The position numbers were made by a program, and so were the translations under genes. This document shows, piece by piece, positions 1-64,000 of a stretch of DNA of 64,000 nucleotides. The notes under the pieces are model-generated. The model saw only the letters and a list, made by a program, of their open reading frames with translations. It was not told the DNA's origin and did not search any database. The stretch's first letter is position 1; the number at the start of each line of letters is the position of its first letter. Origin of the DNA: a virus (taxonomy: Duplodnaviria > Heunggongvirae > Uroviricota > Caudoviricetes); IMG/VR virus record IMGVR_UViG_3300047323_000428, positions 21,208-85,207 of that record, one strand, 5' to 3'.

Positions 1-81
1 GCGGTCGATGATTTCGTCGATGACGCCAGCGACCAACTGGTTGTTGCTCAGCAGGTCGGCCGTATCTTTCAAAAGAGGCAT
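1..81 (-). CDS. N-terminal 27 codons of a gene that continues beyond the window start. By synteny (immediately downstream of the scaffold gene) this may be the major capsid protein.
   Basis: ATG at 79-81 on the minus strand, preceded by an AAGGAA ribosome-binding site. The frame stays open to position 1 (MPLLKDTADLLSNNQLVAGVIDEIIDR...). Confidence 0.45.
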   Translation of the reverse strand, partial: MPLLKDTADLLSNNQLVAGVIDEIIDR

Positions 82-180
82 TGCTTTTCCTTTAAGAGAG
101 AGGGAAACAGTTTCGTTTCGGGCCTAGGTCGCTTTAGTCACCGATAGGACGCCACAATACCACAAAATGGCGTCTTTGAA

Positions 181-198
181 CAGTCATCTTTGACTGTT
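181..198 (-). promoter_or_regulatory. Copy of the dispersed phage dyad motif, abbreviated PDM in later entries (CAGTCATCTTTGACTGTT; a perfect AACAGTCA/TGACTGTT palindrome)
   Basis: Matches the PDM consensus TAGTCAGTTTTGACTGTT. Lies between the scaffold stop and the capsid-like gene start. A CCTAGG site is nearby at about 123-128. Confidence 0.7.
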
Positions 199-219
199 CG
201 ACCAGGCCCGGAAACCGGA

Positions 220-1140
220 TCAGTTGAGCTGGATATTCAGCCCCTTCAGACCCGAGGCGATGCGCGAAACGCCCTTCGCTTCCGCGTCGGTCTTCGTCAC
301 ACCTGCCTGCTTGCCGGCGGGCACCGTCGAGGCGGAACCTGCACCAGCCTTCACCTTGCTTTTCAGCAGGAAGTCCTTCTCCGGGTCCGCGTCGATGATC
401 TTCTTGAGCGCTTCGTCAAACGACAGCGTATTGCCCGAGGCGTCGACGATCGGGGTGCGGCTCGCGGCCGACTTCGGCTTGTCGTAGCCGACGACCTTGC
501 CGTCGACCAGTTCGAAGTGCTCGCCGTAGATCACGCGGGCCTTGGCCGGGGTGAGCGCCAGTTCGTTGTTGATGAACTGCGAGGCGGAGAACTGCGTGCC
601 GATCGTGAGTTCGTTGATCTGGCCGTCGCGCGCCGAGAGGGCGCTCTGCAATTCGGCGATGCGGCTTTCGAGCGACTGCTTTTCCGTCGAGTGCTCGGCG
701 GCCATGCGTTCTTTCAGACGGCTCCACTCGCCCTTCGCTTCGAGCGCGGCGGTTTCGGCGTCGGACTTTTCCTTCAGCAGCGCGCGCACCGCTTCCGGGT
801 CGATGCCTTCGAAGCGCTTCAGTTGCTCGCGTGCTTCGGCCAGCGCAGTCTCCGACTCCTGCAGCTTCGCCTTCTTCTGCATCACGTCCTTGAGCAGCTT
901 CGCCTCTTCGTCGGTCGGCTTCTTCTCGCCGGAGGGCTCGCCCTTCTTGGCAGCTTCGGCGGCCGCAGCTTCTTCGGCCTTCTTCGTTTCGGCTTCAGCA
1001 GCGGCAGCCTTGGCTGCAGCGTCTTGCTCAGCCAGTGCGGCTGCGATCTTGTCGGCGCCACCGGACTTCGGGCCATCTTCGGCGGCCGCGTCCATGTAGC
1101 GTTGGGAGATCAGCAGTTTGCGCAGCAGTGCGTTCGGCAT
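220..1140 (-). CDS. Head scaffolding protein (Ala/Glu/Lys-rich coiled coil)
   Basis: 306-aa low-complexity alpha-helical protein located between the portal gene and the capsid-like gene. ATG start with an AAGGAA ribosome-binding site. Confidence 0.6.
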   Translation of the reverse strand: MPNALLRKLLISQRYMDAAAEDGPKSGGADKIAAALAEQDAAAKAAAAEAETKKAEEAAAAEAAKKGEPSGEKKPTDEEAKLLKDVMQKKAKLQESETALAEAREQLKRFEGIDPEAVRALLKEKSDAETAALEAKGEWSRLKERMAAEHSTEKQSLESRIAELQSALSARDGQINELTIGTQFSASQFINNELALTPAKARVIYGEHFELVDGKVVGYDKPKSAASRTPIVDASGNTLSFDEALKKIIDADPEKDFLLKSKVKAGAGSASTVPAGKQAGVTKTDAEAKGVSRIASGLKGLNIQLN

Positions 1141-1218
1141 TTCGTGTGTTCCTTTTCGACCAGTCTCTAGGTCAGTGGGTGTGAAAATGCCGCCCTATTC
1201 TCTTGGGCGGCGGGTTCT

Positions 1219-2856
1219 TTAACCTTCCGATTGGGTCTTGAGCGATTCGGTGCCCACGGCCCGGTCGGAGAGCTTTTGGGTTTGCTGCGCGGCCGTGTTG
1301 TTCGGGTCGAGCAGCGGGTCGATCGGCGGCCAGTCCTTCAAGTCGTTCAGCATCTTCGCCTTGATATCCTTGGCGAGCTGCGGGAAGAGCTTGTCGATGA
1401 CCGCCTTCATCTGTTCCTGACGCATCGAGTCGGGCGCGTCGATGAGCATCAGGCGCGCGGCGATATCGAATTCGTCGTAGAGGCCGCGCACATCGAAGTT
1501 GTCCGGGTAGGAAACAAGCGCGTCGGAACCGTCTGCCACCGTCTCGCCGTTCCAGAGCGCGACGAGCCGGGCAATCCTGTTCTCGATCACCTGCAACGAA
1601 TCAGCCTTGGCTGCCAACAGAGCGTTCACTCGCTCGAAGTCGTAGGCCTTGGCGACACCCGAAGAGTTGTCGATGCCGAGCGAGTTGTCCTGTTTGGTTC
1701 GCTCGCCTGCGAGGCCGCAGGTGTGGTAAATCTCGTTGATGATCTTGTGGATCACGTCGAGAATCATTTGGGCCTGTTTAGGGTCCGGGGAAATGTAGGC
1801 CGGCGCGCTGCCGCCCTCGCCGTCGTAGAGAAAGACTCGCTTGGTGCCCATCTCCAGCATCTTCGTGTAGTTGTCCTCGCCCGGCAGCATGTTCTGTGCG
1901 GGCATCGCCAACTGCGAAAACGTCTGGTCCTGGATGATCGCGTCGAGGTTCGAGAGGTAGTTCGCCACCGCCCGGTCCAGATAGGCAATGTCGTCGATCA
2001 TCGACGGCGCCACATACAGCTCGTCGTTGATGACGTGATCGCCCAGCACCACCGGCACTTCGCCCAGGTTGTGAGCGCCCTGGCCGATGCGCACGACCTT
2101 CTGCTTCTTGCCCTTGCCTTGCAGCTCGAACAATTGCCAGTCCGTCTTCGTCCAGAGCCGGAAGCGCTGCAGGATTTCGCCGGAGGAGTTCAGCGGATCG
2201 GCGTCATCGCGCGCGCTTTCCTGCAGGAGAATCCAGTTCAGGCCGCCCTTGTCGTCGTAGCTGTAGTCGAGCACCTGATCGGGGCCGACGATGTAGGCAT
2301 ACGTCTGCACGCCGAGCGCCTTCTCTTCGGCGCGGTTGGCGGGCAGCGTCTCGGCCGGCGGGTTGTCGACCACGATAGCGACACGGCCGGCGCGGGAGGT
2401 GCGCGAGGCAATCTGACGCGAGAGGTCGTTGATCGACAGACCGTTGCGCGTGGCCTTCGTCCAGAACTGCTTGACCGACTCGGGCGCGTCATCGAGGTTG
2501 CGCGTGATAGCCTGCTTGAAGAGGTATTTCGTCAGCAGGTCGACCACTTCCTTCGTGTGATTGAAGCGGTAGGCGCGCGCAAGCCGGTCGGAGAACTCGC
2601 GGTCGCCTTCCTTGATGTAGCGAAACACGTTCGTTGCAAACCACTCGCGGCCGCCCTCGTAGGTTTCCTCGATGAACTGCCAGTGGTTGATCGTGTTTTC
2701 GTATTCCGGGTGACGGCGCTCCACCAACGCGCGCAGCTTCTTCTGCTCGTCGTCAGCGGGCGTGAGTCCCATCGCGGAGGCGGAATCGACCTGTTTGGGG
2801 TCGAGCGTGGCCTGCTCTCCGGTCTGAAACTGCTTGGTGTTGAGGTTCGTTGGCAT
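1219..2856 (-). CDS. Portal (head-to-tail connector) protein
   Basis: 545 aa, positioned between the terminase large subunit and the scaffold gene. This size and position are typical of a portal protein. Confidence 0.6.
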   Translation of the reverse strand: MPTNLNTKQFQTGEQATLDPKQVDSASAMGLTPADDEQKKLRALVERRHPEYENTINHWQFIEETYEGGREWFATNVFRYIKEGDREFSDRLARAYRFNHTKEVVDLLTKYLFKQAITRNLDDAPESVKQFWTKATRNGLSINDLSRQIASRTSRAGRVAIVVDNPPAETLPANRAEEKALGVQTYAYIVGPDQVLDYSYDDKGGLNWILLQESARDDADPLNSSGEILQRFRLWTKTDWQLFELQGKGKKQKVVRIGQGAHNLGEVPVVLGDHVINDELYVAPSMIDDIAYLDRAVANYLSNLDAIIQDQTFSQLAMPAQNMLPGEDNYTKMLEMGTKRVFLYDGEGGSAPAYISPDPKQAQMILDVIHKIINEIYHTCGLAGERTKQDNSLGIDNSSGVAKAYDFERVNALLAAKADSLQVIENRIARLVALWNGETVADGSDALVSYPDNFDVRGLYDEFDIAARLMLIDAPDSMRQEQMKAVIDKLFPQLAKDIKAKMLNDLKDWPPIDPLLDPNNTAAQQTQKLSDRAVGTESLKTQSEG

Positions 2857-2868
2857 AGTGGCGATTAT

Positions 2869-2886
2869 TAGTCAATATTGACTGTT
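2869..2886 (-). promoter_or_regulatory. PDM copy (TAGTCAATATTGACTGTT)
   Basis: Lies 12 nt upstream of the portal ATG. On the minus strand it reads AACAGTCAATATTGACTA followed by ATAAT. Confidence 0.8.
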
Positions 2887-2893
2887 ATGCAAG

Positions 2894-4162
2894 TTAGACA
2901 GAGAGCCCGCCAAGTTCCAGACGGCGAACCGGGAATTCGAGGTCGATGCAGTAGCCCGCGGCGTCAGCCGAGTGCTCGGTGCCGGCGGCCTTGTCTACAT
3001 CCCGGCTGCCCGGCTTGTAGATGGTCTGCTCCAGCGACTTGATGAAGTGCTTGCACGAGGCGTCGATGCGAAGCCGCACCTGCCCGTCGGCCGAGCGCAG
3101 CATCCGGTTCACCGCATTCACCCGGTCGGCAACGAGCGGGCTCTTCCTGCGGAACTTGATGCGCTTGAAGCCCTTCTCGCGCAGAATGTCCAGATCGGTT
3201 TCGCCACGCGCGTGCTGGCGCTGCCCACCCGCCGGGTCGGGGTAGATCACCATCTGCTTCTGGTGGCGCCAGTATTTCTTCTCCAGCGCGTCGGCCGTCT
3301 CTTCGGTGTTGGATCCGAACTGCACGATTTCGTCGACCGCCCACAGCTCGCCGTTCTCCTGAAGCTGGAAAATGACGGTGGACATGGGATCGATGTTGAA
3401 GTCCATCCCCACCCAGATCGGCAGGCGCGGATTGAAGGCGTAGGTGCCCACGTGCGTCGCCCGATCGAACGGGTAATAGACGCGCCCGCTCATGGTCTCG
3501 AACGATGCTTCGAACTCCTGTTTATATGACTTGTCATCCATGTCCCGCTTTGCCGCTTCCAACTCCTGCAGCGGAATGAAGGGTGACGTGAATGTCGGGA
3601 ACTGCCAGCTCGCCCACTCGTTCATGCGCGGGCGGCCGTTCGCGTCGAGATACTGCTCGCCGCGCTGGCCCATCATGTAGACGGTGTGCAGGTAGTTGTA
3701 GGCCTTGGGCGTGCCGATGAACATCGCGTGGCCGCCGGTGTCGGCAAGCGTCGGTCGCAGCACCTTGGTCCACGTCTCTTCGCTCATGTCCTGGAACTCG
3801 TCCAGCACGAGGAAGTGGATACCCACGCCTCGCAGCGAGTCTGCCTTGTCGGCGCCCTTCAGTTCGATCCGGCTGCCATTACGCAGGTAGATCGTGAGGC
3901 TCGTCTCGTTGACCTTCTTGACCCACTTCTTCGGGATCGCCTCCAGCAGATCGGTCCACATGATCTGCTTAGCCATCTTGTAGGTCGGGGCCACATACCA
4001 AATCTTGCGCCGCTTGATCTGGGCGAACTTGATGAGCAAAACCTTAGACAATTGAGTTTTGCCCCAACGTCGCCCCGCGACGACCACCCGAAAGCGATGC
4101 CGGTCCTGATAGACCATCATCTGCTTCGGGTGCAGCGAGAGGTTCGCGGACTTGGCGGCCAT
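2894..4162 (-). CDS. Terminase large subunit
   Basis: Walker A box VVAGRRWGKT in an N-terminal ATPase domain and a C-terminal nuclease-like domain. Its start overlaps the terminase small subunit stop (ATGA). Confidence 0.8.
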   Translation of the reverse strand: MAAKSANLSLHPKQMMVYQDRHRFRVVVAGRRWGKTQLSKVLLIKFAQIKRRKIWYVAPTYKMAKQIMWTDLLEAIPKKWVKKVNETSLTIYLRNGSRIELKGADKADSLRGVGIHFLVLDEFQDMSEETWTKVLRPTLADTGGHAMFIGTPKAYNYLHTVYMMGQRGEQYLDANGRPRMNEWASWQFPTFTSPFIPLQELEAAKRDMDDKSYKQEFEASFETMSGRVYYPFDRATHVGTYAFNPRLPIWVGMDFNIDPMSTVIFQLQENGELWAVDEIVQFGSNTEETADALEKKYWRHQKQMVIYPDPAGGQRQHARGETDLDILREKGFKRIKFRRKSPLVADRVNAVNRMLRSADGQVRLRIDASCKHFIKSLEQTIYKPGSRDVDKAAGTEHSADAAGYCIDLEFPVRRLELGGLSV

Positions 4163-4818
4163 CAGTCGCCCTCGCCTTCGTCGACGATCTCGTCGTCATC
4201 GAGCGCGGCGAGTTCCGCCTCGAGCTCGGCCTGGTCGGTGCCCGGCAACTTCAGATCGTCGTCCTCGTCGCGCTCCCGCAGCGCCTCAATCTGCTCGGCG
4301 GTGAGTTCGGAAATCACGAGGTCCGGCAGCCCGTCTTCGTCCATCGCGTCGTCGCGGTCCAGACCCAGCACGGCCCAGCGCTCTTCGCGTGCCTTCTTGA
4401 GCACGGTCATTGCCGCATCGAGCGCCTTCAAGTTGTTCAGCGCGGTCGAGACAGCCCGACCCTCGCTCTTTGCCAGCAGAATTTCGTTCCAGGAGAGCTT
4501 CGCGAGGCCGGCGGCCATCTTGTAGTGCTCTTCCTTGGTTTCCTTGATGCGCGCAGCGAGCACGGTCGCGTCGTCGATCGCCGCCTTGGTGACTTCTTCC
4601 TTCACCGCGGCCTTGTGCTCCTCTTTCTTCTTGCCCTTCTCGATGCCTTTGGCCTTGAAGTGCGCGGAGAAGGCCGAGCGGTGCTTGCCAAAGCGCGCGG
4701 CCAGATCCTCGAGGGTGACTTCACCCGACTCCCAAAGCGCTTCAGCCTCGGCCCATTGCTTGGGCGTGAGGCGCGCGTGCTTGGTCTTCGGTGCCGCTAC
4801 AGCAGTTGCTTTCGTCAC
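4162..4818 (-). CDS. Terminase small subunit (helix-turn-helix DNA-binding)
   Basis: Sits immediately upstream of, and is translationally coupled to, the terminase large subunit. Has an N-terminal helix-turn-helix-like segment (LTPKQWAEAEALWESGEVTLEDLAARFG) and an acidic C-terminal tail. GTG start with an AAGGA ribosome-binding site. Confidence 0.55.
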   Translation of the reverse strand: MTKATAVAAPKTKHARLTPKQWAEAEALWESGEVTLEDLAARFGKHRSAFSAHFKAKGIEKGKKKEEHKAAVKEEVTKAAIDDATVLAARIKETKEEHYKMAAGLAKLSWNEILLAKSEGRAVSTALNNLKALDAAMTVLKKAREERWAVLGLDRDDAMDEDGLPDLVISELTAEQIEALRERDEDDDLKLPGTDQAELEAELAALDDDEIVDEGEGD

Positions 4819-4845
4819 TACCAGATCCTTCTCGTTTCAAAATCC

Positions 4846-4874
4846 AAAAAAAAAGGGCGCGTGAGGTGGCGCCC
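4846..4874 (-). terminator. Rho-independent terminator (GGGCGC-N8-GCGCCC followed by a T9 run on the minus strand)
   Basis: Stem-loop at 4855-4874, preceded on the plus strand by a 9-A run (which is the T run on the minus strand). Lies between hypothetical gene 4941-5336 and the terminase small subunit gene. Confidence 0.75.
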
Positions 4875-4937
4875 ATTTCGGAGAGAGAAACTTGCTTCGT
4901 AGGGCTCCACTGTAGCGGCCGCTTTAGCCGTTGTCAA

Positions 4938-4955
4938 CAGTCAATCTTGACTATT
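4938..4955 (-). promoter_or_regulatory. PDM copy (CAGTCAATCTTGACTATT)
   Basis: Overlaps the stop codon of gene 4941-5336. It lies upstream of the terminator and of the terminase small subunit gene. Confidence 0.65.
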
Positions 4956-5336
4956 GGCCTCCGCGAGCAAATGCAGCAGCCCCAGTGCGAGCGCGCAGCC
5001 TTCGTCGTCTTGCTCAAACGTGCGCACAAGCTCGCCATTGAGCTCGAACACGCAAACCCACACCCCGCCCGGTTCGGGGAGCAAGAAGAACGGTTTCCCG
5101 CGCTTCTGAAACGCTTCTGCGGTGAGGGATTGATTGAGCGCGAAATCGACCGCGGGAACCCAGTTCTGTTCGGTGGGCGTGCCGGCTTGTCGGTCCCAGC
5201 ACTTCACGATGCCGTCCTGGATCTCGACGAAGAAGCCGAGGGTCATCGCAATCTGGGCGTTGACCATCTGGGGCGACACCGGACCCGTGCCCAGCACCCG
5301 CGCCGCCGAGCATTGATCTATGTGTTCTTCATTCAT
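4941..5336 (-). CDS. Hypothetical protein (131 aa)
   Basis: ATG at 5334-5336, preceded by an unusually AT-rich approximately 60-bp island (5337-5400). The longer ORF 4941-5771 in the table is rejected as an out-of-frame N-terminal extension. Confidence 0.5.
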   Translation of the reverse strand: MNEEHIDQCSAARVLGTGPVSPQMVNAQIAMTLGFFVEIQDGIVKCWDRQAGTPTEQNWVPAVDFALNQSLTAEAFQKRGKPFFLLPEPGGVWVCVFELNGELVRTFEQDDEGCALALGLLHLLAEANSQD

Positions 5337-5446
5337 TACTTCTTTCTTCTTTGTATAAGTTATATGTTTTATATACGGGAGCGGTATGGGAGCCCAAGTC
5401 ATACCCGTGTGAGGTTGCGGACCCTGAAAACACGCTCCCGTCGTCA

Positions 5447-5758
5447 TTACACCGGCACCAGGAGCGCGTCTTCTTCGACACTGGTGACATACGCCGGCGC
5501 CTTCTTGCCCACGCTCACGTAACCGGCCCCTTCCGAGGTGATGCCGATCAGCACGTGGCGGCGGCCGCGCCGCTTTTCGCTGCCCACCTTCTCGATGAGC
5601 CCATGCTTGATGAGCGCGCGGATCGAAAACTGGATCGACGCCTTGGTCGTCTCGTAGTTGATGCGCTCGATGATCTGGTCGAGGTCGCACGCGGTTCCGT
5701 CCGGGTTGGCGGCGGCAATCACGTGCAAAAGCTCGATCTGCTTGACTGTCAGGTGCAT
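5447..5758 (-). CDS. MarR/winged-helix family transcriptional regulator
   Basis: Winged helix-turn-helix-like segment (LDQIIERINYETTKASIQFSIRALIKHGLIEKV...RRGRRHVLIGITSEG). Its ATG overlaps the stop of the upstream gene. Confidence 0.55.
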   Translation of the reverse strand: MHLTVKQIELLHVIAAANPDGTACDLDQIIERINYETTKASIQFSIRALIKHGLIEKVGSEKRRGRRHVLIGITSEGAGYVSVGKKAPAYVTSVEEDALLVPV

Positions 5759-6666
5759 CAGGCGGCTCCAACCGTGCGGTAGAGGGTCAAGGGTGCATCG
5801 ACCGGCTGGACGTCGAATTCGAGCAGGCTGATGCGCTCCGGCAGCTCACGGCCAAAGTCAGGGTTCTGGTAGACGCCGTAGAGCGGGCTTGCAAACACCA
5901 ACTGCTGGATTTGCTTGAGCAGCCACCCCGTGGCATACCCGTCGATGCGCTCCCGTGCGTCAAAGCGCTTGTTGCCCGACTTCTCGCGGCTGGAATTGCG
6001 GAAATAGAAGTCGCGCATCTCCTTCACGCACTTTTCCCGCACGGACGCCGGCATGGCCTCGAGCTCTTCCATCACGCCCACGTAGTCCGAGGGGATCGAA
6101 TCGAACCAGCGCCGGAAGAACACCAGGCCCGCCTCATACTTCTGCGACGGCTCGGGCTTCACAAAGCGCACGCCGGCCTTCCCTGCGAACGGGTTGAACT
6201 TGCTCATCGAGGACTGGAACTCCACGATGCGCGCGCCGCTCATGCGCATCATGAGGTTCTGCATCCGATACGCGATCCCGGCGCCGCGATACATGGTGTC
6301 GAGCACCAGGCGGCTGTTCGTGGTCGCGTTGTCGTTGATCCAGTTCAGGCGGTATTTGTTGATGAGCTTGGTGTCCATGCCGCCCTGGTTGGGACGTAGG
6401 TGCGTGAACGCCTTGTTGCGCCCGGAGGAGATCGCCGAAGACACCGTCATCACCCCGACGCCGATCGTCTGTCCGCGCAGCACGCAGCGGTAGAACTTGG
6501 GGCCAAACGGCAGGTTCTCCGCCTTGTAGTGGAGCTCGTGCAGCAGATCCCAGTCCGCCTTCGTGCCGCGCTCCACGTAAATCTCGGGCAGAAGCGACAG
6601 TGTGTGGTTGGTGGGCGCCGGCGTGCGCTCGATCAGCACATCGGCGTTGTCAGTGATGATGGTCAT
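5758..6666 (-). CDS. Putative GNAT-family acetyltransferase-like protein with a C-terminal extension
   Basis: GNAT motif-A-like segment LVLDTMYRGAGIAYRM. 302-aa ORF with a clean ATG. Confidence 0.35.
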   Translation of the reverse strand: MTIITDNADVLIERTPAPTNHTLSLLPEIYVERGTKADWDLLHELHYKAENLPFGPKFYRCVLRGQTIGVGVMTVSSAISSGRNKAFTHLRPNQGGMDTKLINKYRLNWINDNATTNSRLVLDTMYRGAGIAYRMQNLMMRMSGARIVEFQSSMSKFNPFAGKAGVRFVKPEPSQKYEAGLVFFRRWFDSIPSDYVGVMEELEAMPASVREKCVKEMRDFYFRNSSREKSGNKRFDARERIDGYATGWLLKQIQQLVFASPLYGVYQNPDFGRELPERISLLEFDVQPVDAPLTLYRTVGAA

Positions 6667-6669
6667 GAC

Positions 6670-7014
6670 TCAGTGCGCCTCCGAGCTCGAGCCGACGTTG
6701 GCCGTGTTGACGCACATGGTCGTCATGGTCGGGTCATAGCCGACGCCGACTGTGCCGCCAAGCGAGACGCCGGCCGGATTGGTGAGAAAGCCGCCCCGTG
6801 CGAGCCCGCCGCTAATGAGCGCATCGACGCTGACGCCGCGAAAGCCGTCATCTCGATCGACCGTCTTCGGCTTGTCGTTCTTCGGCTGAGCCTTGGCTGG
6901 CGCCTGACCGACGGACGCCAGCTTCAACTGCAGCTTTTCCTTGAGGTCGGCATCCATCAGCTCGTTGCCGTCGAGGAAGCCCTCGAGCCACATGCAGAAT
7001 TGTTCGGGCGTCAT
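6670..7014 (-). CDS. Hypothetical protein (114 aa, Gly-rich C-terminal half)
   Basis: ORF with an ATG at 7012-7014. Co-oriented with its neighbours. Confidence 0.45.
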   Translation of the reverse strand: MTPEQFCMWLEGFLDGNELMDADLKEKLQLKLASVGQAPAKAQPKNDKPKTVDRDDGFRGVSVDALISGGLARGGFLTNPAGVSLGGTVGVGYDPTMTTMCVNTANVGSSSEAH

Positions 7015-7157
7015 GCGGCCACCCCTCCCGTCGGCGGAAGGTCGTCGTCATCGAGCCGCTTGTGCCGCTTTTGCCACGAGCGTTCGAACACCGCGGCCGC
7101 CGCCAGCACGATCACGAGGATCGTGGGCAGCGCCACAACAAACGAGAGCGCGTCCAT
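7011..7157 (-). CDS. Small membrane protein (48 aa, one transmembrane helix)
   Basis: ATG at 7155-7157 immediately after the thioredoxin stop. Hydrophobic core FVVALPTILVIVLAAAAVF followed by a basic segment (not separately listed in the ORF table). Confidence 0.4.
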   Translation of the reverse strand: MDALSFVVALPTILVIVLAAAAVFERSWQKRHKRLDDDDLPPTGGVAA

Positions 7158-7158
7158 G

Positions 7159-7509
7159 TCAGAACTCCAGCTTGAGAGCGGATTCGGCCATCCCCAGGTC
7201 GCGGAAATACTCGCGCAGGGCTTCTTCGGTGCGATCGCCGTTGAAGCGCCCCTTGGGCACGCCCGCCTCGATCGTGATGACCGTGGGCACCGCACGCACG
7301 CCGAAAAGCGCTGCCAGCTCGCGCTCCTCGCCTGCGTCGACGATGGCGACCGTGAAGCCGTATTCGTCGGCGATCTTCGAGAGCTTGGGCTTGAGCAGCT
7401 TGCAGGGACCGCACCAGGATGCGGTGAAAGCGACCACGACCGCATCGTCGAGCGACTTCTCGGTCACGGCGATATCGAAGGTGTCGCGGGTCGGGTTAAT
7501 GGTCGGCAT
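7159..7509 (-). CDS. Thioredoxin
   Basis: WCGPCK active-site motif in a 116-aa thioredoxin fold. Confidence 0.85.
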   Translation of the reverse strand: MPTINPTRDTFDIAVTEKSLDDAVVVAFTASWCGPCKLLKPKLSKIADEYGFTVAIVDAGEERELAALFGVRAVPTVITIEAGVPKGRFNGDRTEEALREYFRDLGMAESALKLEF

Positions 7510-8155
7510 TTTTGAATCCTTCAGGTGCGTAGGCGATCTCGATCTTTTCCCGATATCGCTTGTTGATGAAGACGTCCGGCGCCAGGTCGTCGCGCAGATC
7601 GTCGTGTGTGGTTGCCACGATGAGCGTTGCGCCGACCTTTCGGGCGATGCGGCTCATGTTGTAGGCGATGACCTTGGCCGTCGTCCGGTCGACCACCGCC
7701 AGGAATTCGTCCGCAACCCAGACCTGAGCCTTCGACTCGATGAGCTTGGCAAGACGGAAGCGGTAGCGCTGGCCGTCCGACAGTTCACTGGGCTTGCGAA
7801 TGAAGAGGTAGGCGTCGTTCAGGCCGGCGATCGACAGCAGCCGCAGCGCGTCGTTGGTGTCGACACCGATCTGGTCGATGAGCGGGCAGTCGCGGAACTC
7901 GATGGCGTCGATATCGGCGACAACGAATCCGGCGTCAGCCATCATCGGCTTCAGTTCGCGCAGCACGGTTGACTTGCCCGAGCCGGACTGGCCCGTCACG
8001 TAGACGACGTCGCCTTGGTGGATATCGAGCGGCTGGTTGTCGAAGACGACGAACTCCTTGTCGTCCAGACCGAGCCCGAAGGCTTCGGCGACTTCCAGCA
8101 CGCGGTCGGAGCGCTCAACCGAGGCGGTGTAGCGCTTGTTGATGATGTAGGTCAT
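7496..8155 (-). CDS. Standalone ABC-type ATPase (no membrane domain)
   Basis: Walker A GQSGSGKST, signature LSDGQRYRFRLA, Walker B VWVADEF and H-loop TTHD. The true start is the ATG at 8153-8155 (M12 of the listed ORF). Confidence 0.6.
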   Translation of the reverse strand: MTYIINKRYTASVERSDRVLEVAEAFGLGLDDKEFVVFDNQPLDIHQGDVVYVTGQSGSGKSTVLRELKPMMADAGFVVADIDAIEFRDCPLIDQIGVDTNDALRLLSIAGLNDAYLFIRKPSELSDGQRYRFRLAKLIESKAQVWVADEFLAVVDRTTAKVIAYNMSRIARKVGATLIVATTHDDLRDDLAPDVFINKRYREKIEIAYAPEGFKNADH

Positions 8156-8157
8156 GC

Positions 8158-8676
8158 TCAGGCCGCCTGCTTGTTGATGCCGACCCACCAGGCCATCGCA
8201 GCCGGGTTGTCCTGCCAGAGCTGGCAGAGCCCGTGCGCGGTGCGCGTGGTGAAGTCCTCTTCGTCCACGTTCTCGCCCATCAGCTCGAAGTGCCAGTGAA
8301 TGGCGTGCAGCACCTCGTGGATGAAGGTGTCGGCGAGGTTCTGCGCGTTCTGGTCCGGGGCGAGCCGGATCGACTGGGAGATCGGGTTCATGTGGCCGAA
8401 AGCCATCATGGCCTGGCTGTCACCGCTCTCCTGCACCGACACGGAAAAGCGGAAGTTGCCGATCTTGAGCGACTTCGGGATGCCGTGATACGGGTCGAAG
8501 GGCTTGGCCTTCACTCCGCGTCGAGTAGCACCACCAGCAGCGCGAGCGCCAGGAGCTCGTCGTCGTTCAGACACACCAGCCTGTTCGGCTTCGCTGAAAG
8601 CCACGCCGCGAGGGCGATCGACGCTCCCACCAGCATCGCCACGATGATCGTCACTGTGTTCATTTCGCATAGTCAT
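8158..8676 (-). CDS. HExxH zinc-metallopeptidase-like protein
   Basis: FIHEVLHAIHWHFE motif (HExxH followed by an extra His). 172 aa. Confidence 0.4.
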   Translation of the reverse strand: MTMRNEHSDDHRGDAGGSVDRPRGVAFSEAEQAGVSERRRAPGARAAGGATRRGVKAKPFDPYHGIPKSLKIGNFRFSVSVQESGDSQAMMAFGHMNPISQSIRLAPDQNAQNLADTFIHEVLHAIHWHFELMGENVDEEDFTTRTAHGLCQLWQDNPAAMAWWVGINKQAA

Positions 8677-8687
8677 TTTTGAGTGTT
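8670..8687 (-). promoter_or_regulatory. Degenerate PDM copy (TAGTCATTTTTGAGTGTT) overlapping the start codon of 8158-8676
   Basis: Two mismatches to the consensus. The intergenic gap here is only 18 nt. Confidence 0.45.
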
Positions 8688-8694
8688 GGCCTGG

Positions 8695-9336
8695 TTACGC
8701 GCAGACGGCTTTGGCGTGAGCCACAAACGCGTCCGCACCCGTGAGTCCGGTTTGCTCTTCGATCAGCGCCATGAAGCGCGCCAGGTGCTTTTCATCTCGG
8801 CCGGCAACGGCTTTGAAGCCCAGCGCCTTCTCGAGCTTCACCTCACGCGCATCGGTCTTCTCGACGGTTTTGGCCGTCTCTGCCGCCTGCTCGCGCACTT
8901 CTGCGTCCAGATCCTCCACGAACGGAGCGTCGTTGATGATCGACAGGTCCGCGGTCATGAAGTCGAGCTCCTTCGGGTCGAAGATGCCTTCGAGGTCGAA
9001 GTCGAGGCTGGCAAGCTCTTCCTGCAGGATGCGCGCGTCGATCTCCGACAGGGCAACCCGGTTGTCCGCCAGGCGCAGCGCGCGTGCTTCCTCTTTGGAG
9101 AGGTCATCGCGCACGACCACCGGCACGTGGGTTTGTCCGAGCGAGAGTGCAGCCAGGCGCCGGCCGTGACCCGCGATGATGGTGCCGTCGGCTTCGGTGA
9201 CGATCGCCGTGTTCCAGCCGAAGGCCTTGATCGACTCGGCGATCTTCTTCACCTGTGCGTCGTCGTGGGTCTTCGCGTTCAGTTCGTAGGGCTTGAGCCA
9301 CTCGACGGGCTTGAGCACCGGTTTGAATTCGTTCAT
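8695..9336 (-). CDS. ParB-like nuclease domain protein (ParB/Srx fold)
   Basis: IVTEADGTIIAGHGRRLAA matches the ParB N-terminal GxxRxxA motif. ATG at 9334-9336 overlaps the upstream stop (ATGA). Confidence 0.6.
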   Translation of the reverse strand: MNEFKPVLKPVEWLKPYELNAKTHDDAQVKKIAESIKAFGWNTAIVTEADGTIIAGHGRRLAALSLGQTHVPVVVRDDLSKEEARALRLADNRVALSEIDARILQEELASLDFDLEGIFDPKELDFMTADLSIINDAPFVEDLDAEVREQAAETAKTVEKTDAREVKLEKALGFKAVAGRDEKHLARFMALIEEQTGLTGADAFVAHAKAVCA

Positions 9337-9551
9337 GCTTTTTCCTGATTCAGATAGGCGACCCACTGGCCTTTCGTCCAGCGACCCCAGTGCTTGGGCG
9401 TGAAAATCATTGCCTCGTAAGACGGCAGGCGCTTGAATTCGGTCGGCCAGAGCGTGCTGTCGTTGATGAAGGCGACTGACACGGTGTAGGCCATGTGGTT
9501 TCTAGCCAGCATGAGCATCACCAGGCCCATCAAAACCAAGCAGACGGTCAT
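9333..9551 (-). CDS. Small membrane protein (72 aa)
   Basis: N-terminal transmembrane helix MTVCLVLMGLVMLMLA. ATG at 9549-9551; the listed first codon is a GTG. Confidence 0.45.
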   Translation of the reverse strand: MTVCLVLMGLVMLMLARNHMAYTVSVAFINDSTLWPTEFKRLPSYEAMIFTPKHWGRWTKGQWVAYLNQEKA

Positions 9552-9745
9552 CACGCAGCCTCCAGTTCCAGCCAGATCGGTTCGTGTTCGTCGGCGCTCT
9601 TGTCGAGCGCCTGCAGCTTGCGCAGGTCTTCGTCGTAGCCGTCGTCGTCGCCGTTGTGCTCGTATTCCGAGCCCTCGTCACAGGAGCGGCAGGCGAACGG
9701 GTCGTATTCGAGGTTCACGCAGGTGCGGCAGAAGGGGTATTTCAT
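9551..9745 (-). CDS. Small Cys-rich zinc-ribbon protein (64 aa)
   Basis: CRTC...CRSC pairs followed by an acidic C-terminus. Confidence 0.45.
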   Translation of the reverse strand: MKYPFCRTCVNLEYDPFACRSCDEGSEYEHNGDDDGYDEDLRKLQALDKSADEHEPIWLELEAA

Positions 9746-9750
9746 GGCTT

Positions 9751-10161
9751 TCAGCAGGTGATCCAGTCGGTTGCCAGCAATTCCGCGTGCGTCGGCAGGA
9801 ACGTGCGCGGCTCGTCACCGTCGCGGAAGAGCACAAGCATTTCGCGGTGCAAGCTCACAGTGCTGAAGGTCCAGCCCACGCGCTTGATCGTCAGACCGCT
9901 CAGAACCGCGCGCAGCGCCATGCTGAAGTCCATCCCCACCGCAACCCTGTAGGAGCGCTCGAAGACGTCCTTGGGGCTCCACGAGACGTATCCCGCGCGC
10001 CCTTCGACGTTCGGTGCGCCGCCGTCAGCGTATTCAACGAGGTAGCCTTCGGTCGTGGCGGCTTCGTTCTCCGGCAACGCCCAGCCGCGCAGTTGGTTGT
10101 AGGCGCCGAGCGTCATGGGCTCTCCATAGACGACCTTGGTGCCGATGTAGCGTTGATTCAT
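9751..10161 (-). CDS. Hypothetical protein (136 aa)
   Basis: Clean ATG ORF co-oriented with its neighbours. Confidence 0.5.
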   Translation of the reverse strand: MNQRYIGTKVVYGEPMTLGAYNQLRGWALPENEAATTEGYLVEYADGGAPNVEGRAGYVSWSPKDVFERSYRVAVGMDFSMALRAVLSGLTIKRVGWTFSTVSLHREMLVLFRDGDEPRTFLPTHAELLATDWITC

Positions 10162-10163
10162 GG

Positions 10164-10811
10164 TTATTTCGTGAGGAGGTGAACGAGTGCGGCGCCGGCG
10201 TTCGAGAGCGAGTCGTCCTCGGTGAAGCGCTGGGCCTTCATGGTCTTTTCGATGAGGTCCGTGATGGTGCCGACGTCCTCGACGGGCACCTTGAACCGCA
10301 TGATCTGATGGGTCTGCACGACCGCTTCCTTGGGCAACGGGGTTGGGGCCGCGTCGTCATCCGGTATATCTAAATCATCCAGTTCTATATTTACGGATGA
10401 AAAGATTGAAGCGAAGTCCGCGTCCGTGTAGGGCAAGAACGTTGCGAGGTCTTCGGGCGCTCCCAGACCGTCAAGCAGTTCCGCCAGGCGTAGCGTGTCG
10501 TCGTTGCCGTAGCGGGCGTTGTCGACGAGGCCAATCTCCTTCGCTTTCTGGTCGTCGATGGCACCCACGTTCATCACGGGCACGCGGTCGAAGCCCAGAC
10601 GCATCGCAGCGTCGCGCCGATGAGCGCCACCGAGGATCTGATAGCTGCCGTCGGCAAGGGTGCGCACGATGATCGGCTTGAACATGCCGAGGCGCTTCAG
10701 AGACGCCTCGATCTTGGCCTCCTCTTCCGGGCTGCACACGTTGGTGTTCCAGGGATTGGGCTTGAGCGCGGAAGGCGCCAGTTCGAGCGTTTCGATGTGG
10801 GGCTTACCCAT
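10164..10811 (-). CDS. Second ParB-like nuclease domain protein
   Basis: ILGGAHRRDAAMRLG motif. The likely ATG at 10809-10811 is M4 of the listed ORF, which begins with a TTG. Confidence 0.55.
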   Translation of the reverse strand: MGKPHIETLELAPSALKPNPWNTNVCSPEEEAKIEASLKRLGMFKPIIVRTLADGSYQILGGAHRRDAAMRLGFDRVPVMNVGAIDDQKAKEIGLVDNARYGNDDTLRLAELLDGLGAPEDLATFLPYTDADFASIFSSVNIELDDLDIPDDDAAPTPLPKEAVVQTHQIMRFKVPVEDVGTITDLIEKTMKAQRFTEDDSLSNAGAALVHLLTK

Positions 10812-10833
10812 AGGTTTCAATGGCTTAGTTGGA

Positions 10834-10851
10834 TAGTCAGTTTTGACTGTT
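10834..10851 (-). promoter_or_regulatory. PDM consensus copy (TAGTCAGTTTTGACTGTT) in a divergent intergenic region
   Basis: 22 nt upstream of the ParB-like ATG on the minus strand and 30 nt upstream of the plus-strand helicase ATG. Confidence 0.85.
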
Positions 10852-10880
10852 GGCGCTTATACTACGCCTTACACAACAGG

Positions 10881-12452
10881 ATGGCAACTCAGGACATGGC
10901 AACGATCACGCTGGCATACAACGCAACCACCGCGAAGCTCGTGGAAACCGACCGCGCGCTCAAGCTGGAGGTGCAAAAGCTCGTTTCCTACCGGGTGAGC
11001 GGCGCGGAGAACACGCTGCCCTTCAAAACCGGTGGCTGGGACGGCCGCAGCTCCTTCTTCGACTTTCGCAAGGGCACCTTCCCCGCCGGCTTCGTGCATT
11101 TCGTGGCAGCGGGCCTGCGTCGGGCCGGTCACACGGTGCGCTTCGTGGCAAAGGAAGCCCCGGAGCCGCTCGGACCGCTCAACCCCAAGATCGACAGCTT
11201 CCCGGAAGACGCGCGCTACGACTACCAGATGGAGACGGTCAACCGGCTCGTGAAACACCGCCAGATCATCGCCCAGCTCGCCACGGGCGCGGGCAAGAGC
11301 CGGGTCGCACGCCTTGCCTTCGCGCGTATCCGCCGGCCGACGCTTTTTCTCACCACGCGCTCGATCCTCATGTATCAGATGAAGGACGCGTTCGAAGAGT
11401 TGGGCGTGAAGTGCTCGGTGCTGGGCGACGGACAGTTCGGAACGGTCACAGTCGGCGCCGACGGTGAAGAACGACACTCGGTGAAGATGATGAGCGTTGG
11501 CATGGTTCAGACGCTTGTTTCGCGTCTTGCTGAACCGTGTCCGGACGATGACGTCGACAAGCAAAACGAGCAAGTGCGAATCCGCAACAAGACGATCGCG
11601 CTCTTGGAGAAGTTCGAGTTCGTGATCGGTGAGGAGGCGCACGAGGCGTCGGGCAACAGCTACTACGAGATCCTGCGCCACTGCAAGAACGCGCACTACC
11701 GGCTCGCACTGACAGCCACGCCCTTCATGAAGGACGATGAAGAGTCGAACATGCGCTTGATGGCCGCGTTCGGTCCGATCGGCATCAAGGTCAGCGAGAA
11801 GATGCTGATCGAGCGCGGCATCTACGCCCGCCCCTTCTTCAAATACGTGGCGCTCAAGACCAAGCCGCCCAAGCTCTTTCGGGGCACCACGTGGCAGGCC
11901 GCCTACCGCCTGGGGATTGTCGACAATGCCGAGCGCAATGCCCATATCGTCTTCGAGGCCCGCCGCGGCGTCGCATTGAAGCAGCCGGTGATGATCCTCG
12001 TGCAGCAGACACGCCACGGTGAGCTTTTGCGGGAGATGCTGGCTGCGAAGGGCGTGAAGGTGGAGTTCCTGCAGGGCGAGAACAACGCGAAGGAGCGCAA
12101 AGCGGCGCTCGGGCGTCTTCGGGAGCGGGAAACCGAGGTGCTGATCGGCACGACCATCATGGACGTTGGGGTCGACGTGCCGGCCATCGGGCTGGTGATC
12201 CTCGCCGGTGGTGGGAAGGCGCAGGTGGCGCTGCGTCAGCGGATCGGCCGCGGTGCGCGCGAGAAGAAGAAAGGCCCGAACTGCTTTTTCGTGGTCGACT
12301 TCGATGACCCCTGGAACAGCCACACGAAGGAGCACGCTCTGGCTCGCCGTGCGATCGTGGAGTCGACGCCGGGCTTCGTCGAAAACATCCTCCCGCCGGG
12401 CCGCGACTTCGATTTCGTGGGGCTGGGTTTTGCGACTCGCAAGGCAGCGTGA
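10881..12452 (+). CDS. SF2 DEAD/DEAH-box (type III restriction Res-like / UvsW-like) DNA helicase
   Basis: Walker A QLATGAGKS, DEAH-like VIGEEAHE, motif III LTATP and motif VI QRIGRGAR. ATG at 10881; the listed N-terminal extension overlaps the ParB gene. Confidence 0.75.
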   Translation: MATQDMATITLAYNATTAKLVETDRALKLEVQKLVSYRVSGAENTLPFKTGGWDGRSSFFDFRKGTFPAGFVHFVAAGLRRAGHTVRFVAKEAPEPLGPLNPKIDSFPEDARYDYQMETVNRLVKHRQIIAQLATGAGKSRVARLAFARIRRPTLFLTTRSILMYQMKDAFEELGVKCSVLGDGQFGTVTVGADGEERHSVKMMSVGMVQTLVSRLAEPCPDDDVDKQNEQVRIRNKTIALLEKFEFVIGEEAHEASGNSYYEILRHCKNAHYRLALTATPFMKDDEESNMRLMAAFGPIGIKVSEKMLIERGIYARPFFKYVALKTKPPKLFRGTTWQAAYRLGIVDNAERNAHIVFEARRGVALKQPVMILVQQTRHGELLREMLAAKGVKVEFLQGENNAKERKAALGRLRERETEVLIGTTIMDVGVDVPAIGLVILAGGGKAQVALRQRIGRGAREKKKGPNCFFVVDFDDPWNSHTKEHALARRAIVESTPGFVENILPPGRDFDFVGLGFATRKAA

Positions 12453-12493
12453 ATCGTGGTATTTTCACACTCACTATTGACTATGGAGCGCAA

Positions 12494-12679
12494 ATGAAGC
12501 ACGCCCTGTTTCTGAACCTCATGATCCTCGCGCTCATCCTCGCCGCTCTCTGGATCACTGGCCGCGGAGAAGTGCTGATTGCGCTTGTTATGCTGCGCGA
12601 TATGCCTTTCGGGTTGCTCATGCAGCAGCCGCCCGAAGAGGATGGTGATCCGAAGATCGGCTTCACCGCCGAAGTCTGA
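12494..12679 (+). CDS. Small membrane protein (61 aa)
   Basis: ATG with a GGAG ribosome-binding site; the transmembrane segment is LFLNLMILALILAALWITG. Confidence 0.45.
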   Translation: MKHALFLNLMILALILAALWITGRGEVLIALVMLRDMPFGLLMQQPPEEDGDPKIGFTAEV

Positions 12680-12757
12680 TTTCCGACTGAAAAAGCCGAG
12701 ATTGAGGCGTTCCGGTCGCCAACCACACAGGCGCCTCTTCCCGGTTGCGGAACTTTA

Positions 12758-12789
12758 GCCCCGAGCTAACCACTCGGGGCTTTTTCTTT
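12758..12789 (+). terminator. Rho-independent terminator (GCCCCGAG-N7-CTCGGGGC followed by TTTTTCTTT)
   Basis: 8-bp GC-rich stem followed by a T-rich run on the plus strand, immediately after the helicase and small-membrane-protein unit. Confidence 0.8.
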
Positions 12790-12819
12790 GCACGTGAGTC
12801 TCCTGGACACACTATAATG
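12788..12819 (+). promoter_or_regulatory. Sigma70-like promoter (TTGCAC/CACGTG ... TATAAT)
   Basis: Perfect TATAAT at 12814-12819. TTGCAC sits 20 bp upstream; alternatively CACGTG sits 17 bp upstream. An AAGGAA ribosome-binding site precedes the ATG at 12855. The word TTTTTCTTTGCACGTG recurs at 16031-16046. Confidence 0.55.
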
Positions 12820-12854
12820 CGTGCAGTTATTATTTTTCACGTAAGGAATACAAC

Positions 12855-13124
12855 ATGACCACGGAACGGAAACGCTACACCATCATTATCGGTGCGGAGC
12901 ATCAGGAAAAGCTCGCACGCATGGCGACCGACAACACCATCAGCCAGGCCGACGTGATCGAGGTGCTGGTCGAGCAAGCCGACGAGGCGAAGCTCAAGAA
13001 GGTGTTCGCCGCCAAGAAGGAATCGAAGGTCGAGACGCGCGGGCGCAAGAAGGATCTGGTCAAGGCGATCAACGCGCTCACGCCGGAGGAGAAAGCTGCC
13101 ATTCTCGAGCAGTTGCAGGCGTGA
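12855..13124 (+). CDS. Small DNA-binding-like protein (ribbon-helix-helix/CopG-like, 89 aa)
   Basis: N-terminal KRYTIIIGAEHQEKLARMA...ISQADVIEVLV pattern typical of ribbon-helix-helix regulators, with a Lys-rich C-terminus. Confidence 0.4.
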   Translation: MTTERKRYTIIIGAEHQEKLARMATDNTISQADVIEVLVEQADEAKLKKVFAAKKESKVETRGRKKDLVKAINALTPEEKAAILEQLQA

Positions 13125-13501
13125 TGCGGCTGCTCGTCTGTGGTGGGCGAGACTTTGAAGATCAGCAGTTCACGGATTGGGCGCTCGATGCGATACATGC
13201 ACGGCGCCCAATTTCATTGCTGATCGAAGGAGGCGCTCGAGGAGGAGATCGGTGCGCTCGCAACTGGGCGAAAAGCCGCGGTGTGCCGTTTCGAACGTTC
13301 GACGCTGACTGGACGCGCTATCGTCACCGCGCCGGCCCGATCCGAAACCAGCAGATGCTCGATGAAGGGTGCCCGGACCTCGTAGCAGCCCTTCCAGGCG
13401 GCAAGGGCACGACGGATATGGTGATGAAGTCCAGAGCCGCGGGTGTGCGCGTCATCACGCTCTGGAGCCACTACGATCGTTACAGATTGGCACTCAGGTA
13501 G
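13121..13501 (+). CDS. SLOG-fold (DUF2493/DprA-LOG-like Rossmann) protein
   Basis: LLVCGGRDFEDQ...LLIEGGARGGDRCARNWA...PGGKGTTDM pattern. Its start overlaps the upstream stop (ATGA). Confidence 0.4.
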   Translation: MMRLLVCGGRDFEDQQFTDWALDAIHARRPISLLIEGGARGGDRCARNWAKSRGVPFRTFDADWTRYRHRAGPIRNQQMLDEGCPDLVAALPGGKGTTDMVMKSRAAGVRVITLWSHYDRYRLALR

Positions 13502-13932
13502 TCGCGGAATTTGCGCTGCGGGATGCCAATCTTCTTCGCGCATTCGTCATAGACCGGTCCCGGCTGTCCGTTGCTCTGATACATGCCTCGGCACACTCCG
13601 TCGAGCGCAATCACCATCCCACCACCCGCTGCAGGGGTGCGACGCGCATAGAAGCTCACGTATCCGGTGTGGATCGGCGTATAGGTGTCGATCGCTCCCA
13701 CGTCCATCACCCTCACCCGCATGTCGGAATTCGCTTCGACGTAGGCTCGCGTGAGCAACCACATGCGGTCGCACTCCGACTGGCTTGAGCACGACACCTG
13801 TGCGGCCTGTCGGACGGTGGCAAGCGCCTGTTCGATATCTTGGATGTTCTTCGCCTGCTCGGGCGTGTATTGAGTCGCGCAGCCAGTGAGTGCGAGCGCA
13901 GCGAGCCCGAAGGCGATGGTGGTTTTGAGCAT
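13480..13932 (-). CDS. Lipoprotein (150 aa)
   Basis: Signal peptide with lipobox MLKTTIAFGLAALALTGC. ATG at 13930-13932 with a GGGAGG ribosome-binding site. It converges on the plus-strand cassette. Confidence 0.6.
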   Translation of the reverse strand: MLKTTIAFGLAALALTGCATQYTPEQAKNIQDIEQALATVRQAAQVSCSSQSECDRMWLLTRAYVEANSDMRVRVMDVGAIDTYTPIHTGYVSFYARRTPAAGGGMVIALDGVCRGMYQSNGQPGPVYDECAKKIGIPQRKFRDYLSANL

Positions 13933-13963
13933 GTTGTGGGCCTCCCTCGAAATTGTCGGAGGG

Positions 13964-13969
13964 ATTATA
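13964..13969 (-). promoter_or_regulatory. Candidate -10 hexamer TATAAT for the lipoprotein gene
   Basis: On the minus strand, TATAAT lies 20 nt upstream of the GGGAGG ribosome-binding site. No convincing -35 element is present. Confidence 0.3.
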
Positions 13970-14216
13970 GATGCGGCACTCGCCGCCGGACCCAAACTAT
14001 AAGAACCCCGCTTACCCGTCCCCACTCCCAAGTTCCCAAGAACCCAGTCCCAAGGTGGAAGTGTGCGGTGGTGCGGTTGGTGTGTGGAAGTATAAGGAGC
14101 CGAGGCCTAGGCCTACCGGGAAATATAAGGGAGCGCTTTTGGCGGTCTGGAACGAGGAAGGGAGGGCCATCGCACCGCGCGAGATTTTCTAGGACTTCGC
14201 TCTCTCGCGGTTTCGA

Positions 14217-14402
14217 CTACTGCACGCGTCGCACGTTGACGCTTGCAATCGCGCGGTGCGTCGCATTGTCTTCAGCAAGCTTGCGAATCGCTGCGAGACG
14301 CTTTGCATAGTGACGTTCGTTCGATTCGATGAACGCTGCGAGCAAACCGAACATAACGACAGCGCTGATGATTGCGAAGAGTGAGAACGGTTCGAAGTGC
14401 AT
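14217..14402 (-). CDS. Small membrane protein (61 aa) inside the compositional island
   Basis: Transmembrane segment FSLFAIISAVVMFGLLAAFI. ATG with an AAGGGA ribosome-binding site. Codon usage is GCA/GAA/CGT-rich, unlike the rest of the window. Confidence 0.5.
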   Translation of the reverse strand: MHFEPFSLFAIISAVVMFGLLAAFIESNERHYAKRLAAIRKLAEDNATHRAIASVNVRRVQ

Positions 14403-14412
14403 GCTAGTCCCT

Positions 14413-14445
14413 TAGTCAGTTTTGAGTGTTTCACGTGAAACACTC
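14413..14445 (-). promoter_or_regulatory. PDM variant (TAGTCAGTTTTGAGTGTT) fused to a 22-bp perfect palindrome GAGTGTTTCACGTGAAACACTC
   Basis: The palindrome spans 14424-14445 around a CACGTG core, 10 nt upstream of the 14402 start codon. An identical palindrome occurs at 15104-15125. Confidence 0.8.
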
Positions 14446-14604
14446 GTTGCGGTGTGTAGCAACGTGCTACAGAAAGAATACTAACACGCGATTAAATCAG
14501 CGTGCAAGTATTTTGTGTCACGTATGCAAAAACTTTCTGTTCAAACGTGAAACCGGAACCGTGAACCGTGCGAGTAATGACGATATACATAGCTGAGAAG
14601 CGAT

Positions 14605-14619
14605 TAGAGACGTTTTGAG
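14605..14619. repeat. Direct repeat TAGAGACGTTTTGAG (second copy at 18886-18900)
   Basis: Exact 15-mer shared by two non-coding regions. A partial third copy lies near 14671. Confidence 0.6.
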
Positions 14620-14682
14620 ACGTTCGCACGGTGCGCTAGTGTGTTGACTAGCATTGAACCGTGCGAACGCGCTAGAGACGGT

Positions 14683-15075
14683 TTAAACGAGTGTGAGCGC
14701 AAACGGATAAAACGCTTTGAGCGCTTCGTCAAACTCAAGTTCGAGCGCAGACAATTCGACTTGATACGCTGCACGCATGCGCTCTTTCGAGAAAACGACG
14801 TCAGATTCATGCACGATGCACGCGGTATGCTCTGCGTTGTCATACGTGACAACGATCGCGTATTCATACGCACCGTTAGCAACGTAGAGCAATTCGACGC
14901 TCTGCGAGTAGTTGACGATACGAACGCGTTCGCTGAGTTCGTCTGCGTTGTCTAGCAAGTCATTTGCTGCGCTGAGTGCGAGCGGTGCAAAGACAACCGG
15001 TTTAACCGCTTGCGCTTCGTTGCGCGCGTCGCGTGCATCTGCGAGTTCTGCGAGTGCTTTTACGAGAGTGTTCAT
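14683..15075 (-). CDS. Hypothetical protein (130 aa) in the compositional island
   Basis: ATG at 15073-15075. The listed N-terminus MFHVKHS is merely the translation of the upstream palindrome. Codon usage is atypical. Confidence 0.5.
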   Translation of the reverse strand: MNTLVKALAELADARDARNEAQAVKPVVFAPLALSAANDLLDNADELSERVRIVNYSQSVELLYVANGAYEYAIVVTYDNAEHTACIVHESDVVFSKERMRAAYQVELSALELEFDEALKAFYPFALTLV

Positions 15076-15103
15076 TCTGTGCGTCTCTGAGTGTTGAGAA
15101 AAT

Positions 15104-15138
15104 GAGTGTTTCACGTGAAACACTCATCATTGACTGTT
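15104..15138 (-). promoter_or_regulatory. Second copy of the palindrome GAGTGTTTCACGTGAAACACTC plus a half-PDM (CATCATTGACTGTT)
   Basis: Perfect 22-bp palindrome at 15104-15125, about 30 nt upstream of the 15075 start codon. Confidence 0.8.
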
Positions 15139-15143
15139 ACGCG

Positions 15144-15989
15144 TTACGCGTTAAACATCGCTTGCAGCTTTTGCGCTGCTTTCGATTCCGTAAACGTCAT
15201 TGCATCGTCTTTTTTCGACTTCGCAACGTTGCAGACATTCAGAAAGCGCATTGCTTGTCGCGTGCTGCTTGCTTGCGTGCTTGCGGTTGACGGTGCGCAA
15301 TCTTTGTATGCGCGCACCGCTTCGGTTTGCATCGCTTCGTCAAACACGATTGCACGCGAGAGCGCACGTTGTGAACCGCGGTTCGAGAGCGAATGCAGCG
15401 AAACAAGATTCTGCATGATCGAGCGCGTGTAACCGTCAAAAACCGAAGTCATACCGGTTGCGAGTGCGAAAAGCGACTTGCGGATTTTTTGCGCTGCGTA
15501 AATCGCAACGTAATCGTGCGCTTTGTCGTCTGCGATTGCGTAAGCGGTTGCAAGCGATTCAAAATCAACTTCGAGTTCTACGCACTTTTCAATTGCGATC
15601 AGCGCATTGCGACCGCTCAGCGCGTTGAGTTCTGCGAGCATGTTCTTTGCGAAGTTCGCAGACGGTGCGTTGTCAATGCGCACTTGAACCGATTCGAGCA
15701 AGAGCGCTTGCGCTGCTTCTGCTTTTGCGCGCAACTCTTCTGCGCTCAGCACAACCGGTTGCGCTTCGTCTGCTTGCGCTTCGTTCGCTTCGGTTTCGAC
15801 TGCAAGCGTTTCGACTGCTTGCGCTTCGTCTGCGCTGAGCGCTTCGTCTGCTTGCGCTGCGAGTTCAGCGTTTTGCGCTGCGATCATTGCTGCTTCTGCT
15901 TGCGCTGCTTTCTCTGCTTTCGTGAGTCGCTTCGTCATTTTCGTTTCTCGCTTAGTGTGTTGTTTTGTTTTCGTCGCTGCACCGTGCAT
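15144..15989 (-). CDS. Hypothetical protein (about 280 aa; Ala/Glu/Gln-rich coiled-coil N-terminal part and a C-terminal domain) in the compositional island
   Basis: First ATG at 15987-15989; an alternative ATG lies at 15938. Strong GCA/GAA/CAA/AAA codon bias unlike the surrounding genome. Confidence 0.5.
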   Translation of the reverse strand: MHGAATKTKQHTKRETKMTKRLTKAEKAAQAEAAMIAAQNAELAAQADEALSADEAQAVETLAVETEANEAQADEAQPVVLSAEELRAKAEAAQALLLESVQVRIDNAPSANFAKNMLAELNALSGRNALIAIEKCVELEVDFESLATAYAIADDKAHDYVAIYAAQKIRKSLFALATGMTSVFDGYTRSIMQNLVSLHSLSNRGSQRALSRAIVFDEAMQTEAVRAYKDCAPSTASTQASSTRQAMRFLNVCNVAKSKKDDAMTFTESKAAQKLQAMFNA

Positions 15990-16000
15990 CGACAAGACGA

Positions 16001-16029
16001 ATTATGCACGTATCTTTTGCGACGTGCAA
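16001..16029 (-). promoter_or_regulatory. Sigma70-like promoter TTGCAC-N17-CATAAT driving gene 15144-15989
   Basis: On the minus strand the -35 element is TTGCAC (16024-16029), the spacer is 17 bp, and the -10 element is CATAAT (16001-06). This leaves a leader of about 10 nt. Confidence 0.6.
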
Positions 16030-16075
16030 CCTTTTTCTTGCACGTGTTTTAGAGTGCGTTCTCTAAAAATAATTG

Positions 16076-16105
16076 TTGCACGTTAGAAAAACGACGTGCT
16101 ATAGT
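16076..16105 (+). promoter_or_regulatory. Sigma70-like promoter TTGCAC-N18-TATAGT pointing into the T-depleted region
   Basis: The -35 element is at 16076-16081 and the -10 element at 16100-16105. A weaker upstream element (TTGCACGTG ... TAAAAAT, 16038-16070) repeats the TTTTTCTTGCACGTG word seen at the 12788 promoter. Confidence 0.55.
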
Positions 16106-16112
16106 TCTATCA

Positions 16113-16360
16113 CTGCAACGCGAAACGGAGTGACGAACGAAACGAACGAAAGCGAGAATCGACCGAAGACTGAAACCGAGCGACGCGAGACGCGACGCGA
16201 CGAACCGAAAAACGGTGCGCTCGAACCGAGCGACGGAAAAACGGAACGCGCGACGCGACGAAGCGAAAAACGGATCGCACGCAGTGAGACTGCGCGACAC
16301 GTGACGCTCGAACCGCGCGAGATGCGCGACGCACGCGCTGCGCCGGCGGCCGGCGCATGA
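16113..16360 (+). ncRNA. Candidate non-coding transcript with an extreme T-depleted composition
   Basis: About 250 nt with very few T on the plus strand (CGA/ACG/GAA-type repeats), directly downstream of the 16076-16105 promoter. It ends at the GCGCCGGCGGCCGGCGC palindrome (16340-16356). It contains no convincing ORF. Confidence 0.3.
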
Positions 16361-16396
16361 GGGAGACGGCCTAGGAGGTTTGCCTGCCGCCTTGGT

Positions 16397-16469
16397 CAAA
16401 ACTCCCTATCAGTGTCGGGCGAGGCTCCCGTTCAAATTCCCTATCAGTGTCGGCGACGGCTCCCGTTCC
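16397..16469. repeat. Two tandem iteron-like units (U1 16397-16433, U2 16434-16469)
   Basis: CAAAACTCCCTATCAGTGTCGGGCGAGGCTCCCGTTC and AAATTCCCTATCAGTGTCGGCGACGGCTCCCGTTCC. The conserved core is GTGTCGG-N6-GCTCCCGTTYC. Confidence 0.75.
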
Positions 16470-16554
16470 TTTCCATTCCACTCCACACCCCTAGGCCGAT
16501 CCCCTAGGCCGTGAGCAACAGCACCAAAAGGCGCCACACGGGCGCCCTTCTCCC

Positions 16555-16743
16555 TCAATACAGCTCCATCACACCCACACGGCCGTTGGTGCGCACTTGG
16601 CGACGCAGGTGCAGGATCTCCGCCTCTTCCTGCTGCTCCTCGAGCCAGTCGATAAGTTCGTGCGGCTTGGCGGCGCGGTGCTGGTGGTCGATGGGCTCAG
16701 CAGCGGTGATGGTCGATTCGAAGGCGCGGTGCGTGGTGTTCAT
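16555..16743 (-). CDS. Small hypothetical protein (62 aa)
   Basis: ATG at 16741-16743 (M60 of the listed ORF) and an acidic C-terminal half. The support is weak. Confidence 0.3.
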   Translation of the reverse strand: MNTTHRAFESTITAAEPIDHQHRAAKPHELIDWLEEQQEEAEILHLRRQVRTNGRVGVMELY

Positions 16744-16751
16744 GGCAGTAA

Positions 16752-16892
16752 TCAGGTTTGAGTATTGGAGCGGATACGACGGGAAAGAAACAGGATGAGG
16801 TCGACGAACTTCATCCAGGCAAAGGTGATGCCGGCGCCCGTGAGGGCGATCAGCAACACCGCGAGAATCAGTTGGGCGGTGTCTTGGGTCAT
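16752..16892 (-). CDS. Small hydrophobic membrane protein (46 aa), not in the ORF table
   Basis: ATG at 16890-16892. The sequence is MTQDTAQLILAVLLIALTGAGITFAWMKFVDLILFLSRRIRSNTQT. It abuts the stop of 16896-17180. Confidence 0.35.
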   Translation of the reverse strand: MTQDTAQLILAVLLIALTGAGITFAWMKFVDLILFLSRRIRSNTQT

Positions 16893-16895
16893 GGC

Positions 16896-17180
16896 TTATC
16901 CGACGAGCATCGGGGAGCACTCGGGATCGACTTCAGGGTTCAAGTCGAAATACAGGGCGCGCTGACAGGCGCGGTTGCAGGCGTCGATGTGATCGGCTCG
17001 GGCAATCTCGTAGACGGCGAAATCGCAACCGTGGGTTTCTTGTTGGAGCGCGACGAACTCGTCACCGTCGGAGGTGATGAGGAACTGGGAGAACGTCGAG
17101 TCGAGGAACAAGAACACGTCGGTCTTCGTGTTGTAGAAAGCGCGCAAGTCAGTGATCGGCAGCGTCGTCGGTGTTTTCAT
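16896..17180 (-). CDS. Hypothetical protein (94 aa)
   Basis: ATG at 17178-17180 (M23 of the listed ORF), downstream of an approximately 600-bp non-coding repeat region. Confidence 0.4.
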   Translation of the reverse strand: MKTPTTLPITDLRAFYNTKTDVFLFLDSTFSQFLITSDGDEFVALQQETHGCDFAVYEIARADHIDACNRACQRALYFDLNPEVDPECSPMLVG

Positions 17181-17408
17181 CGCGTTTCTCGCGTTGTTTG
17201 AAAGTGATGCTATTGTCTCGACCCGCGAGAGGGACAACTGTGGCAATCGTTCGAGGCGGCTCGGGAGCTGGTCAGGCTCTCTCCCTACCGCGGCCTAGGC
17301 GTTTTCCCAAGGCCTTCCCCTGCTCTCCTCTCTCCTACCGGCCTAGGCCGTCTCCCATAGGCGGCTACCCAAGGGGATCGGCCTAAAAGGGGCCGAGGAC
17401 AATCCAAT

Positions 17409-17446
17409 CAAAACTCCGTAGGGTGTCGGCCGCGGCTCCCGTTTCC
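17409..17446. repeat. Iteron-like unit U3 (CAAAACTCCGTAGGGTGTCGGCCGCGGCTCCCGTTTCC)
   Basis: Same GTGTCGG...GCTCCCGTTTCC core as U1 and U2. Confidence 0.75.
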
Positions 17447-17483
17447 ACGGGGATCGGCCTAGGCCTCGCAGGTGCGCGGGGCG

Positions 17484-17522
17484 AAAAATTTGGAATGGGT
17501 GTCGGCACCGGCTGCCGTTTCC
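17484..17522. repeat. Iteron-like unit U4 (AAAAATTTGGAATGGGTGTCGGCACCGGCTGCCGTTTCC)
   Basis: Core conserved. Its hairpin is CGGCA-N5-TGCCG. Confidence 0.7.
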
Positions 17523-17548
17523 TCGACGCTCTCCCCACGCACGCGCAC

Positions 17549-17590
17549 GGGGTTTGGGTTGGTTTGGTTTTAGGGGTTGGTTTTGGGTTT
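17549..17590 (+). repeat. Telomere-like G/T tract with G-quadruplex potential (GGGGTTTGGGTTGGTTTGGTTTTAGGGGTTGGTTTTGGGTTTT)
   Basis: Runs of GGGG/GGG separated by T-rich loops. It is followed at about 17633-17646 by CCCCCCCTCCCCCC. Confidence 0.6.
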
Positions 17591-17809
17591 TAAACTGCAT
17601 CCGATGAGGAACCCTACGGTGAAGAACCAAGTCCCCCCCTCCCCCCACAGACCTATAATCAGTGAGAGCAGGGGAGAACTCGATCCCACCAAGGGCACAC
17701 ATCGGAGGCTATCCGCGTATGGCAACCCAACAGGCAAGAACCAAGTCCCCCAGAAGAAGAAGCGACTCCCGACGCCAAGTGCTCGTCGGCAAACAATGTG
17801 CGGGAATCA

Positions 17810-17827
17810 TAGTCAATGGTGACTGTT
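17810..17827 (-). promoter_or_regulatory. PDM copy (TAGTCAATGGTGACTGTT) about 600 nt upstream of the nearest minus-strand CDS
   Basis: The motif matches, but the long non-coding stretch downstream of it contains iteron units U3 and U4 and the G-tract. Confidence 0.65.
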
Positions 17828-18010
17828 GGGTCAAGCGGCAATGTTGCGTGCGGGTAACGTGGGAGGGATCGGTTGGCAGGTGGGAAGTGTAAGAGTTGGG
17901 CGGCGCGGAACATTTTTCGTCGCTCCATAGCCATCCCCTCTTCCACCCGCGCTACTCCCCTTCCACGCAGCCCCTCTCCTCTGTTCCCCACACCTACCGC
18001 CCCTCTCTCT

Positions 18011-18253
18011 CTACCAGCTCCCATACTCTCCATACGCCTCCCGTGCGGGATCGTATAGGTCTTCCTCCGTCACTCCCGAGAACGTCGCGTTCATCATCCA
18101 TTCCAGATCCACGTGGTCGAACTCCGAGAGCCTGAATCTCCTACAAAGCGTCTCGTCCAGCACCATCACCTCTCTGCCTGTCTTGGTGTCGTGGGCGGTG
18201 TAGTAGCGGCTGCCGTCCTTTGTGTGCCCGCTGTCGTCGAGCTTGAGCTCCAT
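18011..18253 (-). CDS. Small protein (80 aa), paralog-array member with a C-terminal YGEYGSW
   Basis: The ATG overlaps the upstream stop (TGGTAGATGG junction). The C-terminal tail is ...EAYGEYGSW. Confidence 0.55.
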   Translation of the reverse strand: MELKLDDSGHTKDGSRYYTAHDTKTGREVMVLDETLCRRFRLSEFDHVDLEWMMNATFSGVTEEDLYDPAREAYGEYGSW

Positions 18254-18556
18254 CTACCATACCTCTCCATACCCCTGTGCTCGATCCCCTCTCCCCTTGA
18301 GCACCGTCGTCTTCACCTTCTTCCCGATGTTGTTGAACTGGAACTGTAGGTCGTAGATGTTGAGCTCCATGAAGCCGGGGAACTGCATTCCGACGATGGA
18401 TTCGCCTGCGTCGAGTGCGTCACGAACTGCCGCGTAGACCGTGAGTTGGTTTTCGTAGACCGAGCCGGTGCCTATGTCGCCGGTGCTGTCGCTCACTACG
18501 GTGACAGGGTAACGGCCGGCTGCGCTTTTCTTGTCTGTGATCTTGATGGTTGCCAT
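18254..18556 (-). CDS. Small protein (100 aa), paralog-array member with a C-terminal GYGEVW
   Basis: The ATG overlaps the upstream stop (TGGTAATGG). The C-terminus is ...RAQGYGEVW. Confidence 0.55.
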   Translation of the reverse strand: MATIKITDKKSAAGRYPVTVVSDSTGDIGTGSVYENQLTVYAAVRDALDAGESIVGMQFPGFMELNIYDLQFQFNNIGKKVKTTVLKGRGDRAQGYGEVW

Positions 18557-18798
18557 TACCAGACCTCTCCATACCCGGTTACTTCGTCCTTCTCGGTGTA
18601 GGGCGTGTCGTCCGGGTCGGTCAGGGCAAACCTAAGCCATTTGGTGTCGAAGCTGCCGAGCTTCTGGCCTACCTGGATTGGTGCTGGGTATTTGCTCTGG
18701 AGCAGGGTCGTCGGCATGGTGTAGTCCTCGAACGTCTTGGAGATGTGAATCTCGGTCCAGGTGTCGTTGTGTGCCAGGACGCTCACGTCGATTAGCAT
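18556..18798 (-). CDS. Small protein (80 aa), paralog-array member with a C-terminal GYGEVW
   Basis: The C-terminus is ...VTGYGEVW. It is the first gene after the 18.8-19.2 kb non-coding region. Confidence 0.55.
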   Translation of the reverse strand: MLIDVSVLAHNDTWTEIHISKTFEDYTMPTTLLQSKYPAPIQVGQKLGSFDTKWLRFALTDPDDTPYTEKDEVTGYGEVW

Positions 18799-19146
18799 AG
18801 GCCTTCTCTCTGCGGTTTCATTGCTTGATTGTCTCGTCTGCGGTGTGGGGTTGCTGCGGGAATCGTCGATTGGCTCTGAGCGCTTTAGAGACGTTTTGAG
18901 CGATCGGGGCGCGCGCTGCTGTCTGCGTGCGTCTTGAGCTTGGTGGCGCGCTTGTAGCGCGTTTTGACGCGTCCCTGAAGCGGTTGTGTCGCTCGGTTCG
19001 TCTGCGCTCGGTGCGCTTAGTCGGGTGTCAGAGTTGGCTTATACTTCTGTCGCAGATACGGCCAACTATAAGAGTGGAAATTCCCTTATAGATCAATGGC
19101 TTAGGAGTGATGGCCAAGGATCTCGGCCTAGGGCCGGTAACTCGAC

Positions 19147-19174
19147 AAGAAAAGGGGCTCCGAAGAGCCCTTTT
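19147..19174 (-). terminator. Rho-independent terminator after mazF (GGGGCTC-cgaa-GAGCCC flanked by an A-run and a T-run; bidirectional)
   Basis: Stem-loop at 19154-19170, with AAGAAAA upstream and TTTT downstream. Confidence 0.75.
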
Positions 19175-19177
19175 GCC

Positions 19178-19516
19178 TCACAGTTGGAGAAATGCGCGGA
19201 TCGCATATTTGGCGGCCGCGAGCTCGTCCTCTGTCGCCTGCTCGCCCTTGAAATCCACCTTTCGCTCGGTGTAACTCCAGGTGCTTATCTGATCGACCTG
19301 GGCCACACCTGGGCGAGCCAGGCTGTCGATCGGGATTTCCGTCTCCCACCCTCTCACGGTGGAGGTGATGGGCAGCCCAGTGAAGCGGCTGGTGATCTGA
19401 TTTACAACAAAGCTGGAGATCACCAACACCGCACGATAGCCGTCCTGCTCGTTACCTTTGGACGGGCCGATGTGCAGTCTCACGATATCGCCCGCTTCCG
19501 GAATGCCGTTCTTCAT
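19178..19516 (-). CDS. mazF: MazF/PemK-family endoribonuclease toxin
   Basis: PEAGDIVRL...GNEQDGYRAVLVISS...LPITS profile typical of Kid/PemK/MazF. Lies 3 nt downstream of the antitoxin. Confidence 0.8.
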   Translation of the reverse strand: MKNGIPEAGDIVRLHIGPSKGNEQDGYRAVLVISSFVVNQITSRFTGLPITSTVRGWETEIPIDSLARPGVAQVDQISTWSYTERKVDFKGEQATEDELAAAKYAIRAFLQL

Positions 19517-19519
19517 GTG

Positions 19520-19807
19520 TCACCAATTGTCGTTTCGGTCAGGATCGTCGGGGCCGCCCGTTTCGTTGCCGACGGGATCGCCCCAGTCGATTGTTTCGTG
19601 CGGAACGAGCTTGCCCTCCTCATGCTGCTGAATCAGGCGCTCAAGCGAGAATCGCCTGATCGCGGTGTGCGGCCGCACCTGTAGGCGCCCGTCTTCGACC
19701 ACCACATCCACTTCTTGGCCCTCTTGCAGAGCCACCTCGTCGGCCAAGCTGGCCGGAATACGCACTGCGAGGCTGTTGCCCCAGCGCTTTACTGTCTGAA
19801 TGGCCAT
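19520..19807 (-). CDS. mazE: MazE/AbrB-type (SpoVT/AbrB domain) antitoxin
   Basis: VKRWGNSLAVRIPASLADEVALQEGQEVDVVVEDGRLQVRP is a SpoVT/AbrB swapped-hairpin domain. Sits upstream of mazF. Confidence 0.8.
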   Translation of the reverse strand: MAIQTVKRWGNSLAVRIPASLADEVALQEGQEVDVVVEDGRLQVRPHTAIRRFSLERLIQQHEEGKLVPHETIDWGDPVGNETGGPDDPDRNDNW

Positions 19808-19853
19808 TTCCGCACTCCATTGCGTTGCTGCGTTGAAACACTACTCCGTGAGG

Positions 19854-19919
19854 CGTATAAACACGTTGCTACGTTTCTATCGTAGCGCTCGACTCTTGGA
19901 GTGTCAACGCGTTTATACG
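19854..19919. promoter_or_regulatory. Candidate mazEF operator: a 15-bp inverted repeat CGTATAAACACGTTG / CAACGCGTTTATACG flanking an inner palindrome GCTACGtttctatCGTAGC
   Basis: The inverted-repeat arms lie at 19854-19868 and 19905-19919, with the inner palindrome at 19868-19886, immediately upstream of mazE. Confidence 0.5.
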
Positions 19920-19922
19920 TTC

Positions 19923-20153
19923 CTACCAGGTGCCCATGTCCGCGTAGGCCGGCTCGGGTCTCAGGATGGGCACCTGGTAGTCCGACAACAGGCTATAGGC
20001 CACGTTGTCGACGAACTGGAAGCTCTCGCCGGGCAACAACTGCATCTGGGCGTAGATGCGCGCGGTTTGCATGTTGGGCGTGCGGCAGGTGTTCTCCAAC
20101 CACGCCCGGTAGCCGCCCTTCATGCTTCGGGCGATTTCGTCGCATTCGGTCAT
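19923..20153 (-). CDS. Hypothetical protein (76 aa; C-terminus ...ADMGTW)
   Basis: ORF coupled (ATGA) with the next gene. Confidence 0.45.
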   Translation of the reverse strand: MTECDEIARSMKGGYRAWLENTCRTPNMQTARIYAQMQLLPGESFQFVDNVAYSLLSDYQVPILRPEPAYADMGTW

Positions 20154-20515
20154 CGCGGCATCTCCGGCATTGGGCCGATCCGATGCACGACGCTCGTTGG
20201 CAGCTCGGCCATCGTGGTCGGCGTCTTCTTGGGGCGGCCGCGCTTCTTGGCTGGCTCTGCGGGAGTCTCCACCTGCGGCATCGCAATACTTGCGGCCACC
20301 CGCCTTTCGAGGCCGAGCGCCGTGAAATGCGCCTTCGCCTCGTCCTTGTCGTTCGGGAACAGGGTATAGAGCGTGTTCGGGTCCGGCAGCAAGGCGACGT
20401 CGAGCACCAGGGTCATCGAGCCGTTCTCATTGCACCAAAGTGCGCCGATCTTGCCCGAGCGGTGCTCCGTCACCTTGTTGAGCGCCTTTAGGATGAAGTC
20501 AGGGCTGCGGCTCAT
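20150..20515 (-). CDS. Hypothetical protein with an AT-hook-like KKRGRPKK segment (121 aa)
   Basis: ATG at 20513-20515 (M57 of the listed ORF). Confidence 0.4.
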   Translation of the reverse strand: MSRSPDFILKALNKVTEHRSGKIGALWCNENGSMTLVLDVALLPDPNTLYTLFPNDKDEAKAHFTALGLERRVAASIAMPQVETPAEPAKKRGRPKKTPTTMAELPTSVVHRIGPMPEMPR

Positions 20516-20870
20516 TTTCTCCCTCCGCCCGATCCGCGCAGTTTCCGCACAGGCCGTCAAAGCCATCGCCGTTGTCGTTGGGCTCGCCGCACTCCCGGCA
20601 GGTGTCTTGGTCGTGCGGCAGCCACACCCACGCCTGCACCCACGTTCCCTCGTCGCCTGCCGATGTGAGCGCGCCGTCGTCAATCTCCACGTCGTCGTTG
20701 CTGCCGAGCGCGTATTTGTCGCGGGCGCGGGCGATTTCCTTGTCGTCGGCGAAGGTCGTCTCTTGCCGGGCCTTCCTGAGCAGGTTCAGGGTATGGCCCA
20801 CTTCGCCGTCGGTGCCGTTGTCCAGCTTTTCCAGGTAGGCGTCGAGCGCCTCAATGACTGCCAGCGTCAT
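20499..20870 (-). CDS. Hypothetical acidic protein with a C-terminal CxxC...CxxC zinc ribbon
   Basis: Motif CRECGEPNDNGDGFDGLCGNC. Confidence 0.45.
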   Translation of the reverse strand: MTLAVIEALDAYLEKLDNGTDGEVGHTLNLLRKARQETTFADDKEIARARDKYALGSNDDVEIDDGALTSAGDEGTWVQAWVWLPHDQDTCRECGEPNDNGDGFDGLCGNCADRAEGENEPQP

Positions 20871-21222
20871 CCTTCTTCTCCCGTGCTTGCATCATGGCGT
20901 CGGCGAACTTGTAGGCAAGGCAGGAGGTGTGATCGGCATAGGCCGAGAGGTCGTCGCGTCCGGCCAACAATCCCTCGAGCGCGGCCATTGCGAACTTGTC
21001 GCGCAGCATTTGGCGCGAGTTTTCCCTGTCACGCGCGAGGCGCACCCGGTCGCGCACCACTTCCACCGCCTCCGGCATGGAAAGACCGCCCGCGACCAAG
21101 ACCTCGCGCAGTCGTTCGTTGGTGATTGGCTTTGCCACTTTCTTTCTCCTATAAGAGCCGTTGTTCTCAAGGTTGGCGCCTCCGCGCTTTCCCCCGATTA
21201 CGCGCCCGTCCGATTCAGGCAA
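20851..21222 (-). CDS. Hypothetical protein (123 aa)
   Basis: ORF overlapping the neighbouring gene by 20 nt. Confidence 0.4.
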   Translation of the reverse strand: MPESDGRVIGGKRGGANLENNGSYRRKKVAKPITNERLREVLVAGGLSMPEAVEVVRDRVRLARDRENSRQMLRDKFAMAALEGLLAGRDDLSAYADHTSCLAYKFADAMMQAREKKDDAGSH

Positions 21223-21360
21223 CTCCGACGATTAGGAGCATGGACAACCGCCCATCACAGCGGTCTGCCTTTATTGAGCGCGCCAACCTTGAGAACCCAC
21301 CTATTGGTAGGTCAGCTTTGGCAAGAAATTGCGGGGTTGGCGCAACTTCTTGCAGGGTGT

Positions 21361-21789
21361 TCAGTGGGCGGCGGGCGGCTGCTTGCCGAAGATGCCGCCG
21401 AGAAGCGAAGCGACTTGCGCCTGGATCTCTTCCTGAGAGCCGCGCATCACAAACACGCCTTCGGGCAGACGCGCGGGCTGCTCGCTCATCTCCTTCAGTT
21501 CGGCGATGCCCGCGTGGTCGGGCTTTTCGGTCCAGGACTTGAGGTATTGCTCGCGGCTCATCGAGGGCTTCGGCTGGGCCTTCTTCGGCAGCTCGACGAC
21601 GATGGTGCCGGACGGCAGCAGGTGGGTCATGTCCTGATCGGCGACCTGGCCGAGCGTCTCGGCCACCGCACGGCGGGTGTCCAGGCCCAGCGTGCAGCCG
21701 TCGGCCAGCGCGTTGACGAGTTTATGCACGTGGTGCTGGATGCGATCGAGTGTTTCCATCTTGGCAAGCGTGGTGAGAATCTGATTCAT
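21361..21789 (-). CDS. Hypothetical protein (142 aa)
   Basis: Clean ATG ORF. Confidence 0.45.
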   Translation of the reverse strand: MNQILTTLAKMETLDRIQHHVHKLVNALADGCTLGLDTRRAVAETLGQVADQDMTHLLPSGTIVVELPKKAQPKPSMSREQYLKSWTEKPDHAGIAELKEMSEQPARLPEGVFVMRGSQEEIQAQVASLLGGIFGKQPPAAH

Positions 21790-21894
21790 AGTGTGTTGCT
21801 CCTTGTCTTGTGCGCTTCGTTGTGCGCGTTGTTTCGATGAATGAATTGTCGCAACCGGTGCGCGGGGTTTGTGCGCCGCCGGTGCGGTTCCCGG

Positions 21895-22215
21895 TTAGTT
21901 ACCCGCTTCGGCCGTAAAGACCCACCAGTTGCCCTCTTCCTTCACCGAGCCGTAGGCGACCGCGTCCTGCATGTTGGTGAAGGGGCCGATCACCTCGAAG
22001 CCTTCGAGGATCGGGTCGCCGCGGACCAAGAAGGTGTGGCCGTCGGGATCTTGGATGCCGCCTTCGGGCACCATGACCTCGACGATCTCGGAGGGCTTCA
22101 GGCTCACCTGCGCCATGTAGGCGTCGAGGGCGTCGCCGTGCTCCATCGGCGCGCTGAATCGGAATCCGTCCGTGAAACGGCCCGTCACCACCACAAACAA
22201 TCCGCCTTTACTCAT
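21895..22215 (-). CDS. Hypothetical protein (106 aa)
   Basis: ATG at 22213-22215 with a GAGGAA ribosome-binding site. This choice overlaps the upstream gene by only 8 nt, whereas the longer listed N-terminus overlaps it by about 100 nt. Confidence 0.45.
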   Translation of the reverse strand: MSKGGLFVVVTGRFTDGFRFSAPMEHGDALDAYMAQVSLKPSEIVEVMVPEGGIQDPDGHTFLVRGDPILEGFEVIGPFTNMQDAVAYGSVKEEGNWWVFTAEAGN

Positions 22216-22474
22216 TGCCGTCTTCCTCTTCCTCGTCAACCACCTTGCACTCGGACTGCTTCCAATGATTGCCGCCCTCGTCCGCAACCATGATGGTGTC
22301 GCCACCTTGCACGTCCTCCGCCTGAATGGGGCGCTGGTTGTCCCAATCGACTTTCGTGGTGCCGGCGTAAATGGGCGAGCCGTCGTCCTCGAACCCGTCG
22401 ATGAGAGCGATCGCCGGAAGGACGTCGGCCGTGCCGATGACCTTCAGCCCATTGGGCGCGTAAAGCTGCTTCAT
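22208..22474 (-). CDS. Hypothetical acidic protein (88 aa)
   Basis: ATG at 22472-22474, coupled (ATGA) to the upstream gene. Confidence 0.45.
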   Translation of the reverse strand: MKQLYAPNGLKVIGTADVLPAIALIDGFEDDGSPIYAGTTKVDWDNQRPIQAEDVQGGDTIMVADEGGNHWKQSECKVVDEEEEDGNE

Positions 22475-22719
22475 GACGTCTCTCCTTGATCCAAAAGGTT
22501 GCGTTCGAGGTTGATCCACTCACACAGGTGGAATTCACGAAGCCAGGCGGGGTGCTCCGCCCAATCGTCGCCCGCCGGGCCGCTGAAATAGATCCCGGCG
22601 CCGCCGCCATCGGTAATGCCCGCGATGGTCTGCAAATGCAGGCACGCCGCGTCCAGATCAGCCATCGTTGCGGCCGCGCTGATCGCGTCTTCGGTGATTG
22701 CGCAAAGGTTGGTAGTCAC
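22471..22719 (-). CDS. Hypothetical protein (82 aa, GTG start)
   Basis: The ORF starts at a GTG. A PDM-like word TAGTCACTTGAC overlaps that start. Confidence 0.35.
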   Translation of the reverse strand: MTTNLCAITEDAISAAATMADLDAACLHLQTIAGITDGGGAGIYFSGPAGDDWAEHPAWLREFHLCEWINLERNLLDQGETS

Positions 22720-22789
22720 TTGACCGTCTCTCGGTTCGTTTCGACACAGAAATTGTCGCGTAACGATGCAGGAATGTATGCGGCTATCG

Positions 22790-22807
22790 TAATCAGTTTT
22801 GACTGTT
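22790..22807 (-). promoter_or_regulatory. PDM copy (TAATCAGTTTTGACTGTT)
   Basis: Lies 70 nt upstream of the 22719 start in a 340-bp non-coding gap. Confidence 0.75.
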
Positions 22808-22976
22808 GCCGCAAGCCCAATTTTGCATCGTTGTTCGCACGAAACACGCGCATTTAGGCCGCGCTATGCGAGCGTTTTAGCGCGTTGGTGTGCGATAGGT
22901 ATGCTGCGCACGTATCTCAGCATTGACTAACGCAAGATGCGCACACCTCGCTTCTGGCCTAGGCCGCGAGCAGACG

Positions 22977-23003
22977 AAAAAAGAGGCGCCACTAGGGCGC
23001 CTC
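22977..23003 (-). terminator. Rho-independent terminator (GAGGCGCC-actag-GGCGCCTC with an A6/T6 run)
   Basis: 8-bp GC stem. The A-run at 22977-22982 is the T-run on the minus strand. Located downstream of gene 23062-23439. Confidence 0.75.
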
Positions 23004-23061
23004 GAAGCTACAACACACTATGGAGCAAAGGGTTTGGGCCTGCTCCGCGCCCGTCAAAATT

Positions 23062-23439
23062 CTACCAAGCGGCCCCTGGCGTGACTGGCTTATCCGAGCG
23101 CGAGGCAGGCAGTGCGGGCTTGATGCCCATCGCCTTCACGGTAGCCCGCATCTCCTCGTCCGATCGCAGCAGGCTCGGGGCGACGCGCCAAGTCTTGGGC
23201 AGGCGCTTGCCGCTCACGTCCACCTCCGTGCAGTTGATGCTCTTGGTGTTGATCTTGTCGATCACCACGTTCACGAGGTGGCCGTATTTCGACACGAACA
23301 TCGCCCGCTGGCCGACACGGAACTTCGAGCCCGCCATCACCTGCTTTTGCGTCTGGCGTTGGCGCAAGATGCCGACGATCGCGTTGTTGAGCTCCATCAG
23401 CGTTTCGGTCGAGAGGACGTTGAGCTTGGCGTGATCCAT
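23062..23439 (-). CDS. Hypothetical protein (125 aa; C-terminus ...TPGAAW)
   Basis: ATG at 23437-23439 (M32 of the listed ORF). Confidence 0.45.
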   Translation of the reverse strand: MDHAKLNVLSTETLMELNNAIVGILRQRQTQKQVMAGSKFRVGQRAMFVSKYGHLVNVVIDKINTKSINCTEVDVSGKRLPKTWRVAPSLLRSDEEMRATVKAMGIKPALPASRSDKPVTPGAAW

Positions 23440-23539
23440 GATTCTTTCCTGAAAAATGAATGGTGGTTCAATCGGGGGAGCGCTCGCGCGGTGCGAACGC
23501 TCACCGGATTGGAGGGGCGCGCAGCCCCTCACACCCGAA

Positions 23540-24472
23540 TTACAGGCCGAGCACCGAGTTCACCTTCGCCAAGAGCAGCGAGTCCGGGTTCGGGATCAGC
23601 TTGCCCTTCTCCTTGATTGCGATCTTCAAGGCCGGGAACAGCATGAAAATCTGATTGCCTTGCGACGCTGCGGTGGGTCCGCTGTAAGGCTTCGCAAGGA
23701 GCGTTGCGTGCAGATTCCCCTGCTTGCCCGACGTGAGATAACCGTCCTTCGCCATCTCGACGAACGCCCGACGCATCACTTCGTTGAGGGTGCCGCCGTT
23801 CTTCAACCAACCGAACAACTGACGGGCCTTGTCGCCGACCTTGATCGCGGTGGCGTCGATCGAGGCGAGAATCTGCTCTTGGCGCGCCTTCAGCTCGGCC
23901 TCCTCCAGCTCCGCATCGGAGATTTCGAGCAGCAGGAATTCACCCGCCTTGTCACCGAGCTTGGCGACGAGCTTCTGCGACTTCGTCATCGGCGCAACCG
24001 GTGCGCTCTTGGGCTTACCCTTCGACTTGCCCTTGTCAGCCCCCGCGACCGACTCGTCGGCCGGCTTGTCGGCGTCGCTCACCGCTTCGTCGGCCGCGCC
24101 CGCTTCTGCGTAGGCGGCTTGCGTGGCTTCGACGAGTTCGGCAGCAGCAGCGACTTCTTCCAGCACCGCGTCGTCGTGCGCTTCGGCTTCGACGGCAGCT
24201 TCGTCGGCAGCGTCAGCGGCTTCGACAACCGGCTCGGCAGCTTCGGCTTCGGGTGCGACCGCCGCTTCGACTTCGACTTCGATGGCCGACTCCTCGACGA
24301 TTTCGTCGGGCTCGATCACGGCGTGGGCGGAGGCGATCGACTCTTCGACCGTTTCGACGCCCAGCTCGGCCATCAGATCGTTCAGCACGGCGTTCTCGTC
24401 AACGGTGTTGGCGGAAGCGAGTTCGACTTGGGCGGTCATGTTGATTTTCTTTGCCATGATTTCTTTCTCCAA
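23540..24472 (-). CDS. Protein with a highly acidic Ala/Glu/Val-rich N-terminal low-complexity region and a C-terminal globular domain (310 aa)
   Basis: About 150 aa composed only of A, E, V and D, followed by a Lys-rich linker and a conserved-looking C-terminal domain. Confidence 0.55.
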   Translation of the reverse strand: MEKEIMAKKINMTAQVELASANTVDENAVLNDLMAELGVETVEESIASAHAVIEPDEIVEESAIEVEVEAAVAPEAEAAEPVVEAADAADEAAVEAEAHDDAVLEEVAAAAELVEATQAAYAEAGAADEAVSDADKPADESVAGADKGKSKGKPKSAPVAPMTKSQKLVAKLGDKAGEFLLLEISDAELEEAELKARQEQILASIDATAIKVGDKARQLFGWLKNGGTLNEVMRRAFVEMAKDGYLTSGKQGNLHATLLAKPYSGPTAASQGNQIFMLFPALKIAIKEKGKLIPNPDSLLLAKVNSVLGL

Positions 24473-24907
24473 AGGTTAGTGTGTATCGCAGCAAGTGTTA
24501 GTCTGACGTGCGATTCGAGGACAGTGAACAGTCACCGCTGAGTCCCCCGAACCGCTTCGTTTCTTGCTGTATCGCGTTGTTTGCTGCGATGAGTGAATAT
24601 TAAAGACTGACTGTTGGAGTGTGGTCGGGCACCGGCGAGGAGTTGCCAGGCGGAAAACGCTGTATGAATGTGCATGCCGGCGTGCGCGAATAGCACGTGG
24701 CGCCAGGGGTGTCTGCGGGTATCGGCTAGGCCGGTGGCGGTGGACGTTGGGAGAGATGGAGAGGCCTAGGGGCTCGGCCTAGGCCACTCACCTAGGCCGT
24801 GGCGCCAGGGCGCGCGAGGAAGTGGCGAGGCGTTGGCTTGGGAGTGGCGAGGGACATGGCATGGCAGCGCCGTGGGGTAACGCCAACAGGTAAAGCGCCC
24901 GCACACC

Positions 24908-24948
24908 TTAAAAGTCCCAGTATGTGTCGGGCGCCGCTCCCGTTTCAG
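24908..24948. repeat. Iteron-like unit U5 (TTAAAAGTCCCAGTATGTGTCGGGCGCCGCTCCCGTTTCAG)
   Basis: Same core as U1-U4. It sits at the edge of a 470-bp non-coding gap that also holds three CCTAGG and one GCTAGG site, and two short direct repeats (GTGGCGCCAGGG twice, AGTGGCGAGG twice). Confidence 0.7.
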
Positions 24949-25130
24949 TCACAGGGCTTGTAGAGGCCGTTGATGGCGTTGTCGATCGCCTCGCGCCAGT
25001 CTTTGCCGTAGGCCACGCATCGACCGACTTCGGGCACGTGAAACGTGACCCAGTGCCGGTTTCGGTCGCGGTCGAATTCGGGGAAGCTGTGGAGCACGAA
25101 GTCCAGGCGCGGGGTGTCGTAGAGATTCAT
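24945..25130 (-). CDS. HicB-like (UPF0150) antitoxin-fold small protein
   Basis: HVPEVGRCVAYGKDWREAIDNAINGL resembles the HicB/UPF0150 core. The ATG at 25128-25130 overlaps the upstream stop. Confidence 0.35.
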   Translation of the reverse strand: MNLYDTPRLDFVLHSFPEFDRDRNRHWVTFHVPEVGRCVAYGKDWREAIDNAINGLYKPCD

Positions 25131-25591
25131 CACCACGCCCCGACGTCGTCGTCCACGTCAGTCGTGGGCTTATTCGGATCGGGCGGCTTGGGCGGCTCTA
25201 CCGGCGCGAGAGTGTTGCCTACCTCGTGCAGCACCTCCTCGCCCGTCTCCAGATCCACCTCCAGCTCGCTCTCGGTCCACTTGGCGATGAACGCGGTGTA
25301 GAAGTCGAGGGCATCCTTCTCGTTGGAGAAGGTCTTGCCGTCATCGACCGGGTCCGTGCGCAGCCGGCCATCGCTCGCGTAGTTGCCGACGGTCAAGATG
25401 AAAAGTGGCCACGTGTCCGAAAAGCTGCTGTCGGCGTTGGGCACGCGACCATTCCACTCGAGGATCACCCGGACCTTGCCGTTGTCGAACTGCTTGAGCG
25501 TCGTGTAGGACTCGTCCGCCTGCTTTTCCTTCCAGGCCGCGAGGCTGATCTTCTCGCCGTCGCGGTCGTAAAAACTGATCTTGGGCATCAC
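25130..25591 (-). CDS. Hypothetical protein (153 aa; C-terminus ...DDDVGAW)
   Basis: ORF coupled to its neighbours. Confidence 0.5.
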   Translation of the reverse strand: MMPKISFYDRDGEKISLAAWKEKQADESYTTLKQFDNGKVRVILEWNGRVPNADSSFSDTWPLFILTVGNYASDGRLRTDPVDDGKTFSNEKDALDFYTAFIAKWTESELEVDLETGEEVLHEVGNTLAPVEPPKPPDPNKPTTDVDDDVGAW

Positions 25592-26076
25592 TGCTCCTTC
25601 TTTTCGTAGGCGGCGAGCTTTGCCTGGAGCTCACCGATGAGTTCGTAGGCGTCCACACGCTCATACGGCATATCCAGACGCTCTTTCAGAATCCGCGCAC
25701 GATTGACCTCGTTCGCGTGATTGGCCTTCCAGTGGTCGCGCTCCTTCTCGGCCGCCTTCGCACGGTGAAGAGCCGTGTTCAGCAATTGCGCGTAGCTAGG
25801 CGGCTCGCTGACGTTGGCGGTGCCGTTGGCGATAATGCACGCCATCTCGTTCCAAATGCCGTGCTGCTTGCCCAGATCACGCAGCCGCTCAAACCGCACG
25901 GCATACCACTCCTGAGTGAATGCCATCTGCCGGCGCAGCCGAGTCGCCTCCTTCTGCAAATTCTCGATCTCATCCATCGCCGTTGCCAGCAGCCGGCGAG
26001 AGGTGGCCTCGACGCTGTTACGACCGATATGGCGCTTGATAAGCTGCCGCAAGGCTGCCTGCTCATGCTCGTTCAT
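25588..26076 (-). CDS. Hypothetical protein (162 aa)
   Basis: Clean ATG ORF. Confidence 0.5.
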   Translation of the reverse strand: MNEHEQAALRQLIKRHIGRNSVEATSRRLLATAMDEIENLQKEATRLRRQMAFTQEWYAVRFERLRDLGKQHGIWNEMACIIANGTANVSEPPSYAQLLNTALHRAKAAEKERDHWKANHANEVNRARILKERLDMPYERVDAYELIGELQAKLAAYEKKEQ

Positions 26077-26381
26077 GCCTGCTCCTTAAATCCGGTTGGA
26101 TATCGCTTCGCCAACCACTCGTTGTATTCCTGATTCTCTTTCCAGCCGAGCCACCCTTGCCGATAGCCGCGCTCCTGACACCAATCCCTGAGCGTGTGCG
26201 CATTCCAGGCGATGAAGCCCGCCATCGGCGCGCCTCGATGCTTCTTTCTGTCGCGTGCCATCATTTCAGCCGGACTCTTCGCGCCATGTGCGATGCAGTA
26301 GGCGACGTAGCGTGGCTGTTGATGGCGCCAGGGATTGACGCCGTTGGTGCCGATCTTCATCGGGCGCTCCAACACCTTCAC
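26073..26381 (-). CDS. Hypothetical protein (102 aa, GTG start)
   Basis: ORF overlapping both neighbours. Confidence 0.4.
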   Translation of the reverse strand: MKVLERPMKIGTNGVNPWRHQQPRYVAYCIAHGAKSPAEMMARDRKKHRGAPMAGFIAWNAHTLRDWCQERGYRQGWLGWKENQEYNEWLAKRYPTGFKEQA

Positions 26382-26626
26382 GCCTTGATCTCTGCGGGGC
26401 GCGTGCGCTCGATCACGGCCACACGCAGCGTTTGGCGGTAGTAGCCAAGCGGGAGCTTGCCGATCAGCTCCTCGACCGCGGGGATTGGGGCCGTCTGGGC
26501 GGCCGCGAGCACCGGGTCCATGATCGTGTCCATCTGCGCGTAGAGCGCGGGCTGGACGGCTGCTGATACCTTCAGCGTCTCGGCGGTGAGGTTGTGCAGG
26601 CGCTTAAGCTGCGAGGCGTTCAACAT
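26378..26626 (-). CDS. Hypothetical protein (82 aa)
   Basis: ATG ORF. Confidence 0.45.
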   Translation of the reverse strand: MLNASQLKRLHNLTAETLKVSAAVQPALYAQMDTIMDPVLAAAQTAPIPAVEELIGKLPLGYYRQTLRVAVIERTRPAEIKA

Positions 26627-26840
26627 CGACGATCTCCTTCATCAAGCGCACCGCCTCATCGAACGACGGCGCATCGGTTTTGTGGGGGCCGAGCACGACT
26701 TCGAACGTGCGGCCCTTGCAGGCGTAGCGGATTTGGCGCTCTTCCACCATGTCGGCGAACCAGCGCCAGAGGTCGGCGTCGGCCTTGTTGGCGTTCGCGC
26801 GGGCGTTGAGGCGAATGTTGTCGAAGTGGGCGGCGGTCAC
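26604..26840 (-). CDS. Hypothetical protein (about 78 aa)
   Basis: GTG at 26838-26840 overlapping the upstream stop (GTGA). The Arg-rich N-terminus of the listed ORF is rejected. Confidence 0.4.
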   Translation of the reverse strand: MTAAHFDNIRLNARANANKADADLWRWFADMVEERQIRYACKGRTFEVVLGPHKTDAPSFDEAVRLMKEIVDVERLAA

Positions 26841-27103
26841 CAGATCACCTCCGCGGTTTCGACGGCATCGGCCTCGACGTAGACCTTGCGGTCGGTGGCT
26901 TGAAAGTGTTCGGACGGACCGGCTGACGGGCTCATGCAAGTCACCTTCTCCCAGACCTGAAGAATCACGACCAGGCCGTCGACTTTGACCACCGCCCCGT
27001 GAATCTCCTGACCGGAGCGCGTGACGATGTGAATCGTGTAGGGATTGCCCTCGTCCCGTGAGCCGTGCTCGGCGTCCGCAATGGCGTAACGAAGCGCGCT
27101 CAT
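26837..27103 (-). CDS. Hypothetical protein (88 aa; C-terminus ...AEVIW)
   Basis: ATG at 27101-27103 (M9 of the listed ORF), coupled (ATGA) to the upstream gene. Confidence 0.45.
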   Translation of the reverse strand: MSALRYAIADAEHGSRDEGNPYTIHIVTRSGQEIHGAVVKVDGLVVILQVWEKVTCMSPSAGPSEHFQATDRKVYVEADAVETAEVIW

Positions 27104-27564
27104 TGGCCGCTCACCGGGAAGTGCCACGCGCCGGTGTGAGCGGTGGCGGGGTTGGGGTAGTTGGGCTTCTCATCCAGGTAGCGGAGTAGGCGCACCTCGA
27201 AGGCGGGAAGTGCGTCGTCTTCGGCGTAGCTGTCAAAATTCGCCTGCAGCCAGCAGGAATCCCACGACGTCATGGCCGTCATCGCCTCGATGTTGCGCGC
27301 GCCGAACCAAGTCGCAAGGCGAGAAAGCCCCTTGCCGTTCATTCCCTCATCGAGGATTTCAGCCAACTGTTCCCGCGTCAGCAGCGCGCCGATGGCGCAC
27401 ATGCAGGTGTCGCCTGCGAGGTTGACTTGCTTGACATAGCGGCGCGCGGCTTTTGCCGTGACCTGCCCTTCCTTGATGGCGACGAGGAGCTTTTTGATGG
27501 CGTCATTGCGCGTCGCCGGCACGATGTGGCCGTTGATGTTGATGACGTTGTAGGCGCGCGGCAT
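27100..27564 (-). CDS. Hypothetical protein (154 aa)
   Basis: Clean ATG. Confidence 0.5.
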   Translation of the reverse strand: MPRAYNVININGHIVPATRNDAIKKLLVAIKEGQVTAKAARRYVKQVNLAGDTCMCAIGALLTREQLAEILDEGMNGKGLSRLATWFGARNIEAMTAMTSWDSCWLQANFDSYAEDDALPAFEVRLLRYLDEKPNYPNPATAHTGAWHFPVSGQ

Positions 27565-27595
27565 TTTTCTTCTCTCCGTGTTGTGTGTTGCGAAT

Positions 27596-27613
27596 GAGTC
27601 AATTTTGACTGTT
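27596..27613 (-). promoter_or_regulatory. PDM copy (GAGTCAATTTTGACTGTT)
   Basis: 32 nt upstream of the 27564 start. Confidence 0.8.
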
Positions 27614-27638
27614 TATCGCAGGGAACGTGTTGGGCGTT

Positions 27639-28283
27639 TCAGTGGAGTGCAGCGTGCGCTCGGGCGGCGCGGTCGTATCGGATGGCGGTCAGCGTGTCGC
27701 GCGTGGCGATGTCGGCAAGCGGGTCGGAAATCACCAGCGCGCCATCGGCGGGCCGCACCATCAGGTTCTTGGAGTGCAGATCCAGCCCCCAGCCGTCCTC
27801 GACGTTGCTGGCGAACTTGTGCAGATCGGCAAATGCCTCTTGTAGCGACTCGGGCAGCGCCTCATCCATCGACAGTTCTTGAAGGGCGAGCGTGAGCCCT
27901 TCGCGCCGCTTGTGAAAGCGCAGGTGCGTATTGGCATGGGTCGTCGCCTGCGTGCAGATACGGCGGGCCAGGGCGCGGTTCTCGCCACCCTTCGGCAGCG
28001 GCTCCAGCTTTTCGCACTCGAAGAGGTAGACGGCGTGACCGTCCACCTCGCCCACGTCGCCGTAGTTGTAGGAAACCTCAGTGAAGTGTCGGCCCTGGCA
28101 GCCGATCACCTGATCGGTGCCAAGCATGTAGGCGTATTGGTCGAGCGTGAGCTTCAAAACCGTGTCGCCATTGTCGAATACGGCGGAAAACGCTCCGCGC
28201 GCCATGATCTTCTTGCCGGCGATCGCCGGGTGCATCCTCGCCTTCTTGATTCCTGCGTCGCTCGTGCGCAAAGCCTTCCACAT
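27639..28283 (-). CDS. Protein-kinase-like fold protein (putative Ser/Thr kinase)
   Basis: Gly-rich loop-like segment ARGAFSAVFD, a VLKL segment (VAIK-like), a catalytic-loop-like segment GLDLHSKNLMV (D...N), and ISDP (DFG-like). ATG at 28281-28283 with a GGAGGTG ribosome-binding site (M5 of the listed ORF). Confidence 0.4.
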   Translation of the reverse strand: MWKALRTSDAGIKKARMHPAIAGKKIMARGAFSAVFDNGDTVLKLTLDQYAYMLGTDQVIGCQGRHFTEVSYNYGDVGEVDGHAVYLFECEKLEPLPKGGENRALARRICTQATTHANTHLRFHKRREGLTLALQELSMDEALPESLQEAFADLHKFASNVEDGWGLDLHSKNLMVRPADGALVISDPLADIATRDTLTAIRYDRAARAHAALH

Positions 28284-28310
28284 AAACACCTCCAAAACGT
28301 CTTCTTTCGA

Positions 28311-28361
28311 TAGTCAATTGTGACAAACGAAGCGTGGATGATAAAGTCAGTTTTGACTGTT
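28311..28361 (-). promoter_or_regulatory. Tandem PDM pair: a degenerate copy TAGTCAATTGTGACAAAC (28311-28328) and a consensus-like copy AAGTCAGTTTTGACTGTT (28344-28361)
   Basis: Both lie upstream of the 28283 start. Confidence 0.7.
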
Positions 28362-28498
28362 ATGCAAGGGTTGTTTTGTTGCGTTTTAGCGACCGTCTGA
28401 GCGCGCCATTCGTGTTTCTTGAGCGCTGACACACCGCACGCGCAGTGGTCGTCTCTGATAGCTTGGTATCAAGCTACCAAGATAGCAACGTAGCAGCG

Positions 28499-28525
28499 AA
28501 AAAGCAGCGCATAGCGCTGCCTTTT
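28499..28525 (-). terminator. Rho-independent terminator (GCAGCGC-ata-GCGCTGC flanked by A5 and T4 runs; bidirectional)
   Basis: Perfect 7-bp stem located immediately 3' of gene 28525-28740. Confidence 0.7.
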
Positions 28526-28740
28526 CAGTTTGAGGATTGAGGGAGACAGAGCGCGTGAACGCGCGGCCTGGGGCTGTTTGGCGGGCTGCTGGCGTATATC
28601 TGGTGACGCGCGGCATCTGCCGCTTCAGCGCAGGAACGGAAGTCCGCGAACTGGGCGGTTGCGACTTGCGCACCCACCTGGTCCTGTCCGCGCGCCGGCA
28701 GCAGAAACGTGATGGAGATGAGCAGGACGTAGCCGTTCAT
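28525..28740 (-). CDS. Small protein with an N-terminal signal-peptide-like segment (71 aa)
   Basis: MNGYVLLISITFLLPARG hydrophobic N-terminus and high GC at third codon positions. The support is weak. Confidence 0.3.
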   Translation of the reverse strand: MNGYVLLISITFLLPARGQDQVGAQVATAQFADFRSCAEAADAARHQIYASSPPNSPRPRVHALCLPQSSN

Positions 28741-29072
28741 GCGCCCTTCCCCAATGCCTTTTGCACCTGCGCGACTAGCTTTTCCGCTTCGGATGACAGA
28801 CAGCCAAGCTCGCTGCGTCGCAGGGCGAAAAAGTCATCGACTTCCTTCAAGGCCTTCGCCAACCCCGTGACGTAGTTGCCGTAGCCATCGGTCACGTGCT
28901 GGCACTCGGGGTTCGTGCAAATGAAATCGGCCGTCTCCCACAGCACGCCCTTGAGCTCCACGTCCTTGCGTCGGTAGGCGGCTTTGGGGAGGTTCCGAAA
29001 GAGATCGCCTGGCGCCGTGATGACCGTCTGCACCATCATGCGCGTGTCGGAGCCGCACTTGAGGCACTTCAT
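28737..29072 (-). CDS. Zinc-ribbon protein (CxxC...CxxC, 111 aa)
   Basis: MKCLKCG...CTNPEC. Confidence 0.5.
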   Translation of the reverse strand: MKCLKCGSDTRMMVQTVITAPGDLFRNLPKAAYRRKDVELKGVLWETADFICTNPECQHVTDGYGNYVTGLAKALKEVDDFFALRRSELGCLSSEAEKLVAQVQKALGKGA

Positions 29073-29434
29073 GTGCTCTCCGTTGGCTTCTTGCCGAGCA
29101 CAGCCAACACGTCCTTGAGCGCGTCGTTGTATCCGAGCTTGCGCGCCAATGTCGGATTGTTGGCCGGGTTGCCGAGAAAGTCGCCGGGGATCTTCTTGGA
29201 CATGCCCTTGATTTCTGAGAGCCCTGCCTCGACGCGCGAGCGGTGGAAGCCCTCCGCGTAGTCGCGCATCTGATCCATCGTGTAGAGGGCGTCGCTCGGC
29301 GTGGCGAAGCTCCGCAGGTCATCGACCGTAAGCGTCACTACAGTGCCAGGTCCGTCCTGCACCGTGGCAACCGTCTTGCCGACGCCGTTCATCTCCCAGG
29401 CGTCGAGGAAGTATTTGATCTTGTTCATAGCCAA
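29069..29434 (-). CDS. Hypothetical protein (121 aa)
   Basis: ATG ORF coupled to its neighbours. Confidence 0.5.
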   Translation of the reverse strand: MAMNKIKYFLDAWEMNGVGKTVATVQDGPGTVVTLTVDDLRSFATPSDALYTMDQMRDYAEGFHRSRVEAGLSEIKGMSKKIPGDFLGNPANNPTLARKLGYNDALKDVLAVLGKKPTEST

Positions 29435-29790
29435 TACACCTTGCCTTCGGCCACAAACTCCTTGTAGGCGCGGATCGTTTCCTTGAAGGTGTAGCCGCCG
29501 GTCTGATGCTCGCGCGAGAGCATGGCCTGGTCGACATTCAGCAGATCGCGGCCATATGCCGCCTCGAACTCGCGTTGCGTCGGCGTGCGAGCTGGCAAAC
29601 CCTGGCGCCAGGCCTGCGGATCATCGTGCGGGCATTCCTTCGTGGTCGCTTCGAGCTTGCGCTGCTCCAGATAGCCTGCCGCGAGCAGATCGTCGGCCGC
29701 CGCATAAACGTAGTCCTTGAGGTCGGTCTGCCCTTCCTTCACGGTGAAGCCATTCTTCAGGAAGATGGCGCGAATTTGCTCTTTGTTCAT
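29425..29790 (-). CDS. Hypothetical protein (121 aa; C-terminus ...GKVYWL)
   Basis: ATG at 29788-29790 (M128 of the listed ORF). The listed Arg/Ser-rich N-terminus is an out-of-frame overlap. Confidence 0.45.
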   Translation of the reverse strand: MNKEQIRAIFLKNGFTVKEGQTDLKDYVYAAADDLLAAGYLEQRKLEATTKECPHDDPQAWRQGLPARTPTQREFEAAYGRDLLNVDQAMLSREHQTGGYTFKETIRAYKEFVAEGKVYWL

Positions 29791-29791
29791 T

Positions 29792-30202
29792 TCACTGTTC
29801 CTCGAATCGTTGCCAGTTGGTGATTGCCACTTCCTTGAAGCCCTTCTCGGCGAGCACCAAGTCCCTGATGAACTCCAGGTCGGCCGTGCCGCGGATCGGC
29901 TTCTTGAGATCCACTTCGACCCAGCCGTTGCCGAACGAGCCGTCGCGCCCCGAGTAGCTGTAGGAGACGAAGTAACGGCGCGTCTTGGGCTCGCTCCCGC
30001 CGGCCGGACCAGGCAGAGCGGCGTCCGGCAGCGTGCGCTTGAAAAAGTCCACCGACTCCTGCGTCTTTTGCAGGTCGGTTGCGTCCTTGAACGCCTCATA
30101 GGCGAAGGTTCGCTCGTAATCGGTGCCGCCTGCGCGCAGGTATTGACCCTTCTGTTCCCACCAACGGTCAAAGGCGGGAATGTCAGTCTTGACCCAACTC
30201 AT
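29792..30202 (-). CDS. Hypothetical protein (136 aa)
   Basis: ATG at 30200-30202 (M44 of the listed ORF), coupled (ATGA) with the upstream gene. Confidence 0.45.
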   Translation of the reverse strand: MSWVKTDIPAFDRWWEQKGQYLRAGGTDYERTFAYEAFKDATDLQKTQESVDFFKRTLPDAALPGPAGGSEPKTRRYFVSYSYSGRDGSFGNGWVEVDLKKPIRGTADLEFIRDLVLAEKGFKEVAITNWQRFEEQ

Positions 30203-30417
30203 GCCTGCACCTCGCCTTTCACGAACACGCCCATGTCTTCCACGCGCGCATCGGTCCAATAAACCCGGTTCACGTCGGTGCCGTGAATGTCGCCGGGGTC
30301 CGGGCTGTAATGGGTGCCCCACTCGTGCCACTCGACTTGCAGCACGAGCACGGGCGATCGGAACAGCCTGCGTTGCGCACGGAACCGCGTGCGCCCGGTG
30401 AGCCTGATATTGGTCAT
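30199..30417 (-). CDS. Hypothetical protein (72 aa)
   Basis: ATG ORF overlapping the exonuclease stop. Confidence 0.4.
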   Translation of the reverse strand: MTNIRLTGRTRFRAQRRLFRSPVLVLQVEWHEWGTHYSPDPGDIHGTDVNRVYWTDARVEDMGVFVKGEVQA

Positions 30418-30986
30418 GCCGCCACCTTCAGCTTCTCAGTGAAGTCGGCCGGCAGCACCCACGTGCCGCGCTTCACGCCTTCGAAGAACGCGGCCATCAT
30501 GCGCTCCACGTCGTATTCCGCTGCGTGGGCAGCAGCAGCGTCGAATGGCACGTTCAGGGCGAAGCACAGTTCTTCCAGACGCGGTAGCTTTCCGTCCGGG
30601 CAGGCCCAGCGCGATTCCGAGCACGTGTCCCAGCCATCGACGTCGGGCAGCGTCATGCCGCACGCCTTGAACTCCTCGTAGAGAAAGCTCAGGTCGAAGA
30701 AGATGTTGTGGGCGATTACGAGGTCGCTCTTGGCAAAGCGGTCACGCACCTCGCCTGCGATATCGGCGAACTTCGGGCAGCCCACGAGGTCGCTGTAGGC
30801 GATGCCGTGAACTTCCTGCGCCTTCGCGGTAATCGGCCGCTCGGGATCCATGCGCTGGACGTATTTGTCGACCAGCTTGCGCGTGTGGAAGTCATACGTG
30901 AGCAAGGCGACTTCGATGATCTTGTCGCCCTTCTCGGCGTCGAGGCCGGTGGTTTCGGTGTCGAAACCGGTGACGAGGAGACTCAT
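30414..30986 (-). CDS. DnaQ-like DEDDh 3'-5' exonuclease
   Basis: Exo I GFDTETTG, Exo II AHNIFFDLSFL and Exo III HAAEYDVERM. Confidence 0.8.
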   Translation of the reverse strand: MSLLVTGFDTETTGLDAEKGDKIIEVALLTYDFHTRKLVDKYVQRMDPERPITAKAQEVHGIAYSDLVGCPKFADIAGEVRDRFAKSDLVIAHNIFFDLSFLYEEFKACGMTLPDVDGWDTCSESRWACPDGKLPRLEELCFALNVPFDAAAAHAAEYDVERMMAAFFEGVKRGTWVLPADFTEKLKVAA

Positions 30987-31372
30987 GCCGGCACCGCTCC
31001 CTTCGCCTTCAGTTCGGCTTCGAGGCGCTTGACGTAATCCTTCACGTCGCCCGGCACGAACTCAGGCTTCTTGCCGTAGTTGATGAGGTAATGGGCTTCA
31101 GGCAGCTCGCCGAGATTGACGAGATCCTGCAACCACAGCTCGGCCGTCATGAACGGGGTGATCGCCTTGAGCTCCTCGTTGAATGCGGCACGCACGCTCG
31201 GCTCGAATGCCTTCTTTTCGACGCGGCCCATATCCACGAGCATTTCAGCGCGCGGCAGTTGACGTTGAATGTAGGCTTCGGTCCGGTAGGCCGCCTTCAC
31301 GAGTGCTGCCAGGTCGTCGAATTGCACCACCAGGGCGCGCACTTCTTTGGTTTCGATCAGCAACGTTGCCAT
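30983..31372 (-). CDS. Hypothetical protein (129 aa)
   Basis: ATG ORF. Confidence 0.5.
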   Translation of the reverse strand: MATLLIETKEVRALVVQFDDLAALVKAAYRTEAYIQRQLPRAEMLVDMGRVEKKAFEPSVRAAFNEELKAITPFMTAELWLQDLVNLGELPEAHYLINYGKKPEFVPGDVKDYVKRLEAELKAKGAVPA

Positions 31373-31417
31373 CGATCTCTCCTCTAACGAATTGTTGAAC
31401 GCTTATTCTAGCGTCAG

Positions 31418-31435
31418 ACAGTCAGTTTTGACTGT
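31418..31435 (-). promoter_or_regulatory. PDM copy (CAGTCAGTTTTGACTGTT)
   Basis: 45 nt upstream of the 31372 start. Confidence 0.8.
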
Positions 31436-31474
31436 TGACGCTATGATAAGCACTCAGCTTAGGGGTTGCAACGA

Positions 31475-32311
31475 TCAGCGCGCATTGATGAGCGTGTTGC
31501 CGTTCTGCCCGATAATCATCGTGCAGTGTTCGTTGGTCGCACAGGCTTGCAGCGCTTGGTTGTATTCGTGCTGCAGGAACGCCGGCGTCAACGATTTCTG
31601 GAGCTGGTCGTTGGCGTTGCTCTGCCCTTCCGCACGAATCTTGGCGATCTCAGCATCCTTCTTCGCCACTTCCGCCTGATTGGCCTTTTGCGTCAGTTGT
31701 TGCTGAGCCAAAACAGTCTGTTGGATCGCCTGATCGATGGTCGGATCGGTCTGGATCTTTCGCACGACCACGCGCGTCACCGCGAAGGTGCCCTTTACCG
31801 ACGTGTCGGCATCGAGCAAGGCCTGCGTCTGCGCTTTGATCTTGCCCTCCAGTTCCGAGCGGTTCTGGTTCAGGGCCAGGCTGTCGAACTCGGTCACGCT
31901 GTCATAGACGGCGCCTTTGGCGAGGTTGGCGACGAGGTAGTAGCCGGGACGCAGGAACCCCTCGTGCTCGAACTTGGCGCTCTGGCCGGCGTGAGTCGAG
32001 ACGAACTTGGCGATGGTGCCGGGCATGCCGCGGTAGTAGATCGTGACTTCCAGATCCTTGACCGTGAGCTTGTCTTTGGCGCGCGGGGTGAGGTCGTTCA
32101 GGTCGATCGACGTCTCCTTGACCGTGTATTCGTCCACGTGCGAGAAGAACGCGCCATAGATGCCCTGCCCTTCTTCCTGCTGCGAAATGTCGCCCATCGT
32201 CGTGCGCACGCCGACCGAGCCCGTTTCGATGATGCCGCCACAACCGGACAGGCCGATGCTGAGTGCGAGCGCCGCGAAGGCGCCGAAGATGAAGCGTTTG
32301 GTGCGTTGCAT
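31475..32311 (-). CDS. Lipoprotein with an SPFH/band-7 (prohibitin/HflC-like) domain
   Basis: Signal peptide with lipobox LSGCGG and an SPFH-like core followed by a Gln/Ala-rich coiled-coil tail. Confidence 0.4.
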   Translation of the reverse strand: MQRTKRFIFGAFAALALSIGLSGCGGIIETGSVGVRTTMGDISQQEEGQGIYGAFFSHVDEYTVKETSIDLNDLTPRAKDKLTVKDLEVTIYYRGMPGTIAKFVSTHAGQSAKFEHEGFLRPGYYLVANLAKGAVYDSVTEFDSLALNQNRSELEGKIKAQTQALLDADTSVKGTFAVTRVVVRKIQTDPTIDQAIQQTVLAQQQLTQKANQAEVAKKDAEIAKIRAEGQSNANDQLQKSLTPAFLQHEYNQALQACATNEHCTMIIGQNGNTLINAR

Positions 32312-32325
32312 GAGGGTGTTGCTCC

Positions 32326-32523
32326 TTAGTGTCGTTCGACCGTTATGATCGTCGCCAAAGTCGCTACGGTCACAGCGACAGAGACGGTAATGAGGAAACT
32401 GCGGCGAAGGATGCGGCGCACTCGGGCGCGGTCTTTGAAGTAAGGCGTGGAGCTGGCAAGCCAGAGCACGCCATACAGACCGAACGAGAGCAGCGCCACC
32501 ATCAGGTAGGCGCGTGCGAGCAT
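32326..32523 (-). CDS. Small membrane protein with two transmembrane helices (65 aa)
   Basis: Two hydrophobic helices separated by a basic loop (KDRARVRRILRR). Holin-like topology. Confidence 0.45.
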   Translation of the reverse strand: MLARAYLMVALLSFGLYGVLWLASSTPYFKDRARVRRILRRSFLITVSVAVTVATLATIITVERH

Positions 32524-32524
32524 G

Positions 32525-33115
32525 TCAGGCGTGCTCCTCCAGACTTTTGCGCAGACCGTTCACCCAGTCGGCGCGGCCGGCGTTGCGTTCTGCCTCCTGC
32601 CGTGCGCCTTCCGCCATTTGCTTCAGCCAGCGCTGCCGATATTCGAGTTCTTCGGCCTTGTATTCCTCGACGCTGACGGGCTCCGGGCGCGGCGCGTCCC
32701 AGCAGTCGTGTTGCATCGACTCCACGATCTGCCTGCGCATGAAGTCCTTCAGTTCGACGTGTTCCGCCGACGGCGGCACCCAGGCGCTCACCTGAGCGAG
32801 CATCGCCTGATACTTCTCACGCAGCGCAGCGTGGCGCACGCAGGACTCTTCCCAATACTTCAGGCTGTCCGCGTTGGCCTCCTGCACCTTCGCTTCCAAT
32901 TGCTCGGGTGTGAGCGCGAGGAATTCCGCGAGATTGGCCTCCGCCTTCACGACCTGCTCGGCGTAGTAGGCGTCGACCGGCAACTGCTCGGGGATCGGTG
33001 CGTCGATCGGCAGATCGCGCATGAACATCAGCGGACCAAAGCCGCGCGCACAGAGCAGGGCGAATTGCTTGAAGGAGATGCCGTCGGCAATGTCGGCGGT
33101 GTATCCGTTTGCCAT
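32525..33115 (-). CDS. Hypothetical protein (196 aa)
   Basis: ATG at 33113-33115 with an AAGGAGAA ribosome-binding site (M83 of the listed ORF). The listed extension overlaps the upstream gene. Confidence 0.5.
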   Translation of the reverse strand: MANGYTADIADGISFKQFALLCARGFGPLMFMRDLPIDAPIPEQLPVDAYYAEQVVKAEANLAEFLALTPEQLEAKVQEANADSLKYWEESCVRHAALREKYQAMLAQVSAWVPPSAEHVELKDFMRRQIVESMQHDCWDAPRPEPVSVEEYKAEELEYRQRWLKQMAEGARQEAERNAGRADWVNGLRKSLEEHA

Positions 33116-33125
33116 GTGGTTCTCC

Positions 33126-33494
33126 TTATGCTTCAGCGAGTTCTTCGACCTGGATGCCAGCGCCTTCTTGCGAGGACTGATCGACTTCGCCCGAACCCGG
33201 CAGTGTCGGCTCGTCGGCGATCGTCTTGGCGGCGCGCTGCGGGAGCAATTCGCGGATCGCGTCGGCGTTGTTAGCGATGAAGTAAGCCAACTCGCCGTAT
33301 GTGATTTCGAGGAGGTTCTCGCGGGTGTGCTCGCCGGGACTCGAAAGCGTGCCGTAGACACTCGCCTTGTCGTCGATCAAGGCGATCAGGGATTCGATGC
33401 GGTCCAGCTTCTTTTGATGCGCCTGAGCGTCTTTCTTCTCGGCGAAGGTCAGGCCGTCCGAAGTCTGGTATTGGGCGACGCGCTTGATTTTCAT
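33126..33494 (-). CDS. Hypothetical acidic protein (122 aa)
   Basis: ATG ORF. Confidence 0.5.
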   Translation of the reverse strand: MKIKRVAQYQTSDGLTFAEKKDAQAHQKKLDRIESLIALIDDKASVYGTLSSPGEHTRENLLEITYGELAYFIANNADAIRELLPQRAAKTIADEPTLPGSGEVDQSSQEGAGIQVEELAEA

Positions 33495-33521
33495 GTGTGT
33501 TGTCCTCGTGTTACGGTAAGT

Positions 33522-33539
33522 TAGTCAGTTTTGACTGTT
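33522..33539 (-). promoter_or_regulatory. PDM consensus copy (TAGTCAGTTTTGACTGTT)
   Basis: 27 nt upstream of the 33494 start. Confidence 0.85.
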
Positions 33540-33558
33540 GATATTGTTGCAGCAAAAG

Positions 33559-33972
33559 TCAGGGGTTTTGTTGGGAATCGTCGCTCCCGCTCATGCTTGC
33601 CAGATACTTGCCGTGATCGAACGCCTTCTTCATGGCGCGCAACTGGGCGAGCGTGGGCTTGTCCTTCGAGTCGTGCCAGGAGATGGCCGACAGCCACGAA
33701 CGCAGGCGAGCCTCATCGCGCGAATCCTTCACCTTCTGCGTGATCGGGTCGATACAACCAGAGGCGGCGCCGATAAAGTAGCCCGTCTCCCGGTTGGCGC
33801 GATGTTCGTTTCCCTTCGCATCTTTCAGGACGAACTGCGTGCGCGTCAGGCGATCGATCGTGAACAGCACATAACCGTGGTGGCGCGTTCGGTGCGCGAC
33901 TTCCTGACCGGGTCGAAGCGACTTCAGCCACTCGGCGCGTTCTTCTCTTTCATCCATCACCAGCTCCCCCAT
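33559..33972 (-). CDS. Hypothetical protein (137 aa)
   Basis: The ATG lies 16 nt inside the end of the upstream gene. Confidence 0.5.
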   Translation of the reverse strand: MGELVMDEREERAEWLKSLRPGQEVAHRTRHHGYVLFTIDRLTRTQFVLKDAKGNEHRANRETGYFIGAASGCIDPITQKVKDSRDEARLRSWLSAISWHDSKDKPTLAQLRAMKKAFDHGKYLASMSGSDDSQQNP

Positions 33973-34607
33973 TGTTCGTGTGCGACAGTTGCGCCGCTTC
34001 GCTTGGCGTATTCGTCGGCCGATAGCGACCGTGCCTGTGCCTTCAGGTTCTCACGCAACTGCCGATCACCTTCCGGCTCGTTGAGCACCATGTTCGCGGG
34101 CGTGAAGCAACCAACGAAGCCAGGGTAATAGTCGTCGGTGTTGCACGTGCCGAACTCGATCACAACCTTGCCCGTCTCAACGTCGACCAGCTCCACGACG
34201 TCATGATTTTTATTGGCGCACTTCCGGCCAATCACCTTCACGGGCGCGAAGGTGTTCTTGATCGTGGTGTCGCGCGTCACCCAAACGGCGCTCAACGAGG
34301 ACCGGTAGCCGTCGTTGGGATCTTCCATCGCCGTGTAGCACTGGTTGTTCAGGACGAAGGAGAACGCGGTTGCGTGCTCGGCGCCCCAGCCCTTGCTGCA
34401 AGCGACGTTCTCCGAGCCGACGCCGGTGAGCACAAAGCTCTTGCCGATGAAGAAGTCGAAGTCCACTTCCTTGACGTTGCGGCCCGAGAACTCGCCGGCG
34501 GGCTTGCCATCGTCTTCAGGCAGCTCCTCCGGGAGTTTGACCTCGCTGTTATAGCCGGCAAGCTCCATAAACTCGTCGGCAAGCTCGTCCAGGTTCAGCT
34601 TGGGCAC
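33957..34607 (-). CDS. Hypothetical protein (216 aa; C-terminus ...HEQWGSW)
   Basis: ATG ORF. Confidence 0.5.
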   Translation of the reverse strand: MPKLNLDELADEFMELAGYNSEVKLPEELPEDDGKPAGEFSGRNVKEVDFDFFIGKSFVLTGVGSENVACSKGWGAEHATAFSFVLNNQCYTAMEDPNDGYRSSLSAVWVTRDTTIKNTFAPVKVIGRKCANKNHDVVELVDVETGKVVIEFGTCNTDDYYPGFVGCFTPANMVLNEPEGDRQLRENLKAQARSLSADEYAKRSGATVAHEQWGSW

Positions 34608-34608
34608 C

Positions 34609-35808
34609 TTAGTTCCCCTTCACGCAGAGAATCGCCTTGAGCGTATGCACGACCTCGACCAGATCGGCCTGATTCGCCATCACGACGTCCAAGTTCTTGT
34701 AGGCACCCGGAATCTCGTCGATCACATCGGCGTCCTTGCGGCACTCCACACCCTCGGTCTGAGCCTTGAGGTCGTCGATGTTAAAGAAGCGCTTGGCAGC
34801 GGCCCGGCTCATCTTCCGACCGGCACCGTGCGAGCACGAGCAATAGGACTCGAGATTGCCCTTGCCGCGCACGATGTAAGAGCGCTGACCCATCGAGCCC
34901 GGAATGATGCCGAGATCGCCTTCACGCGCACGGATGGCGCCCTTGCGCGTCACCCACAAGTTCTTGCCGAAGTGGTTCTCACGGGCGATGTAGTTGTGGT
35001 GACAGTTGATTGCCTCCTGCGTAATCGTGAAGTCGAGCGCGATGCGCCGGCGAAGCGCCGCGATCACGACTTCCATCATCAGCTTGCGGTTCTCCAGCGC
35101 GTAGGCTTGCGCCCATTCGACAGCCGCCACATATGAGGCGAAGTCTTCGGTGTCGTCCGGGATATACGCCAGGTCTTCGTCGGGCAGGTTGATGAAGTAG
35201 CCACGCATGGCCTTCTTCGCCTTCTCGATGAAATACGTGCCGATCATGTTGCCGATGCCACGCGAGCCGGAGTGCAGCATCACCCACACGTCCTGGTTTT
35301 CGTCGATGCAAAGCTCGATGAAGTGGTTGCCCGAGCCGAGACTTCCAAGCTGTGGCGCTGCCTTCTCCAACAAAATGCGCGCCCCACCCACCTTGCTCAA
35401 GGCATCCGTCACCTGAAGCGTCATGAACGGTAGGCGATCGAGGTTGGCCTCGCGGTCCTCGTTGCGTCGGTGTGCTCCACCAGCGCCGAGCGGCACGTCA
35501 CGCTCGATCTGGTGGCGAATCTCGGTGAGGCTGTCGGGCAGGTCGCTCGCCTTCAACGAAAGGCGCACCGCGTTCATTCCACAGCCTATGTCAACACCGA
35601 CGGCCGCCGGGATGATCGCCTTCTCGGTAGCGATGACCGAACCTACCGTTGCGCCCTTCCCCGCATGGACGTCGGGCATGAGCGCGACGCCATTGCCTGC
35701 GATGAACGGCAGCCGAGCGATGTTCTTCGCCTGCTGAAGCGCCGCATCCTCGATTTCGTCGGTCCACGCCTTGATCGGGCGCGCGCCGTCTTCCTTGATT
35801 ACCTGCAT
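34609..35808 (-). CDS. rtcB: RtcB-family RNA 3'-phosphate ligase
   Basis: Conserved metal-site and catalytic motifs: MPDVHAGKGATVGSV, DIGCGM, and an NHAGRK-like segment. Confidence 0.85.
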   Translation of the reverse strand: MQVIKEDGARPIKAWTDEIEDAALQQAKNIARLPFIAGNGVALMPDVHAGKGATVGSVIATEKAIIPAAVGVDIGCGMNAVRLSLKASDLPDSLTEIRHQIERDVPLGAGGAHRRNEDREANLDRLPFMTLQVTDALSKVGGARILLEKAAPQLGSLGSGNHFIELCIDENQDVWVMLHSGSRGIGNMIGTYFIEKAKKAMRGYFINLPDEDLAYIPDDTEDFASYVAAVEWAQAYALENRKLMMEVVIAALRRRIALDFTITQEAINCHHNYIARENHFGKNLWVTRKGAIRAREGDLGIIPGSMGQRSYIVRGKGNLESYCSCSHGAGRKMSRAAAKRFFNIDDLKAQTEGVECRKDADVIDEIPGAYKNLDVVMANQADLVEVVHTLKAILCVKGN

Positions 35809-35818
35809 GTTCTTCTCC

Positions 35819-36241
35819 TCAAAACGGAATCAGATCGTCTTCGTCCTTCACGAACCGACTGTTGGCCGCATAGACAACCTTGTATGCACGCTTGGCAGCG
35901 CCACACGCCCGGAAGAATCTGCTTGCGCGCGAGTGGACTGCCACGCGCAGCGCATACCACCGCTGCCGGAACCACTGCACGCTGCCAAAGCACAACAATT
36001 CGTTGTTCACCCACTCGATCGCCGCTTCGTAGTCGTAGCGGTTGATATCGGATGGGAGCCGCCCTTGCCACACAATCTCGACCGGGCGGCTTTCCTTCGT
36101 GTGGTGGCAAGTGAGCACGCCATCCTTGAGCGTGAAGCTCCACTCGCCGTTGATGACCATGCCCTCGATTGCGCCATCTACCGGCGCGCTGCACTCGCAG
36201 AACAGATCCACCTTCCGGTCGCGACCAATGGCAATCAGCAT
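35819..36241 (-). CDS. Hypothetical protein (140 aa)
   Basis: ATG ORF overlapping the upstream gene by 7 nt. Confidence 0.5.
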   Translation of the reverse strand: MLIAIGRDRKVDLFCECSAPVDGAIEGMVINGEWSFTLKDGVLTCHHTKESRPVEIVWQGRLPSDINRYDYEAAIEWVNNELLCFGSVQWFRQRWYALRVAVHSRASRFFRACGAAKRAYKVVYAANSRFVKDEDDLIPF

Positions 36242-36690
36242 GGCGTCACCATTTCAACCTTGTTGACGTCGTCCAACTTGGCCCAGAAGCGCACGCTTTT
36301 CTTCAACTCCCGCTTATTCAGCGTGACGGGCACCTGCTTGCCCTTGAGCCAAAACGAAACGCTGTTAAAGTCCTCGACGCCCTTTCGAATGTAGATTCGG
36401 TCGATCGTGAGGAGCGCGCCGGCCGGAATCGTCAACGGATGAGCCAAGCGCGAATACTGGTAGTCCGTATCCGGTAGCGTCCCGTCAGCCATGCGCCATT
36501 TCGTGCGGCTGACGATGTTGATGCGCTCCTCGCGCGGGCGCTGCCAGAAGCCCTCGACGCCGTCCGAGTAGTGCTTCAGACCGGCCGCCTTGATGAGTCC
36601 GTCGTTGCGGTGCTCGTAGAACAGGCGAAACGACCAGTCTTTGGCGAGGACAATTTCGGTGCCGAGCGTGGGAATGTGCAGGCGGGTCAC
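36235..36690 (-). CDS. Hypothetical protein (about 151 aa, GTG start)
   Basis: GTG at 36688-36690 overlapping the upstream stop (GTGA). The listed Arg-rich extension is rejected. Confidence 0.4.
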   Translation of the reverse strand: MTRLHIPTLGTEIVLAKDWSFRLFYEHRNDGLIKAAGLKHYSDGVEGFWQRPREERINIVSRTKWRMADGTLPDTDYQYSRLAHPLTIPAGALLTIDRIYIRKGVEDFNSVSFWLKGKQVPVTLNKRELKKSVRFWAKLDDVNKVEMVTPC

Positions 36691-37175
36691 GCTTTCCCCC
36701 GCACCTTCAGCATCAGGCCGCGACCAACCTTCGGATCGAACGGCTCGTTGTATTCCTGGAACAGACGCAGCACGCGGCGCTTCCAGAGGCGCTTGCCGGA
36801 CATGCGCTCGATTTGAGCGTCGGCCAGCTCGTGATCCTTGTAGCCGAAGCCATGCGCCTCGAACAGATTGACTTCGCCGCTGCCATGAAGGCCGAAGACC
36901 TCCTGAAGTGCGCCGAAGCCCCAACGCAGCGGCCAGTCGCTAAACGGCTTCGTAGCCGTTGTCACTGGTGTGCCTTCCGCATCGGCTCTGAGGCCCGCCT
37001 GGTTCATCGTCGGATGCATGGCAAGCCAGCCGCCGGCGCATGCAATCGTGCCGCAGGCTGGGCCATCACCATTTTCCCGCCAGGAATCGAGCTTGAACGC
37101 CTTGTTCGGAATGCCGTCGATGATGGCAAACGCATCGCGCAGCAGTTCGAAGTTGGGTCGAGTGGTCGTATTCAT
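36687..37175 (-). CDS. Hypothetical protein; a paralog of 59928-60383 that shares the motif ACGT(I/A)ACA(G/C)G
   Basis: Contains DGPACGTIACAGGWLAMHP. Confidence 0.5.
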   Translation of the reverse strand: MNTTTRPNFELLRDAFAIIDGIPNKAFKLDSWRENGDGPACGTIACAGGWLAMHPTMNQAGLRADAEGTPVTTATKPFSDWPLRWGFGALQEVFGLHGSGEVNLFEAHGFGYKDHELADAQIERMSGKRLWKRRVLRLFQEYNEPFDPKVGRGLMLKVRGKA

Positions 37176-37178
37176 CGT

Positions 37179-37616
37179 TCAAACCTCCTTGTAGCCTTTG
37201 GGCGCCAACTTCTCACCGACGCCGTTGAAAAAATCCCGCGCCTCTCGCGCGGTGTCGAAATTCATGTAACGCGGGGTGCCGTGCGCCTCGCCCATCAACA
37301 CGCGGTCCTCGCCCACAGTCCACGTCACGCGCAGCAAGCTCGCATTCCGAAAACCGGGCGCGCGGCTGAACACCCGCTTCAATTCGAGCGGCGCATCGGG
37401 GCACAACGCCTGCGCCTCCGATATCAATTCGATGAAATCCTTCCTGAGCAGCCCCGACACGGTCATAAACAGCACATCTACGCCCGTCGAGAATTGGTGC
37501 GCGCTAATGCGCCCCTGTGCGACCGAGTGCGTGAGCCATTCGAGCGTCTCGAACGCTTTTCGATCGACTTCTTCCTGCAGTGTTGGCAACTCACTTCTGA
37601 CTGGCGACGAGCCCAT
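37179..37616 (-). CDS. Hypothetical protein (145 aa)
   Basis: ATG ORF. Confidence 0.5.
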   Translation of the reverse strand: MGSSPVRSELPTLQEEVDRKAFETLEWLTHSVAQGRISAHQFSTGVDVLFMTVSGLLRKDFIELISEAQALCPDAPLELKRVFSRAPGFRNASLLRVTWTVGEDRVLMGEAHGTPRYMNFDTAREARDFFNGVGEKLAPKGYKEV

Positions 37617-37677
37617 ATTTTCGTTCTCTCGCTAAATCGCGCAACGTTGCGCACAAACAGAATCTTATAGTTTGCAG

Positions 37678-37711
37678 CTAGGGAACACAATCACTTTTGA
37701 CTGTTCCCTAG
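37678..37711 (-). promoter_or_regulatory. PDM copy (AATCACTTTTGACTGTT) embedded in a 10-bp perfect inverted repeat CTAGGGAACA ... TGTTCCCTAG
   Basis: The inverted-repeat arms are at 37678-37687 and 37702-37711, about 70 nt upstream of the 37616 start. The same architecture occurs at 63162-63198. Confidence 0.8.
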
Positions 37712-37726
37712 CGCAAACCCAACACT

Positions 37727-38365
37727 TCAGTGGATCAGGATCGCCCCGCTCTCGCGCGACTCCTTCACCGTTTGCAGCGTTTTCTCAGCCACCCGACCGA
37801 CCGAGAACTCCAGCGCCTCGACCCGCTGATTGAGCGTCATCAGGCGGCGCGGCAGATAGAAGTGGGCGCACTTCACCCGCTCATCCACCGTCAGGCCCAG
37901 CATGAGGCTATTCAGGTGCTCGATATACGCCCGGTTCGCCGCGGCCTTGCCCTCCTCCGCGACAATCGGGATGCCCGGCTGCACCAGCACCACCACCCCG
38001 AGCCGGCGGTTAGTGACGTCGATGCAGTCTTGCACGTAGCGCGCAAGGCGCTCCTGGTCTTCTTCGGCCACCCGGTCGTTGATCGCTTCTGCCACCGTGT
38101 AGGCGATCAGATCGAGCGGGGTTCGGTCGGTGATGTAGTCCACCCCGACGTGCGCCTCATAGACCGCGTCCAGACGCACGAGGATCTTCTCCTGATGATC
38201 CAGGCGCTCGGCGAAGCTGTGCTCCTTCGTGCAGTCGAAGCCCAACTCGCGGTTGATGGCACTGACCGACGTTTCGAGGAACTTGGCGCCGGTCTTGAGC
38301 GCATAGGCCTTCGCAAGCGAGGTCTTCCCGGTGCGGTGGGCACCCACCAAACCAACTCCCATCAC
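37727..38365 (-). CDS. P-loop NTPase; putative deoxynucleoside monophosphate kinase
   Basis: Walker A GAHRTGKTS in a protein of about 210 aa, within the nucleotide-metabolism cluster. Confidence 0.45.
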   Translation of the reverse strand: MMGVGLVGAHRTGKTSLAKAYALKTGAKFLETSVSAINRELGFDCTKEHSFAERLDHQEKILVRLDAVYEAHVGVDYITDRTPLDLIAYTVAEAINDRVAEEDQERLARYVQDCIDVTNRRLGVVVLVQPGIPIVAEEGKAAANRAYIEHLNSLMLGLTVDERVKCAHFYLPRRLMTLNQRVEALEFSVGRVAEKTLQTVKESRESGAILIH

Positions 38366-39051
38366 GCCGCCTTCGCGTCAGCGTCGTTGGCTGCTGCTTC
38401 CAGCAAGGCGCGCTCGGCATCGACGTCGCGGTTCACTGCGGCGTTCGGGTCGAAGGCGCCCTTGTAGCGGCCGTTCTTCTTGTCGGTGAGCTTCTTGATG
38501 TTGGCAAACTGCGCCTGCTCGCGGGTGTAGCCGAGCGCGTCGAGGCCGATCTCGTCATACCAGCCGCCATCGCCCAGTTCTTCGAGCGCGTTGACCTTGT
38601 CGAAGCCACCGCCGACGAGCATCTTGGCGACCGGAGCGATGAATTCGCCTGCTTCGGTGAAGCGGCCGATCGCCGCGTGCAGGATGCGCAGGTCGAGGTG
38701 AGCGGCGTTCAGGCCTTGTGCGACTTCCGGCGCCAACTGCTGCGTGAAGAAGTCCACGTCGCGCGGATCGCGGTAGCGCTCCGTTGCCACCGGAAAGGCG
38801 AGCGCCTGAGCGATGCCAGCCACGCCCTGCAGCGCGCCGAGCATCTTCTGCTGGTCGATATCCTTGCCGTAGTAGATGGCGCGCTTGACTTGATCGAGCA
38901 CGTCGCTCGCGGCAACGGCCAGATTCAGAGCCATCAGGAGCGTGGCCGGGCCGAAGTTCAGTTCGGTCGGCTTCGATTCGGTCTTGAGGACTTCGGCGCG
39001 GTATTCGGCGTTGTTCAGAGTGGTCATGCTGTGTTTCTCCTTTGTTTGCAA
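38362..39051 (-). CDS. Putative MazG-like all-alpha NTP pyrophosphohydrolase
   Basis: All-helical protein of 229 aa with acidic EExxE/D-type clusters, located between the kinase-like gene and ThyX. The assignment is tentative. Confidence 0.3.
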   Translation of the reverse strand: MQTKEKHSMTTLNNAEYRAEVLKTESKPTELNFGPATLLMALNLAVAASDVLDQVKRAIYYGKDIDQQKMLGALQGVAGIAQALAFPVATERYRDPRDVDFFTQQLAPEVAQGLNAAHLDLRILHAAIGRFTEAGEFIAPVAKMLVGGGFDKVNALEELGDGGWYDEIGLDALGYTREQAQFANIKKLTDKKNGRYKGAFDPNAAVNRDVDAERALLEAAANDADAKAA

Positions 39052-39065
39052 AAATGGATGTGTGG

Positions 39066-39749
39066 TTAAGCGAGGCGGTGCTTGCGATATGCCTTGACTG
39101 CTTCGGGGACGATCGGCTCGATCAGCTCCAGCATGGCTTCGGCATACACGCGGATTTCCTTCTGAGCGTGCGAGTGCATGCGCAGGCCCAGGAAGTGCAT
39201 GAGGTTGTGCAGCGAGACGGTGCAGAACATATGGCTGTAGGTGCCAAGCGGCAGCACCGTGCGCGCGAGTTCACGCGGGCAGCCGTTTTCGATCAGGTAG
39301 TGGTATTGCCTGAAGGCTTGCTCACAGGTTGACCGAATAATGTCGGCAAACTCTTGCGCCATCGGGTGCTGCGTATCCGTGCGCATCTGCTTGTTGGACG
39401 ACGACTGCTCGGTGATATCGGCCAGAATCGGCACGTAGAACTCTTCCGGCAGCTCGGCGTAGCGGCCCGAGATTTCGTTGTAGGCCGCCGTGCGATGGCG
39501 GTGCCACTGGCGGAACACGAAGATCGGCGCCTTCACGTCGAAGGTGAACGTCACGGCCTCGAACGGGCTCGTGTGGCGGTTCTTGACGAGGTAGTCGATC
39601 AGCTTCGCGTCCTTGCCGGCGTCCTCACCCGAGCGCCATTCCGCGTCGTAGGAGACGCGTGCGTTGCGCACGATGGACAGGTCCGAGCCCATCGACTCGA
39701 CCAGGCGGATATGGCCGTGATCGAGCAGCTTGATTGCGTTGTCTTGCAT
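39066..39749 (-). CDS. thyX: Flavin-dependent thymidylate synthase ThyX
   Basis: ThyX signature RHRxxxxxxxSxRY (QWHRHRTAAYNEISGRY). Confidence 0.85.
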   Translation of the reverse strand: MQDNAIKLLDHGHIRLVESMGSDLSIVRNARVSYDAEWRSGEDAGKDAKLIDYLVKNRHTSPFEAVTFTFDVKAPIFVFRQWHRHRTAAYNEISGRYAELPEEFYVPILADITEQSSSNKQMRTDTQHPMAQEFADIIRSTCEQAFRQYHYLIENGCPRELARTVLPLGTYSHMFCTVSLHNLMHFLGLRMHSHAQKEIRVYAEAMLELIEPIVPEAVKAYRKHRLA

Positions 39750-39825
39750 GTATTCCTCAACGTGGAGTCTGAAAAGCCCCGATCTGTGCGACCGGGGCGG
39801 TGCTGCTTAACTGATACGTGAATTA

Positions 39826-39843
39826 TAGTCAGTTTTGACTATT
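39826..39843 (-). promoter_or_regulatory. PDM copy (TAGTCAGTTTTGACTATT), with TATAAT immediately downstream on the minus strand
   Basis: On the minus strand it reads AATAGTCAAAACTGACTATAAT. Lies 77 nt upstream of thyX. Confidence 0.8.
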
Positions 39844-39865
39844 ACTCGACCGGCAAGATGAGAGG

Positions 39866-40858
39866 TTAGTCCCAGTCACCGAGCGTGCCGACGGCATAGT
39901 CCCCGACCTTTGCCTCGAAGAAGTTCGACTCTTCGCCTTCGCTGAACTTCTTGAACCACGGCACCGGGTTCTTTGCACCCGGATAGAGGTCGGACAGGCC
40001 GATTTCCCGCGCGTGTTCGTTCGCCGTGAATTCGAGAAAGCCACGCACGATCGGCTCGGTAATGCCCAGCACGCCCTTGCTGACGATGTAGCCGCCCCAC
40101 TTCGCCTCCAGATCCACCGCGCCGCGCAGGATCGCTTCCGCATCGCTCCAGAACTTGGCGTCGTAAAGCTCCGGGCGCTCCTGAATGTTCGTCTGGTGCA
40201 TCAGCTTGAACAGCTTCAGGTGGTTTCGCTCGTCGCGGTGAATCAATTTCACGCTGTCAGCGCTGCCAGTCATCTTTCCGTTACGTGCGAGCGCGTAGAA
40301 CGTCAGAAAAGCCGAGTAAAAATACAGGCCTTCTAAAGCGATGTTGGCGACGATCGAGCGTGCGAACTGCGCCGGCGTCTTGTCGCCTTCGAGCAAGCGC
40401 ACCTGTTCGAGAATGTGATCGTTCTTGGCCGCCAGCATCCCATCCTGCTCGAAGCGCATGTAGACCGCCATCGGATCGGCCGACACCGTCTCGACCATTT
40501 CGCTGTAGGCGTCCACGTGCAGCGCCTCTTCATACATTTGGCGCTTGATGCACATTTCGACCTCGGGGCTCGTGATGCACGCCTCGACGTTCGACAGACT
40601 GTGGAGCTGGAAGCCATCGAGGTTCGAGGCGAAGGCAAGCGCGCTGTCATAGGCGAAGCGCTCACCTTCCGTCAGGCGGTTGCGATAGCACGGGCCGTCC
40701 TCGGTTAAATCGGTTTCGTGCAAATCCCAGTTCGCGGCCTTCATGGTCTTCCACATATCGCGCGCCCACTTGTGCTTGGCAGGCGAGATCGCCATCAGGT
40801 CCGATTTCGGGCCGAAGGCGAGACGGCGATCATTGATGATTTTGGCGTGGTTGCTCAT
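39866..40858 (-). CDS. nrdB: Ribonucleotide reductase small subunit NrdB (class I)
   Basis: Ferritin-like di-iron motifs (LEGLYFYSAFLTFY, ERNHLKLF). ATG at 40856-40858 (M107 of the listed ORF). Confidence 0.8.
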   Translation of the reverse strand: MSNHAKIINDRRLAFGPKSDLMAISPAKHKWARDMWKTMKAANWDLHETDLTEDGPCYRNRLTEGERFAYDSALAFASNLDGFQLHSLSNVEACITSPEVEMCIKRQMYEEALHVDAYSEMVETVSADPMAVYMRFEQDGMLAAKNDHILEQVRLLEGDKTPAQFARSIVANIALEGLYFYSAFLTFYALARNGKMTGSADSVKLIHRDERNHLKLFKLMHQTNIQERPELYDAKFWSDAEAILRGAVDLEAKWGGYIVSKGVLGITEPIVRGFLEFTANEHAREIGLSDLYPGAKNPVPWFKKFSEGEESNFFEAKVGDYAVGTLGDWD

Positions 40859-41127
40859 GCAACTGCTCCAGGTGTGGGGTTCTGAACGAAGGGAAAGAGC
40901 GCGCGCTGCGCCTTCACCCCATGATCGAAGCCTGCGCGGCTGTAGAAAATGAGCGCGTCGCACATTTCGTCCAGCACGGATATCGGCAGCGTCGCCACGA
41001 GATCGGTCGGATCGCGCACGACAGGCGGCTGCGGCACCGGCATGATCGGCATGGCCGGAATCGGCACCGGCTGAACGGGTGCAGGCGCGCTCGCTTGCTG
41101 GCGCGGCTTGAATTCGAGGACTGTCAT
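40855..41127 (-). CDS. Small proline-rich protein encoded between nrdA and nrdB (90 aa)
   Basis: ATG ORF coupled (ATGA) to nrdB. Pro-rich N-terminal segment APAPVQPVPIPAMPIMPVPQPPV. Confidence 0.45.
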   Translation of the reverse strand: MTVLEFKPRQQASAPAPVQPVPIPAMPIMPVPQPPVVRDPTDLVATLPISVLDEMCDALIFYSRAGFDHGVKAQRALFPFVQNPTPGAVA

Positions 41128-41169
41128 TTCGGGTTCTCCAGGGAAAGCTCCCCGCGCGTGGCGGGGAGG

Positions 41170-41187
41170 TAGTCACTTTTGACTGTT
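41170..41187 (-). promoter_or_regulatory. PDM copy (TAGTCACTTTTGACTGTT)
   Basis: Immediately after the nrdA stop and 42 nt upstream of the 41127 start. Confidence 0.8.
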
Positions 41188-41190
41188 ATA

Positions 41191-43467
41191 TCATTGGCAC
41201 GAGGTGCAATCGGGGTTGTCGATCGAGCACAGGTTGATTTCCTGCTCCATGACGTCCACTGCGGCGGCCGCGGCCGAAGCGGAGACGGCCGGCGTCTCGT
41301 CTTCCTTCGCCTTCACCGACTCGGTGCGCAGGTAGTAGGTCGTCTTCAGACCGAGCTTCCACGCCGTCAGGTAAATGTCCGAAAGCACCTTGCCCTTCGT
41401 GCCGGCCTTGATCCAGATATTGGTGCTCTGGGCCTGGTCGATCCACTTCTGGCGGCGCGCGGCAGCCTTAACGATCCACATCGGGTCGATTTCGAAGGCC
41501 GTCTTCACCTTTTGACCGATGCGCTTGGCGTAGCGCAGGCTCGGCGCGATCACGAGGAACTTGCCGCCCATGTTCTTCTTGCTGTGGAACAGTTCGAAGT
41601 TCGGCTCGATGCAGGGCGACACGCCGATGATGTTGCTGATCGTCGCGGTCGGTGCAATCGCCATCGTGTTGCAGTTGCGCATGCCGTAGGTCATGACCTT
41701 GTGGCGCAGTTCGTCCCAGCCGTAATAGCCCGAGGTCGTCTTGTCGCGTGCCGTGTCGATCGGCAGAATGCCTTGCGACCACTTCGATCCTGCGAAAGTC
41801 GAATACGCACCGCGCTCCTTCGCCAGATTGCACGAGGCGTTGATCGCCTCGAACGACAGCGCTTCGAGCAGGTGGTCGTTGAGGTTCAGGCACTCGTCCG
41901 ACTCCCAATCGACGTCCATCTGCGCCATCAGGTCGGAAAGACCCATCAGGCCCAGACCGACCGGGCGGTGACGCAGGTTCGACGCCTTCGCCCGATCCGA
42001 CGGGTAGAAGTTAATGTCGATCACGTTGTCCAGCATGCGCATAGCCGTCTGCACCACGCGAGCAAAGCGCGCTTCGTCGGAGAAGGGATTGACCCGCGCG
42101 ACGTTCACGCTGCCGAGATTGCACACGAACGTCTCGTCCGGGCCATTGTTCAGGGCGATTTCCGTGCAGAGGTTCGAGTTGTGGATCGTGCCGACGTGCG
42201 ACTGCGGATTGCGCCGGTTCATTTCGTCCTTCCACGTCATCCACGGATTGCCCGTCTCGAACAGCGCGGTGAGCATTTCGCGCCAGAGGGTGACGGCTTC
42301 CGTCTCGCCCACATAGGCGCCCGCGGCCTCGAGCTCCTCATAGCGGGCCTTGAAGGCTTCGCCATGCAGCTCGTGCAGTTCCGGGTAGCTGTGCGGGTCG
42401 AAGAAGTGCCACTTGCCCTTCTGCTCGACGCGCTCCATGAAAAGATCGGGGATCCAGTTCGCCGGGAAGATATCGTGGCAGCGCTCGTGGTCATCGCCCG
42501 TGTTCTTGCGCAGCAACAGGAACGCCGGCAGGTCCGGGTGCCAGGTTTCCAGATACGGCGCGAACGAGCCCTTGCGCTTGCCGCCTTGGTTCACGGCGAC
42601 CGCCGTGTCGTTGTAGACCTTTAGGTAAGGCACGACACCGCTCGACTTGCCGTTGGTGCCCTTGATGTAGCTGTTCTTGCCGCGCACCGGGGTCCAGTCC
42701 GTGCCGATGCCGCCCGCGTATTTCGAGAGCAGCGCGCATTCGGTGATGGCGCCATAGATCGAGTCGTAGGGATGCTGGCCCGGATCGGAGACGATGGAGT
42801 CGCCCACCTGATTGCCGTAGCAGGACGACATTTGCTGGTGCAGCGTCGCGGAGTTGAACAGCGTTGGCGTCGAATTGATGAATTCGAAGCTCGACAGGAC
42901 GTTGTAGAACTCGATGGCGCGCAGCGTCGGATTGTCCTCGCGCAGCGCCAGGCCCATTGCGACGCGCATGAAGAAGTGCTGCGGCAGCTCCATGATGCGG
43001 CCTTCCGGCGTCTCACGGATGAAATACCGGTCGGCCAACGTCTGCATGCCGAGATAGTCGAATTGGTCGTCGCGCTCCGGGCGGATTGCGCCTTCGAGCA
43101 TCGTCAGGTCAAAGCGGCCGTCGAGGAGCTGCGGCGTGAGCTTTTCCGCGGCGACAGCGGCGGTCACATACGCCTGCAGCGGCGGATAGTTGATCGAGCC
43201 GACCGCTTCCTTGAAAATCTGCTGGCGCAACAGGCGCGCGGCGACGAACGTGTAGTCGGGCGCTTCGAGGCTGATGAGGCCACCGGCTGCGAGGATCGTG
43301 GCGCGGTGAATGTCGGTGGTGCTCATGCCGTCAAACAGCATGTCGCCCACGCTTGTCTCCAGTTCCGACTGCGAGACGTCCAGACCCGCGCAGGCCCAGG
43401 CCACGCACTTTTGGATCTTTTCGATGTTCAGGGCTTCGCGCGATCCGTCGCGCTTTTTGACTTCCAT
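41191..43467 (-). CDS. nrdA: Ribonucleotide reductase large subunit NrdA (class Ia, with an ATP-cone)
   Basis: ATP-cone at the N-terminus (VKKRDGSREALNIEKI), a catalytic core, and the C-terminal CxxC tail ...DCTSCQ. Confidence 0.85.
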   Translation of the reverse strand: MEVKKRDGSREALNIEKIQKCVAWACAGLDVSQSELETSVGDMLFDGMSTTDIHRATILAAGGLISLEAPDYTFVAARLLRQQIFKEAVGSINYPPLQAYVTAAVAAEKLTPQLLDGRFDLTMLEGAIRPERDDQFDYLGMQTLADRYFIRETPEGRIMELPQHFFMRVAMGLALREDNPTLRAIEFYNVLSSFEFINSTPTLFNSATLHQQMSSCYGNQVGDSIVSDPGQHPYDSIYGAITECALLSKYAGGIGTDWTPVRGKNSYIKGTNGKSSGVVPYLKVYNDTAVAVNQGGKRKGSFAPYLETWHPDLPAFLLLRKNTGDDHERCHDIFPANWIPDLFMERVEQKGKWHFFDPHSYPELHELHGEAFKARYEELEAAGAYVGETEAVTLWREMLTALFETGNPWMTWKDEMNRRNPQSHVGTIHNSNLCTEIALNNGPDETFVCNLGSVNVARVNPFSDEARFARVVQTAMRMLDNVIDINFYPSDRAKASNLRHRPVGLGLMGLSDLMAQMDVDWESDECLNLNDHLLEALSFEAINASCNLAKERGAYSTFAGSKWSQGILPIDTARDKTTSGYYGWDELRHKVMTYGMRNCNTMAIAPTATISNIIGVSPCIEPNFELFHSKKNMGGKFLVIAPSLRYAKRIGQKVKTAFEIDPMWIVKAAARRQKWIDQAQSTNIWIKAGTKGKVLSDIYLTAWKLGLKTTYYLRTESVKAKEDETPAVSASAAAAAVDVMEQEINLCSIDNPDCTSCQ

Positions 43468-43505
43468 GTCTTACCTTTGCTTTGCGTTGGAGGGGTTGGA
43501 ATAAT

Positions 43506-43523
43506 AAGTCAATTTTGACTGTT
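43506..43523 (-). promoter_or_regulatory. PDM copy (AAGTCAATTTTGACTGTT)
   Basis: 38 nt upstream of nrdA. On the minus strand it continues ...GACTTATTATTCC. Confidence 0.8.
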
Positions 43524-43541
43524 GCTCTATAAGCGCCGAAA

Positions 43542-44045
43542 TCACCATGCGTCGTCTGTGGTCATCGGCACGTCACGGCTTGGCCCCATGACCGAGGCCG
43601 CGTAGGCCGCCGCGTCGACCTGGTGGTATCGCCCAAACTCATCGACGCGACCTTTGGCGCTCAGGTCGAGCATGTATTCCTTCTCGAAGTGGCTTTTCAG
43701 GTCTTTATGCACGCCGGCTCTTATGTCGTAGGGGTCCGAGAATCGCGCCTCGAAAGCGGTCGCCGTCAGCTCCTTTGCACAACGGTTCTCATTGGCATGG
43801 CCGCGGTCGCAGTAAAGGCTCAACTTCGCGCCGTTCAGGCCCGAAGGCGACGGAATGAACTCCTGTTCGGCCACCCGGTGGCTGCACCGAGCGCATTTAG
43901 CAGCAACGTTCTCGCTCAGTCGAAGGAAATTCTCCTGGCAGATTTGCTCGGACGTGCGACCGTTGGAGAAGTGAAGCTCCATTTCGGAAATGCGCAAGCT
44001 GATCGGCTTCTCTGCGAGGTTGGGTTTGGTGGCGACGGCGCCCAT
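43542..44045 (-). CDS. Hypothetical Cys-containing protein (167 aa; C-terminus ...TTDDAW)
   Basis: ATG at 44043-44045 with a GGAGAG ribosome-binding site (M7 of the listed ORF). Confidence 0.5.
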   Translation of the reverse strand: MGAVATKPNLAEKPISLRISEMELHFSNGRTSEQICQENFLRLSENVAAKCARCSHRVAEQEFIPSPSGLNGAKLSLYCDRGHANENRCAKELTATAFEARFSDPYDIRAGVHKDLKSHFEKEYMLDLSAKGRVDEFGRYHQVDAAAYAASVMGPSRDVPMTTDDAW

Positions 44046-44058
44046 ATTGCTCTCCGGG

Positions 44059-44101
44059 GTCAAAACTGACTACGTGCAGATTATAGTCAGTTTTGACTGT
44101 T
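44059..44101. promoter_or_regulatory. Inverted pair of PDM copies: GTCAAAACTGACTA (44059-44072, opposite orientation) and TAGTCAGTTTTGACTGTT (44084-44101)
   Basis: This is the only copy in the window in the reverse orientation. The two copies together form a 43-bp palindromic arrangement between the RuvC-like gene and gene 43542-44045. Confidence 0.75.
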
Positions 44102-44116
44102 ACTCAGCAGGAAACT

Positions 44117-44701
44117 TCAGGCAGCTACCCGAAGACCCCGCATAAACGACAGCACGCTCTTGAGTTGGTCGGTCTTGAGGCCCGCCTCGATCGCCCCAAC
44201 CGCGTCGGCCAGGTGCTCGTTGGCCGCCACCGGCACCATCTGGCCTGCGCGCTTCGTGAGCAGCCAGTTGGCCTCCGGGAACTTCGTCATGGCCCACTCG
44301 ATCATTTCGTCCTTCGTGCCCGACTTGTAGCCGGTGCCGGCGAGCTTCACTTCGGTGGGCGTGACCTGAATGAGCGGAATCGGGCATGCCGCCAGGACGC
44401 CGATACAGACGCCATACGACGCCATTGCGCGCGCAGACTGCGAACCCACGGGAACTTCTGCGAACGCAAAGGAGGCGCCGTGACAAGCCTGAATGAGCCC
44501 TTCGTAGAGCTTCCTCGCGCGCTCCAGGTCTTCCGAGTTCTTGCGCACCACCTTCTTCACCTTCTTGTCCTTCTCGTTCTCGGTTTTCACGAGCACGAGG
44601 TCGTCGACGGTGTAGGCGAGCGTCTCGGGGTCGAGCGTCGCGCGTGCGATGCCGAAGTTGGACAGGCTCGGATCGAGCCCGACGATTTTGATGCCGTGCA
44701 T
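44117..44701 (-). CDS. RuvC-like Holliday-junction resolvase
   Basis: IVGLDPSLSNFGIA N-terminal catalytic-Asp motif and EHLADAVGAIEAGL C-terminal motif, characteristic of the RuvC/RNase H fold. Confidence 0.65.
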   Translation of the reverse strand: MHGIKIVGLDPSLSNFGIARATLDPETLAYTVDDLVLVKTENEKDKKVKKVVRKNSEDLERARKLYEGLIQACHGASFAFAEVPVGSQSARAMASYGVCIGVLAACPIPLIQVTPTEVKLAGTGYKSGTKDEMIEWAMTKFPEANWLLTKRAGQMVPVAANEHLADAVGAIEAGLKTDQLKSVLSFMRGLRVAA

Positions 44702-44702
44702 T

Positions 44703-44897
44703 TCAATATCTCCGCTTTTGCTGCTGGGCGTGTTCGCCTGCGATGGCGCCGGCCCAAATTAATAGGATGGCGGTTGCTGTTGCCGCCAGTGCAGCCGCTC
44801 CGCGCGTGGCGCAAATTGCTGCCGCGATCCACGCAAAGAGAAGGCCGCTGAACAGATAGCGCTGCGCCAGCGTGAGCTTGTTCCAGAGTGTTTTCAT
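44703..44897 (-). CDS. Small membrane protein (64 aa)
   Basis: ATG at 44895-44897 (M19 of the listed ORF). Two hydrophobic segments. Confidence 0.4.
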   Translation of the reverse strand: MKTLWNKLTLAQRYLFSGLLFAWIAAAICATRGAAALAATATAILLIWAGAIAGEHAQQQKRRY

Positions 44898-45154
44898 TCC
44901 ATCGCCTTTTGAAGCGCTGCCACAGCAGCAGTGAACAATTCCGCCTGCCAACCGCGGCCTCGGTAAACGTCAACGCCCAACACCGTGCGGCGCGGACGCA
45001 TCACGCCGAGCACGAAGGAGCGCTCCTTTACATTCACCGTAACCGCGCCATGCGGACTTGTGCCAACAGCCGGCTTGTGGATCGTCACGCAATCCGTGTC
45101 GTAGCGTCGAGCCTCCCACCCTTCCGGCAGGTTGATTGGCAGTTCCATCACCAT
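44894..45154 (-). CDS. Hypothetical protein (86 aa)
   Basis: ATG at 45152-45154 (M65 of the listed ORF), overlapping the upstream gene by 7 nt. Confidence 0.4.
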   Translation of the reverse strand: MVMELPINLPEGWEARRYDTDCVTIHKPAVGTSPHGAVTVNVKERSFVLGVMRPRRTVLGVDVYRGRGWQAELFTAAVAALQKAME

Positions 45155-45579
45155 GATCCGAACTCCGCGTATTGGGTCATCTTCTCGGCGTTGGCCTCGA
45201 GCTCGTCCTGGCGCTTCGCCTGCGCGGCGAGCTCCTCCTTCGCCTCCATCACGTCGGCGAGAATTGTGCGCATGTAGACAGGGAAGCCCGCGCCGAACAC
45301 TTCGCGGCATTGCTTCTCCGGCACTTCGAGGAAGTGGAAGTCGCACGGGTCGCGCGGCTTGAACACGATGATCGTGCCGTGCTTCTTGCCCACATACGCG
45401 CGCACCGGCTCGAATTCCTCGCCACCGATGAAGGGCTTGATGCTGAATTGGTCGTTCGTCTTTGTGGTGAGCTTTTGCGGGGCGCTCACCAAAAATCCGC
45501 TAGGCGCCTCCTTGAACGCGTCCGCGTATTGTTCGACCAGCTTGGCGAGTTCGGTTTGCTCGCCGGTTGCTTCTGCCAT
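45148..45579 (-). CDS. Hypothetical protein (143 aa; C-terminus ...YAEFGSW)
   Basis: ATG at 45577-45579 with a strong GAGGAGG ribosome-binding site. The frame stays open a further 300 nt upstream, so an N-terminal extension (GTG at 45885) cannot be excluded. Confidence 0.5.
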   Translation of the reverse strand: MAEATGEQTELAKLVEQYADAFKEAPSGFLVSAPQKLTTKTNDQFSIKPFIGGEEFEPVRAYVGKKHGTIIVFKPRDPCDFHFLEVPEKQCREVFGAGFPVYMRTILADVMEAKEELAAQAKRQDELEANAEKMTQYAEFGSW

Positions 45580-45838
45580 ATCGACCTCCTCGTCGAGTTT
45601 TGCCTTCGGTCGGGGCCGAGGCTTGGTTCCGTTGCGATAGTGGAGCTCTTCCCGGTAGGCATCGGGCCCGCCGGGGAATGAGTCAGCCTCCCGACTGCTG
45701 AAGCCGGGAATGAGGGCGTCGGAGGCTAGAATCGCCCCCGCGCGCTTCGTGGAGACGGTGCGCTCCGAAGCGCGCGACCGTCCAAGAGGATCAGAGGGTT
45801 CGACCATGCTCAGTGACTTGCCAAAGAACGCGTCGCTG

Positions 45839-47791
45839 TTAAACGGAGCCACGTTCGGTTGCTCCTGAGACGGTCGTGACGCCACCGCTCTTTTCTGCCG
45901 TGATGACCGTGTCGACCCAGTCGGCGAGGCTGTTGTGGGAGATCACCAACACCGTGCCGCGCTCGCGTGCTTTCTTCTCCAGCACCGTCATCAGCCGCTC
46001 GAGGCCCGCCTCGTCGAGTGCGTGATCCACTTCGTCGGCGACATAGAGGTTGATCGGCTTCGTTGCGCGCGTCGCCACCATGTCCTGCAGCGCCATCGAC
46101 GCAGCAAGGCGTGCCTTGCGCTTCTCACCGCCCGACAGACCCGCGAACGACTTCGCACCCTTGTCGTTGGTGACTTCGATGTTGAACTTCTCCTTCAACT
46201 CGCCCTTCGCCGTCTTGGCGAGCGTGTTCCAGGTCGCGTGAATGTTGCCGTCGGCCAAGATGCCGAGATAGTCGCTCGTCTGGTCGTTGAGAATCGGCGT
46301 CACGGTGTCGAGAATGTGGGCGCGCACGCCGGCCGGTCCGTAGACCTTCGCCACCGTCTGCGCGATTTCGTTCTCGGTGACGGCCTTCTCCAGCGCCTTC
46401 TCAGCTTCTTCGAGCCGGCGCTTTATGTTTTCTTCCTTCACGCGCGCGGTGGCTTCGACCTTTTGCCAGGGGTTTTCAGCTTCCAGGTGCGCTTTCGCCG
46501 CATCCTTGATCGTGTTGATCTGCAAGCCGAGCGTCGTGCTATGCCGCGTGAGTGCGCGCACTTCGTTGAGGGTGTCGTTCAGATGCTTGTGCTCGCGCGC
46601 CACTTCGCTCACGTCAGTCATCGACGCTTCGAATTTCGTGGCGACGTCTTGCAGCGCTTTGAGTTCTTCCTGCGCGGTGCGAATGGCTTGTGCGATCGGC
46701 AGCAATCCCGCCTTCTGCTCGCTGATCGTTTTGACGCGCGCAGCCTTCGCAGCCTCCAAGTCGTGCTCGCAGTAGGTCTTGCCGCACTCACCGCACGGTT
46801 TGCCAATCTGCGATTCGATTTCGGCGAGCATCTTTTGCTGCGCTTCCAGCCCCTTCTTGCCACCGGCGAGCGAACCCATCGCGGTCGCAATCTCGCGCTC
46901 CTTCCTCGCCACCGCCGCCTTGTGAGCGTCGAGCGTCTTTTGTTCCGCCTTCTGCCCATCAAGCCGCGACTGACAACCTGCCACGCGCTTTTCGAGCGTG
47001 GCTTCGTCGGGCAGCTCGCCGCGCTTCTTGGTGTTTTCAACGATCTGGGCGTTGATCGGTGGGATCTTGGCAAGCTCGGCGCGCGCACGGTCCTTGCGCT
47101 GCGCTTCGAATAGCGCCTTTTGCTCCTCTGCAGCCTTCACTTCATCGCCCGCCACAGTGAGCGCGGCCACCTCACGGTCACGGTCGGCACGCGCAGCCTT
47201 CTCTGCAGCTTCGGCGGTGAGCGCACGCTTTCGCGCCTCCGCATAGGCTTCGGTCAGCACTTCGACGCCGGCCGCTTCCTCGATGAGCGTCTTGAGCGCC
47301 TTGTCGGTCATTCCAGGCAAATCTGGCATCTTCTCCTGGCCCGCATAGACGGCAGCGGCGAACACTTCTTTGGAGGCGCCGACGATCTTCTCGACCACCT
47401 TCTGCGTCTCCTTGTCGGTGCCCTTGCTCAGATCGACAGTCGGGCTGCCGGCGACAAGTTGCTTGACGATCAAGGCGTTCTTGATTTCCTTGCTCTTGCG
47501 ACCGCGCGAGATTTCGTAGGTGTCGTCACCGTCCTCGATCACAATGCTGACGTGGCAGTCCTTGCCGGCCGTGTCGTTGATAACGTCATCGCCCGAGACG
47601 CCACGCGCAGTTTCGCCGTAGAGCACCCAGAACAGCGCGTCGACGATGGACGATTTGCCCGCACCGTTGGACTTGGCTGACGGATCATCGAGGTTCGAGC
47701 CCTGAATGAGCAGCAGACCGCGGTTGTCCAGCTCCAGCTTGGCGGAGCCGATGGTCAGAAAGTTGCGTATGAAAAGCGATTTGACGTCCAT
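45839..47791 (-). CDS. SbcC/Rad50-like (gp46-like) recombination ATPase
   Basis: Walker A GAGKSS, a central coiled coil with a CxxC zinc hook (CGECGKTYC), ABC signature LSGGEKR and a D-loop ADEVD. Confidence 0.85.
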   Translation of the reverse strand: MDVKSLFIRNFLTIGSAKLELDNRGLLLIQGSNLDDPSAKSNGAGKSSIVDALFWVLYGETARGVSGDDVINDTAGKDCHVSIVIEDGDDTYEISRGRKSKEIKNALIVKQLVAGSPTVDLSKGTDKETQKVVEKIVGASKEVFAAAVYAGQEKMPDLPGMTDKALKTLIEEAAGVEVLTEAYAEARKRALTAEAAEKAARADRDREVAALTVAGDEVKAAEEQKALFEAQRKDRARAELAKIPPINAQIVENTKKRGELPDEATLEKRVAGCQSRLDGQKAEQKTLDAHKAAVARKEREIATAMGSLAGGKKGLEAQQKMLAEIESQIGKPCGECGKTYCEHDLEAAKAARVKTISEQKAGLLPIAQAIRTAQEELKALQDVATKFEASMTDVSEVAREHKHLNDTLNEVRALTRHSTTLGLQINTIKDAAKAHLEAENPWQKVEATARVKEENIKRRLEEAEKALEKAVTENEIAQTVAKVYGPAGVRAHILDTVTPILNDQTSDYLGILADGNIHATWNTLAKTAKGELKEKFNIEVTNDKGAKSFAGLSGGEKRKARLAASMALQDMVATRATKPINLYVADEVDHALDEAGLERLMTVLEKKARERGTVLVISHNSLADWVDTVITAEKSGGVTTVSGATERGSV

Positions 47792-48066
47792 TATTCTTGC
47801 CCCTCGATGTATTCCTTGATGACGTCGCCATGACAGGCGAGCGGTTTGCAGAAGCAGCCCAAGCGCTTACCCTTGAGAGCCATCACACGGTCGTGAAAAC
47901 CGGGGTCGGCACGCAGCCTCTCCCTGAAATGCGAGCGATAGCCCTCGATCACCTCGTCGCGCGTGCCATTCGGTCCGATCTGATACGGGTTGCCGAACTC
48001 GGAGCCGCGCCCGATGTAGACGTCGAAGGCGTCGCGGTGCTTGTTCACAACGACGGTTTGGCTCAT
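47791..48066 (-). CDS. DUF4326 family protein (91 aa)
   Basis: ATG at 48064-48066 with a GGAGG ribosome-binding site (M111 of the listed ORF). Conserved NPY/CxC pattern ...GSEFGNPYQ...LGCFCKPLACHGDV. Confidence 0.55.
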   Translation of the reverse strand: MSQTVVVNKHRDAFDVYIGRGSEFGNPYQIGPNGTRDEVIEGYRSHFRERLRADPGFHDRVMALKGKRLGCFCKPLACHGDVIKEYIEGQE

Positions 48067-48434
48067 TCCGACACCTCCATGCCAAATCTCGAAGCGACGA
48101 AGCAGCGCATTGCGGCGATAAGTGGCGTTGGGCCGTCCGCATAGAGAGCCTCTTTGTCCTGCTCGCCAATCAACAAGCTCGCCTGCCAGCCCGCCTTCGT
48201 TCGGGAATAGCGTTCTGCCGGGCTTACCTCGATTCGCTCCCGCTCGAAGATCGGGCCGCCTTCGTTCCAGCGTGTCGACGGCGCATAGCTGTCGAAGTAA
48301 ACGCGCGGCAGCGGGCCGCCAGTCGTTCGGGAGAGAATCGCCGTGTCGCTCGCGGCGCTCAAACGCACCGTCAGTCCTTCGGCCTTCCCGACCCAATAGT
48401 CGAGCAGCGCGCCGGTCATATCCGCGACCTTCAT
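48063..48434 (-). CDS. DUF2591-like phage protein (123 aa)
   Basis: N-terminus MKVADMTGALLDYWVGKAEG is typical of this family. The ATGA junction overlaps the next gene. Confidence 0.5.
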   Translation of the reverse strand: MKVADMTGALLDYWVGKAEGLTVRLSAASDTAILSRTTGGPLPRVYFDSYAPSTRWNEGGPIFERERIEVSPAERYSRTKAGWQASLLIGEQDKEALYADGPTPLIAAMRCFVASRFGMEVSE

Positions 48435-49504
48435 GCTTCTACCGCGCGAACGGAATCGAGCACGTCTTGGCAGGCCTTTGCGACCGCCGCTTCGTGAGGG
48501 CTGCCGATGCTCTTCACATAGTCGAAAACCGAGCCATCGAGCGTCGTGCTTCGAATGGCCGAGCCTGCGGCGCGCGTCACCGCCGTCGCGCTCTTTTGCA
48601 CGTTCAGCACCACGCCGGCCGCGCCCTTCTCGACGAGGAATGCACGCAGCGCTTCGACTTCTTCCATCTTCGCGGTGTGAATGGTCGCGCGCACGTAGTT
48701 GCCATCGACGATCATCGGCACGTCATCGGGGTCGGTAGAAGCGTCGAGCTCCACGAACTCGGGCGCGTGCGACTTCATCCACGTAACCGCCTTCTCTTCG
48801 ACGATGAGGAAGCCCGACTTGGCGCCGACGTCGCTCCAGGTCTGCGGCGTGAGTGAGCCGATGCTGTAGACGCCTTTGCCCAGGTTCTTGTGAGCGTGGT
48901 AGTGGCCTGCAAAGACGCGACGGAAGCCGAGCGAGCCCAAATAGGCGGGGTCGAGTCCGTGATCCGGGATGCCGGGGATGACGCCATCGACCGGTGCGTG
49001 GATCATCAGGTCACAGGCGGCGCGGTCTGCCGGGTCGATGGACTCGATCTGCTTTTTCAGCCCTTCGATCGACGGATTCCAGGGGATCATGGCGACGTCA
49101 TCGCTCGCAGCGAGCCCGCCGAGATTGAAGCCGTTGACGACCTTGCAGCCGATGCCTTCGAGCGCGGTGATGGCGCTGCTGATGCGCGACGCCTCTTTGT
49201 GCTCTAAATCATGATTCCCTGCGAGAATCACAATTTGCACGCCCATGTCCAAGATGGACTTGTAGGTATCGATCGTCGGATTCAAAACGGACGGAGCAAT
49301 GGAACCCCGAACGTGAAACAAATCACCGGCGTGATACATGACGCTTCCGCCAGCTTTCTTGACCTCCTGAGCGCACCGGACAGTCTCATCCAGGATCATT
49401 TGCAAACGACTGTTCACGCCATTAGGCAGCGTTGTCGAAAACGCGTGCCACGAATGATTGTGCGTGTCAGAAATTACGCCATACGGTTTCATAACCACCC
49501 CCAT
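48431..49504 (-). CDS. SbcD/Mre11-like (gp47-like) nuclease
   Basis: Calcineurin-like phosphoesterase motifs DTHNH, GDLFH and GNHD. Confidence 0.85.
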   Translation of the reverse strand: MGVVMKPYGVISDTHNHSWHAFSTTLPNGVNSRLQMILDETVRCAQEVKKAGGSVMYHAGDLFHVRGSIAPSVLNPTIDTYKSILDMGVQIVILAGNHDLEHKEASRISSAITALEGIGCKVVNGFNLGGLAASDDVAMIPWNPSIEGLKKQIESIDPADRAACDLMIHAPVDGVIPGIPDHGLDPAYLGSLGFRRVFAGHYHAHKNLGKGVYSIGSLTPQTWSDVGAKSGFLIVEEKAVTWMKSHAPEFVELDASTDPDDVPMIVDGNYVRATIHTAKMEEVEALRAFLVEKGAAGVVLNVQKSATAVTRAAGSAIRSTTLDGSVFDYVKSIGSPHEAAVAKACQDVLDSVRAVEA

Positions 49505-50040
49505 GCTCTGCCGCTCTTGATTGCGTTAATCAAGCCGCGCGTTACTCCATAAATTGCAGCGATGGCATCTGACGTCTCGCCCTTCGCTACCCTCTCTCGA
49601 ATCTCTAGCACCTGTGCCGGTGTCAGCTTCACTGCACGATTGCGCTCACCTCGATTGCTCCTGCCGTGCGCGATCTTGTCCTCCTCGTTCCCGCTGCGCG
49701 TGTCCCATCGCAAGTTGCCGAGAACGTTGTTAGTCGGATTCCCGTCGCGGTGGCAGCCGTGCCACTCAAGGCAGTCGCCAGGACGTGGCCCCACAAACGC
49801 TTCCAGCACCAGCGTGTGAACCTGATAGGTCTTACTTCTTCCCTCTTTGGCAAGAGAGACGGTCAAGTGACCGGACTCTGCCGGGCCCGGCGCCAAGATT
49901 CGCTCTGGCTGCTCGCGGTAACGGTCGCCAACCGGATGACGAATCAGCAGCATGCGGCGCAGGCTCTTGACTCGACCGAGATTGGAGACTTGATAAAGCC
50001 CCTCATATCCCGCTATGTCTTTCCACTTTTCGCCACTCAT
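49489..50040 (-). CDS. HNH homing endonuclease (NUMOD4 plus HNH)
   Basis: IAGYEGLYQVSNLGRVKS (NUMOD4) and an HNH core ...WHGCHRDGNPTNN. It stands alone between the SleB-like gene and sbcD. Confidence 0.8.
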   Translation of the reverse strand: MSGEKWKDIAGYEGLYQVSNLGRVKSLRRMLLIRHPVGDRYREQPERILAPGPAESGHLTVSLAKEGRSKTYQVHTLVLEAFVGPRPGDCLEWHGCHRDGNPTNNVLGNLRWDTRSGNEEDKIAHGRSNRGERNRAVKLTPAQVLEIRERVAKGETSDAIAAIYGVTRGLINAIKSGRAWGWL

Positions 50041-50050
50041 TTTTGACTGT
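50034..50050 (-). promoter_or_regulatory. Degenerate PDM-like word (ACTCATTTTTGACTGTC) overlapping the HNH start codon
   Basis: The intergenic gap is 14 nt. The motif appears to be interrupted or abutted by the HNH gene. Confidence 0.4.
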
Positions 50051-50054
50051 CAGT

Positions 50055-50456
50055 TCACTTATAGAAGACGTGGTTTCCGGCCGCGTATACGCGCTCCATC
50101 CCACGATCCCAAACCGGATGCACTTCGCGCGTGTGGTAATACGTCGCTCCGTGCGTGAAATCATGGGCTTTTTTGCTCAACGTCACATACGCCACCGCTC
50201 GCGCTGTGCGCCACGCATTCTCGTCACGAGGCAGCGCGCGATTGGTAATCTTCCAACGCCCTTTTTGCCGAATCACAAGCCTGTTGGCCCACGAAAACTG
50301 CTTGGGCTTAAACACGACCTCGCACACTTTTGCGGGATCGCCCTCTGCTCGATTCATCGTTGTCATTGCGACGGCTAACTGCCCCTGAATGGGTTCCCCG
50401 CGTGCTTCGTGGAAGATATTCAGCGCCAGGCATAGAAAAGCACTCGCCAAGATCAT
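50055..50456 (-). CDS. SleB/CwlJ-family cell-wall hydrolase
   Basis: Signal-anchor-like N-terminus plus a FHEARGE motif and a conserved C-terminal region. Confidence 0.65.
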   Translation of the reverse strand: MILASAFLCLALNIFHEARGEPIQGQLAVAMTTMNRAEGDPAKVCEVVFKPKQFSWANRLVIRQKGRWKITNRALPRDENAWRTARAVAYVTLSKKAHDFTHGATYYHTREVHPVWDRGMERVYAAGNHVFYK

Positions 50457-50498
50457 TCAACTCCTCGCTACTCGACTTAAAATTCATTATACACCGAG

Positions 50499-50516
50499 TA
50501 GTCAGGGTTGACTGTT
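50499..50516 (-). promoter_or_regulatory. PDM copy (TAGTCAGGGTTGACTGTT)
   Basis: 42 nt upstream of the SleB-like start. On the minus strand a TATAAT lies 10 nt further downstream (50486-50491). Confidence 0.75.
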
Positions 50517-50880
50517 ATCGCATCGACATTGCCGACGCGATCCCCTTTGCTGTCTTGCCCGGATGATGACGGAACCGGATCAGCGGCAGCCCTCTTTGCC
50601 GCGTCGTGCCCCAATGGGCGAACGAGTGCGGATCGTCAAAGAAGTCTTCCACGAACGTCAGGTAGAGCTTGCCGGCCTTGCCCCTCGTCTTGATGCCGAT
50701 CACCTTAATGCCGCGCGCACGGCACTCCTCGAGCGTCGCCACGTCAATGCACCAGGCGTTGCGCTTTTGGTAGACCTCGCGGCTCTTCCTTGAAGCGATG
50801 TAGCAGGCGCGGCCGCTGTCGAGATAGTGCCACCACCCGTATTTCTTGCCATGCACGGTGTGTATGTAGCGGTTTGCCAT
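50515..50880 (-). CDS. Hypothetical basic protein (121 aa)
   Basis: ATG ORF. Confidence 0.45.
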   Translation of the reverse strand: MANRYIHTVHGKKYGWWHYLDSGRACYIASRKSREVYQKRNAWCIDVATLEECRARGIKVIGIKTRGKAGKLYLTFVEDFFDDPHSFAHWGTTRQRGLPLIRFRHHPGKTAKGIASAMSMR

Positions 50881-51141
50881 TTAGGCCCACTCCGACTCGC
50901 CGTAGTGCTCTGCGCGCTCCAGCGCCTCAAGTTCGCGGTTAAGCTCCTCCATGCGCCGCTGCACCTTCATCGCGCGACGATGGGCCTTGCCGGTCTTACC
51001 AAGCGCCGGTTGCTTCTGCTCGCCGCTCATGATGACTAGCGGCGCTACCTTGCCCTTCGGCACGTAGTCAGGCACGACGTAGCGCAGCGCTTCCCTCTTA
51101 TTCCACCGCTCCTGCTCTCGATACATCAGAAACCTCCCCAA
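50881..51141 (-). CDS. Hypothetical protein (86 aa)
   Basis: ORF overlapping the upstream gene by 16 nt. Confidence 0.4.
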   Translation of the reverse strand: MGRFLMYREQERWNKREALRYVVPDYVPKGKVAPLVIMSGEQKQPALGKTGKAHRRAMKVQRRMEELNRELEALERAEHYGESEWA

Positions 51142-51506
51142 CCCATTTCGTCATAAACCTTCGCCTGCTCGGCCGCCTCGCGTTCAGCCTTGCGCTTCTC
51201 TTCCCGCTTCTCTGCCGTGTATTCGTCAGGCAGGAGGAACGTGTAATTCACGCACTCGGGGTTGTCGATGATTTGATCCAGCACCGCGGTGAGGAGCTCG
51301 TCGCCGAAGCTGACCTTCATTTCTGCATTCGGGTGCGCATCGACCACAAACTTGTCGACCAGCCAGCACATATAGGTAGGGCGCTCGGCAAGCAACACTC
51401 TTGGCGTCTTGCCCGCATATTTGCCGAACGGCAGCGGCGTGTCGAAATCGAGGCTCACGCGCCAGGTCTTGTTCTTGATGTTGACTTCGCTCACCACGAC
51501 CCCCAA
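51126..51506 (-). CDS. DUF3820-like protein (126 aa, TTG start)
   Basis: FGKYAGKTPRVLLAERPTYMCWL matches the DUF3820 FGK(Y/F)KG...Y..WL motif. Confidence 0.5.
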   Translation of the reverse strand: MGVVVSEVNIKNKTWRVSLDFDTPLPFGKYAGKTPRVLLAERPTYMCWLVDKFVVDAHPNAEMKVSFGDELLTAVLDQIIDNPECVNYTFLLPDEYTAEKREEKRKAEREAAEQAKVYDEMGWGGF

Positions 51507-51880
51507 TCAGCAGAAGGCGTGTAGGCGACGACCGGCTCGGGCATCGGCGTGTGGCCGTTGAGAGGCGTGCGGCCGCTGAGGATATCCGCGATGGCTTGCT
51601 CATCCTCGTCGAGCGCGGCGTCGGTGGTGACTTTCACCAGGAACGTCGGCGGATTCTTCGTCCAGTGCCGGAACCGCGCCGCGTCTTTCTTGTGCAGAGC
51701 GATCCACATGTCCAGCTCGTCGTTGACGTCCTGATCGAAGAACGCCTGGCTGCTGTCCTTTGCAACCTTGTCCCGTAGCCAGCAGCAATACTGCGGGTCA
51801 ATCTTCAGGACGTCGGCGATCTTCCTGCCCTTGAACTTGCCAAAATTGAGCGCGTCGCTTTTGCCGTTTCCAGTGCTCAC
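51491..51880 (-). CDS. DUF3820-like protein, tandem paralog (129 aa; C-terminus ...SADWGSW)
   Basis: FGKFKGRKIADVLKIDPQYCCWL. Confidence 0.5.
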   Translation of the reverse strand: MSTGNGKSDALNFGKFKGRKIADVLKIDPQYCCWLRDKVAKDSSQAFFDQDVNDELDMWIALHKKDAARFRHWTKNPPTFLVKVTTDAALDEDEQAIADILSGRTPLNGHTPMPEPVVAYTPSADWGSW

Positions 51881-52227
51881 TCAAGCCTCCTCAAATACAC
51901 CACCGTCGCCTTCTTGGTCGGGGTGGCAATGTGCGGGCCGTTGATCTTCTGCAACAGCCCCATCAAACGTTGCGCGTGATTGCCATCAGGCGCGTCCAAT
52001 TCGGTGTGATTCATGTGGGCGTGCTGCGCGCACAACTCAGCGAGACGCCCCACCTCCACCTTCTCGACAACTGCTTTGCCAAATACCTCGCGGGCCTTCG
52101 AGTCCATCAGAAAGACTTCCTCGCCCTGCTGTAGATGCTTGGCGTAGAAGCCGCCAATGCGAAACGTGTTGAACTGCCCTTCGGTGCCGACGATCGGCGG
52201 AATAAAATCAACTACGCGTGTTTTCAT
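51877..52227 (-). CDS. Hypothetical protein (116 aa, possibly ASCH/PUA-like)
   Basis: ATG ORF. Confidence 0.45.
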   Translation of the reverse strand: MKTRVVDFIPPIVGTEGQFNTFRIGGFYAKHLQQGEEVFLMDSKAREVFGKAVVEKVEVGRLAELCAQHAHMNHTELDAPDGNHAQRLMGLLQKINGPHIATPTKKATVVYLRRLE

Positions 52228-52235
52228 GGGACGCC

Positions 52236-52270
52236 CCTGACTAAGAAGTGATGCTCTAATCTTAGTCAGG
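52236..52270. promoter_or_regulatory. 11-bp perfect inverted repeat CCTGACTAAGA-N13-TCTTAGTCAGG containing the PDM half-sites TGACTA/TAGTCA
   Basis: Lies between the RecA-like gene stop and the 52227 start. No T-run follows the stem. Confidence 0.6.
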
Positions 52271-52285
52271 AGCGACTAATTGCCG

Positions 52286-53323
52286 TTAGGCGGCCGCCGC
52301 AATGGGTGCTGCGGGCAAGAACTTGAGCAGTTCAGCCTGCTGGCCCGTCGCGCGGATATGCTGCGCGAGCGCCTTAACGTGATACTTCTTGCCGTCGATC
52401 CACGTCACATACGGCTTCGAGTAAGGCAGCGCGCCCTTGTCCTTCAAGAAGTCGATGGTCGAGAACTCGCGGTCAAAGCGCGCCACACCCGCCTCGTCGA
52501 ACGTCATGCGCATGTTCGCTTCCTTGAACGGCTTGGTGAGCTTCGACTTCGTGACCTGCGCCGTGATGTTCTGCCCGACGAACTCCTTGCCACCCGCGAC
52601 CGCTTCCATGATCTTCTGGCGACCCAACGCGATACGCGCCGTCGAGTAATACTCCATCGCCTTACCGCCCGGCGTCGTGCGCGGATCACCGTAGACCACG
52701 CCCGGCTTCAGGCGAATCTGGTTCAGGTAGAGGAACGTCGCGTTCATCTCCTCGCAGTGCTGCGCCATCGCTTTGAGCGTGGTCGACGTCACGCGGGCGA
52801 GCGCCGTCGTGTCGTTCATGGTGTATTCGTCGATCTCCTTTTCCGCCTGCGACTTCGGCAGCGCCGCTGCGATCGAGTCGAACACGAACAGGATCGGCGC
52901 GTCGTCTGCGATGGCGCCGCTCTTGCGGATTGCCTGACAGGCCTTCGCCGCAAAGACGTTGCCCTCTTCCCACGTGCGCGGCTTGCCATAGATCCAGTGC
53001 GGGCGCTTGTCGTTGAGGTCAAAGCCTTGCGTCGCCAGATCCACCGAGAACGAACGCTCCCAGTCGACGAAGCCCGCCACACCGCCCGCTTGCTGTGCGC
53101 GGCTCATCCAGTCGGTAGCGAGCGCCGTCTTACCGGAAGACGATTCGCCGAACATTTCACACATGCGCCCGAACGGCAGGCCGCCGTCATACTTGCCGCT
53201 GATGGCGTAGTTCAGCTCGGGAAAGCCCGTGTCGATGAATTGCGTCACCGCCTGGTTGTCAGCGTTCGCGCCGATGGCGGCGTCGAGTGCATCACAGAGG
53301 TCGTCAAGTTTGCTCATTGTCAT
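52286..53323 (-). CDS. RecA/UvsX-like recombinase
   Basis: Walker A FGESSSGKTALA. The L2-region QIRLKPGVVYGDPRTTPGGKAMEYYSTARIALGRQ aligns with RecA [30 protein letters not shown]. Confidence 0.75.
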   Translation of the reverse strand: MTMSKLDDLCDALDAAIGANADNQAVTQFIDTGFPELNYAISGKYDGGLPFGRMCEMFGESSSGKTALATDWMSRAQQAGGVAGFVDWERSFSVDLATQGFDLNDKRPHWIYGKPRTWEEGNVFAAKACQAIRKSGAIADDAPILFVFDSIAAALPKSQAEKEIDEYTMNDTTALARVTSTTLKAMAQHCEEMNATFLYLNQIRLKPGVVYGDPRTTPGGKAMEYYSTARIALGRQKIMEAVAGGKEFVGQNITAQVTKSKLTKPFKEANMRMTFDEAGVARFDREFSTIDFLKDKGALPYSKPYVTWIDGKKYHVKALAQHIRATGQQAELLKFLPAAPIAAAA

Positions 53324-53341
53324 TACTCAATTTTGACTGTT
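53324..53341 (-). promoter_or_regulatory. PDM copy (TACTCAATTTTGACTGTT) directly abutting the RecA-like ATG
   Basis: Zero spacing to the start codon. It also overlaps the last codon of the FEN gene. Confidence 0.7.
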
Positions 53342-54359
53342 ACAGAGAGGGATTGAAAGCGCGGGCCCAGGCTTTCGCGTCTTTGGTGATCGAGCGGAAG
53401 GCCAACTCCTCGCAGACTGCGGTGAACTTCTCCAGGTCGAACTTGCCCATCACGACCCGCATATCCTCCTTCTGCGGCTTCTCGACCTTCAAAAGCTGCA
53501 TCAGGCGCAGATTGCGCGGGAAGATCAGGCGGCCCTGACCGGGGTAGGCGTCCATGTGCTTCTTGAGCGCCTTGTCGGCCGTCTTTGCGTCGGCTCCGGG
53601 CGGTGCCAGAAAGCGAGCCTTCCATTCGTCCTTCGTGAATTCGCTTCGACCGCAATAAAGCGAGCGCAACGCTTTTGACTTGGGGACGTATTCACCGCTC
53701 TCACAGCGTCGCCAAAACTCGCGCACCGATCCGAACTCAGCGATGAACTCTGGCGCTCCGCCCTCACCGATCCCACCGACGCCGCCAATGACGTCAGAGC
53801 CGTCGCCTTGCAGCGCTTTGCCTTCGAGAAAGGCATACGGAGTCGGGAAGCCCGTCATGTCCATGAAGTTCGCAAGCGTGATGCGCTTGTCCTGATCCCG
53901 ATGGTCTTGCCACGTCACGTTGCGTCGAACGAGTTGCGCCCAATCTTCATCGCCGGTGATAAGCAGGATCTCGTTCTCGGGCTTCTTGGTCAGTTCCGCC
54001 ACGAAGTAACCGGCCATGTCGTCGGCTTCGTGTTTCATCGCCGTGACCTGACGGATGCCCAGATGCTCCAGCGCGCGAGAGATATAAGGGCGCTGCTGCT
54101 TGTAGGACTCGCGCTCGGCTTTCTTCTTGGCGTCGTTGTCGCGGTTCGACTTATACGGCGGGTGCATGTCGAAGCGCCACTGTGCGCGACCGTCCCACAG
54201 CCAGAGCAGCGTCGCGCCCGGATGGGTGCGGCGAATGTCGCGCGCCGTGTGGATCGTGCCGTAGATCGCCTGAGTTTCGAGATCGCCGGAGCGCAGCTTC
54301 GTGCCGCGGTGTGCCGCGTGCCCAACGCTGTTGCCGTCGATGATGATGGTCTTGCTCAA
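53340..54359 (-). CDS. 5'-3' exonuclease / flap endonuclease (PIN-like; RNase H / Pol I 5'-exonuclease family)
   Basis: IIIDGNSVGHAAHR, LITGDEDWAQLV and a helix-3-turn-helix region GDGSDVIGGVGGIG. TTG start at 54357-54359 with a GGAGAA ribosome-binding site. Confidence 0.8.
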   Translation of the reverse strand: MSKTIIIDGNSVGHAAHRGTKLRSGDLETQAIYGTIHTARDIRRTHPGATLLWLWDGRAQWRFDMHPPYKSNRDNDAKKKAERESYKQQRPYISRALEHLGIRQVTAMKHEADDMAGYFVAELTKKPENEILLITGDEDWAQLVRRNVTWQDHRDQDKRITLANFMDMTGFPTPYAFLEGKALQGDGSDVIGGVGGIGEGGAPEFIAEFGSVREFWRRCESGEYVPKSKALRSLYCGRSEFTKDEWKARFLAPPGADAKTADKALKKHMDAYPGQGRLIFPRNLRLMQLLKVEKPQKEDMRVVMGKFDLEKFTAVCEELAFRSITKDAKAWARAFNPSL

Positions 54360-54380
54360 TTCGTTCTCCACGTGGACGAG

Positions 54381-54410
54381 AAAAAGGACTGGCACCCGAA
54401 AGTGCCAGCC
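54381..54410 (-). terminator. Rho-independent terminator (CTGGCAC-ccgaaa-GTGCCAG followed by a T5 run on the minus strand)
   Basis: Perfect 7-bp stem. The A5 run at 54381-54385 is the T run on the minus strand. Lies between the SSB and FEN genes. Confidence 0.75.
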
Positions 54411-54435
54411 CTCTAAGGCTGGGCCGGCTTGAGGC

Positions 54436-55275
54436 TTACGCCGCTGCTTCCAGATCGCCCAGCAGATCGTCCAGCTCGCTGTCGAGCGCAACGCTTGCCG
54501 CCGACGGACCCGCTTCGACCTTCGTGCCGCGCATTTCCAGCTCGCGCAACTCGTCGTCGCCATCGAGCTCGGGTGCTGCCAGCGCCTTCGTCTTCGGCAC
54601 GTCGCGGTTCTCGGCGGCCGGCAGAAGACCTGCGACCGACGAAATTGCCGTCAGTGCGCGGCGCGTCTGCTCTTCGTTTTCCTGCGCGACGTATTCGTCC
54701 AGGTTGTGCAGCTTTGCCTGGATGCCCGCCGGCAGCGTGTGCTTCTTCGGCGAAATCTGAACGGAATACTTGGTGTTCAGACCCTTGCCGTCGCGCTGGA
54801 TCACGACGATTTGCGGGGTGGAGGCGTCGAACATCTGCGGACCCCACTCTTCGATCGTGTCGACCAGTTGCGTGAACGCCGACTTGCCGAGTTCGTAGAT
54901 CACCGGCTCTTCCTTCGTCGGGCCGTCGAGGTCGAGCACGTTCAGGACGAAGCCCTGCTTGCTCTTGGCGCCCTTGAGCGCTTCCACGGTTTCGTCGTCG
55001 GTCGTCACACGCATGGCCTTATTCAGACCGTCGCACGCGGCGCACGGCTTGCCGAAGGTGGCGTCCGCACACGGGATCACTGCCTGGATTTCACCTGCTG
55101 CGTTCTTGATGAAGTGCTGACCCCACTCGTGGAAGAACGTCTCGCGGTCTTCCTCGCGCCAGCCACCGAGAATCACGAGGCGGTTTGCGCCCGGACGGGG
55201 CTTGACGGTCTTTTCCTTCGGCTTGAGCGCGGCCTTCTTTTGCTTCATCAGGGCCATCAGCTTGCTCGTATCCAT
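54436..55275 (-). CDS. gp32-like single-stranded DNA-binding protein
   Basis: Zinc-site pattern H-x14-C-x8-C-x2-C (HFIKNAAGEIQAVIPCADATFGKPCAAC) resembling T4 gp32 His64/Cys77/Cys87/Cys90, plus an acidic C-terminal tail. ATG at 55273-55275 with an AGGAA ribosome-binding site. Confidence 0.6.
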   Translation of the reverse strand: MDTSKLMALMKQKKAALKPKEKTVKPRPGANRLVILGGWREEDRETFFHEWGQHFIKNAAGEIQAVIPCADATFGKPCAACDGLNKAMRVTTDDETVEALKGAKSKQGFVLNVLDLDGPTKEEPVIYELGKSAFTQLVDTIEEWGPQMFDASTPQIVVIQRDGKGLNTKYSVQISPKKHTLPAGIQAKLHNLDEYVAQENEEQTRRALTAISSVAGLLPAAENRDVPKTKALAAPELDGDDELRELEMRGTKVEAGPSAASVALDSELDDLLGDLEAAA

Positions 55276-55365
55276 CTTTGTTCCTTTTTCAGTTTGGTAG
55301 TAGAAAGTTGCCTTTTGGACTTCGCGGTGGAATATCACCGCTTCATCGTTTCAGCATGCTAATTA

Positions 55366-55383
55366 TAGTCAGCTTTGACTATT
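55366..55383 (-). promoter_or_regulatory. PDM copy (TAGTCAGCTTTGACTATT), with TATAAT immediately downstream on the minus strand
   Basis: 87 nt upstream of the SSB gene. Confidence 0.8.
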
Positions 55384-55399
55384 ACCCGTAGGCAATTTG

Positions 55400-56470
55400 T
55401 TACCCGTTTGCGACCCGTGCGGCAGACGTTGCGCGGTCCCGCAGGCTCTCGCGTTCCATGTCGCGCGCCATCGTGCGCACTTGCCCCTTCGAGTCTTCAC
55501 GGCGATCGGCGCCGAGTTGAATCACCATGTCGCGGCGATCCGCGAGCGCACCGACGCAGGCCTTCGCAACGGCCGCAATCGACTCGGCCTCGATGACCAT
55601 GACCTTGAGCGCAATCCACTTCGGATCGAGCTTCACCGCGTTTTCGATGGCCTTCTCGGTCGCCTTCTCGCCCGCTTCGACGAACGCCTTGCGGTGGTTG
55701 GCGTAGAGCTGTGCTTCCTTGACCTCGAAGCGCGCCTTGATCGACGCAGCTTGCGCTTCTGCGCGCGCGGCCATCGCACCATGATAGGCACGCAGCGCGG
55801 CCTGGCTCATCATGCAGTTGTCGAGGTTGGTTTCCGTCACCTGCATTTCGCGCTTGAAGTCGTCCACGTCGATGTAGAAGTCGAGCGAGGCCTTCGCCTT
55901 TTTCTTGACCGCTTCGGCAAGGGCTTCTTCTTCCTCTGCCGAGATCGGCGTCGGTGCGGGCTTTGGGGCGACCTTCATACCTTCCTCGCGCTTGCCAGCG
56001 GGCGGCGTCGGCACGGTGAGGTCAACGGGGTCGGGCGTGTGGACTTGTCCGAGCGTATCGACCGCCTTCTCTTCCTCCCAGGGCGGCGTCTCGGGCGGCG
56101 CAACGGTGCCCGATGCAATCTCAGCTTCGAGCGCGGCGAGGTCGTCGTCGACGCTGGTGTCGGCCGGTGCCGAGAGCGATGCAGGCAGCACGAACGTCGA
56201 GCCGCTTTCGTCTTCCATCACCACCGAGCCTTCGTCGGTCGCTTCGGGCGTCGGCACGGGGGCGACAGGGGTCGGCGCGGCCGGCTCGTCGTCGAGCTCC
56301 AGGCCGTCCAGTTCTTCGTCGCTCACCTCATCTGCGGTGGGCGGCGTGGGCGTTGCAGGTGCTTTCGGTGCGGGCGGTTTGGTGGCGACGGCAGACACGC
56401 CGGTCGACTCTTCCAGTTCGGCCATCAACGCATCCAGTTCCTCGTCCGATGCCGGAATCTCGTTTGCCAT
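55400..56470 (-). CDS. Replisome-associated hypothetical protein: acidic Pro/Ala/Glu-rich disordered N-terminal half and an alpha-helical C-terminal domain
   Basis: 356 aa. Located between the DnaE-like and SSB genes. A GAGGAG ribosome-binding site precedes the ATG. Confidence 0.55.
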   Translation of the reverse strand: MANEIPASDEELDALMAELEESTGVSAVATKPPAPKAPATPTPPTADEVSDEELDGLELDDEPAAPTPVAPVPTPEATDEGSVVMEDESGSTFVLPASLSAPADTSVDDDLAALEAEIASGTVAPPETPPWEEEKAVDTLGQVHTPDPVDLTVPTPPAGKREEGMKVAPKPAPTPISAEEEEALAEAVKKKAKASLDFYIDVDDFKREMQVTETNLDNCMMSQAALRAYHGAMAARAEAQAASIKARFEVKEAQLYANHRKAFVEAGEKATEKAIENAVKLDPKWIALKVMVIEAESIAAVAKACVGALADRRDMVIQLGADRREDSKGQVRTMARDMERESLRDRATSAARVANG

Positions 56471-56505
56471 GTTGTTTGCTCCTCGATTTGTGAGACGTTC
56501 TCTAA

Positions 56506-56534
56506 CTGACGCACATTTTAGCGATGTGCGTCAG
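56506..56534 (-). other. Perfect 11-bp stem hairpin in the 5' leader (CTGACGCACAT-tttagcg-ATGTGCGTCAG)
   Basis: Lies between the PDM copy at 56542 and the ribosome-binding site and ATG of gene 55400-56470. No T-run follows it. Confidence 0.6.
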
Positions 56535-56541
56535 GGTTGCA

Positions 56542-56559
56542 TACTCAATTTTGACTGTT
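56542..56559 (-). promoter_or_regulatory. PDM copy (TACTCAATTTTGACTGTT)
   Basis: Immediately after the DnaE stop and 70 nt upstream of the 56470 start. Confidence 0.75.
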
Positions 56560-56565
56560 GCCTAG

Positions 56566-59500
56566 TTACGACAGAATCTCCGCCGTCTTCTCGAACACCG
56601 CCGCGAGCACGTCAGCCTTCGCCGGGTCAAAGAGGACTTGCTGCGCGTTGATACCGCACACAACGCTGGCGTCCAGCGTCTTGTCGAAGATCACCTTGCC
56701 AGCAAGCTCGGCCGTGCCGCCCTTGATGCCCGGCACAAAGTGCTTGATCGTGGCCGAGCCGAGCGCGACGATCACCGCCGGCTTAATGAGCTCCAACTCG
56801 CGCTGCAGGAAGCCCTTGCAGTTGTTGATCTGGCCGTTGGAGAGGAACTTGTCGTTCTTCTTCGCCTTGACGAGCGACGTGTAGTAGCCCTCTGCCGGAT
56901 TCAGCCCCGCCGCCTTGATCGCTTCCTTGATGAAATCCGCGGCGTCGCCTTCGAGCATCTTGTCGGCCTTCTCCTCCTGCCAGCTTGGGCAGTCGGACAC
57001 CACCATGAACTTCACCGTGTGCTTGGCGCGCACCGTCGGGTGAGGCTGTCCCGCGAGGTCGCAGCTTTCGCAGCCCTTGTATTCCTGCACGAGCGAAATC
57101 ACCTTCGCCCGCAAGAACTTCTCCTTCAGGTCGGTCGTGCGATCGGCCTTCACCGCGTCGATAATCAGCCCGCCCATGAGTTCGGTCTGGTCACGCCGGC
57201 GGTCCAGGTGTCGCGCGGGCAACGATCCGGGTTTAATCGGCACGAGCGCACCGACCTTGTCCAGCACATCACGCACCTTCGAATTGACTTTCGAGCCCTT
57301 CGCCTCTGTGATCTTGAGGAAGTGCTCCTCGTCACGGAAGGCGCCGCCCTCGAGATTGCGCAGCTCCACCATCCGCTTGGCCGTGTTCTCGGAGATCCCC
57401 TTCACTGCCGAGAATGGCGCGAGCAGGTGGTTGTCGTCGGGGATGGTGAAGCGCTCGCGCGAGAGGTTGATATCGGGCGGCAGCACCTCGATCCCGTATT
57501 CACGCGCTTCCTCGACGAGCTTGGGCAACTTGTCCTCGTCCACGATCGACATACAGGCAGCGAAGTATTCCGCCGGGTAGCGCACCCGCACCCAGAGCGA
57601 CCAGTAGCTAATGATCGAATACTCGACCGCGTGGCTCTTGTTAAAACCGTAGCCTGCAAAGGCCTCGATCTTGTCGAAGATGCGACCCGCGACCTCTTCG
57701 TTCATGCCGGACGTGGAGTGACAGCCATCGACCCACTTCTGTCGCATTTCGGCCATCTTGTCCTTGTCCTTCTTGCCCATCGCTTTCCGCAGGTGGTCCG
57801 CTTCCGCCTTCGTGAAACCTGCGAGGTCGACCGCGACCTGCATGACCTGTTCCTGGTAGACGATGACGCCATAGGTGTCCTTGAGCGCCGCCTCCATGTT
57901 CGGGTGGTCGTAGCTGATCGACTTCACGCCCTGCTTGATCTGGATGAAGTCGTCCATCAGGCCCGAGTCCATTGGGCCCGGTCGATAGAGCGCGGTGGCC
58001 GCTGTCACGTCATCGAACGTAAGCGGCCCACCCATCGCCAGATTCCTGAGCAGCGCCTTCATGCCGCCTGAGTCGAACTGGAACACACCCGTCGTGTCGC
58101 CCGCGCCAAATGCCTGCATGACGTCCGATTCACCCAGCGGAATGTCGAGGTAGTTGACCTTCACCCCGTGCCGCTCTTCGATGTAGCTCTTGGCGATCTC
58201 CAGCACATCGAGCGTGGAGAGCCCCAGAATGTCCATCTTGACCAAGCCCCAGTCCTCGACGACCCGCTTGTCCCAGTTCACCACCGGCGACTCGCCACGC
58301 GTTTCAACGACCGCACGGTTCACAAGCGGCTCGCCCGCGACCACGATACCCGCTGCGTGCTGGCCGAAGTTGCGCATGGCGCCTTCGAGCTTCAGGGCGT
58401 GGCCCCACACCTCCGGGTGCTCGTCGCGGAACTTCTCCAGCTCGGGCACGGCTTTGGCCGATTCCGTGAGCGTGAGGGAATTGCCGTGCTCTTTGGGCAC
58501 GAGCTTGGTAGCGGTCAGTTCGAGCGGCTGCATGCCATGCACGCGGCCGGTGTCGCGTAGCGCGGAGGCAGAAGCGAGCGTCGAATAGTTGGAGATGCCG
58601 GCGACGCGATCCTTGCCGTATTTGGCGGTCAGGTATTCGATCACCAGATGGCGCTTGCTTGACATGAAATCGAGGTCGGCGTCGGGCAAGTCCAGACGCT
58701 CGGGGTTGATGAAGCGCTCGAACAGGAGATTGAACCGGATTGGATCCACATCGGTGATGCCAAGCAGGTAAGCGACGAGCGAGCCGCCCACCGATCCGCG
58801 GCCTGGGCCGACGATGATGCCGTTTTCCTTCGCCCACATCACGAGGTCTTCCACGAGCAGGAAGTAGCCCGCGAAGCCCATTTTCTTGAGCACCGACAAC
58901 TCGTATTGGAGTCGCTCCTTGTAGACGGGCATGTCGGCCGCCGTCGGCATGTAACCGAGCACGGCCACCGAGAAGCGCCGCTTCCAGCCTTCGAGACACT
59001 TCTTGCCGAGCGCCATGAACTCGTTTTCGGCCATCTGCGGCAGCGACACCGGCTGCTTCTTGAACTCGTAGCCACAGGCGGCCGCGATCTTCTCGACGTT
59101 CTGCAGGCCGGCGAGCCAGAGCTTCGGTTCGTTCACGCCATAGAACTTGACCGCGCGAGCGTGCGCGGCCTTCATCTTGTCGACCAGGTGCTTCGGTTCG
59201 TGAAAGCCGAAGTCCTTCACGTGCTGAATCGAGCGGAACTTCGTGTCCATCTTGTCGCCGTCGGCGATCACCTTCAGCACCGCGAGCGTGTCAGCGTCCT
59301 CGTTCTCCCGATAGTAGGTCGGGAACGTGATGATCGGCTGAATGTCGAGGATGCGCGCAATCGTCAGCGCCTTTGCGTTGAGCGTGTCGTAGAGCGGCGT
59401 GTCGATCGGCACGAGCTCCACGAAGAAGTCGTCGGCGAAGAAGTCCTTGAGCTTTCGCGCGTGCGCTTCGGCTTGCGGGTGATGGAACAGGCCGTTGTAG

Positions 59501-59931
59501 TCGCCGGTCGTGACGACCACGCCCTCGAGCTCCAGCACGTCGTTCAGGCCCACGCGCGAGACATAGTAGAAATACTCGGGCGAATTGGCCTTCGACAGCA
59601 GCTTGATAAGGCTCGACACCCCGCGCTCGTCCTTCGCGTAGACCTTGAGCGTCACCATCGGGTTCGGCTTGTCTGCGTGCGTGTCGCCCTTCTTGGGCTT
59701 GCGGTGCGTCGGATCGTCGACCACGCGCAACTCGCAGCCGATGATCGCCTTGATGCCGACTTTCTTCGCACGATTGGCGAAGTCGACCATCGCGTGCAGG
59801 CTCATCGCGTCGGTGAGCGCAACCGACTCGTAGCCCAGCTCCTTCGCCTTTGTGACGAGTTGGTCGACCTGAAGCATCGAGCGGCCGATGGAGAAGTCGC
59901 TCCTTACGCCGAGCGCGTGCCCGAGATTCAT
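56566..59931 (-). CDS. dnaE: DnaE-type (Pol III alpha-like, PHP domain) DNA polymerase with a C-terminal UDG-like (family 4/5 fold) domain
   Basis: PHP domain at the N-terminus, polymerase core, and a (HhH)2 motif GISENTAKRMVELR. The last ~200 aa align with the family-4 uracil-DNA glycosylase fold (…CKGFLQRELELIKPAVIVALGSATIKHF…), but the GEAPG and GrPFvG motifs are replaced by SDCPSW and DKMLEG. Confidence 0.8.
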   Translation of the reverse strand: MNLGHALGVRSDFSIGRSMLQVDQLVTKAKELGYESVALTDAMSLHAMVDFANRAKKVGIKAIIGCELRVVDDPTHRKPKKGDTHADKPNPMVTLKVYAKDERGVSSLIKLLSKANSPEYFYYVSRVGLNDVLELEGVVVTTGDYNGLFHHPQAEAHARKLKDFFADDFFVELVPIDTPLYDTLNAKALTIARILDIQPIITFPTYYRENEDADTLAVLKVIADGDKMDTKFRSIQHVKDFGFHEPKHLVDKMKAAHARAVKFYGVNEPKLWLAGLQNVEKIAAACGYEFKKQPVSLPQMAENEFMALGKKCLEGWKRRFSVAVLGYMPTAADMPVYKERLQYELSVLKKMGFAGYFLLVEDLVMWAKENGIIVGPGRGSVGGSLVAYLLGITDVDPIRFNLLFERFINPERLDLPDADLDFMSSKRHLVIEYLTAKYGKDRVAGISNYSTLASASALRDTGRVHGMQPLELTATKLVPKEHGNSLTLTESAKAVPELEKFRDEHPEVWGHALKLEGAMRNFGQHAAGIVVAGEPLVNRAVVETRGESPVVNWDKRVVEDWGLVKMDILGLSTLDVLEIAKSYIEERHGVKVNYLDIPLGESDVMQAFGAGDTTGVFQFDSGGMKALLRNLAMGGPLTFDDVTAATALYRPGPMDSGLMDDFIQIKQGVKSISYDHPNMEAALKDTYGVIVYQEQVMQVAVDLAGFTKAEADHLRKAMGKKDKDKMAEMRQKWVDGCHSTSGMNEEVAGRIFDKIEAFAGYGFNKSHAVEYSIISYWSLWVRVRYPAEYFAACMSIVDEDKLPKLVEEAREYGIEVLPPDINLSRERFTIPDDNHLLAPFSAVKGISENTAKRMVELRNLEGGAFRDEEHFLKITEAKGSKVNSKVRDVLDKVGALVPIKPGSLPARHLDRRRDQTELMGGLIIDAVKADRTTDLKEKFLRAKVISLVQEYKGCESCDLAGQPHPTVRAKHTVKFMVVSDCPSWQEEKADKMLEGDAADFIKEAIKAAGLNPAEGYYTSLVKAKKNDKFLSNGQINNCKGFLQRELELIKPAVIVALGSATIKHFVPGIKGGTAELAGKVIFDKTLDASVVCGINAQQVLFDPAKADVLAAVFEKTAEILS

Positions 59932-60383
59932 GCCTGCTCCTTGATGAAGTCACGGATGCGTTTCGCCACGTCGGCAGCCTCGCCAGCTTGGTCGCTGAAC
60001 ACGTAGGCACTCTTCGTGAACAGTTCAGTCGCTTCGTGGTCTTCCAGGTCGAAAAACTTCTGCACCGCGAGCCAGCCCGTCAAGCCATCGAAATAAGGCA
60101 CGGCCTGGTTGTCGCAGCAGTCGGCGAGGAGCTTGAGGCCTTCGGCCTGAAATTCCGGCATCATCGCTGCGTGTCCGCAGGCGCACGCAGCGGTGCCACA
60201 TGCGATCGAGGTCGGGTCGACCTGCCACATTTCGCCTTCGTTCGTCTCAATGGCTTCGCCGAAGATCTTGAAGTTCTCGTGGCTGTCGGCTTCGAACCAC
60301 TCGTCCAGCTTGAACTCGGCCTTCGCCACGAACTTCTGCGCTTCGAGCACTTCGGCCAGGCGCGTCAAACGCTCCACGTTCAT
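59928..60383 (-). CDS. Hypothetical Cys-rich protein; a paralog of 36687-37175
   Basis: Shares the motif IACGTAACACGHAAMMPEF with 36687-37175. Confidence 0.5.
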   Translation of the reverse strand: MNVERLTRLAEVLEAQKFVAKAEFKLDEWFEADSHENFKIFGEAIETNEGEMWQVDPTSIACGTAACACGHAAMMPEFQAEGLKLLADCCDNQAVPYFDGLTGWLAVQKFFDLEDHEATELFTKSAYVFSDQAGEAADVAKRIRDFIKEQA

Positions 60384-60425
60384 TTCGTTCTCCAGTGTTT
60401 GTGTGTTTCGCGTGCTGCTATTGTT

Positions 60426-61184
60426 TCAAGCGCGCGCAGGGGTTAGTTCGAGGCGACCGTCGTTTTCGACGGCAATGTGAAAGCGCGTCATCAGCGGGAA
60501 CACCTGCGAGACGTGCGACGAGGCGGCCGAGTCGCCCCAACCCAATTCGTCGGTGAATCGCTGCTTTAGAGCGCTTCTCGTCGCGCCACCGCTAATGAGT
60601 GCGTCGCAGACAATGCGCATGAATTCTGGCTTCGCTGTAGCGAACGGATTCGAGCCGGCCGACAAGTCTTTGCGCATTGCATCGATCAATCCGGCTTTGA
60701 TGAAGCGCGCCGCGTGCTCGGCGGCTTTCTTGGGCAACGCGGCGAGAATGGCTGCGTCGTCGTCGGTGACGGGCATCTCCACCTTCTCCACCTTCGTCGT
60801 GCGGGCGACGGGCTTTTTCGGCAGCTCGGCCTGCGTGACCGGCACGGCCGCAACCACTTCGTCCTCTTCCTGCTCCAGCATGGCGCGCGCAACGTCCGAC
60901 ACGACCGGCGCTTGACGCTCGACCTGCATCGCCTGAGCCTGTGCAAGCAGTGCCGGGCCCGGCATCGGTCCCCGCACCTTCTTCCTTGCCGCTTCGTGAC
61001 GCGCCAGCAAGTCGCGCACGTTGACCGTGCTTTGGATGGCCTCCAGCGTTTTCACCGCCTCGCCCGCGCACTGGTCGAACACACCGCACTGGCGGCACAC
61101 CTGCGAGTCGTGGCTGAAAACGCTCGCTGCGGCAAAGCACCCCGGCGCCATCGCAGGTGCCGCAACTTGAATGGACTGCTCCAT
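60426..61184 (-). CDS. Hypothetical protein with an N-terminal Cys4 cluster, encoded immediately downstream of the sigma-factor gene
   Basis: Contains CFAA...CRQCGVFDQC. Confidence 0.5.
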   Translation of the reverse strand: MEQSIQVAAPAMAPGCFAAASVFSHDSQVCRQCGVFDQCAGEAVKTLEAIQSTVNVRDLLARHEAARKKVRGPMPGPALLAQAQAMQVERQAPVVSDVARAMLEQEEDEVVAAVPVTQAELPKKPVARTTKVEKVEMPVTDDDAAILAALPKKAAEHAARFIKAGLIDAMRKDLSAGSNPFATAKPEFMRIVCDALISGGATRSALKQRFTDELGWGDSAASSHVSQVFPLMTRFHIAVENDGRLELTPARA

Positions 61185-61197
61185 GCTGGATATTCCC

Positions 61198-61845
61198 TTA
61201 CAGTGTGTCGATCAATTCACGCACTTCCCTGCCGGCTGCCGTGATCTCTTTGGCGCGTTCGGGCATGGTCATGCGCAAAAACTTGCAGATGAAGGAGACG
61301 TTCACGCCCGCGAAGCTCCTCATGTTCTCGCCGACGCTGCGTGCGTATTCGGCGTGAGCCTGATGCTTGGCGATTTCCTCGAGCAGCGCCTTCGGCGGCT
61401 GTGCGATCCACTCGACGATGAGCCCGGCGATCGGCGACAGGCGCTCGACGACCCGCTCCATTGCGTCGGCGGCCTCGCGCTGCTCCATCCACTGCTCCGG
61501 CGTGATCGCCTGGCAGGCAATGCGCTCGACCGCGTGCATGTCGTCATCGGTGGTCAGCTCCTCGAAGCTGCGCACGCCGTTGGTGATGCGCTCCTCCTCG
61601 ACGTCGCCCGCAACACGGTTCAGCTTGTTGTAGGCGCTGCGCGCGAAGTAGGTATTGAATTCGAACCCTTTTGTCGGGTCGAATTTCTGGTGGGCTTCGA
61701 GAAAGGCGATGCGAACATCGCCAAACACGTCGTCATAGTCCAATGCGGCACCCATCCCCTGGAGTCGTCCGTAGCACTTGCGTGCGATCGTGTGGACGAA
61801 CCCCAGGTTGCCCGCATAGCACTCGGAAACGTCGGCGCTATACAT
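61198..61845 (-). CDS. Phage-encoded sigma-70-family protein (recognisable region 2 only)
   Basis: YDDVFGDVRIAFLEAHQKFDPTKGFEFNTYFARSAYNKL aligns with sigma70 region 2.1-2.3 ([37 protein letters not shown]). No obvious region 4 is present. Confidence 0.6.
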   Translation of the reverse strand: MYSADVSECYAGNLGFVHTIARKCYGRLQGMGAALDYDDVFGDVRIAFLEAHQKFDPTKGFEFNTYFARSAYNKLNRVAGDVEEERITNGVRSFEELTTDDDMHAVERIACQAITPEQWMEQREAADAMERVVERLSPIAGLIVEWIAQPPKALLEEIAKHQAHAEYARSVGENMRSFAGVNVSFICKFLRMTMPERAKEITAAGREVRELIDTL

Positions 61846-61857
61846 TTGGCTCCTCTC

Positions 61858-61875
61858 TAGTCAACTTTGACTGTT
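61858..61875 (-). promoter_or_regulatory. PDM copy (TAGTCAACTTTGACTGTT), 13 nt upstream of the sigma-factor ATG
   Basis: On the minus strand it reads AACAGTCAAAGTTGACTA, followed by GAGAGGAGCCAA and then ATG. Only the ribosome-binding site fits between the motif and the start codon. Confidence 0.8.
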
Positions 61876-61882
61876 ACGCCGA

Positions 61883-63085
61883 TTAGCCGAAGATGCGCTG
61901 AGCCAAGCCGTCGACAACCTCCCGGTCGACTTTGGAGAGCTTGTTGATGAAGGAGAGTTGAATCCCCTGGCGCCACGAACCGCGCTTCACGCCGATCTTT
62001 GCCGCGTAAATCAGCGTGCGAGGCGAAATGACGTCGCTGATCTTGGCGCCGTCATACGATTCACGAACAAGCGCGGCGAAGTCCACGAGCTTGTCGGCGT
62101 CGTCAGCGCGCAGCCCGCAGCGCTTTTGCAGAATCAGGCTCTCGAACTTCTTCGCCATGTATTGCTTGTGAACCACCATGCCGAAGCGGTCGTAGTTGGC
62201 GCTGTTCTGAAGCGACGTGCCCTGATACAGACCGGTTTCGTCGCCCGAGCCGTTCGTGTTGCCCGTTGCGGCGAAGCGGAAGTTCGGGTGCGGCTTGATG
62301 ATGCGGTTTTCGGCGTCCGCTTCCTTGATGACGAGCGGCTTGCCTTCGAGCACGGCCTGATAGACCGACAGCACGCTCGGCAGCGCAAAGTCGTATTCGT
62401 CAGCGGCGTAGACCCAGCCGTTTTTCATGGCGAGCGGCAACGGTCCCAGCTCGAACTCGGTTTGGCCGTTCTTCACAACCCACTGGCCCACGATGTGGCT
62501 TTCTTCCGTGTTGACCGTATGCTGCACGCGGATCATGGCGCGGCCGGTGCGAGCGCAGATTTGCTCGTAAAGCTCCGACTTGCCCGAGCCCTTGTGGCCC
62601 CACACGTAAGTCGGAATGTTGAGCTCCAGCGCCAAGATGACGTTCTTGAGTTCGTCCACGTCGTAGACATAATCGTCCGAGACGGTCGGCACCAGGTCCG
62701 GGTTTTCCGGGTTGGTGATGACGCTGATGGGGATCGCTTCGCCCTTAGCCGAGAGCGCAGCCTTAATCTTGCCCAGGTTGAAGGTTTCGTGGAAGGCGGC
62801 GCGGGTTGGCGTGCCCTTCGGAATCAGTGCCGACACGCTTGCGAGCGCAGCACCCGTGCCCGCCATCTCGACGGCGGCCGGCGCAGGCGCTTCGGCTTCA
62901 GCGGCCTTTGCCGCGCGCTTCTTGTCCAGTTGCTCTTGCGCCAGCGCCGAGAGAATCGACGCACCGGGGAACTTCGTCTGATACTCGCTGATGGACAGTT
63001 CCGGGTGGTCTTGCTTGAGGTGCGACTGGATCACGTGGACTTGCGCGCCGCAGATTTTGCATTCGATCTTGTTCGTGTCGGCCAT
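61883..63085 (-). CDS. MoxR-family AAA+ ATPase (CobS/CbbQ/NorQ-like) with an N-terminal zinc-finger-like segment
   Basis: Walker A WGHKGSGKSE and Walker B AADEYDF. The N-terminus carries CKICGAQVHVIQSHLKQDH. Confidence 0.75.
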   Translation of the reverse strand: MADTNKIECKICGAQVHVIQSHLKQDHPELSISEYQTKFPGASILSALAQEQLDKKRAAKAAEAEAPAPAAVEMAGTGAALASVSALIPKGTPTRAAFHETFNLGKIKAALSAKGEAIPISVITNPENPDLVPTVSDDYVYDVDELKNVILALELNIPTYVWGHKGSGKSELYEQICARTGRAMIRVQHTVNTEESHIVGQWVVKNGQTEFELGPLPLAMKNGWVYAADEYDFALPSVLSVYQAVLEGKPLVIKEADAENRIIKPHPNFRFAATGNTNGSGDETGLYQGTSLQNSANYDRFGMVVHKQYMAKKFESLILQKRCGLRADDADKLVDFAALVRESYDGAKISDVISPRTLIYAAKIGVKRGSWRQGIQLSFINKLSKVDREVVDGLAQRIFG

Positions 63086-63161
63086 TTTTCTTCTCCAAGA
63101 GTGTGTGAGTCGTTACTGATTGCAGCAACGTTGCTGCGATAAGTGAATGATAAAGATGAGC

Positions 63162-63198
63162 GGTAGGGAACGCTAGTCACTTTTGACTGTTCCCTACC
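63162..63198 (-). promoter_or_regulatory. PDM copy (TAGTCACTTTTGACTGTT) embedded in a 10-bp perfect inverted repeat GGTAGGGAAC ... GTTCCCTACC
   Basis: Same architecture as 37678-37711. Lies between the vWA gene and the MoxR gene start. Confidence 0.8.
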
Positions 63199-63209
63199 GA
63201 AAACAACAA

Positions 63210-64000
63210 TCACCCGATCAACAGGTGGCGCAGCTCCTTCATCACGCGCGCTGGCAGTTCGGTCACGTCATTGAGGACCATGTTGCGCTTGTAGAAGTGG
63301 GTCACTTCGCTGGACTCGATGCCGATGCCTACGACGCGCACACCCGCCTTCTCGATCTGCTCCACCGTCTTTTTAAGGTGGTGGCGAAGCGCGGAACCGC
63401 CGTAGTAGGCAGCGGGTGCGCCATCGGACAGGACGATCATGATCTTGCCCGCTTCACGCCGAGCCAAGAGGCGGCGCGCGGCCACTTCGATCGACTCGCC
63501 ATCGACGTTGTTGGCGAGCGACGACGAATGCGGCAGCCAGGCGAAGCGGTTGCGCGTTTCCGTGCTGGTCATGCGGTCGTTGAAGCCTTTCAGAATCGGC
63601 ATGTAGAGGCTTTCCACCCGCGAGAAGCTCTTGCCCTTGCCAAGCAAGGCGAGCTCCTTCTCCATGCGCTCCCGATCTTCGATCGGACCAGTGGTGAAGC
63701 ACACCACTTCGCACTTGATGTTGAGGCGATCGAGCACCGATGCGAGCGCATACGCTGCCTTCGCTGCAGTGTGGATCTTCGAGCCGGACATTGAGCCCGA
63801 CATATCGACCACGAGTTCGACGGCCACGTCCTTGCTCGTCGATTCGTGCTTTTTACGGAACACGCGCGAGTCGCCCACCGCCAGGCGCGAGAGATTGCCC
63901 GCATGCAGCCGACCGGAGCGACGGCCGTTCTCCCACACCGACAGCGATCGGGCGGAAATGGCGCGCTCCAGATCCTTTTGCAGCGGCCCGACCATGTGGT
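63210..64000 (-). CDS. von Willebrand factor A domain protein (CobT-like partner of the MoxR ATPase); probably 5'-truncated by the window end
   Basis: MIDAS motif VVDMSGSMSG and IMIVLSDGAP. The ORF reaches the window edge. Confidence 0.7.
   Translation of the reverse strand, partial: HMVGPLQKDLERAISARSLSVWENGRRSGRLHAGNLSRLAVGDSRVFRKKHESTSKDVAVELVVDMSGSMSGSKIHTAAKAAYALASVLDRLNIKCEVVCFTTGPIEDRERMEKELALLGKGKSFSRVESLYMPILKGFNDRMTSTETRNRFAWLPHSSSLANNVDGESIEVAARRLLARREAGKIMIVLSDGAPAAYYGGSALRHHLKKTVEQIEKAGVRVVGIGIESSEVTHFYKRNMVLNDVTELPARVMKELRHLLIG

What the first reader, a model, noticed from the sequence alone, without database searches (positions are those of the whole stretch)
56566..57200. DnaE-type polymerase with a C-terminal UDG-fold domain replacing the usual OB/tau-binding tail, and with degenerate catalytic motifs
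The C-terminal 200 aa or so of the 1121-aa DnaE-like protein (minus strand; this is the low-coordinate end) aligns with family-4 uracil-DNA glycosylases. However, the catalytic GEAPG is replaced by SDCPSW and the GrPFvG motif by DKMLEG. This points to either a uracil or modified-base sensing domain, or a structural domain retained without glycosylase activity. A fusion to DnaE, rather than to a family A or B polymerase, is unusual.
Basis: partly seen in the sequence, partly recalled or inferred. Interest (0 to 1): 0.65.

Follow-up and report, generated by a model that had tools for sequence, protein, structure and literature searches.

The report
Phage DnaE polymerase with UDG-fold tail
A phage replicative DNA polymerase (DnaE type) really does end in a domain with the fold of a uracil-DNA glycosylase in place of the usual tail. 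This architecture was described in 2014 and is standard for a large group of about 100-kb phages and phage-plasmids, so the find is a new member of a known but functionally untested kind.

Summary
ORF 56566-59931 (minus strand, 1121 aa) is a DnaE polymerase with PHP, Pol3 palm, fingers and (HhH)2 domains. Residues about 939-1121 are a family-4 UDG fold (Pfam PF03167 above threshold; profile E 1.7e-19 to PDB 4zbx; AF2 model TM 0.83-0.86, rmsd 2.2 Å to 1l9g/1vk2/1ui0). It replaces the OB fold and tau-binding tail.

It is not new. Timinskas et al. 2014 (NAR) described exactly this DnaE variant. I find it in Salmonella phage SSU5, Pseudomonas phage nickie, Rhizobium and Stenotrophomonas phages, about 150 Acinetobacter plasmids of about 110 kb, and more than 100 metagenomic clusters, in conserved synteny.

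"Degenerate" is only half right. The uracil-specific Asn and stacking Phe are lost. The catalytic positions, however, are re-specified and conserved across 97 family members: motif A Glu to Asp (88/97) with Pro (86/97), and motif B His to Asn/Ser/Thr (92/97).

A Cys-Cys-His-Cys set is present in about half the family and lost as a unit in the rest.

The most likely role, by inference, is a non-uracil-excising DNA-gripping or template-handling module. It would do the OB fold's job in a replisome with no annotated clamp or clamp loader. Retained glycosylase or lesion-sensing activity is not excluded.

The parts
56566..59931 (-). Complete dnaE-type polymerase gene (1121 aa plus stop) carrying the C-terminal UDG-fold domain
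   Evidence: ORF list. Pfam finds PHP, DNA_pol3_alpha, finger, HHH_6 and UDG. PHROG 405 'DNA polymerase' matches residues 7-1120.
58219..58686 (-). Polymerase active-site region. The catalytic Asp motifs PDADLDF (residues 416-422) and KMDILGL (565-571) are intact.
   Evidence: Alignment with E. coli DnaE: PDFDVDF aligns with PDADLDF and KFDFLGL with KMDILGL. Coordinates checked.
57241..57495 (-). (HhH)2 / HHH_6 domain (residues 813-897), the last segment homologous to cellular DnaE
   Evidence: Pfam PF14579, E 1.5e-13. A profile of the C-terminal half hits Taq and E. coli Pol III alpha up to about residue 895 of E. coli. MAFFT alignment.
57118..57201 (-). Linker (residues 911-938, RRRDQTELMGGLIIDAVKADRTTDLKEK). 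It holds the family-conserved Q-x-[ED]-L-[ML]-P-G motif, a candidate clamp-binding or docking motif.
   Evidence: Conservation in 97 sequences: Q915 81, L918 71, P920 74, G921 70. In the AF2 model, model residues 33-41 (full-length 910-918, DRRRDQTEL) are a helix and model residues 44-52 (full-length 921-929, GLIIDAVKA) have pLDDT below 50. MAFFT aligns it with the E. coli helix HRAALMNSL rather than with QADMF, so its status is uncertain.
56569..57117 (-). UDG-fold domain (residues 939-1121), family-4 type
   Evidence: Pfam PF03167, PDB sequence searches, AF2 model and Foldseek against PDB.
57061..57072 (-). CxxC (Cys954, Cys957), equivalent to the first two Fe-S ligands of family-4 UDGs
   Evidence: Aligned with CTAC and CKKC of TM0511, TthUDGA and StoUDG. 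Present in 52-53 of 97 family members.
57040..57042 (-). His964, candidate replacement for the missing third Cys ligand
   Evidence: Co-occurs with the three Cys in 48 of 50 cluster-bearing sequences. The only sequence that keeps the canonical third Cys (P0165) has Arg here.
56980..56997 (-). Motif A equivalent, SDCPSW (residues 979-984), in place of GE(G/A)PG
   Evidence: Alignments. D980 is conserved in 88 of 97 and P982 in 86 of 97. W984 is not conserved.
56947..56964 (-). DKMLEG (residues 990-995), in place of GRPFVG. The uracil-stacking Phe position is Leu993.
   Evidence: Alignments. Position 993 is variable across the family (L25, M18, G16, A12) and G995 is conserved in 72 of 97.
56857..56886 (-). 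YYTSLVKAKK (residues 1016-1025), in place of Y(I/L)TNvVKCRP. The uracil-specific Asn is Ser1019 and the third Fe-S Cys is Ala1023.
   Evidence: Alignments. Y1016 is conserved in 94, T1018 in 96, K1022 in 91 and K1025 in 87 of 97. Position 1019 is S/A/T/G.
56818..56820 (-). Cys1038, equivalent to the fourth Fe-S ligand of family-4 UDGs
   Evidence: Aligned with the Cys of 'aaCghFL' and 'taCspyL'. It is Cys in 52 of 97 and Tyr or Trp in most of the rest.
56644..56655 (-). Motif B equivalent, GINA (residues 1093-1096), in place of (Y)HPA. The catalytic His is Asn1095.
   Evidence: Profile alignment to 4zbx: 'vfptyHPaaalynp' against 'vvvgiNPaqilfdp'. Position 1095 is N in 64, S in 17, T in 11 and H in 2 of 97. 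Position 1096 is P in 92 of 97.
30414..30986 (-). DnaQ/RNase T-type 3'-5' exonuclease, the likely separate proofreading subunit for this DnaE
   Evidence: Pfam PF00929, E 4.7e-24. A dnaQ gene is annotated in the related phage nickie. The PHP His residues of the DnaE are replaced.

Best explanation
**What it is.** The protein is the replicative polymerase of a phage or phage-plasmid of about 110 kb, of the SSU5/Nickievirus type. Its polymerase core is intact. The cellular OB-fold and tau-binding tail has been replaced by a family-4 UDG fold.

**What has changed in the fold.** The residues that recognise uracil have been lost: Asn is Ser1019 and the stacking Phe is Leu993. The groove and pocket scaffold is kept, in the form Asp980-x-Pro982 and Asn1095 followed by a position that is Pro in 92 of 97 family members and Ala in this protein (Ala1096), together with invariant Tyr1016, Thr1018, Lys1022 and Lys1025.

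**Most likely function (inferred).** The domain probably no longer removes uracil. It probably works as a built-in DNA-handling module. In this model it holds the template strand, or the DNA next to the active site, as the OB fold does in cellular DnaE. That would help a replisome that encodes no clamp or clamp loader stay on its DNA.

**Metal site.** The Cys954/Cys957/His964/Cys1038 set probably binds a structural metal centre (an Fe-S cluster or Zn). The centre is dispensable, because half of the family has lost the whole set.

**Shown versus inferred.**
- Shown: the fold, the domain replacement, the residue pattern, the family distribution, and the absence of clamp genes in an annotated complete relative.
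- Inferred: DNA binding, the position of the domain on the template, and the lack of uracil excision.
For: **Fold and domain replacement:**

**Selective loss of uracil-specific residues, with the scaffold retained and the catalytic positions re-specified.** This comes from the 97-sequence alignment:
- D980 88/97, P982 86/97, Y1016 94, T1018 96, K1022 91, K1025 87.
- Position 1095 is N, S or T in 92 of 97.
- Position 1019 (Asn equivalent) is S/A/T/G.
- Position 993 (Phe equivalent) is variable.

**The metal-ligand set is optional.** It is present in 50 of 97 sequences and absent in 47, and the pocket motifs are kept in both groups.

**The domain is kept in every lineage:**
- full-length proteins of 1080-1155 aa and split pieces of about 390 aa;
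- isolate phages;
- plasmids;
- relatives where an HNH endonuclease gene splits dnaE.

**The relative's replisome has no annotated clamp.** The complete genome of phage nickie has DnaB, DnaG, ligase, DnaE-UDG, DnaQ, SSB, FEN and RecA. It has no annotated clamp, clamp loader, stand-alone UDG or dUTPase. None was found among the window genes I annotated.

**Precedents from the literature:**
- The UDG domain of SPO1 and T5 PolA was proposed as an intrinsic processivity factor, by analogy with vaccinia D4 (PMC3201878).
- Cryo-EM of PolA-UDG fusions places the UDG on the 5' template strand, 5 nt ahead of the polymerase site, as in the mpox holoenzyme (bioRxiv 10.1101/2025.03.26.645540).
- N4-like PolA carries a UDG domain that has lost its catalytic residues.

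**From my own knowledge:** the OB fold of cellular DnaE binds single-stranded template.
Against: - No direct evidence of DNA binding exists, and I could not inspect model coordinates or domain packing.
- The net charge of the domain is not consistently basic across the family (median pI 6.7).
- The strong conservation of Asp980, Pro982 and Asn1095 fits a still-catalytic or base-flipping pocket better than a mere DNA clamp. Asp is the catalytic residue of family-1 UNG, and Asn occupies motif B in MUG (my own knowledge).
- The conserved Q-x-E-L-M-P-G linker motif could recruit the host beta clamp. In that case an intrinsic processivity role would be unnecessary.
Confidence: 0.45

Rival explanations
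1. The domain is still a working glycosylase or lesion reader. It would scan the template ahead of the polymerase, using Asp980 as the water-activating residue and Asn1095 in place of His. Its specificity would have shifted away from uracil, for example to another deaminated, oxidised or modified base. This would be the C-family counterpart of the active PolA-UDG fusions.
For: - The catalytic positions are replaced conservatively and are highly conserved: D980 88/97, P982 86/97, and position 1095 is N/S/T in 92/97.
- Active PolA-UDG fusions read dU in the 5' template using E53, P55 and H178.
- Relatives encode a DNA ligase and a FEN nuclease that could complete repair.
- From my own knowledge, an Asp in motif A (UNG) and an Asn in motif B (MUG) occur in active glycosylases.
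Against: - The uracil-recognising Asn and the stacking Phe are lost, and the Phe position is not conserved.
- The SSU5 branch has degraded motif A further, to DNANG.
- No AP endonuclease or PolX was found in the window or in nickie.
- The window encodes a thymidylate synthase homolog and carries no hint of base modification that would need policing.
Confidence: 0.22
2. The domain is a protein-protein docking module that replaces the tau-binding tail. It would couple the polymerase to the phage DnaB-like helicase, the primase, the gp32-like SSB or the DnaQ subunit. DNA contact would be secondary.
For: - It occupies the position of the tau-binding C-terminal domain of E. coli DnaE.
- The phage group has its own DnaB, DnaG, SSB and DnaQ but no tau or clamp loader.
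- The domain's net charge is near neutral or acidic in many members.
- When dnaE is split, the UDG piece stays attached to the (HhH)2 piece as one protein.
Against: - The most conserved residues map to the ancestral DNA and base-binding motifs (motifs A and B and the Y-x-T...K...K strand) rather than to a new surface.
- No co-evolving partner was identified.
- UDG folds fused to other polymerase families contact DNA.
Confidence: 0.15
3. Processivity comes from the host beta clamp, recruited through the conserved Q-x-[ED]-L-[ML] motif just after the (HhH)2 domain. The UDG fold would then be a largely vestigial, structure-stabilising remnant of an old fusion.
For: - The motif matches the pattern of the E. 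coli alpha internal clamp-binding motif QADMF. It lies at a similar place and is highly conserved (Q915 81/97, L918 71/97).
- The conserved segment that follows the motif (full-length residues 921-929, GLIIDAVKA) has low pLDDT in the model, as docking motifs often do.
Against: - MAFFT aligns the motif with the E. coli helix HRAALMNSL, not with QADMF.
- AF2 predicts the Q-x-E-L part as helical.
- A vestigial domain would not keep about 15 near-invariant residues across more than 90 clusters at 50% identity.
Confidence: 0.1

Closest known systems
DnaE 'DnaEX' variant with a UDG domain, described by Timinskas, Balvociute, Timinskas & Venclovas, NAR 2014 (PMC3919608). Represented by the DnaE of Salmonella phage SSU5 and SSU5-like phage-plasmids, and by Pseudomonas phage nickie.
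   Same: - Same architecture: PHP, Pol3, fingers and (HhH)2, followed by PF03167 in place of OB and CTD.
- The tail is homologous over 99-100% of its length: 44-46% identity to nickie and hairong, 29.6% to SSU5.
- Same gene order: CobT, CobS, small ORF, DnaE, then SSB, FEN exonuclease and RecA.
   Different: - It is a new, fairly distant lineage with 61% GC.
- There is no nucleotide-level match to any phage record.
- The closest relatives are metagenomic, at 72% identity or less.
- Unlike SSU5, it keeps the Cys-Cys-His-Cys set and the D-x-P-x-W form of motif A.
Family-4 uracil-DNA glycosylases (T. maritima TM0511 1l9g/1vk2, T. thermophilus UDGA 1ui0, S. tokodaii 4zbx) and UdgX
   Same: - Same fold: TM 0.83-0.86, rmsd 2.2-2.3 Å.
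- Same order of motifs.
- The CxxC and the last Cys of the Fe-S site are kept, as are the Y-x-T, VK, and E...KP...GS framework residues.
   Different: - Motif A GE(G/A)PG is SDCPSW.
- GRPFVG is DKMLEG.
- The uracil-binding Asn is Ser.
- The third Cys is Ala.
- The motif B His is Asn.
- The domain is fused to a polymerase rather than free-standing.
Phage A-family polymerases fused to UDG domains: active SP15-like and SPO1-like (YerA41, phiLo; PDB 9qhs) and inactive N4-like (Missoury et al. 2025 bioRxiv)
   Same: - A UDG fold is covalently attached to a phage replicative polymerase.
- The phiLo polymerase is a structural hit of my model (rank 42), and PolA-UDG fusions dominate the viral fold hits.
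- The N4-like group likewise lacks the canonical catalytic residues.
   Different: - Different polymerase family (C rather than A).
- The domain is C-terminal rather than N-terminal.
- It replaces an OB fold.
- The catalytic Glu and His are replaced by a conserved Asp and Asn, rather than kept (SP15-like and SPO1-like) or simply lost (N4-like).
Poxvirus D4/E4 UDG, a subunit of the B-family polymerase holoenzyme (with A20)
   Same: A UDG fold serves the replicative polymerase as a DNA-contacting accessory. It is cited as a processivity factor and as contacting the template ahead of the active site.
   Different: - It is a family-1 UDG.
- It is a separate polypeptide.
- It is catalytically active.
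- It belongs to a eukaryotic virus.

Membership tests
C-family DNA polymerase, DnaE type | PHP domain, Pol3 palm with the three catalytic Asp, fingers and (HhH)2 domain | tested here: met
   Pfam hits PF02811, PF07733 (E 1e-78), PF17657 and PF14579. PDADLDF and KMDILGL align with E. coli D401, D403 and D555.
C-family DNA polymerase, DnaE type | C-terminal OB fold and tau-binding domain (DnaE1 architecture) | tested here: not met
   There is no OB-fold hit. Homology to E. coli and Taq alpha ends at about E. coli residue 895. The remaining 183 residues form a UDG fold.
DnaE-UDG variant ('DnaEX' of Timinskas et al. 2014; SSU5/Nickievirus-type phage DnaE) | PF03167 domain in place of OB and CTD after the PHP-Pol3-(HhH)2 core | tested here: met
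   for the architecture and for the published definition.
DnaE-UDG variant ('DnaEX' of Timinskas et al. 2014; SSU5/Nickievirus-type phage DnaE) | Sequence homology of the tail to that of the SSU5-type and nickie-type DnaE, in the same genomic neighbourhood | tested here: met
   tblastn covers 99-100% of the tail, with E 5e-57 (hairong) to 2e-20 (SSU5). PHROG 405 matches the whole protein. The CobT-CobS-DnaE-SSB-exonuclease-RecA synteny is shared.
Uracil-DNA glycosylase superfamily, family 4 | alpha/beta UDG fold | tested here: met
   AF2 model with pLDDT 84.5. Foldseek E 9e-13, TM 0.84-0.86.
Uracil-DNA glycosylase superfamily, family 4 | Motif A GE(G/A)PG with the catalytic Glu | tested here: not met
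   The motif is SDCPSW. The family consensus is x-D-x-P-x-x.
Uracil-DNA glycosylase superfamily, family 4 | Motif B with the catalytic His (HPA/HPS) | tested here: not met
   Asn1095 occupies this position. His occurs in only 2 of 97 family members.
Uracil-DNA glycosylase superfamily, family 4 | Uracil-recognising Asn (TNvVKCRP) and stacking Phe (GRPFVG) | tested here: not met
   These positions are Ser1019 and Leu993. Neither canonical residue is recovered at family level.
Uracil-DNA glycosylase superfamily, family 4 | Four-Cys [4Fe-4S] site | tested here: inconclusive
   Cys954, Cys957 and Cys1038 are present, and the third Cys is Ala1023. A conserved His964 co-varies with the three Cys. The whole set is absent in 47 of 97 relatives. 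Metal content cannot be tested here.
Uracil-DNA glycosylase superfamily, family 4 | Uracil excision activity | not testable with these tools
   Needs an enzyme assay.
Read-ahead PolA-UDG fusions (SP15-like and SPO1-like) | A-family polymerase with an N-terminal UDG that keeps the catalytic E/P/H | tested here: not met
   This is a C-family polymerase with a C-terminal domain, and Glu and His are replaced.

The most novel reading that the evidence does not exclude
The DnaE-fused UDG fold is a working template-scanning device. It could be a glycosylase with an Asp/Asn catalytic pair, or a base-flipping lesion sensor, in many members built around an unusual Cys3-His metal cluster. That would make C-family replicases another polymerase family with built-in 'read-ahead' base surveillance, alongside the A-family PolA-UDG fusions and the poxvirus B-family holoenzyme (both in the preprint read) and the archaeal B-family uracil pocket (my own knowledge). 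Its specificity would differ from uracil.
Probability: 0.2. Interest if true: 0.6.

Novelty: new member of a known kind. Interest (0 to 1): 0.3.

Why it matters
The architecture is already in the literature and in hundreds of public phage and plasmid records, so the sequence adds only a new lineage.

What remains open is function. I found no paper in the held library that tests what a UDG fold does at the end of a C-family replicase. Since 2025 there has been direct structural evidence that UDG domains fused to A-family phage polymerases read the template ahead of the active site.

The family-wide pattern found here gives concrete mutational targets:
- loss of the uracil-specific residues;
- a conserved Asp-x-Pro and Asn-Pro pocket;
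- an optional Cys-Cys-His-Cys site.

It also provides natural 'with cluster' and 'without cluster' pairs for comparison.

The carriers include SSU5/pHCM2-type and Acinetobacter baumannii phage-plasmids, so the polymerase is also relevant to how clinically common phage-plasmids replicate.

Tried and rejected
- **Nucleotide similarity.** Megablast of 8 kb around the gene against 50,697 phage records found no match. Relationships are visible only at protein level.
- I rebuilt it without them.
- **Clamp-binding motif.** I considered calling DQTELMGGL a beta-clamp-binding motif on the strength of its resemblance to E. coli QADMFGVL. MAFFT aligns it to an earlier E. coli helix and AF2 makes part of it helical, so I kept it only as a candidate.
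- **Domain charge.** I tested whether domain charge supports DNA binding. The family median pI is 6.7 with a wide spread, which is uninformative.
- **Modified-base or uracil-DNA lifestyle.** I looked for anything that would give the domain an obvious substrate. The window encodes RNR, a thymidylate synthase homolog, a MazG-like pyrophosphatase and a thymidylate-kinase-like protein. No hypermodification genes, dUTPase or stand-alone UDG were recognised.
- **Literature.** Searches for functional work on the DnaE-UDG fusion returned only the 2014 architectural mention. The Aravind & Koonin 2000 paper was not held.
- **RNA genes.** Rfam and tRNA scans of the window found nothing.
- **Full-length model.** I did not predict the full-length structure. 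Coordinates and PAE are not returned, so domain placement could not have been read from it.
Full report
**1. The observation**

The minus-strand ORF 56566..59931 encodes a protein of 1121 aa.

Pfam finds these domains:

| Domain | Residues | Score |
|---|---|---|
| PHP | 9-173 | |
| DNA_pol3_alpha | 308-570 | E 1e-78 |
| finger | 573-739 | |
| HHH_6 | 813-897 | |
| UDG PF03167 | 972-1070 | E 1.5e-8, 35.2 bits against a gathering score of 24.3 |

No OB fold is detected.

The last 244 aa hit the family-4 UDGs TM0511 (4e-9) and T. thermophilus UDGA (4e-8) by plain phmmer. A 14-sequence profile of the domain alone reaches 1.7e-19 against S. tokodaii UDG, and the alignment runs from the CxxC to the C-terminal helix.

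An AF2 model built on 29 homologs has mean pLDDT 84.5 and pTM 0.72. Its best PDB matches are all family-4 UDGs (1l9g, 1vk2, 4zbx, 1ui0). E-values are 1e-12 to 1e-11, target-normalised TM is 0.83-0.86 and rmsd is 2.2-2.3 Å. UdgX follows, then family 5, then TDG and MUG. The UDG fold is therefore real.

- GEGPG is SDCPSW and GRPFVG is DKMLEG (coordinates checked).
- I add that the uracil-recognising Asn of TNvVKCRP is Ser1019.
- The third Fe-S Cys is Ala1023.
- The motif-B His is Asn1095.

CESC is not upstream of the domain. It is the domain's own CxxC.

**2. What it replaces**

I aligned the protein with E. coli DnaE (fetched). Homology is clear through the catalytic motifs and the (HhH)2 domain, then stops at about E. 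coli residue 895:
- PDADLDF aligns with E. coli PDFDVDF.
- KMDILGL aligns with E. coli KFDFLGL.

The E. coli OB fold and tau-binding domain have no counterpart. Only about 40 residues separate the (HhH)2 domain from the UDG fold, so there is no room for an OB fold. The polymerase core looks active.

The PHP His residues are replaced (ALGVRSDFS against E. coli HLRVHSDYS). A separate DnaQ/RNase T-type exonuclease is encoded at 30414-30986.

**3. It is the normal tail of a large subfamily, and it is published**

- PHROG 405 ('DNA polymerase') covers residues 7-1120, including the tail.
- tblastn with the tail finds it at the end of the annotated DnaE of Pseudomonas phages nickie, hairong and ZY21 (42-46% identity), Stenotrophomonas phages, Rhizobium phage RHEph10 and relatives, and Salmonella phage SSU5 with SSU5-like Escherichia and Klebsiella phage-plasmids (about 29%).
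- In PLSDB it occurs in 253 plasmids. Of these, 154 are from Acinetobacter; those listed are about 101-134 kb, mostly about 105-113 kb. They are annotated either as dnaE or, where the gene is split, as 'uracil-DNA glycosylase family protein'.
- An exhaustive HMMER scan of 1.84 billion cluster representatives gives 129 clusters at E of 1e-10 or better. Almost all place the domain at the end of proteins of 1080-1155 aa or about 385-420 aa.
- The gene order CobT, CobS, small ORF, DnaE, then gp32-like SSB, FEN exonuclease and RecA is the same in the window, nickie and SSU5.
- Timinskas et al. [quoted passage not shown] PF03167'.

The architecture is therefore already known. The window holds a new lineage of it:
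- There is no nucleotide match to any phage record.
- The best metagenomic relatives are 72% identical or less.

I found no functional study of the domain in the held library.

**4. Degenerate, or re-specified?**

I aligned the tail of 97 family members: 41 full-length proteins, 41 split C-terminal pieces, 11 of other lengths, plus the window protein, nickie and SSU5.

The uracil-specific positions are lost:
- The Asn position is S/A/T/G.
- The Phe position is variable (L25, M18, G16, A12).

The positions of the catalytic residues are not random:

| Position | Count out of 97 |
|---|---|
| Asp980 (family-4 Glu position) | 88 |
| Pro982 | 86 |
| Position 1095 (family-4 His position) | Asn 64, Ser 17, Thr 11, His 2 |
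| Position 1096 (Ala in the window protein) | Pro 92 |

In phiLo PolA-UDG, the residues E53, P55 and H178 are the ones named as catalytic.

Framework residues are near-invariant: Tyr1016 (94), Thr1018 (96), Lys1022 (91), Lys1025 (87), Glu1045 (96), Pro1051 (92), Gly1058 (96), Lys1070 (81), Gly1078 (89), Asp1087 (82) and Gly1093 (89).

So the pocket is under purifying selection, but for something other than canonical uracil recognition. The SSU5 branch has drifted further (DNANG in motif A). That argues against a universally required chemistry.

**5. The metal site**

- Cys954, Cys957 and Cys1038 are all present in 50 of 97 sequences. In 48 of those 50, position 964 is His.
- In the other 47, including SSU5 and P0046, the three-Cys set is not kept. 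Position 1038 becomes mostly Tyr or Trp. Eight of these 47 still have His at position 964.
- The canonical third Cys (position 1023) is absent everywhere except in one outlier of 1840 aa (P0165). That outlier has Arg at position 964 and keeps the motif-B His.

This co-variation suggests a Cys3-His metal centre derived from the family-4 4Fe-4S site. Its wholesale loss in half the family, with motifs A and B unaffected, suggests it is structural and dispensable. This is an inference, since metal content cannot be computed.

**6. Context relevant to mechanism**

The window is the replication, recombination and nucleotide-metabolism arm plus part of the packaging module of a siphophage-like genome. 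The following were recognised:
- In some searches: CobS and CobT, a sigma factor, SSB, FEN, RecA/UvsX, SbcCD, RuvC, class I RNR, a thymidylate synthase homolog, a MazG-like pyrophosphatase and RtcB.
- In one search: two ParB-like genes, a helicase, terminase, portal and a head scaffolding protein.

No sliding clamp, clamp loader, dUTPase, stand-alone UDG, AP endonuclease or base-hypermodification gene was recognised among the ORFs I annotated.

The fully annotated relative nickie has DnaB, DnaG, ligase, DnaE-UDG, DnaQ, SSB, FEN and RecA. It also has no clamp, clamp loader, UDG or dUTPase.

The linker before the UDG fold carries a strongly conserved Q-x-[ED]-L-[ML]-P-G motif (Q915 81/97, L918 71/97, P920 74/97). 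It is followed by a conserved segment of low pLDDT. The pattern resembles the E. coli alpha internal clamp-binding motif QADMF. MAFFT, however, aligns it with an earlier E. coli helix. I leave it as a candidate docking motif.

**7. Most likely mechanism**

Three published precedents bear on function:
- Kazlauskas & Venclovas proposed that UDG domains fused to SPO1 and T5 PolA act as intrinsic processivity factors, by analogy with vaccinia D4.
- Missoury et al. showed by cryo-EM that in SP15-like PolA the UDG sits on the 5' template strand, 5 nt ahead of the polymerase site, and excises dU there. [quoted passage not shown]
- N4-like PolA carries a UDG that has lost its catalytic residues.

In cellular DnaE the OB fold binds single-stranded template (my own knowledge).

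Putting these together, the best-supported reading is this. The UDG fold here took over the OB fold's DNA-handling role. It grips or threads the template next to the active site in a replisome that has no annotated clamp or clamp loader. It has given up uracil excision. I put this at about 0.45.

The main rival is a still-active glycosylase or lesion reader with altered specificity. It is kept alive by the conserved Asp-x-Pro and Asn-Pro pair, and I put it at about 0.22. A protein-docking role replacing the tau-binding tail gets about 0.15. A host-clamp-dependent enzyme with a near-vestigial UDG gets about 0.10.

**8. Verdict**

The novelty is low, because this is a new member of a known and published architecture. 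The domain's function is still an open and now quite testable question, and the family-wide residue pattern reported here says which residues to mutate.

Noticed in passing
L004:3892-8179 (relative of the window gene); corresponds to about residue 735 of the window protein (window about 57725): In many metagenomic relatives dnaE is split into two genes: an N-terminal gene of about 789 aa (PHP, Pol3, finger) and a C-terminal gene of about 392 aa (HHH_6, UDG). A 231-aa HNH_3 homing-endonuclease gene lies between them. SSU5 has an in-frame insertion of about 50 aa at the same point in the finger domain. The window gene is uninterrupted. About half of the family representatives are such split pieces.
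   Followed up: partly
window:13800-18100: This is a stretch of lower GC (0.52 against 0.61) with no convincing ORFs and many repeats. It holds a perfect 23-nt palindromic box, TGAGTGTTTCACGTGAAACACTC, at 14423 and 15103. It holds 29-nt tandem repeats at 16191-16306 and 35-nt repeats at 16399-16468, 17410 and 17486. It lies several kb from two ParB-like genes (8695-9366 and 10164-10820) and a helicase gene (10620-12452). It may be a plasmid-type origin or partition region, which would fit a phage-plasmid lifestyle.
   Followed up: partly
window:30414-30986 (-): A DnaQ/RNase T-family 3'-5' exonuclease of 190 aa (PF00929, E 5e-24), probably the separate proofreading subunit. The DnaE PHP domain has lost the His residues seen in E. 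coli.
   Followed up: partly
window:57118-57201 (-), residues 911-938: The linker motif D-Q-x-E-L-M-P-G-L...V-K-A-D-R is highly conserved. The conserved stretch just after the Q-x-E-L-M core (full-length residues 921-929, GLIIDAVKA) has low confidence in the AF2 model. It resembles a beta-clamp-binding pentapeptide (Q-x-acidic-L-hydrophobic). It does not align with E. coli QADMF in MAFFT.
   Followed up: partly
P0001, identical to window residues 919-1121: The protein database holds a 203-aa product that is 100% identical to the end of this ORF. It starts at Met919, sits on a 110,811-bp JGI contig and is named 'DNA polymerase-3 subunit alpha'. The source annotation may therefore have a fragmentary gene call for this 1121-aa ORF.
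   Followed up: no
P0165, 1840 aa, UDG domain at residues 1672-1827: An outlier family member keeps all four canonical Fe-S cysteines and the motif-B His, with Arg at the His964 position. The domain sits at the end of a much longer protein. It may be a less derived form of the fusion.
   Followed up: no
window:53340-54563 (-) and 54436-55338 (-): The mechanically listed 407-aa FEN/5'-3' exonuclease ORF overlaps the SSB gene by 128 nt. Homology to exonuclease families begins at about residue 71. The real start is probably an internal codon near 54350.
   Followed up: no
window:61883-63995 (-): CobS-like AAA ATPase and CobT-like vWA genes lie immediately upstream of the sigma factor and dnaE, as in nickie and SSU5. 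Their role in these phages is unexplained. Their fixed linkage to dnaE is striking.
   Followed up: no

What the first reader, a model, noticed from the sequence alone, without database searches (positions are those of the whole stretch)
60426..61875. Phage sigma-70-family protein with region 2 only, followed by a Cys4 protein
61198-61845 aligns convincingly with sigma70 regions 2.1-2.3 but shows no region 4.
- That parallels T4 gp55 and similar late sigmas, which need only a -10-like element plus co-activators.
- The gene itself is preceded by a copy of the dispersed motif only 13 nt from its ATG.
- The gene immediately downstream (60426-61184) has an N-terminal C-x16-C-x2-C-x5-C cluster. It could be a zinc-binding co-activator like T4 gp33 or an anti-sigma-like partner.
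- Together they are the best candidates for the apparatus that reads the dispersed motif.
Basis: partly seen in the sequence, partly recalled or inferred. Interest (0 to 1): 0.6.

Follow-up and report, generated by a model that had tools for sequence, protein, structure and literature searches.

The report
Divergent phage-plasmid sigma factor plus Cys4 winged-helix protein
A phage-plasmid carries a real but unusual sigma factor gene followed by a metal-binding DNA-binding protein, but comparison with relatives indicates that the two are not a dedicated pair and are probably not what reads the repeated DNA motif.

Summary

The element is a TrfA/ParA phage-plasmid related to RHEph10, the A. baumannii phage-plasmids and SSU5. 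The conserved operon is XRE repressor | CobT-CobS-sigma-Cys4-x-DnaE.

- **Cys4 gene without sigma:** Pseudomonas phage nickie has it but no sigma, and SSU5-like elements have a ~65-aa Cys4-only miniprotein. It is therefore an older resident of the CobS-DnaE gap, not a dedicated sigma partner.
- **The motif:** it is an AGTCA-N4-TGACT palindrome, with 31 sites in 64 kb, all outside ORFs. Across seven elements a dispersed palindrome is present wherever the XRE repressor is, not wherever sigma or the winged helix is.

The sigma factor stands. Its role as motif reader is unproven and now less likely.

The parts
61198..61845 (-). Gene for a 215-aa divergent sigma-70-family protein
   Evidence: Pfam Sigma70_r2 at E 1.4e-7, above the gathering score. 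TIGR02937 scores 41.9 bits against a 42.9 cut-off. phrog_3741 and phrog_351 hits. The family has 627 representatives, and the 150 listed are of similar length.
61579..61845 (-). Sigma domain 2 (residues 1-89; regions 2.1-2.4)
61504..61578 (-). Flexible acidic linker (residues 90-114)
   Evidence: pLDDT below 50 for residues 90-113. Variable in the family alignment.
61204..61500 (-). Family-specific helical C-terminal domain (residues 116-214). Its first two helices resemble region 4.1; no region 4.2 helix-turn-helix is detectable.
   Evidence: Five helices, block-mean pLDDT 68-92. S137 and P150 are nearly invariant in 126 members. Weak alignment to SigA 4.1. 0 of 126 members hit r4. hhalign against RpoE aligns region 2 only.
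61858..61875 (-). Copy of the dispersed motif AACAGTCAAAGTTGACTA, 13 nt upstream of the sigma ATG
61850..61853 (-). Shine-Dalgarno GGAG of the sigma gene, between the motif and the ATG
   Evidence: Read directly.
60426..61184 (-). Gene for a 252-aa Cys4 plus winged-helix protein (phrog_3616)
   Evidence: phrog_3616 at E 3e-50. 37 homologues. Homologues confirmed by hhalign in RHEph10 gp046, A. baumannii p107, a Cupriavidus plasmid and nickie gp102.
61068..61139 (-). Invariant metal-site cysteines C16, C30, C33 and C39 (C-x13-C-x2-C-x5-C)
   Evidence: Invariant columns in A2. Same spacing in five distant relatives and in SSU5_051. Weak Pfam WhiB hit (E 0.16, 6 of 37 members at E<=1). Weak similarity to the eS27 zinc ribbon (E 0.06).
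60444..60626 (-). Winged helix-turn-helix domain (residues 187-247). The 'SSHVS' motif sits at the start of the putative recognition helix.
59928..60383 (-). 151-aa ORF between the Cys4 gene and DnaE; its stop overlaps the DnaE start
   Evidence: phrog_889 at E 7e-5. Relatives have small ORFs of 58-111 aa at this place.
56566..59931 (-). DnaE-type polymerase with a C-terminal UDG-like domain; downstream end of the conserved module
   Evidence: Translation. Synteny and Pfam domains of the orthologues.
61883..63085 (-). CobS/MoxR-type AAA+ ATPase directly upstream of sigma
   Evidence: AAA_5 and CbbQ_C hits, plus an N-terminal ROS_MUCR-like zinc finger at E 0.0027. phrog_249.
63175..63188 (-). 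Motif copy upstream of CobS, lying inside a larger inverted repeat and just downstream of a terminator-like hairpin after CobT
   Evidence: Terminator-like hairpin at 63227-63211.
63210..64000 (-). C-terminal part of CobT (VWA); the gene runs off the window end
   Evidence: CobT_C at E 1e-43. The full 669-aa gene is seen in the near-identical contig L064.

Best explanation
The window comes from a roughly 111-kb phage-plasmid of a Burkholderiales-type host. In the near-identical contig, TrfA, ParA and an XRE repressor lie just beyond the window end.

**The sigma-like protein (215 aa).** It is a genuine but divergent sigma-70-family factor. It has a canonical domain 2, a disordered linker, and a family-specific C-terminal helical domain that keeps at most a region-4.1-like beginning. 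It lacks a recognisable -35-reading helix-turn-helix. The gene sits in the first operon next to the immunity region (small gene-CobT-CobS-sigma-Cys4-x-DnaE). I infer that it is made as soon as that operon is de-repressed, binds host core RNA polymerase through domain 2, and redirects it to element genes. Its promoter specificity is not established.

**The downstream protein (252 aa).** It has an invariant Cys4 metal site at the N-terminus (Zn or Fe-S, not decided) and a C-terminal winged helix. It is an older component of the CobS-DnaE gap than sigma:
- it occurs without sigma in phage nickie;
- it occurs as a Cys4-only miniprotein in SSU5-like elements.

It is therefore more likely a DNA-binding accessory of the replication/early module than a dedicated sigma co-activator or anti-sigma.

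**The dispersed motif.** It has a palindromic core, AGTCA-N4-TGACT. It is best explained as the operator of the conserved XRE-family repressor, laid over or next to promoters. This would be a stoperator-like, genome-wide silencing arrangement. RNA polymerase carrying host sigma-70 or the element's own sigma would start at or just after it.

**Shown:** domain identities, folds, synteny, phyletic pattern and motif statistics. **Inferred:** core binding, timing, and who binds the motif.
For: **Sigma**
- Pfam r2 is above threshold, and 124 of 126 family members hit r2 while none hits r4.
- The family profile against PDB sigma factors gives E 2e-16, with a weak 4.1-like second stretch.
- The family has 627 representatives; the 150 listed are of similar length and mostly aligned end to end.

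**Context**
- The order CobT-CobS-sigma-Cys4-(small)-DnaE recurs in RHEph10, A. baumannii p107, a Cupriavidus plasmid and three metagenomic relatives, each with a repressor nearby and several with an integrase, ParA, TrfA or RepC.
- None of the ten largest window proteins is a phage RNA polymerase.

**Cys4 protein**
- The four cysteines are invariant.
- A homologue exists in nickie (hhalign E 2e-19), where no sigma homologue is found at E<=10 in the six-frame translation of the whole genome.
- SSU5_051 and an unannotated pJN2-26 ORF carry only the Cys4 domain.

**Motif**
- There are 31 sites, all outside ORFs, and 27 are co-oriented with the genes.
- The palindromic core is conserved in every sigma-positive relative, at about 10 times expectation in five of the six loci (RHEph10: 2 sites against 0.26 expected).
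- Five copies (at most 1 mismatch) lie between the divergent XRE gene and CobT in L064.
- The XRE protein is one conserved family, with a conserved 'PN(I/V)(L/I)(S/T)MIK' stretch, probably its recognition helix, in both sigma-positive and sigma-negative elements.
- nickie has no XRE and no motif (2 sites against 3.9 expected) and no other enriched palindrome.
- pJN2-26 has XRE but no sigma, and carries 18 copies of TAGGTAAGTACTTACCTA and 15 of AAAACAATTTGTTTA against about 0.1 expected.
Against: - The phyletic argument rests on seven elements, with only one example of each discordant class.
- nickie's Cys4 homologue differs exactly at the conserved 'SSHVS' start of the recognition helix, so it could simply have lost or changed its specificity.
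- The pJN2-26 palindrome differs from the window motif (half-site GTAA against GTCA), so their homology is an inference.
- The window motif is clearly asymmetric: AAC at the 5' flank and an A-rich spacer. It is co-oriented with transcription in 27 of 31 sites, which a symmetric repressor site does not require but a promoter does.
- Its left half, GTCAAA, is identical to the -10 element that I recall for E. coli sigma-E. This rests on memory and was not tested.
- Every sigma-positive element has GTC in the half-site, while the sigma-negative one has GTA.
- No second dispersed motif that could serve as the sigma's promoter was found in the window.
- Whether the C-terminal domain is a remodelled domain 4 could not be tested structurally, because the model could not be split.
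Confidence: 0.55

Rival explanations
1. The sigma has only a functional region 2 and, like T4 gp55, reads a compact promoter without a -35 element. That promoter is the dispersed motif. The Cys4 protein is its co-activator or anti-sigma partner.
For: - No r4 hit in the whole family, and no conserved -35 element upstream of the motif.
- The motif is asymmetric and co-oriented with genes in 27 of 31 sites, and all sites lie outside ORFs.
- A terminator-like hairpin precedes the CobS copy.
- The motif is enriched in all six sigma-positive loci and absent from sigma-less nickie.
- The GTC core is kept in all sigma-positive elements but is GTA in sigma-less pJN2-26.
- The two genes are adjacent or overlapping in all sigma-positive relatives.
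- No other dispersed motif is available for the sigma to read.
Against: - The core is a 5-N4-5 palindrome with conserved half-sites and a variable spacer across clades. That is the signature of a dimeric double-strand DNA binder, not of a -10 element read as single strand.
- Sites often end only 2-13 nt before the Shine-Dalgarno sequence or the ATG, so a start site would have to lie inside the motif.
- Five copies in both orientations lie next to the repressor gene.
- Sigma-less pJN2-26 has equally dense dispersed palindromes.
- The Cys4 gene exists without sigma, and the protein carries a winged helix.
- Similarity to gp55 is negligible.
- The sigma gene carries the motif itself, so another route is needed to express it first.
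Confidence: 0.22
2. Split-sigma model. The winged helix of the Cys4 protein replaces the missing region 4.2. A dimer bound to the palindrome recruits or positions the sigma-containing polymerase, and the Cys4 site acts as a redox or metal switch.
For: - The genes are adjacent or overlapping wherever both occur.
- The winged helix is confidently predicted.
- W216, S223, H224 and V225 are invariant or nearly so in the 37 homologues of A2. The SH pair is kept in the four motif-bearing relatives compared by hhalign, and the tryptophan in three of them; the motif is not in nickie's copy.
- The Cys4 protein is more conserved than sigma across hosts (41% against 24% identity to the A. baumannii copies), which parallels the invariant AGTCA half-site.
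- The C-x2-C-x5-C spacing is the one I recall from the Fe-S regulators FNR and WhiB, the latter being sigma-binding. This rests on memory.
Against: - nickie has the full Cys4-winged-helix protein but neither sigma nor any dispersed palindrome.
- pJN2-26 and SSU5 have dispersed palindromes but only the Cys4 stub, without a winged helix.
- The Pfam WhiB match is far below threshold.
Confidence: 0.08
3. The Cys4 protein belongs to the replication machinery. It would be an accessory of the DnaE polymerase or the CobS/CobT AAA+/VWA pair, or an origin- or DNA-binding factor, and would have nothing to do with transcription. Sigma is an unrelated insertion beside it.
For: - The Cys4 domain always sits between CobS and DnaE, with or without sigma.
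- In SSU5 the 67-aa Cys4-only ORF overlaps the DnaE start.
- As I recall, Cys clusters with C-x2-C-x5-C spacing are common in Fe-S DNA-metabolism enzymes such as AddB, Cas4 and EndoIII. This rests on memory.
Against: There is no direct evidence of an interaction. Winged helices are also typical of transcription factors. In relatives the gene overlaps the sigma gene.
Confidence: 0.3
4. The sigma-like protein is not an initiation factor. It would be a degenerate domain-2 protein that binds core polymerase or the host sigma as an inhibitor or decoy, shutting off the host.
For: There is no detectable region 4.2. The W433/W434 equivalents are R69/S70, as read from the alignment. TIGR02937 scores just under its cut-off.
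Against: The full domain 2 is well conserved, including the Y430-equivalent aromatic residue and the FDP..G.F.TY core. The protein belongs to a large family under purifying selection along its whole length. Sources annotate close relatives as sigma factor.
Confidence: 0.1

Closest known systems
ECF (group 4) sigma factors, e.g. E. coli RpoE
   Different: It scores just below the TIGR02937 cut-off. No r4 or r4_2 hit occurs in 126 members. The C-terminal domain has five helices, with a long third helix and a 12-residue loop where the 4.2 helix-turn-helix would be. The downstream protein has no anti-sigma domain or HxxxCxxC motif.
T4 gp55 late sigma with gp33 and the gp45 clamp
   Same: A phage-encoded, small sigma-family protein with recognisable region 2 and no canonical region 4. 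The candidate promoter has no -35 element.
   Different: Sequence relation is negligible: hhalign 20% probability, region 2 only. The candidate motif is an 18-bp element with a palindromic core, not TATAAATA. The neighbouring protein is a 252-aa Cys4 plus winged-helix protein, whereas gp33 as I recall it is a small flap-binding protein. No link to a clamp was found.
Annotated sigma factors of Rhizobium phage RHEph10 (gp045) and relatives, and phrog_3741
   Same: Same family (tblastn E 1e-7; HMM E 9e-37), same operon position, and the same downstream Cys4 gene. RHEph10-group records already annotate it as an RNA polymerase sigma factor.
   Different: Only 25-29% identity, and a different host class. 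I found no experimental work on any member.
WhiB-like and FNR-type Fe-S transcription factors
   Same: Cysteine spacing C-Xn-C-X2-C-X5-C. FNR likewise combines an N-terminal Cys cluster with a C-terminal winged-helix-type DNA-binding domain. As I recall, Wbl proteins bind sigma region 4.
   Different: The Pfam WhiB score is 13 bits against a 23.6 cut-off, and only 6 of 37 members reach E<=1. There is no GVWGG turn. The hosts are proteobacterial. The N-terminal segment also resembles an eS27 zinc ribbon, so the metal could be Zn.
Stoperators of Cluster A mycobacteriophages (L5/Bxb1 repressor)
   Same: Applies to the motif. There are about 30 short sites spread over the genome, in short intergenic gaps, oriented with transcription, plus copies at the repressor's own control region. 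The published description is in PMC9283540 and PMC6550527.
   Different: Those sites are asymmetric 13-14-mers bound by a monomeric two-domain repressor. Here the core is a palindrome and the candidate binder is a Cro/CI-type XRE protein. Binding was not tested.

Membership tests
Sigma-70 family | Region 2 (core binding and -10 recognition) detectable by the family HMM | tested here: met
   PF04542 at 31.7 bits against a 24 cut-off. 124 of 126 family members hit it. The profile against PDB sigma factors gives E 2e-16.
Sigma-70 family | Domain 2 three-dimensional fold | tested here: met
Sigma-70 family | Region 4 helix-turn-helix (-35 recognition, flap binding) | tested here: not met
   0 of 126 members hit Sigma70_r4 or r4_2 at E<=0.01. 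hhalign against RpoE aligns region 2 only. Only a weak 4.1-like 'LSP' stretch is seen. The C-terminal domain could not be compared on its own at the fold level.
Sigma-70 family | Binds core RNA polymerase and directs promoter-specific initiation | not testable with these tools
   Needs biochemistry.
ECF sigma (TIGR02937) | Score above the curated cut-off over both domains | tested here: not met
   41.9 bits against a 42.9 cut-off. The alignment covers model positions 4-124 of 165 only.
T4 gp55-type late sigma | Sequence relationship to gp55 | tested here: not met
   hhalign of the family profile against T4 gp55 gives 20% probability, 73 columns, region 2 only.
T4 gp55-type late sigma | Dependence on a flap-binding co-activator (gp33) and a sliding clamp | not tested
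   No gp33 sequence was compared. The neighbouring protein is a Cys4 plus winged-helix protein.
WhiB-like (Wbl) proteins | Four cysteines spaced C-Xn-C-X2-C-X5-C | tested here: met
   C16-x13-C30-x2-C33-x5-C39, invariant in 37 homologues and in five distant relatives.
WhiB-like (Wbl) proteins | Match to the family model above threshold | tested here: not met
   PF02467 at 13 bits against 23.6, covering 20 residues only. 6 of 37 members reach E<=1.
Zinc-binding anti-sigma (ZAS) factors | HxxxCxxC motif in an N-terminal anti-sigma domain | tested here: not met
   No HxxxCxxC: residue 26, four positions before C30 of the CxxC pair, is Asp, not His (C16 ... C30xxC33xxxxxC39). The protein also occurs without any sigma.
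Winged helix-turn-helix DNA-binding proteins (C-terminal domain of the Cys4 protein) | a1-b1-a2-a3-b2-b3 fold superposable on known winged helices | tested here: met
Dedicated sigma partner (co-activator or anti-sigma) by phyletic pattern | Occurs only together with the sigma gene | tested here: not met
   nickie has Cys4 but no sigma in its whole genome. SSU5 and pJN2-26 have the Cys4 stub but no sigma.
Dispersed repressor operators (stoperator-like), for the motif | Many oriented intergenic sites plus copies at the repressor's own control region, with presence tracking the repressor gene | tested here: met
   31 of 31 sites outside ORFs and 27 of 31 co-oriented. Five copies between the XRE gene and CobT in L064. 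XRE presence matches dispersed-palindrome presence in 7 of 7 elements.
Dispersed repressor operators (stoperator-like), for the motif | The repressor binds the sites and blocks transcription | not testable with these tools
   Needs EMSA, ChIP or reporter assays.

The most novel reading that the evidence does not exclude
A split promoter-recognition system. The sigma supplies only domain 2 and a polymerase-docking C-terminal domain. A dimer of the neighbouring Cys4-winged-helix protein reads the palindromic motif in place of region 4.2. Its C-x2-C-x5-C site would be an Fe-S (WhiB/FNR-like) redox switch, coupling phage-plasmid gene expression to the host's redox or iron state.
Probability: 0.08. 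Interest if true: 0.8.

Novelty: new variant of a known kind. Interest (0 to 1): 0.4.

Why it matters
Phage-plasmids of the SSU5, RHEph10 and A. baumannii groups are widespread, including in clinical Acinetobacter and Klebsiella, yet how they switch from plasmid to phage is unknown.

- **The sigma.** A subset carries its own sigma factor with no recognisable -35-reading domain, placed directly behind the immunity region. Showing what it reads would define the lytic transcription programme of these elements. It would also add a second, independent example, besides T4 gp55, of a sigma that works without region 4.
- **The Cys4 domain.** It is conserved between CobS and DnaE across the supergroup, sometimes alone and sometimes fused to a winged helix. 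It is an uncharacterised, apparently core component of their replication/early module.
- **The motif.** The comparison redirects attention from the sigma pair to the conserved XRE repressor, which is directly testable.

Tried and rejected
- **megablast of 7.5 kb against phages:** no match.
- **tblastn of the Cys4 protein against phages:** no match, even though HMM and hhalign later found homologues in RHEph10 and nickie. tblastn is insensitive for this protein.
- **hhalign of the sigma family against single sequences of RpoE and gp55:** only region 2 aligned. A proper region 4 profile was not available.
- **Exact scan of viral contigs for the SSU5-type palindrome TAAGTAA-N4-TTACTAT:** it gave scattered single hits in unrelated AT-rich contigs and was uninformative.
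- **Literature searches:** searches on RHEph10, SSU5 with sigma, and phage-plasmid with sigma found no functional study of either protein. One search failed on syntax.
- **Host sigma-70 promoter reading of TTGACT as a -35 element, rejected:** no -10 element lies at 16-18 nt.
- **RNA hairpin reading of the motif, rejected:** the stem sequence is conserved while the loop varies, which is the opposite of what RNA structure conservation gives.
- **Search for a second dispersed motif the sigma might read:** only GGCCTAGGCC turned up.
Full report
**What is at the coordinates**

Everything here lies on the minus strand. The gene order is as follows:

| Feature | Coordinates | Note |
|---|---|---|
| CobT-type VWA protein | 63210 to beyond the window end | C-terminal part only |
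| CobS/MoxR-type AAA+ ATPase | 61883-63085 | |
| Sigma-like ORF, 215 aa | 61198-61845 | |
| Cys4 ORF, 252 aa | 60426-61184 | |
| ORF, 151 aa | 59928-60383 | |
| DnaE-type polymerase, 1121 aa | 56566-59931 | C-terminal UDG-like domain |

The sigma gene is preceded by AACAGTCAAAGTTGACTA at 61858-61875. This ends 13 nt before the ATG, with GGAG in between. The sigma stop and the Cys4 start are 13 nt apart, and there is no motif copy between them.

**The sigma-like protein**

- *Family identity.* Pfam Sigma70_r2 is hit above its gathering score (E 1.4e-7, residues 10-74). TIGR02937 (sigma70-ECF) scores 41.9 bits against a 42.9 cut-off, aligned over residues 7-142.
- *Family size.* An exhaustive profile search found 627 cluster representatives at E<=1e-3. 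The best 150 are about 183-284 aa, and most align over nearly the whole length. This is a populous full-length family, not a truncated gene.
- *Region 4.* Of 126 diverse members, 124 hit region 2 and none hits a region 4 model.
- *Predicted structure.* AlphaFold2 gives a domain at residues 1-89, a disordered linker at 90-113, and a five-helix domain at 116-214 with block-mean pLDDT 68-92, about 90 from residue 140.
- *Hints of region 4.1.* The family profile against PDB sequences gives E 2e-16 for region 2. A weak second stretch aligns 'LSPlArlvvel' with region 4.1 'LSPRERDVLRL' of SigA.
- *Comparison with reference sigmas.* hhalign against E. coli RpoE aligns only region 2 (82% probability). 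Against T4 gp55 it gives 20%.

So region 2 is confirmed, and the absence of a recognisable region 4.2 is confirmed at sequence level. 'Region 2 only' is nevertheless wrong, because a conserved second domain exists whose relation to domain 4 remains open. The protein is closer to ordinary sigma-70/ECF region 2 than to gp55.

**The Cys4 protein**

- *The cysteines.* They are C16, C30, C33 and C39, that is C-x13-C-x2-C-x5-C and not x16. They are invariant in 37 homologues and in RHEph10, A. baumannii, Cupriavidus, nickie and SSU5 relatives.
- *Which metal.* The Pfam WhiB hit is far below threshold (13 bits; 6 of 37 members at E<=1). The segment also weakly resembles the eS27 zinc ribbon. The metal, Fe-S or Zn, is undecided.
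- *Predicted structure.* AlphaFold2 (mean pLDDT 81) gives the N-terminal Cys4 region, a low-confidence, length-variable linker, and a C-terminal domain at 141-247 with a1-b-a2-a3-b-b topology in its last 60 residues.

**What the element is**

The same order, CobT-CobS-sigma-Cys4-(small)-DnaE, is found in several elements:
- Rhizobium phage RHEph10, where the gene is already annotated as a sigma factor;
- 104-114 kb A. baumannii plasmids;
- Cupriavidus plasmids;
- three metagenomic relatives.

The sigma and Cys4 ORFs often overlap, and an integrase, ParA, TrfA or RepC and a helix-turn-helix repressor lie upstream. A near-identical JGI contig (L064) extends past the window end. It shows TrfA, ParA/MipZ and a 142-aa XRE-type gene divergent from the small gene-CobT-CobS-sigma operon.

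RHEph10 and SSU5 are discussed as phage-plasmid candidates in PMC7969092. None of the ten largest window proteins is an RNA polymerase, so host polymerase must be used.

**Is the Cys4 protein sigma's partner?**

- hhalign confirms homologues in RHEph10 gp046 (E 4e-16), A. baumannii (6e-58), Cupriavidus (3e-28) and Pseudomonas phage nickie gp102 (2e-19).
- In nickie the gene lies between CobS and DnaE with no sigma. A six-frame HMM search of the whole 112-kb genome finds no sigma homologue even at E<=10.
- In SSU5 and pJN2-26 the CobS-DnaE gap holds a ~65-aa ORF that is just the Cys4 domain, 'GCFGSLIAASETG.ACL.C....C'.

The Cys4 domain is therefore the older resident of this gap, and sigma is present only in a subset. 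This argues against a dedicated gp33-like or anti-sigma role. It does not exclude cooperation where both genes occur.

**Who reads the motif?**

*In the window*
- There are 31 sites with at most one mismatch to AGTCA-N4-TGACT, against 1.3 expected.
- All 31 lie outside ORFs, and 27 are co-oriented with the genes.
- The consensus is (T/C)AACAGTCAAAAnTGACTA, and nothing is conserved further upstream.

*In sigma-positive relatives*
- The palindromic half-sites are conserved at the same intergenic spots in every one, while flanks and spacer differ.
- In L064, five copies (at most 1 mismatch) in both orientations lie between the XRE gene and CobT.
- The XRE protein is one conserved family, with a conserved 'PN(I/V)(L/I)(S/T)MIK' stretch that is probably its recognition helix. 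It is present in both sigma-positive elements and sigma-less Klebsiella and E. coli phage-plasmids.

*In sigma-less relatives*
- nickie has the Cys4-winged-helix protein but neither sigma nor XRE. It has no motif (2 sites against 3.9 expected) and no other enriched palindrome.
- pJN2-26 has no sigma, only the Cys4 stub, and XRE. In 62 kb it has 18 copies of TAGGTAAGTACTTACCTA and 15 of AAAACAATTTGTTTA, against about 0.1 expected.

| Element | Sigma | Cys4 protein | XRE repressor | Dispersed palindrome |
|---|---|---|---|---|
| Window clade (window, L064) | yes | full, with winged helix | yes | AGTCA-N4-TGACT |
| RHEph10 | yes | full | yes | AGTCA-N4-TGACT (weakly enriched: 2 sites vs 0.26 expected) |
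| A. baumannii p107 | yes | full | yes | AGTCA-N4-TGACT |
| Cupriavidus plasmid | yes | full | yes | AGTCA-N4-TGACT |
| L054 | yes | full | yes | AGTCA-N4-TGACT |
| L057 | yes | full | yes | AGTCA-N4-TGACT |
| nickie | no | full | no | none |
| pJN2-26 | no | stub only | yes | its own two palindromes |

Presence of a dispersed palindrome thus follows XRE in 7 of 7 elements, sigma in 6 of 7, and the winged helix in 5 of 7. Together with the dyad symmetry, this makes the repressor the best candidate binder. The arrangement resembles the stoperators of Cluster A mycobacteriophages (PMC9283540, PMC6550527).

*Counter-points*
- The motif is asymmetric and oriented.
- A terminator-like hairpin precedes the CobS copy.
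- The half-site is GTC in all sigma-positive elements but GTA in pJN2-26.
- GTCAAA equals the sigma-E -10 element as I recall it (untested).
- No other motif is available for the sigma to read.

A composite of operator plus promoter is quite possible.

**Verdict**

- It is a genuine, divergent, uncharacterised phage-plasmid sigma without detectable region 4.2.
- It is not gp55-like by descent.
- The neighbouring Cys4 protein is a metal-binding winged-helix protein that predates sigma in this locus.
- The claim that the pair reads the dispersed motif is weakened in favour of the XRE repressor.

Sources already annotate the sigma as such. The new points are the domain analysis, the Cys4 domain's distribution and the motif-repressor link. 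Interest is moderate.

Noticed in passing
window 182-63188 (31 sites, e.g. 2870, 10835, 31420, 44085, 55367, 63175); L064:5966-6626: Several motif copies sit inside larger inverted repeats (63175: GGTAGGGAAC...GTTCCCTACC; 31420: TAGCGTCA...TGACGCTA) or are followed by strong hairpins (41171, 56543, 182). In the near-identical contig L064, five copies (at most 1 mismatch) in both orientations lie between the XRE repressor gene and CobT, just outside the window.
   Followed up: partly
L052:8194-8397 (SSU5_051); L063:9207-9386 (pJN2-26, unannotated): SSU5-like phage-plasmids encode a ~65-aa miniprotein that is only the Cys4 domain (C-x13-C-x2-C-x5-C), between CobS and DnaE and running into the DnaE start. 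In pJN2-26 this ORF is not annotated.
   Followed up: partly
L186 and L063 (Klebsiella phage pJN2-26): Two separate dispersed intergenic palindromes occur: TAGGTAAGTACTTACCTA (18 sites) and AAAACAATTTGTTTA (15 sites). Most copies of the second lie within about 60 nt upstream of a start codon. Each has about 0.1 sites expected by chance.
   Followed up: partly
window 61883-63085 (-), residues 4-63: The CobS/MoxR-type ATPase has an N-terminal C2H2-like segment (CKICGAQVHVIQSHLKQDH) that weakly matches the Ros/MucR zinc finger (E 0.0027). The ATPase may itself be tethered to DNA.
   Followed up: no
window 56566-59931 (-): The DnaE-type polymerase III alpha is fused to a C-terminal uracil-DNA-glycosylase-like domain. 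In one relative (L056) the gene is split by an HNH endonuclease insertion.
   Followed up: no
window about 54570-55366 (-) and the motif at 55367: A gp32-like single-strand DNA-binding protein gene (start MDTSKLMALMKQ...) was missed by my crude gene caller. Its leader after the motif contains GCTGAAACGATGAAGCG, conserved in L054 and L057 upstream of their gp32-like genes. It may be a translational operator.
   Followed up: no
window 14104, 17340, 17456, 22956, 24776: The 10-bp palindrome GGCCTAGGCC occurs five times, all in the 14-25 kb stretch of small ORFs. It is the only other repeated intergenic word found.
   Followed up: no
L060:33841-34677 (nickie gp063): Phage nickie has a second protein whose C-terminal part matches the winged-helix half of the Cys4 family (HMM E 2.5e-9), so the domain has paralogues outside the CobS-DnaE gap.
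   Followed up: no
window 59928-60383 (-): The 151-aa ORF between the Cys4 gene and DnaE is itself cysteine-rich (CGTAACACGH, CCDNQ) and matches phrog_889 of unknown function. Relatives have shorter ORFs at this place.
   Followed up: no
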